IMG/VR virus record: IMGVR_UViG_2541047915_000005 | DNA: 6,316 bases | Reading direction: 5' to 3' (one strand) | DNA from: a virus | Taxonomy: Duplodnaviria; Heunggongvirae; Uroviricota; Caudoviricetes | Part shown: piece by piece, positions 1 to 6,316 of the stretch | Numbering within the stretch: the stretch's first letter is position 1 | Layout: every line of letters begins with the position of its first letter | Notes under the pieces: generated by a model | Told to the model about the DNA's origin: nothing | The model's input: only the letters and a program-made list of their open reading frames with translations | Database searches by the model: none | Made by a program: the position numbers and the translations under genes

Positions 1-719
1 TCGTTTTCACGAAGCTCTCTGCTATGCCGTTACTCTCCGGACTCCGCACCGCCGTGCTCTTCGGTTCAAGCCCCAACATCCGGGCAAACTGCCGTGTTTC
101 ATTAGCCCGGTAGCATGAACCATTATCCGTCAGCCACTCTACTGGAGACGCCGGAAGCTCGTTGCCGAAGCGGCGTTCCACCGCTCCCAGCATGACGTCC
201 TGTACTGTTTCACTGTTGAAGCCGCCCGTAGTGACCGCCCAGTGCAGTGCCTCACGGTCACAGCAGTCCAGCGCGAACGTGACTCGCAGTTTTTCTCCGT
301 TATCACAGCGGAACTCGAACCCGTCAGAGCACCATCGCTGATTACTTTCTTTCACAGCCACTCTGCCTGTATGTGCCCGTTTCGATGGCGGTACAGCAGG
401 TTTTCGCTCAAGCAACAGCGCATTCTGGCGCATGATCCGGTAAACACGTTTGGCATTGATCGCAGGCATACCATCAAGTTCTGCCTGTCTGCGAAGCAGC
501 GCCCATACCCGACGATAACCATACGTGGGCAGCTCTCCGATAACATGGTGTATACGGAGAAGCACATCCGTATCATCAGTGTGACGACTGCGGCGGCCAT
601 CCATCCAGTCATCGGTTCGTCTGAGAATGACGTGCAACTGCGCACGCGACACCCGGAGACAACGGCTGACTAAGCTTACTCCCCATCCCCGGGCAATAAG
701 GGCGCGTGCGCTATCCACT
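1..719 (-). CDS. insD: IS2 transposase OrfB (InsD, DDE catalytic domain), 3'-truncated by window edge; normally made as InsCD fusion by -1 frameshift
   Basis: Manual translation of the reverse complement of 1-719 gives an uninterrupted frame: (V)[238 protein letters not shown]... It is absent from the ORF track because it has no ATG (GTG at reverse complement of 717-719, or fusion) and no stop in the window. A slippery A6G motif (reverse complement of 719-726, CAAAAAAG) sits at the insC/insD overlap. Confidence 0.9.
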
Positions 720-1041
720 TTTTTGCCCGTCCATATTCAACGGCTTCTTTGAGGAGTTCATTTTCCATCGTTTTCTTGCCGAGCAGGCGCTGGAGTTCTT
801 TAATCTGCTTCATGGCGGCAGCAAGTTCAGAGGCAGGAACAACCTGTTCTCCGGCGGCGACAGCAGTAAGACTTCCTTCCTGGTATTGCTTACGCCAGAG
901 AAATAACTGGCTGGCTGCCACACCGTGTTGCCGGGCAACGAGGGAGACCGTCATCCCTGGTTCAAAGCTCTGCTGAACAATTGCGATCTTTTCCTGTGTG
1001 GTACGCCGTCTGCGTTTCTCCGGTCCTAAGACATCAATCAT
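676..1041 (-). CDS. insC: IS2 transposase OrfA (InsC), 121 aa
   Basis: Minus-strand ORF translating [124 protein letters not shown] is the reverse complement of 1039-1041, preceded by GGAG. The ORF track's longer 676..1086 uses an upstream in-frame ATG inside the IR and is probably not the real start. Stop TAA is the reverse complement of 676-678. Confidence 0.92.
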
Positions 1042-1091
1042 CTGCTCTCCAATGACTAGTCTAAAAACTAGTATTAAGACTATCACTTAAA

Positions 1092-1132
1092 TAAGTGATA
1101 TTGGTTGTCTGGAGATTCAGGGGGCCAGTCTA
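1092..1132. repeat. IS2 left terminal inverted repeat (IRL), about 41 bp, outer end at 1132
   Basis: Terminal ...CCAGTCTA at 1125-1132 is the reverse complement of the IS2 terminus TAGACTGG. The extent of the IR is approximate. Confidence 0.8.
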
Positions 1133-1558
1133 GATAGTTAAATGGATTGATGAAAATTAAAACTACACAGGTGGGCTCAGACTATTGGAGGAAGTTGGGG
1201 ACACTCAGAATCCTGTGGAATGAAATAAACCGGTCTATCCGTCCATTACCCTTTTAGCTGCGCTGTATCGTCGCCGTATTCCCGCATTAACCATGACCGT
1301 AGCCCGACGGGGAATTCCTTCTGCGTGAGTGTGCGGGAATAATTAAAAACGATGCACACCGGGTTTTTACCGCGTTAATGATTCGCGGGTTTATCCCGGT
1401 GCGATGGTGGAAGAAACAGGAAGCTGTATTACAGAAAGTGCTACTACTGTATCCCGATGCGATGTATGTAATGTGAGTCAGATAATGGCACAGGATGTGG
1501 TGATGTGGCAGTCTGGAACACAGGATATATTGTCAGAATAAGACCCGTAGGAATAAAA

Positions 1559-1885
1559 ATGAAAAGACGCCTTTTACTACTTTTTCTGTTATCTGTCCTG
1601 GCAGTGGGATGCTCGCAGCAAAAAGCTGATGAGCCCCGGCAATTAGTGACGGTGTATCCACGATATCCGGAATATGCTGCAGCAAATTATATCAAGGGGC
1701 TGGTTGAGGTTAAGTTCGATATTGGTGCTGATGGGACTGTGACACGGATCGTTTTTCTCCGCTCAGAGCCTCATAATTTGTTTCGTGATGAAGTGGTGAA
1801 GGCCATGGCGAAATGGCGATTTGAAAAGAATCGCCCCTGTCAGGGAGTGAAGAGACAATTTATCTTTACGCCGTCACGTCCTTGA
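1559..1885 (+). CDS. Small lipoprotein (108 aa precursor) with a TonB C-terminal domain; putative prophage cargo (moron) gene
   Basis: ATG at 1559 preceded by AGGA (1549-1552). The N-terminus MKRRLLLLFLLSVLAVGC has a positive n-region, hydrophobic core and lipobox-like LAVGC, with Ser at +2. The mature part YPRYPEYAAANYIKGLVEVKFDIGADGTVTRIVFLRSEPHNLFRDEVVKAMAKWRFEKNRP aligns with E. coli TonB C-terminus as recalled ([58 protein letters not shown]). The ORF track's upstream ATG at 1505 would add 18 residues before the signal peptide and is less likely. Stop TGA at 1883-1885. Confidence 0.75.
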   Translation: MKRRLLLLFLLSVLAVGCSQQKADEPRQLVTVYPRYPEYAAANYIKGLVEVKFDIGADGTVTRIVFLRSEPHNLFRDEVVKAMAKWRFEKNRPCQGVKRQFIFTPSRP

Positions 1886-1977
1886 TGCTTCCAGGTAGAG
1901 AGGGGCTGGAAGCAGGAGAAAAATGAAAGAGCCAGCGGTTATATTTTTGTCATGGCTGACGAGGAATGATGGAAGAA

Positions 1978-2000
1978 GGCGTTGTATGCCACACAACGCC
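1978..2000. terminator. Stem-loop (8-bp perfect stem GGCGTTGT/ACAACGCC, 7-nt loop) between convergent ORFs; possible bidirectional intrinsic terminator
   Basis: Stem 1978-1985 pairs with 1993-2000. A T-rich tract follows on the plus strand (TCACTGTTCATTTCTTCTTTTTCTC, 2001-2025) and a TTCTTCC tract on the minus side. The T-run is not immediately adjacent to the stem, so this is weak. Confidence 0.25.
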
Positions 2001-2007
2001 TCACTGT

Positions 2008-2187
2008 TCATTTCTTCTTTTTCTCTGGTGGAACCCGATGAATAAGAGTTGCACTGGTTTCCGATGAGATGGCGATATACTCGGGCAAAGTATGCTGGCA
2101 GTTTTCCAACTGGTCAAAAATACCTGCTCTCGTCTGTTGCAATGCCTGCAGCATGCGGCGGCAATGCGCCTTGCTTTTACTAACCAT
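2008..2187 (-). CDS. Hypothetical small protein (59 aa, basic KKKK C-terminus); the ORF track's longer version 2008..2361 uses an upstream ATG without an RBS
   Basis: Internal ATG (reverse complement of 2185-2187) is preceded by a strong Shine-Dalgarno (GATAGAGGAAGGAAAG-ATG). Product MVSKSKAHCRRMLQALQQTRAGIFDQLENCQHTLPEYIAISSETSATLIHRVPPEKKKK. I recognise no homolog. The C-terminal lysines are read from the T-rich tract that could equally be a plus-strand terminator tail, so this could be spurious. Confidence 0.3.
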   Translation of the reverse strand: MVSKSKAHCRRMLQALQQTRAGIFDQLENCQHTLPEYIAISSETSATLIHRVPPEKKKK

Positions 2188-2248
2188 CTTTCCTTCCTCT
2201 ATCAGTCGCTGCGTGAACTCATCATGGAATACCAGGTAAATGCGGATG

Positions 2249-2500
2249 TTATCGGTTTTGGCTACGCAGCATAGTACAAAACGGACAGGTGCATCCCGGG
2301 ACGGGGGAGGCGTCACATGTCCCTGTGATGGTTGTTCCGGGTAATGTACTGTGTGGGGCATAAAAATGTCCGATAATTTTACTTTCTACCGCAGTTAGTT
2401 GATTCGTTGGTCCTGGTAGCACATTGGGCGAGGATTTAAATGCCAGGCAACTGAAGGATGATGTCGCAAGGGAGATAGCGAGAATATTTCTGATTTTCAT
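2249..2500 (-). CDS. Hypothetical small secreted protein (83 aa precursor, predicted Sec signal peptide, Cys-rich mature part)
   Basis: ATG (reverse complement of 2498-2500) preceded by AGAGG 9 nt upstream. N-terminus MKIRNILAISLATSSFSCLA-FKSS looks like a signal peptide. Mature region has 4 Cys (GTCDASPVPGCTCPFCT). The ORF track lists a longer 2249..2569 version starting upstream. It overlaps the 2008..2361 frame, and I recognise no homolog. Confidence 0.3.
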   Translation of the reverse strand: MKIRNILAISLATSSFSCLAFKSSPNVLPGPTNQLTAVESKIIGHFYAPHSTLPGTTITGTCDASPVPGCTCPFCTMLRSQNR

Positions 2501-2648
2501 TTGATGATGCCTCTGTGTGAAATGACGGTAAACGACGCACTTGTGCCGGCACATAATAGCAAGCACCATAATAGATCAGATTCGATTCTTGCTGTAAGTG
2601 ATAATTATTCTCGTTTTCGGGTCCTTTCCGTCGATCCAACAGGTTACG

Positions 2649-2660
2649 GGGCGGCGACCT
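2649..2660 (+). other. cosN of a lambda-type cohesive-end site; the 12-nt sequence GGGCGGCGACCT corresponds to the left cohesive end of lambda
   Basis: Sequence 2641-2690 (AGGTTACGGGGCGGCGACCTCGCGGTTTTTCACTATTTATGAAAATTTTTC) closely matches the lambda cos junction and left end as I recall it (…CAGGTTACG|GGGCGGCGACCTCGCGGGTTTTCGCTATTTATGAAAATTTTCCGG). It lies 189 bp upstream of the Nu1-like start, the same spacing as in lambda (Nu1 starts at nt 191). Confidence 0.85.
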
Positions 2661-2696
2661 CGCGGTTTTTCACTATTTATGAAAATTTTTCAGGGA

Positions 2697-2810
2697 AAAT
2701 CGTGTCGGTACTTCTCGAATATAACTTTTTGTTTTTTTTAATATTGCATCCGTAAAGGTCCGACATGAAAGTGTCCGAAAATGCCTTTTTCTGGCGTTTT
2801 CATGTCGGGC
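2697..2810. promoter_or_regulatory. cosB-like region: three copies of a 9-bp core TC(G/A)TGTCGG arranged forward-inverted-forward (candidate small-terminase binding sites R3/R2/R1) with an AT-rich candidate IHF/bend segment between the first two
   Basis: TCGTGTCGG at 2700-2708 (+), CCGACATGA at 2760-2768 (reverse complement TCATGTCGG), TCATGTCGG at 2800-2808 (+). These sit at about +52, +112 and +152 from the cos left end. Lambda R3/R2/R1 are at similar positions and in the same orientation pattern but have a different core (CGTTTCC). The AT-rich segment 2709-2759 contains ATAACTTTTTGTTTTTTTTAAT, resembling the lambda I1 region. Confidence 0.5.
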
Positions 2811-2836
2811 CTTGTATTTGATAATGGGTTGTTTTC

Positions 2837-3385
2837 ATGAAGGTTAATAAAAAGAGGCTTGCCGAAATTTTCAACGTGGACCCGCGGACGATTGAACGCT
2901 GGCAGTCTCAGGGACTCCCTTGCGCCTCCAAAGGTAGTAAGGGCATTGAATCTGTATTTGATACTGCCATGGCAATTCAGTGGTATGCGCAGAGGGAAAC
3001 TGATATCGAAAACGAAAAGCTCCGCAAAGAACTGGCCGATTTGCGTGCGGCAGCGGAGTCAGATTTACAACCCGGCACCATTGACTATGAACGCTACCGG
3101 CTCACAAAAGCGCAGGCAGATGCGCAGGAACTGAAAAATGCCCGTGAAGACGGAGTGGTGCTGGAAACTGAACTGTTTACCTTCATTCTGCAACGTGTGG
3201 CACAGGAGATTTCGGGGATACTTGTGCGTGTGCCGTTGACATTACAGCGTAAATATCCGGACATTTCACCATCACACCTTGATGTGGTGAAAACTGAAAT
3301 CGCGAAAGCCTCCAATGTTGCAGCTAAGGCCGGTGAAAACGTGGGCGGGTGGATCGATGATTTCAGACGCGCAGAAGGCAGCTAA
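2837..3385 (+). CDS. nu1: Terminase small subunit (lambda gpNu1 family), 182 aa
   Basis: Product [28 protein letters not shown]...[28 protein letters not shown]... is collinear with lambda Nu1 as recalled (MEVNKKQLADIFGASIRTIQNWQEQGMP...[28 protein letters not shown]...). N-terminal winged-HTH region present. Stop TAA at 3383-3385. The gene sits immediately downstream of cos. Confidence 0.95.
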
Positions 3386-5285
3386 TGCAGCCGGTGCGAT
3401 AGCTACAGGGCTTTTATCTCTCATTATTCCTGTTCCACTGACGACAGTTCAGTGGGCCAATAAACATTATTACCTTCCTAAAGAGTCGTCTTATACCCCG
3501 GGGCGATGGGAAACACTGCCGTTTCAGGTTGGCATCATGAACTGTATGGGCAACGATCTGATTCGCACGGTTAACCTGATTAAATCTGCCCGTGTTGGTT
3601 ATACAAAGATGTTGCTGGGAGTGGAGGCTTATTTTATTGAGCATAAATCACGCAACAGCCTTCTTTTTCAGCCCACGGACTCAGCTGCTGAAGATTTTAT
3701 GAAATCTCATGTTGAGCCAACGATAAGGGATGTTCCTGCATTGCTGGAGCTGGCTCCATGGTTCGGAAGAAAACACCGCGATAATACGCTCACCCTGAAG
3801 CGTTTTTCCTCCGGTGTGGGGTTCTGGTGTCTGGGTGGTGCGGCAGCAAAAAACTACCGTGAAAAATCCGTGGATGTGGTCTGTTATGACGAGCTTTCCT
3901 CGTTCGAACCGGATGTTGAAAAAGAGGGTTCGCCAACCCTGCTGGGGGATAAACGTATTGAGGGCTCTGTATGGCCAAAATCCATTCGCGGCTCGACGCC
4001 TAAAATCAAAGGCTCCTGCCAGATCGAAAAAGCCGCTAACGAGTCGGCACACTTCATGCGTTTTTATGTGCCCTGTCCGCACTGTGGGGAGGAGCAGTAT
4101 CTGAAATTTGGCGATGATGCCTCGCCTTTCGGTCTTAAGTGGGAGAAGAATAAGCCAGAAAGTGTTTTCTACCTTTGTGAGCATCATGGCTGTGTGATCC
4201 ATCAGTCTGAGCTTGACCAGAGTAACGGGCGGTGGATCTGTGAAAACACGGGCATGTGGACCCGTGACGGCCTGATGTTTTTCAGCGCCCGGGGTGATGA
4301 AATTCCGCCGCCGCGCTCCATCACTTTCCATATCTGGACGGCGTACAGTCCGTTCACCACCTGGGTACAGATTGTCTATGACTGGCTGGATGCACTGAAA
4401 GATCCCAACGGCCTGAAAACCTTTGTGAACACCACGCTGGGCGAGACCTGGGAAGAGGCTGTGGGCGAAAAACTCGATCACCAGGTGCTGATGGATAAGG
4501 TTGTGCGTTACACGGCGGCGGTGCCTGCCCGGGTGGTTTATCTGACGGCGGGCATTGACTCGCAGCGAAACCGTTTTGAGATGTATGTCTGGGGATGGGC
4601 TCCGGGAGAGGAAGCCTTTCTGGTGGATAAAATCATCATTATGGGGCGTCCCGATGAGGAAGAGACGCTGTTACGTGTGGATGCGGCGATCAACAAAAAA
4701 TACCGCCATGCAGACGGAACCGAAATGACCATTTCCCGTGTCTGCTGGGACATCGGGGGGATCGATGGCGAAATCGTTTATCAGAGGTCAAAAAAACACG
4801 GTGTTTTCCGGGTGCTGCCGGTAAAAGGCGCATCTGTCTATGGCAAGCCGGTGATCACCATGCCAAAAACCCGCAATCAGCGGGGCGTGTATCTGTGTGA
4901 AGTGGGGACGGACACCGCAAAAGAAATTCTCTATGCCCGTATGAAAGCCGATCCCACGCCTGTGGATGAAGCCACGTCGTATGCTATCCGTTTTCCTGAT
5001 GATCCGGAGATTTTTTCGCAGACAGAGGCGCAGCAACTGGTCGCGGAAGAGCTTGTGGAGAAGTGGGAAAAAGGAAAGATGCGTCTGCTGTGGGATAACA
5101 AAAAGCGGCGTAACGAAGCGCTGGACTGCCTGGTGTATGCCTACGCGGCATTACGTGTGTCCGTGCAACGCTGGCAGCTTGATCTGGCTGTACTGGCAAA
5201 ATCCCGGGAAGAAGAGACGACCCGGCCAACCCTTAAAGAACTGGCAGCGAAGCTGTCCGGAGGAGTGAATGGTTACAGTCGCTGA
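3357..5285 (+). CDS. A: Terminase large subunit (lambda gpA family), 642 aa
   Basis: Product resembles lambda gpA along its whole length (e.g. [100 protein letters not shown]). Start chosen at ATG 3357 (MISDAQ...), overlapping the nu1 3' end by 29 nt as in lambda. The ORF track's ATG at 3315 is less likely. Stop TGA at 5283-5285. Confidence 0.95.
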
Positions 5286-5475
5286 ACTGCAGGCGCTGCG
5301 TCAGGCGCGCCTTGATTTATTAACCGGTAAACGGGTGGTGTCTGTCCAGAAAGATGGTCGCAGAATTGAATATACGGCGGCTTCTCTGGATGAGCTTAAC
5401 CGGGCGATCAATGATGCGGAGTCGGTACTGGGGACAACCCGGTGTCGCCGTCGTCCGCTGGGAGTGAGGTTATGA
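5269..5475 (+). CDS. W: Head-tail joining / head completion protein (lambda gpW family), 68 aa
   Basis: Product [68 protein letters not shown] has the same length as lambda gpW and shares its motifs ([23 protein letters not shown]...RRRGP). GGAGG sits 6 nt upstream of the ATG. Start overlaps the end of A by 17 nt. Confidence 0.9.
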   Translation: MVTVAELQALRQARLDLLTGKRVVSVQKDGRRIEYTAASLDELNRAINDAESVLGTTRCRRRPLGVRL

Positions 5476-6316
5476 AACGAACGCCTGTCCTGATTGATGT
5501 GAACGGCGTTCCGCTTCGTGAGAGTCTCAGCTACAACGGGGGCGGTGCAGGATTTGGCGGGCAAATGGCTGAGTGGTTGCCACCGGCGCAGAGTGCCGAT
5601 GCGGCCCTGCTGCCCGCGTTGCGTCTGGGGAATGCCCGGGCAGATGATCTGGTGCGCAATAACGGAATAGCGGCTAATGCGGTGGCTCTGCATAAGGATC
5701 ACATTGTCGGGCATATGTTTCTGATCAGCTACCGTCCGAACTGGCGCTGGCTGGGGATGCGGGAGACCGCAGCAAAAAGCTTTGTCGATGAGGTGGAGGC
5801 GGCCTGGTCGGAATACGCCGAAGGGATGTTTGGCGAGATCGACGTGGAAGGAAAACGCACGTTCACGGAATTTATCCGTGAAGGTGTGGGCGTTCATGCG
5901 TTTAACGGCGAAATCTTTGTGCAGCCGGTCTGGGATACGGAAACCACGCAGTTATTCCGTACGCGTTTTAAAGCCGTGAGTCCGAAACGGGTGGACACGC
6001 CTGGACACGGTATGGGGAACCGTTTTCTGCGGGCCGGTGTGGAGGTCGATCGATATGGCCGTGCCGTCGCGTACCATATCTGTGAGGATGATTTTCCGTT
6101 CTCTGGTAGTGGACGATGGGAACGGATCCCGCGTGAACTTCCCACCGGGCGTCCGGCCATGCTGCATATTTTCGAGCCGGTGGAGGACGGGCAGACCCGT
6201 GGGGCTAATCAGTTTTACAGCGTCATGGAACGGCTGAAGATGCTCGATTCCCTGCAGGCAACACAGCTTCAGTCGGCCATAGTGAAGGCGATGTATGCAG
6301 CGACGATTGAAAGTGA
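5472..6316 (+). CDS. B: Portal protein (lambda gpB family), 5' portion only; continues beyond the window
   Basis: ATG at 5472-5474 overlaps the W stop (ATGA). Manual translation gives MKRTPVLIDVNGVPLRESLSYNGGGAGFGGQMAEWLPPAQSADAALLPALRLGNARADDLVRNNGIAANAVALHKDHIVG...HAFNGEIFVQPVWDT...IFEPVEDGQTRGANQFYSVMERLKMLDSLQATQLQSAIVKAMYAATIES, which matches lambda gpB as recalled (...NARADDLVRNNGYAANAIQLHQDHIVG...HAFNGELFVQATWDT...VFEPVEDGQTRGANVFYSVMEQMKMLDTLQNTQLQSAIVKAMYAATIES). Absent from the ORF track because there is no stop in the window. Confidence 0.93.
   Translation, partial: MKRTPVLIDVNGVPLRESLSYNGGGAGFGGQMAEWLPPAQSADAALLPALRLGNARADDLVRNNGIAANAVALHKDHIVGHMFLISYRPNWRWLGMRETAAKSFVDEVEAAWSEYAEGMFGEIDVEGKRTFTEFIREGVGVHAFNGEIFVQPVWDTETTQLFRTRFKAVSPKRVDTPGHGMGNRFLRAGVEVDRYGRAVAYHICEDDFPFSGSGRWERIPRELPTGRPAMLHIFEPVEDGQTRGANQFYSVMERLKMLDSLQATQLQSAIVKAMYAATIES

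Follow-up and report, generated by a model that had tools for sequence, protein, structure and literature searches.

A phage 21-type prophage lipoprotein with a stand-alone TonB C-terminal domain as a candidate TonB-box decoy

What might a prophage gain from a lipoprotein that consists of little more than TonB's C-terminal domain? The question is raised by an ORF in a 6,316-nt stretch of Caudoviricetes DNA (IMG/VR record IMGVR_UViG_2541047915_000005), the whole of which is referred to here as the window. The first-pass annotation had proposed that the product could occupy the TonB boxes of outer membrane transporters and so act as a decoy or exclusion factor in the lysogen. Here, this proposal is weighed against other roles using profile searches, structure prediction, comparative genomics and published transcription data.

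The gene and its genomic slot

The gene starts at ATG 1559 and stops at the TGA at 1883-1885, giving a product of 108 aa. A mechanical list of ORFs extends the same frame to a GTG at 1505; the ATG matches the phage 21 annotation and every homolog. The product is identical to WP_000830178.1 (database name 'TonB family protein'), and public annotation already covers the gene, naming its product a TonB C-terminal domain protein or a TonB fragment. The features of the locus are as follows.

1-1132, minus strand: IS2 (IS3 family), truncated at the start of the window and ending in the intergenic region between iss/bor and the TonB_C gene
1259-1400, plus strand: non-coding block upstream of the gene and accompanying it; putative regulatory region or leader
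1549-1552, plus strand: ribosome-binding site AGGA, 6 nt 5′ of the ATG and also annotated there in phage 21
1559-1885, plus strand: ORF of 108 aa plus stop for the lipoprotein with a stand-alone TonB C-terminal domain; phage 21 CPT_21_73
1559-1612, plus strand: lipoprotein signal peptide (residues 1-18) with lipobox L-A-V-G-C, Cys18 codon at 1610-1612
1634-1867, plus strand: TonB C-terminal domain (residues 26-103), corresponding to residues 153-230 of E. coli TonB
1886-1914, plus strand: 9-bp hairpin directly 3′ of the stop codon, with no U-tract
2636-2660, plus strand: cos region, with the right end of the phage 21 genome at window position 2648
2837-5285, plus strand: terminase genes of the phage 21/lambda type (small subunit 2837-3385, large subunit 3315-5285)

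At the DNA level, the gene and phage 21 gene CPT_21_73 share 100% identity, and so do window positions 1133-2648 and the right end of that phage as far as cos. The IS2 end lies 426 bp from the ATG of the TonB_C gene, and the insertion is strain-specific, its junction being present in 3 of 5426 genomes. The gene had been placed between an IS2-interrupted late region and cos; its position between the lysis genes and cos holds, but the element is intergenic and interrupts no late gene. Among the small neighbors, ORFs 1404-1541 and 1923-2045 had no match in Pfam or PHROG, and the sole match of ORF 2092-2274 was an uncharacterised PHROG. An ompC-like porin gene is carried by the same prophage type, both here and in Nissle 1917.

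This slot is constant: the gene lies 3′ of the holin, endolysin and spanin genes and 5′ of the packaging genes, also among phages that differ in lysis and terminase type. In many phages it directly follows Rz/Rz1 on the same strand, and the lipoprotein relatives in Salmonella and Klebsiella prophages are always found just past the lysis cassette. Like a moron, the gene is variably present, sits between conserved modules and, in the LF82 data, is transcribed from a repressed prophage (PMC9928086).

A lipoprotein signal and a complete TonB C-terminal domain

The N-terminus (MKRRLLLLFLLSVLAVGC) conforms to a PROSITE-type lipobox rule, as the first-pass annotation had read it, with an n-region (MKRR), a hydrophobic core (LLLLFLLSV) and a lipobox (LAVG followed by C18). 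The same pattern was found in 21 relatives, and the lipobox is kept in those of E. coli, Salmonella, Klebsiella, Rahnella and Erwinia/Pantoea. At +2, the window protein has Ser and the relatives have Ser, Thr or Ala, never Asp. Under the Lol rule, Asp at +2 keeps a lipoprotein in the inner membrane; from its +2 residue, the window protein is predicted to be located at the outer membrane. Only eight residues (SQQKADEP) separate Cys18 from the domain that follows.

That domain was matched by Pfam PF03544 (TonB_C) over residues 33-99 with 49.2 bits (gathering cut-off 24.6, E=7.3e-13) and by TIGR01352 with 47.4 bits (cut-off 27.1). A phmmer search against the PDB aligned the protein with E. coli TonB chains at E ~1e-14, ungapped over 81 residues spanning TonB 150-230, and the window protein ends at the equivalent of TonB 235. 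Identity to E. coli TonB is 41% over the 78 aligned domain residues. TonB Y163/P164, F180, G186, F202, W213 and F230 are retained as Y36/P37, F53, G59, F75, W86 and F103, Y215 is represented by Phe (F88), and most of the YP-motif and aromatic core residues show little or no variation across the family alignments. The equivalents of TonB R158, Q160 and R166 differ, being T31, Y33 and Y39. In TonB, these three side chains are implicated in transporter contacts, Q160 as a suppressor position.

With a 41-sequence alignment as input, AlphaFold modeled the domain at a pLDDT of 96-98 throughout; an earlier 6-sequence alignment had given a pLDDT of 60, too weak to use. The predicted elements are a helix at 38-42, strands at 47-55 and 61-70, a second helix at 76-83 and a strand at 94-103, the last of which corresponds to TonB β3, the strand that pairs with TonB boxes (PMC11658791). 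Foldseek against the PDB retrieved 1u07_A at E=2e-8. The model superposes on the TonB of the BtuB:TonB complex (2gsk_B) with an rmsd of 1.0 Å over 79 columns and on that of the FhuA:TonB complex (2grx_C) with 0.9 Å over 75 columns, with a TM score of 0.92 in both cases.

The C-terminal domain of E. coli TonB (~150-239; 1U07, 1XX3, 2GSK chain B, 2GRX chain C) thus offers the nearest comparison: it is the same Pfam domain with the same topology of helix and three strands, β3 included. In contrast to TonB, the window protein is phage-borne, has a lipoprotein signal and lacks the anchor, the spacer and the link to ExbB/ExbD. The NCBIfam equivalogs for full-length TonB (PRK10819.x) scored 45-69 bits, far below their cut-offs of 265-448, and aligned residues 19-103 only, to model positions ~150-240; no part of the window protein aligned to the TonB anchor or proline-rich region. 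Without a membrane anchor and a proline-rich spacer, the protein cannot transduce energy. The domain assignment of the first-pass annotation is upheld in all its parts: the two TonB motifs it quoted recur in the ungapped phmmer alignment, anchor and spacer are absent, and both of the comparisons it had suggested, with Pfam TonB_C and with FhuA- and BtuB-bound TonB, came out in its favor. By sequence comparison, the ORF is confirmed to encode a protein with a lipoprotein signal and a complete stand-alone TonB C-terminal domain. Separately, a 152-aa lipoprotein on a 1-kb contig (P0139) was found to be 63% identical to the TonB C-terminal domain.

Distribution, selection and expression

The gene is carried by 1225 of 5426 complete E. 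coli genomes and a 72%-identical allele by a further 417 of them, a prevalence of about a quarter (22-30%). Carriers include Nissle 1917, the type strain, EHEC prophage CP-933N and Stx1a phages; among phage records, 15 of 50,697 contain it. The protein is 100% identical from phage 21 through modern clinical isolates, and prophage Perceval of strain LF82 encodes the identical protein within a 701-base stretch of 99.9% identity. Across Enterobacterales prophages, full-length identity is 40-50%. Values of dN/dS of 0.18 between E. coli alleles (dS 0.35) and 0.15 between Salmonella alleles (dS 0.65) indicate that the gene is kept by purifying selection (dN/dS 0.1-0.2). More distant exported TonB_C members reside in ordinary chromosomal contexts that contain no phage or toxin genes, and a Gibbsiella-type query had no match among viral contigs.

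In the LF82 lysogen, transcription of LF82_160, the 'TonB fragment' of Perceval, is 8-fold over the prophage background, compared to 11-fold for the CI repressor gene, and the co-expressed morons include those for the porin NmpC and the iron/manganese importer SitABCD (PMC9928086). Upstream of the gene, the non-coding block at 1259-1400 is 82-85% identical to divergent E. coli alleles (three divergent sequences), a conservation equal to that of the coding region. Its inverted repeats are nested, and it has no ORF that reaches 40 aa. No plus-strand site was found 5′ of the gene in a consensus sigma-70 scan, and no Rfam family in 1100-2850, a range that includes this block. The hairpin 3′ of the stop codon lies in an 85-nt stretch that folds only modestly better than shuffled sequences (z = -1.7); the hairpin may serve as a weak terminator or stabilise the RNA end.

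A perfect 7-1-7 Fur box (TGATAAT-n-ATTATCA) precedes the start codon by 15-29 nt in nine of nine Salmonella-type loci. Among the clades compared, this box is limited to the Salmonella clade. Fur control of the E. coli allele was considered and rejected, as the whole window contains no 19-mer Fur box within three mismatches, and looser scans of the 250 bp upstream of the E. coli gene likewise found none.

In Serratia, an exported TonB_C gene lies directly 5′ of, and co-oriented with, a colicin immunity gene, followed by a convergent gene for a pore-forming colicin; this arrangement recurs in three different genomic backgrounds. In the colicin, the TolB-box segment of colicin A is replaced by DSMTVTG, which by its letters resembles a TonB box. 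The toxin retains a colicin A-type TolA-binding domain, so the linkage of the TonB fold to it may concern Tol rather than Ton. The Serratia clade has no lipobox and is only ~35% identical to the window protein.

Candidate roles of the lipoprotein

The role that we rank first, as a serious possibility if short of probable, is that of a tethered dominant-negative decoy that limits TonB-dependent entry into the lysogen. The gene is a prophage accessory gene, and the TonB C-terminal domain would hang about eight linker residues below its lipid anchor. Lacking the inner membrane anchor and the spacer, the domain would be able to bind but unable to pull. It would occupy TonB boxes by β-strand addition, as TonB does, and the boxes could be those of outer membrane TonB-dependent transporters, of the N-termini of group B colicins or of both; colicin M, for one, requires its own TonB box. 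Instead or in addition, it might form dead-end dimers with TonB's C-terminal domain. Phages of the T1 and phi80 type, colicins and microcins would then enter the lysogen less readily, at the cost of some loss of siderophore and B12 uptake. Late lytic production is also to be expected, given that the gene has the late-strand orientation and sits between the spanin genes and cos; a late product could shield the infected cell or prevent the wastage of progeny, as has been proposed for T5 Llp. Binding to TonB boxes and an exclusion phenotype are both plausible by analogy with the systems that follow.

The direct experimental precedent for a dominant-negative mode comes from anchorless C-terminal portions of TonB. 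Howard, Herrmann, Stratilo and Braun (J Bacteriol, 2001) reportedly found that periplasmic TonB fragments also inhibit phi80 infection and killing by colicin M, the fragments being soluble, overexpressed laboratory constructs of at least 118 residues (TonB 122-239). Compared to these, the window protein is natural and shorter (the equivalent of TonB 150-235), shares only 41% identity and is predicted to be held at the outer membrane by a lipid anchor. For iron import, PMC9841981, which cites Howard et al. 2001, describes inhibition by the overexpressed periplasmic TonB domain.

The closest functional analogs are small phage-encoded lipoproteins. T5 Llp resides in the inner leaflet of the outer membrane and blocks FhuA from the periplasmic face (bioRxiv 10.64898/2026.03.26.714494), and the Cor proteins of phi80, N15 and HK022 are superinfection-exclusion lipoproteins that act on FhuA (PMC11436027). 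No kinship to either was detected, Pfam giving TonB_C only for the window protein; the Llp fold is reported to be common in BFVD (bioRxiv 10.64898/2026.03.26.714494), and a Foldseek search of BFVD with the window protein returned no viral structure at E <= 1e-3. Llp and Cor each act on FhuA specifically and are encoded at other genome positions, whereas in principle no TonB box need be beyond the reach of a TonB domain. The concept of a prophage copy of a host envelope part is shared with P-FimU of Pseudomonas phages, a prophage-expressed, diverged host envelope component that blocks other phages (PMC12952977). In a working pilus, P-FimU takes the place of the host component, whereas the TonB domain would compete with TonB and cannot replace it. 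Lambda Bor and Iss share the slot between lysis genes and cos, the lipoprotein nature of the product and expression from the prophage, but they are unrelated in sequence and fold and are transcribed from the opposite strand.

Several lines of evidence favor the decoy: transcription in the LF82 lysogen together with purifying selection, the Salmonella Fur box as a link to the Ton regulon together with the colicin immunity linkage in Serratia, and the precedents of dominant-negative periplasmic TonB fragments and of Llp and Cor. It is weakened by the lack of conservation at the equivalents of R158, Q160 and R166, by the E. coli alleles having neither a Fur box nor a consensus promoter, and by the distant relatives in ordinary chromosomal contexts. 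A general block of TonB boxes should moreover starve the host of iron and B12, which sits uneasily with the 22-30% prevalence unless the protein is weakly expressed or selective in what it binds. A search of PADLOC-DB 2.0 (E <= 0.01) returned no match for the window protein, its small neighbors or the Salmonella and Serratia relatives. Our literature searches found no functional study of this protein and agree with the first-pass annotation that no such prophage exclusion system has been described.

Two of the alternatives were rejected. That the protein is a functionless, dead fragment of a captured tonB gene is hardly credible. Database names such as 'TonB fragment' and 'partial tonB-like membrane protein' and the many truncated or frameshifted copies in assemblies would fit such a relic, but the low dN/dS, the acquisition and conservation of a lipoprotein signal foreign to TonB, the 40-50% full-length identity among Enterobacterales prophages, the 100% identity from phage 21 to clinical isolates and the transcription in the lysogen do not; the dead fragment was rejected on dN/dS, the acquired lipobox and conservation. 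A part in the lysis machinery, as a spanin-like or lysis-regulating lipoprotein, is very unlikely. It would account for the full-length match to PHROG 1267 ('Rz-like spanin', E=5e-43) and for a gene that always adjoins the spanin genes, in many phages directly after Rz/Rz1 on the same strand. However, phage 21, L012 and L009 have complete, separate Rz/Rz1 pairs. An i-spanin is defined by an N-terminal transmembrane helix and a coiled-coil periplasmic domain, and an o-spanin is a proline-rich lipoprotein of ~40-60 residues paired with an i-spanin; the window protein has no transmembrane segment or coiled coil, is not a short proline-rich protein, folds as a globular TonB domain and is transcribed in the lysogen. 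The 'Rz-like spanin' label was rejected on the TonB fold and the full Rz/Rz1 pairs, and it is most simply explained as a transfer by neighborhood.

The remaining alternatives concede the fold and differ from the decoy in what it was selected for or what it binds. The protein may bind TonB-dependent transporters or TonB and yet have been selected for tuning host physiology rather than for exclusion, for example by capping iron influx or FecA-type signaling under derepression of the Ton regulon, with TonB-independent routes provided by the prophage. The Fur box in Salmonella, by which expression would follow iron limitation, the co-expression of NmpC and SitABCD from Perceval (PMC9928086), the porin gene of the same prophage type and the inhibition of iron import described in PMC9841981 all accord with such tuning. 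We nevertheless consider it improbable: less iron uptake under iron limitation brings no evident benefit by itself, the E. coli allele lacks a Fur box, and the association of the Serratia genes with colicin immunity speaks for protection rather than metabolism. There is a similarly small chance that the TonB fold has been re-used for another ligand, such as peptidoglycan (as a tether between outer membrane and wall), a host or serum factor or another periplasmic protein, in an envelope or virulence moron like bor/iss that has nothing to do with TonB boxes. Here, the adjoining bor/iss, also an outer membrane lipoprotein moron, the divergence at the equivalents of R158, Q160 and R166, and the non-phage chromosomal contexts of distant relatives would find an explanation. 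Related folds do bind other partners: TolA domain III (Foldseek ranks 18-25) binds colicins and phage g3p, and FusB (Foldseek matches 7zc8 and 9hi3) binds ferredoxin directly (PMC7593965). Against another ligand, the window protein is closest to genuine enterobacterial TonB, being 41% identical, ungapped and within 0.9-1.0 Å of the receptor-bound form; it retains the β3 strand and all of the conserved aromatics, and evidence for an alternative ligand was not found.

The decoy could also be one member of a larger group. It is conceivable, though on balance rather unlikely, that exported, anchorless TonB C-terminal domains constitute a widespread and unrecognised class of envelope immunity in Enterobacterales that captures the TonB boxes of transporters and toxins. 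In this more doubtful joint reading, the class would take the form of outer membrane lipoproteins in prophages and of soluble periplasmic proteins in the bacteriocin modules of Serratia plasmids, and its prophage carriers would comprise phage 21, Stx1a phages and prophages of Salmonella and Klebsiella. If it were true, a single small protein would shut a whole import pathway to TonB-dependent phages, colicins and microcins, and the Salmonella protein would be switched on by Fur exactly as that pathway opens.

Should the decoy role of the window protein itself hold, a very common prophage gene would alter the sensitivity of its host to a whole class of invaders, including TonB-dependent phages, group B colicins, microcins and siderophore-antibiotic conjugates, and would alter iron acquisition as well. 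It would bear on the choice of phages for therapy, on bacteriocin competition in the gut and on 'Trojan horse' antibiotics, and it would provide a clean natural case in which a phage has made part of a host machine into that machine's competitive inhibitor.

A predicted lipoprotein built around a complete TonB C-terminal domain

Features of the window at the TonB_C gene
1-1132, IS2, 426 bp upstream of the ATG
1549-1552, + strand, ribosome-binding site AGGA, read in the sequence
1559-1885, + strand, ORF of 108 residues, the TonB_C gene

The N-terminus of the 1559-1885 product (MKRRLLLLFLLSVLAVGC) conforms to the PROSITE-type lipobox rule, with Cys18 at the lipidation position and Ser at +2, in agreement with the lipoprotein-type signal described in the first-pass annotation. 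The product scored 49.2 bits against Pfam PF03544 (E = 7.3e-13; cut-off 24.6) and 47.4 bits against TIGR01352 (cut-off 27.1), and its top phmmer matches among PDB sequences were E. coli TonB chains (E ~1e-14). The ungapped alignment pairs residues 23-103 with E. coli TonB 150-230, at 41% identity across 78 domain residues, and contains both motif pairs earlier quoted for the resemblance to TonB exactly as they had been written. An AlphaFold model built on an alignment of 41 diverse relatives reached pLDDT 96-98 over residues 30-105, superseding a poor model from six close sequences (pLDDT 60). It superposes on TonB from two receptor complexes, BtuB:TonB at 1.0 Å (79 columns) and FhuA:TonB at 0.9 Å (75 columns). 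The profile search and the superposition, both proposed as checks, confirm the assignment of the domain. Strand 94-103 is the equivalent of beta3, and the domain is complete. TonB R158, Q160 and R166 are replaced by T31, Y33 and Y39.

The window protein is thus a member of the TonB_C domain family. Full-length TonB equivalog models gave scores far under their cut-offs, with the match confined to the C-terminal part of the models; the protein therefore does lack a membrane anchor and a proline-rich spacer, as had been noticed at the outset, and identity as a TonB was rejected.

Phage 21 origin, moron slot and selection

Window 1133-2648 matches the right end of phage 21 (OL657228) at 100% identity, and the phage record names the gene CPT_21_73 a 'TonB C-terminal domain protein'. 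In phage 21, S21, R21 and Rz/Rz1 are followed by bor (opposite strand), a 45-codon ORF, the TonB_C gene, two small ORFs and finally cos. In phage 21 coordinates, IS2 was inserted ~45 bp upstream of the annotated iss/bor start, in a divergent intergenic region. The late region had been called IS2-interrupted, a description that does not hold, as the element falls between iss/bor and the TonB_C gene and breaks no gene. Its junction was found in 3 of 5426 complete E. coli genomes, and the insertion is therefore a strain-specific accident; it may alter iss and TonB_C gene expression and would break late read-through.

The 701-base stretch around the gene occurs at at least 95% identity in 1225 of the 5426 genomes, including Nissle 1917 and the type strain ATCC 11775, and in phages such as ev017, Perceval and PhiR47_2. 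Another 417 of these genomes have a 72%-identical allele, which Stx1a-converting phages, JLK-2012 and Lys8385Vzw also carry. In public records the gene goes under names such as 'TonB family protein', 'TonB fragment' and 'partial tonB-like membrane protein encoded within prophage CP-933N', so the gene and its TonB similarity are already annotated in databases; the descriptive finding is correct and, there, not new.

An exhaustive phmmer search returned 2795 relatives at E <= 1e-3, many of which, at 107-133 residues, match full-length with 35-46% identity. A lipobox is found in most full-length relatives (Salmonella enterica, Klebsiella, Gibbsiella, Rahnella and Erwinia/Pantoea), and an ordinary signal peptide takes its place in relatives from Serratia, Pantoea and Erwinia rhapontici. 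The lipoprotein forms separate from genuine TonB domains in a neighbour-joining domain tree (78 columns, no support values). On IMG/VR prophage contigs the Salmonella type and a second lipoprotein type are common, and wherever the context was readable, holin, endolysin and Rz/Rz1 are followed by the TonB_C gene and then by packaging genes, across endolysin types and with lambda-type or HNH/HK97-type terminases alike. This position between lysis and packaging genes is the classical moron slot, that of bor too. More distant relatives reside in ordinary chromosomal settings without phage genes; the family as a whole is hence not exclusively viral.

Two further loci were observed. In a Salmonella prophage, a gene for a 133-aa secreted protein (L009 2786-3187, - strand), with a second pair of spanin genes on one side and the gene for the terminase small subunit on the other, is a probable additional moron of the same slot. 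A contig of only 1 kb encodes a 152-aa lipoprotein (P0139; L067 158-616; lipobox ALAG|C) whose C-terminal domain shares 63% identity with that of E. coli TonB, far closer than the phage family. Its sequence suggests that a TonB C-terminus was turned into a lipoprotein a second time, more recently.

Nei-Gojobori estimates for allele pairs
E. coli alleles P0011 and P0015: dN/dS 0.18, dS 0.35
Salmonella alleles L003 and L011: dN/dS 0.15, dS 0.65
Window allele and the 70% allele P0011: dN/dS 0.12, dS 1.5 (near saturation)

The gene is real, selected and expressed. The lipobox is kept in every full-length allele and, being foreign to TonB, was acquired; together with purifying selection and conservation, this makes a dead gene fragment extremely improbable. 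A lysis function would accord with phrog_1267, the family that includes the window protein and that PHROG files under lysis as 'Rz-like spanin'. Because its members are TonB_C lipoproteins, the label appears to be an annotation transferred by neighbourhood, and with the fold being that of TonB and Rz/Rz1 pairs present separately, such a function is very unlikely.

Expression and upstream regulatory sites

The gene belongs to the late strand and has the spanin genes on one side and cos on the other. In lambda, late-strand genes before cos are read by the antiterminated late transcript, and the TonB_C gene should therefore also be on that transcript. The protein encoded by Perceval, a prophage of adherent-invasive E. 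coli LF82, is identical to the window protein, and in a transcriptome-based moron search its gene (LF82_160, 'TonB fragment') stood 8-fold over prophage background in LB overnight culture, with the CI repressor gene at 11-fold (PMC9928086).

In each of the nine Salmonella-type loci (L003-L011), a perfect 7-1-7 Fur box, TGATAAT-n-ATTATCA, lies 15-29 nt upstream of the start codon (in L003 at 5972-5986, for example), and the 81%-identical variant L011 retains it despite diverged flanks. Among 67 loci, the pattern of 14 specified bases was confined to the Salmonella-type sites and one other occurrence. The box predicts that the Salmonella allele would be turned on together with tonB and TonB-served transporters. 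No Fur box was found in the E. coli alleles, and no recognisable promoter upstream of the E. coli allele.

A non-coding block upstream of the gene, at window 1259-1400, keeps 82-85% identity in comparisons of alleles with proteins only ~70% identical. Nested inverted repeats occur in it (such as TATTCCCGCA...TGCGGGAATA and CACCGGG...CCCGGTG), with no ORF of at least 40 aa and no Rfam match, and window 1225-1560, which includes it, folds better than shuffles (z = -2.3). The block may serve the moron as regulatory region or as structured leader. Just upstream of the TonB_C start, at a position matching that of the Salmonella Fur box, the 70% E. coli alleles (L065 ~2440-2470; L066) have a perfect 8-1-8 palindrome, AGAATAAG-A-CTTATTCT; the phage 21 and window allele has the left half only (agaataagac, window 1537-1546). 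This palindrome may be an operator for a regulator.

A candidate competitor for TonB boxes

The window protein is predicted to hang from the inner leaflet of the outer membrane by a linker of ~8 residues, where TonB boxes emerge, and would compete there, tethered and non-energised, for TonB boxes or else for TonB. Competition would make TonB-dependent entry harder for phages, colicins and microcins, at the cost of some siderophore and B12 uptake. In the 2001 work of Howard et al., a periplasmic TonB domain is said also to inhibit phi80 infection and colicin M killing, reportedly through competition at transporters or mixed dimers with TonB. A passage in PMC9841981, citing Howard et al. 2001, states that the overexpressed periplasmic TonB domain inhibits TonB-dependent iron import. 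The T5 lipoprotein Llp, located in the inner leaflet of the outer membrane, binds FhuA on its periplasmic face and stops infection (bioRxiv 10.64898/2026.03.26.714494), and TonB-dependent colicins bring their own TonB box (PMC11658791).

In Serratia, a secreted, non-lipoprotein TonB_C gene lies 67 bp upstream of a co-oriented colicin E1-type immunity gene, after which comes a convergent pore-forming colicin gene. Three unrelated backgrounds contain this three-gene module, namely a site on the chromosome, a plasmid-like contig also bearing KfrA and toxin-antitoxin genes, and an S. proteamaculans conjugative plasmid.

Serratia TonB_C-immunity-colicin modules
L053 7001-9510
L059 6001-8447
L068 4001-6498

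The Serratia colicin has an N-terminal domain homologous to that of colicin A, with the TolA-binding region kept and DDGDSMTVTGD standing where colicin A has its TolB box. We take DSMTVTG to resemble TonB boxes, that of FhuA being DTITVTA and that of colicin M ETLTV. The gene linkage suggests that an exported TonB-fold domain works alongside immunity against an imported toxin, be it by the Ton or the Tol pathway. The Serratia clade is only ~35% identical to the window protein. More boldly, prophages and bacteriocin modules may share a general class of immunity proteins that act as TonB-box decoys, which we hold to be less likely than not.

With a full domain including beta3, a predicted tether at the TonB-box site and the precedents, the tethered competitor is the best-supported explanation, plausible though short of probable. 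It gains strength from selection, from expression in the lysogen, from the Fur box and from the linkage to colicin immunity. Against it stand T31, Y33 and Y39 at the three TonB positions, the cost expected of a general TonB-box blockade, the E. coli allele lacking a recognisable promoter or Fur box, and the unrelated chromosomal contexts of some relatives. In the interaction of TonB with TonB boxes, local secondary structure counts more than particular side chains (PMC11658791). The Fur box would also fit a role in modulating iron uptake or signalling instead of defence, as would the co-expressed SitABCD and NmpC morons of Perceval; we consider this unlikely. In LF82, NmpC, the TonB fragment and SitABCD, an iron/manganese importer, are all morons expressed from a prophage (PMC9928086), and it is an attractive idea that one prophage might shut TonB gates while providing TonB-independent metal uptake. 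Re-use of the TonB fold for another ligand, for example peptidoglycan or a host factor, would suit the bor/iss neighbour and has an example in the ferredoxin binder FusB, yet it too seems improbable. Prophages of the Perceval type have an ompC/nmpC-like porin gene, placed between Q and the genes for lysis (L002 4513-5595; L069 197-1279).

PADLOC defence models gave no match for the window protein, and no functional study of it was found in the literature. A 2024 review of superinfection exclusion named Cor alone for TonB-dependent receptors (PMC11436027). Membership of the Llp/Cor family was rejected, with neither a sequence match nor a structural relative in BFVD. The proposed competitor would share with Llp/Cor-type systems receptor-level exclusion through an outer-membrane lipoprotein (predicted here), and differ in being made out of part of the energy transducer of the host itself. 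The decoy idea is reasonable and directly testable with classical reagents; if true, the prophage would carry a receptor-level exclusion lipoprotein built from a piece of host TonB.

Follow-up and report, generated by a model that had tools for sequence, protein, structure and literature searches.

A cos region in a lambdoid Escherichia coli prophage that matches the cos site of phage 21

The packaging specificities of phages lambda and 21 form the classic model pair of terminase-DNA recognition. The sites of cosB are ordered R3-I1-R2-R1, with R2 inverted, and serve a shared mechanism in which a TerS winged-HTH dimer docks across an IHF-induced bend and anchors TerL for accurate nicking of cosN (PMC9026076, PMC4856287). 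In lambda, cosQ is additionally required for packaging termination (PMC4669245), and I2, at roughly bp 18-50, is an essential bent spacer (PMC4856287). Phage N15 has a lambda-like cos in which the winged-HTH domain of TerS recognises R3 at a similar distance from cosN; the N15-type 'simple' cosB has one R3 alone, lacking the IHF site as well as R2 and R1 upstream of terS (PMC4669245). According to Feiss and colleagues (2015; PMC4669245), the packaging specificities of lambda and 21 are mutually exclusive, each phage favouring its own DNA over that of the other by a factor of more than 1000, and this discrimination is attributed to differences in the recognition helix and in the R sites. That paper considers two R3 base pairs, 56 and 59, and two TerS residues, 20 and 24, to be important in both recognition and discrimination, and infers a clash of lambda TerS Glu24 with G.C at bp 56 of R3-21. 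It also describes helper-packaging experiments in which lambda-specific terminase failed on the phage 21 cos, whereas the 21-specific enzyme packages it (PMC4669245). The sequence, annotation and genetics of the phage 21 cos have been worked out before, as has the structure of the phage 21 TerS DNA-binding domain. Growth of phage 21 reportedly depends on IHF, a finding ascribed to Feiss, Frackman and Sippy in 1985.

Here we analysed a 6,316-bp stretch of viral DNA (hereafter the window) for its relation to these systems. Positions 2618-2836 almost certainly constitute the cos of a lambdoid prophage of the phage 21 type, with cosB at 2698-2813. A distant blastn search against a phage collection matched 2560-2900 to positions 78-418 of M81255 at 100% (341/341), the title of record M81255.1 being "Bacteriophage 21 head gene operon", and blastn likewise gave a 100% match between 2649-2900 and bp 1-252 of the complete phage 21 genome OL657228.1. 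Bp 1 of the mature left end, which is bp 1 of OL657228, therefore lies at 2649, and window coordinates equal those of M81255 plus 2482. Identity with both records is 99.8-99.9% from 2483 to 6316; within 2483-3500 the window differs from them at two bases, 3036 and 3157, both in gene 1 and none in cos. The depositors' R3, I1, R2, R1, cosN and gene 1 (M81255) coincide with the features of the window, as does cosQ/R4, and OL657228 marks identical R3, I1, R2 and R1 as small-terminase or IHF binding sites, describing R2 as "in opposite orientation to R3 and R1". In M81255 the three R boxes are binding features of 'gp1 of terminase' and carry the label 'putative'. The cosB of the window is thus already known, and in comparison with phage 21 the context alone differs, the site lying here in a chromosomal prophage of E. 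coli (e.g., strains AH21I008 and S88) with an IS3-family element upstream. The features are as follows.

2618..2629, plus strand: cosQ, GGGTCCTTTCCG, named 'R4' in M81255 (feature 136-147); conserved relative to lambda and relatives
2632..2678, plus strand: cosN region (M81255 feature 150-196)
2649-2660, plus strand: 12-nt cohesive end GGGCGGCGACCT, annotated as nicking subsite in OL657228 (bp 1-12)
2666..2698 (bp 18-50), plus strand: I2 segment, AT-rich bent spacer between cosN and cosB; conserved
2678-2692: 'I2' IHF site of M81255, within the I2 segment
2698..2713 (bp 50-65), plus strand: R3 box AATCGTGTCGGTACTT, small-terminase (gp1) site by the annotation of M81255 and OL657228
2722..2734 (2720-2734 in M81255), minus strand: I1 IHF site, reading AAACAAAAAGTTA on the minus strand, 12/13 of the consensus
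2755..2770 (bp 107-122), minus strand: R2 box, minus-strand sequence TTTCATGTCGGACCTT; orientation opposite to that of R3 and R1
2798..2813 (bp 150-165), plus strand: R1 box TTTCATGTCGGGCCTT, annotated in M81255 and OL657228
2820..2834, minus strand: putative IHF site 'I0' of M81255, overlapping the gene 1 ribosome-binding site (2826-2829)
2837..3385, plus strand: gene 1 (terS, Nu1 homologue), 182 aa; Pfam Phage_Nu1, 1.1e-80
3357..5285, plus strand: gene 2 (terL, gpA homologue), with ATPase and endonuclease domains; Pfam GpA_ATPase and GpA_nuclease; M81255 CDS 875-2803

The start of gene 2 overlaps the end of gene 1, and within the putative I0 the minus strand fits the IHF consensus at 2822-2834 apart from one mismatch. 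All components of a lambda-like 'complex' cos are present (cosQ, a 12-nt cosN, I2, three R boxes with I1, and genes of the Nu1 and gpA families), together with the marks of the phage 21 type, namely nucleotide identity, an R3-I1-R2(inverted)-R1 array with the 21 core, a TerS with E20 and S24, and the IHF site. The three boxes and I1 also separate the locus from the N15-type 'simple' cosB. The identity to phage 21, the repeat statistics and the conservation were computed here; binding, bending and specificity are taken from the phage 21 and lambda literature.

The 6316-bp window holds three exact copies of the core TCRTGTCGG, at 2700-2708 (+), 2760-2768 (-) and 2800-2808 (+), and no others. In shuffles that preserve dinucleotides (n = 200) the mean was 0.10, and three or more copies arose in 0/200. 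Allowing one mismatch yields 5 occurrences in the window against 2.63 expected, which is not above chance, so the signal resides in the exact clustered triple. Since the cohesive end begins at 2649, the 9-bp cores start at bp 52, 112 and 152, the forward-inverted-forward positions that an earlier note on this DNA, made from the letters alone, had proposed. The range given there (2697-2810) is too short, omitting the last 3 bp of the 16-bp R1 (2798-2813). Generic repeat finding returned just the R2/R1 palindrome and short chance pairs, and a search for exact 8-mer triples gave no result, since one core base sets R3 apart from R2 and R1; a forward-inverted-forward 6-mer search recovers the triple. 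The AT-rich, lambda I1-like segment that had been placed between the first two cores was likewise found. The R3-R2 spacer is 76% A+T, compared with 49% for the whole window, and TAACTTTTTGTTT at 2722-2734, read on the minus strand, departs from the IHF consensus WATCAANNNNTTR at a single position; it lies at bp 74-86, the same base pairs that hold TAACTTAATGTTT in lambda. Matches to this consensus number 6 in the window versus 4.97 expected and are not significant alone; for I1, position and homology carry the weight rather than the consensus match.

Several human E. coli isolates carry the entire window on their chromosomes at 100% identity (e.g., NZ_CP196251), and 1133-6316 shares 99.9% identity with the deposited phage genomes PhiR57_1 and PhiR63_2 (host ECOR13). 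Positions 1-1132 are part of the IS3-family element, on the minus strand, whose transposase has a programmed frameshift. The insertion lies about 1.5 kb upstream of cos, between an iss/bor gene and a TonB_C-domain gene, both of which come after the lysis cassette of a lambdoid prophage. Most related prophages lack this element, as do PhiR57_1 and PhiR63_2, and other strains carry different insertion sequences (IS66-like ISCro1, ISEc52) somewhere in the stretch homologous to the window. Two ORFs are prophage cargo between the lysis cassette and cos:

1559-1885, plus strand: 108-aa protein containing a TonB C-terminal domain (Pfam TonB_C, 7e-13) and a lipoprotein-like signal
2008-2361, minus strand: 117-aa ORF with no Pfam match, annotated in PhiR57_1; RefSeq has a different short plus-strand CDS

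Downstream, and mostly beyond the window end, the portal gene measures 1539 nt in NZ_CP196251.1 (7972-9510) and 1593 nt in PhiR57_1 (6840-8432; locus coordinates in both cases), a difference that could stem from another start call or an indel.

With an insertion sequence nearby, and with many E. coli prophages being defective, the repeats might be functionless relics of a decayed prophage; alternatively, they might have clustered by chance. The shuffles described above speak against the latter. As to decay, cos and the terminase genes are intact despite the insertion, cos, terS and terL are 99.8-100% identical to viable phage 21, PhiR57_1 and PhiR63_2, and the cores are retained in diverged relatives. 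A relic or chance origin, to which we assign hardly any probability, is excluded by the statistics and by the identity to functional phages.

Comparison with lambda separates a shared framework from divergent boxes. The cohesive end is identical to that of lambda (12/12), and bp 13-48 agree at 29/36 positions with mismatches mostly after bp 41, in keeping with the near-identity over cosN and the first ~40 bp to its right that had been noted from the sequence. When the region was aligned with both phages, as the earlier note had recommended, the match to phage 21 was 100%, whereas cosB (bp 49-166) agrees with lambda at 74/118 positions. Lambda has the same order (cosQ-cosN-I2-R3-I1-R2-R1), the same forward-inverted-forward orientation, an IHF site at bp 74-86 and near-equal spacing, its CGTTTCC cores starting at bp 53, 114 (inverted) and 155 and the equivalent 7-bp cores of the window at 53, 113 and 153. 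The boxes read:

R3: window AATCGTGTCGGTACTT, lambda AGGCGTTTCCGTTCTT
R2: window TTTCATGTCGGACCTT, lambda TGTCGTTTCCTTTCTT
R1: window TTTCATGTCGGGCCTT, lambda TGTCGTTTCCTTTCTC

Within the R3 core, CGTGTCG here and CGTTTCC in lambda differ only at bp 56 (G in place of T) and bp 59 (G in place of C); R2 and R1 differ from their lambda counterparts at 6-7 of 16 positions. The contention that the core departs from the lambda R elements therefore holds, as substitutions in all three boxes, but the two are not unrelated: by alignment, the window core is the same box, a lambda R box with substitutions, homologous to the lambda core.

The small terminase subunit differs from lambda in a corresponding manner. 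The TerS of the window is identical to phage 21 gp1 at 181 of 182 residues and shares 53% with lambda Nu1, a member of the same family, the Phage_Nu1 Pfam match spanning the full-length protein. Over residues 1-54 it matches both phage 21 gp1 and the PDB 7LWR chain without a single difference. The sole difference from phage 21, D67A (nt 3036), falls in the helical core region, outside the DNA-binding domain, and the difference at 3157 leaves the protein unchanged. In the N-terminal winged-HTH domain, the helix RTIERWQS carries E20 and S24, where lambda Nu1 has Q20 and E24. Lambda Nu1 residues 14-28 are ASIRTIQNWQEQGMP, and the same-numbered residues of the window TerS differ, so the earlier statement that the Nu1-like N-terminal DNA-binding region is distinct from that of lambda is correct for residues 14-28, among them 20 (E/Q) and 24 (S/E).

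Such resemblance to lambda leaves room for the reading that the prophage has ordinary lambda packaging specificity and that its repeats are a drifted lambda cosB still recognised by lambda Nu1, given that the prophage shares cosQ and cosN with lambda and has nearly the same layout and spacing of R3-I1-R2-R1. However, CGTTTCC, the mark of a lambda-type cosB, is absent from both strands of the window, the boxes differ at the recognition base pairs, and residues 20 and 24 of the TerS helix are not those of lambda. Moreover, the helper experiments in PMC4669245 left the identical phage 21 cos unpackaged by lambda-specific terminase. These sequence differences, together with the published behaviour of the identical site, exclude lambda specificity, whose chance of being correct we put at practically nil. 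The locus would instead unite lambda cohesive ends with a small-terminase specificity of its own, of the kind that distinguishes lambda from 21, as had been surmised before; the region is almost certainly nothing other than the phage 21 cos itself.

Conservation of the repeats follows the same lines. In a distant search, 2690-2836 was matched in 1225 of 5426 complete E. coli genomes, at identities from at least 99% down to about 76%. An alignment of six relatives showed the R3 core with its 3' flank and the I1, R2 and R1 cores to be invariant or nearly so, with drifting spacers and flanks and the same TerS residues 14-28 in every relative that has terS. Variant 21-type E. coli prophages, some beside ylcI/ynfO-family genes and O157:H7 included, have the same R cores, I1 and TerS helix but drifted spacers and flanks, their cosB segment being 76-86% identical overall. 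Across 41 distinct relatives, 25/37 positions are invariant in 2661-2697 (I2) and 13/16 in R3, a profile that is partly circular because loci were picked by a regular expression on the cores. An unbiased count comes from 80 IMG/VR viral contigs chosen by TerS similarity alone (93-100% identity), of which 76 carry a forward-inverted-forward CRTGTCGG triple within 200 bp upstream of terS. The check on conservation suggested in the earlier note thus came out in its favour, with the repeats kept in 76/80 contigs and, together with I1, in E. coli relatives of 76-98% identity, and the proposal was not overturned because the repeats are conserved and track the protein.

A scan of genome contigs with TerS gave 13 loci, all from other genera. 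Three-copy forward-inverted-forward cores with lambda-like spacings of about 60 and 40 bp were present in the following:

Buttiauxella: TerS helix TIERWQAEG, core ATGTCG x3
Citrobacter: TerS helix TIQNWQDQG, core CGTTTC / GTTTCC x3
Serratia: TerS helix TITTWQSQG, core CACTTC / ACTTCC x3

The Citrobacter cores are the two halves of lambda CGTTTCC. Across genera, helix and core change together. The Serratia combination of CACTTC/ACTTCC with TITTWQSQG appears to be a further specificity class.

The inverted R2 and R1 boxes could also act in RNA, and we considered whether R2, spacer and R1 (2755-2813) are mainly a hairpin or terminator on the late transcript, instead of or besides being binding sites. 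The segment lies upstream of the gene 1 ribosome-binding site and folds with 26 pairs at -35.5 kcal/mol (z = -7.3), a terminator scan gives a weaker stem (2790-2809) with a T-rich tail after it, and a comparable dyad lies between R2 and R1 of lambda. The outer stem is uninformative, however, since inverted copies of one 16-bp box pair with each other by necessity. The covariation term was unfavourable (+0.75) across 14 distinct relatives, compensatory change was seen in 2/19 pairs and the spacer middle was not consistently paired; the Buttiauxella relative keeps the boxes without the hairpin. The terminator-like count of 2 versus 0.7 in shuffles was not above expectation, and no Rfam family matched. 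In view of a strong fold that comes with neither covariation support nor an Rfam match, an RNA role as the primary function of the dyad was rejected, and we consider such a role very unlikely. A short A/T inner stem of the R2-R1 spacer is kept in most E. coli relatives. Promoter and terminator counts over 2400-2950 were not clearly above those of shuffles, which fits the situation in lambda, where late transcription reads through cos.

As terminase binding sites of the phage 21 type, the boxes would be expected to work as follows. Bending of the AT-rich I1 by IHF would allow a dimer of TerS DNA-binding domains to dock on R3 and R2 across the bend, and the docked TerS would hold the large subunit encoded by gene 2 at the fixed distance needed for nicking cosN at 2649-2660. 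Nicking would yield 12-nt cohesive ends identical to those of lambda, after which the terminase would remain on the cosB end and begin packaging. Specificity relative to lambda would stem from a few R-box base pairs matched by changes in the recognition helix: G.C for T.A at bp 56 and G.C for C.G at bp 59 of R3, with E20 and S24 in TerS in place of lambda Q20 and E24.

The 21-type cosB is also found beside other cohesive ends. In an alignment of the prophages of NZ_CP080233.1 and NZ_CP025892.1 (columns 55-90), which have the 21-type cosB and TerS helix, variants were read at the place of the cohesive end: GGGGGTCATAGCACGCGC in the O139:H1 P15-25 prophage, as well as in an island of LR882057, and GGGGCGGAAGGCGCGCG in the prophage of strain 503025. 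CosB-21 is therefore combined with at least three cosN variants. The Buttiauxella, Citrobacter and Serratia loci (230 bp upstream of terS) have variant cohesive-end regions too. The island, roughly 7.5 kb between thiM and rcnR of E. coli NZ_LR882057.1 (locus coordinates about 5200-12713), encodes a tyrosine integrase, an HTH regulator, an Icd-like protein and a PerC-family regulator. Its cos-like site (8926-9115) comprises cosQ, the variant cohesive-end region, I2, a 21-type R3, I1, a degenerate R2 and an intact R1. No terS follows this site in the island, similarity spanning only the first few codons' worth. The island looks like a satellite or PICI-type element that carries a helper-type cosB. 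Should the island be a satellite copying the cosB of its helper, it would be unlike the E. coli PICIs described to date, which reportedly have no phage cosB and use Rpp proteins to redirect TerS (PMC6092414, PMC9026076). That the 21-type cosB module (R3-I1-R2-R1) is a unit moving independently of cosN and terS is conceivable, though we think it unlikely.

Because the lambda/21 pair is already a classic model, the feature described here adds no discovery in itself. Its value lies in correct annotation, i.e., in recognising that this prophage carries a phage-21-type packaging module. The case is also a useful positive control, as a reader without tools correctly deduced, from the raw sequence, both how the site is built and that its specificity has switched. 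The prophage occurs in human bloodstream, avian and other E. coli isolates. It would not cross-package lambda-specific DNA, and it would package a cosmid, satellite or co-resident prophage only if that DNA carried 21-type R boxes.
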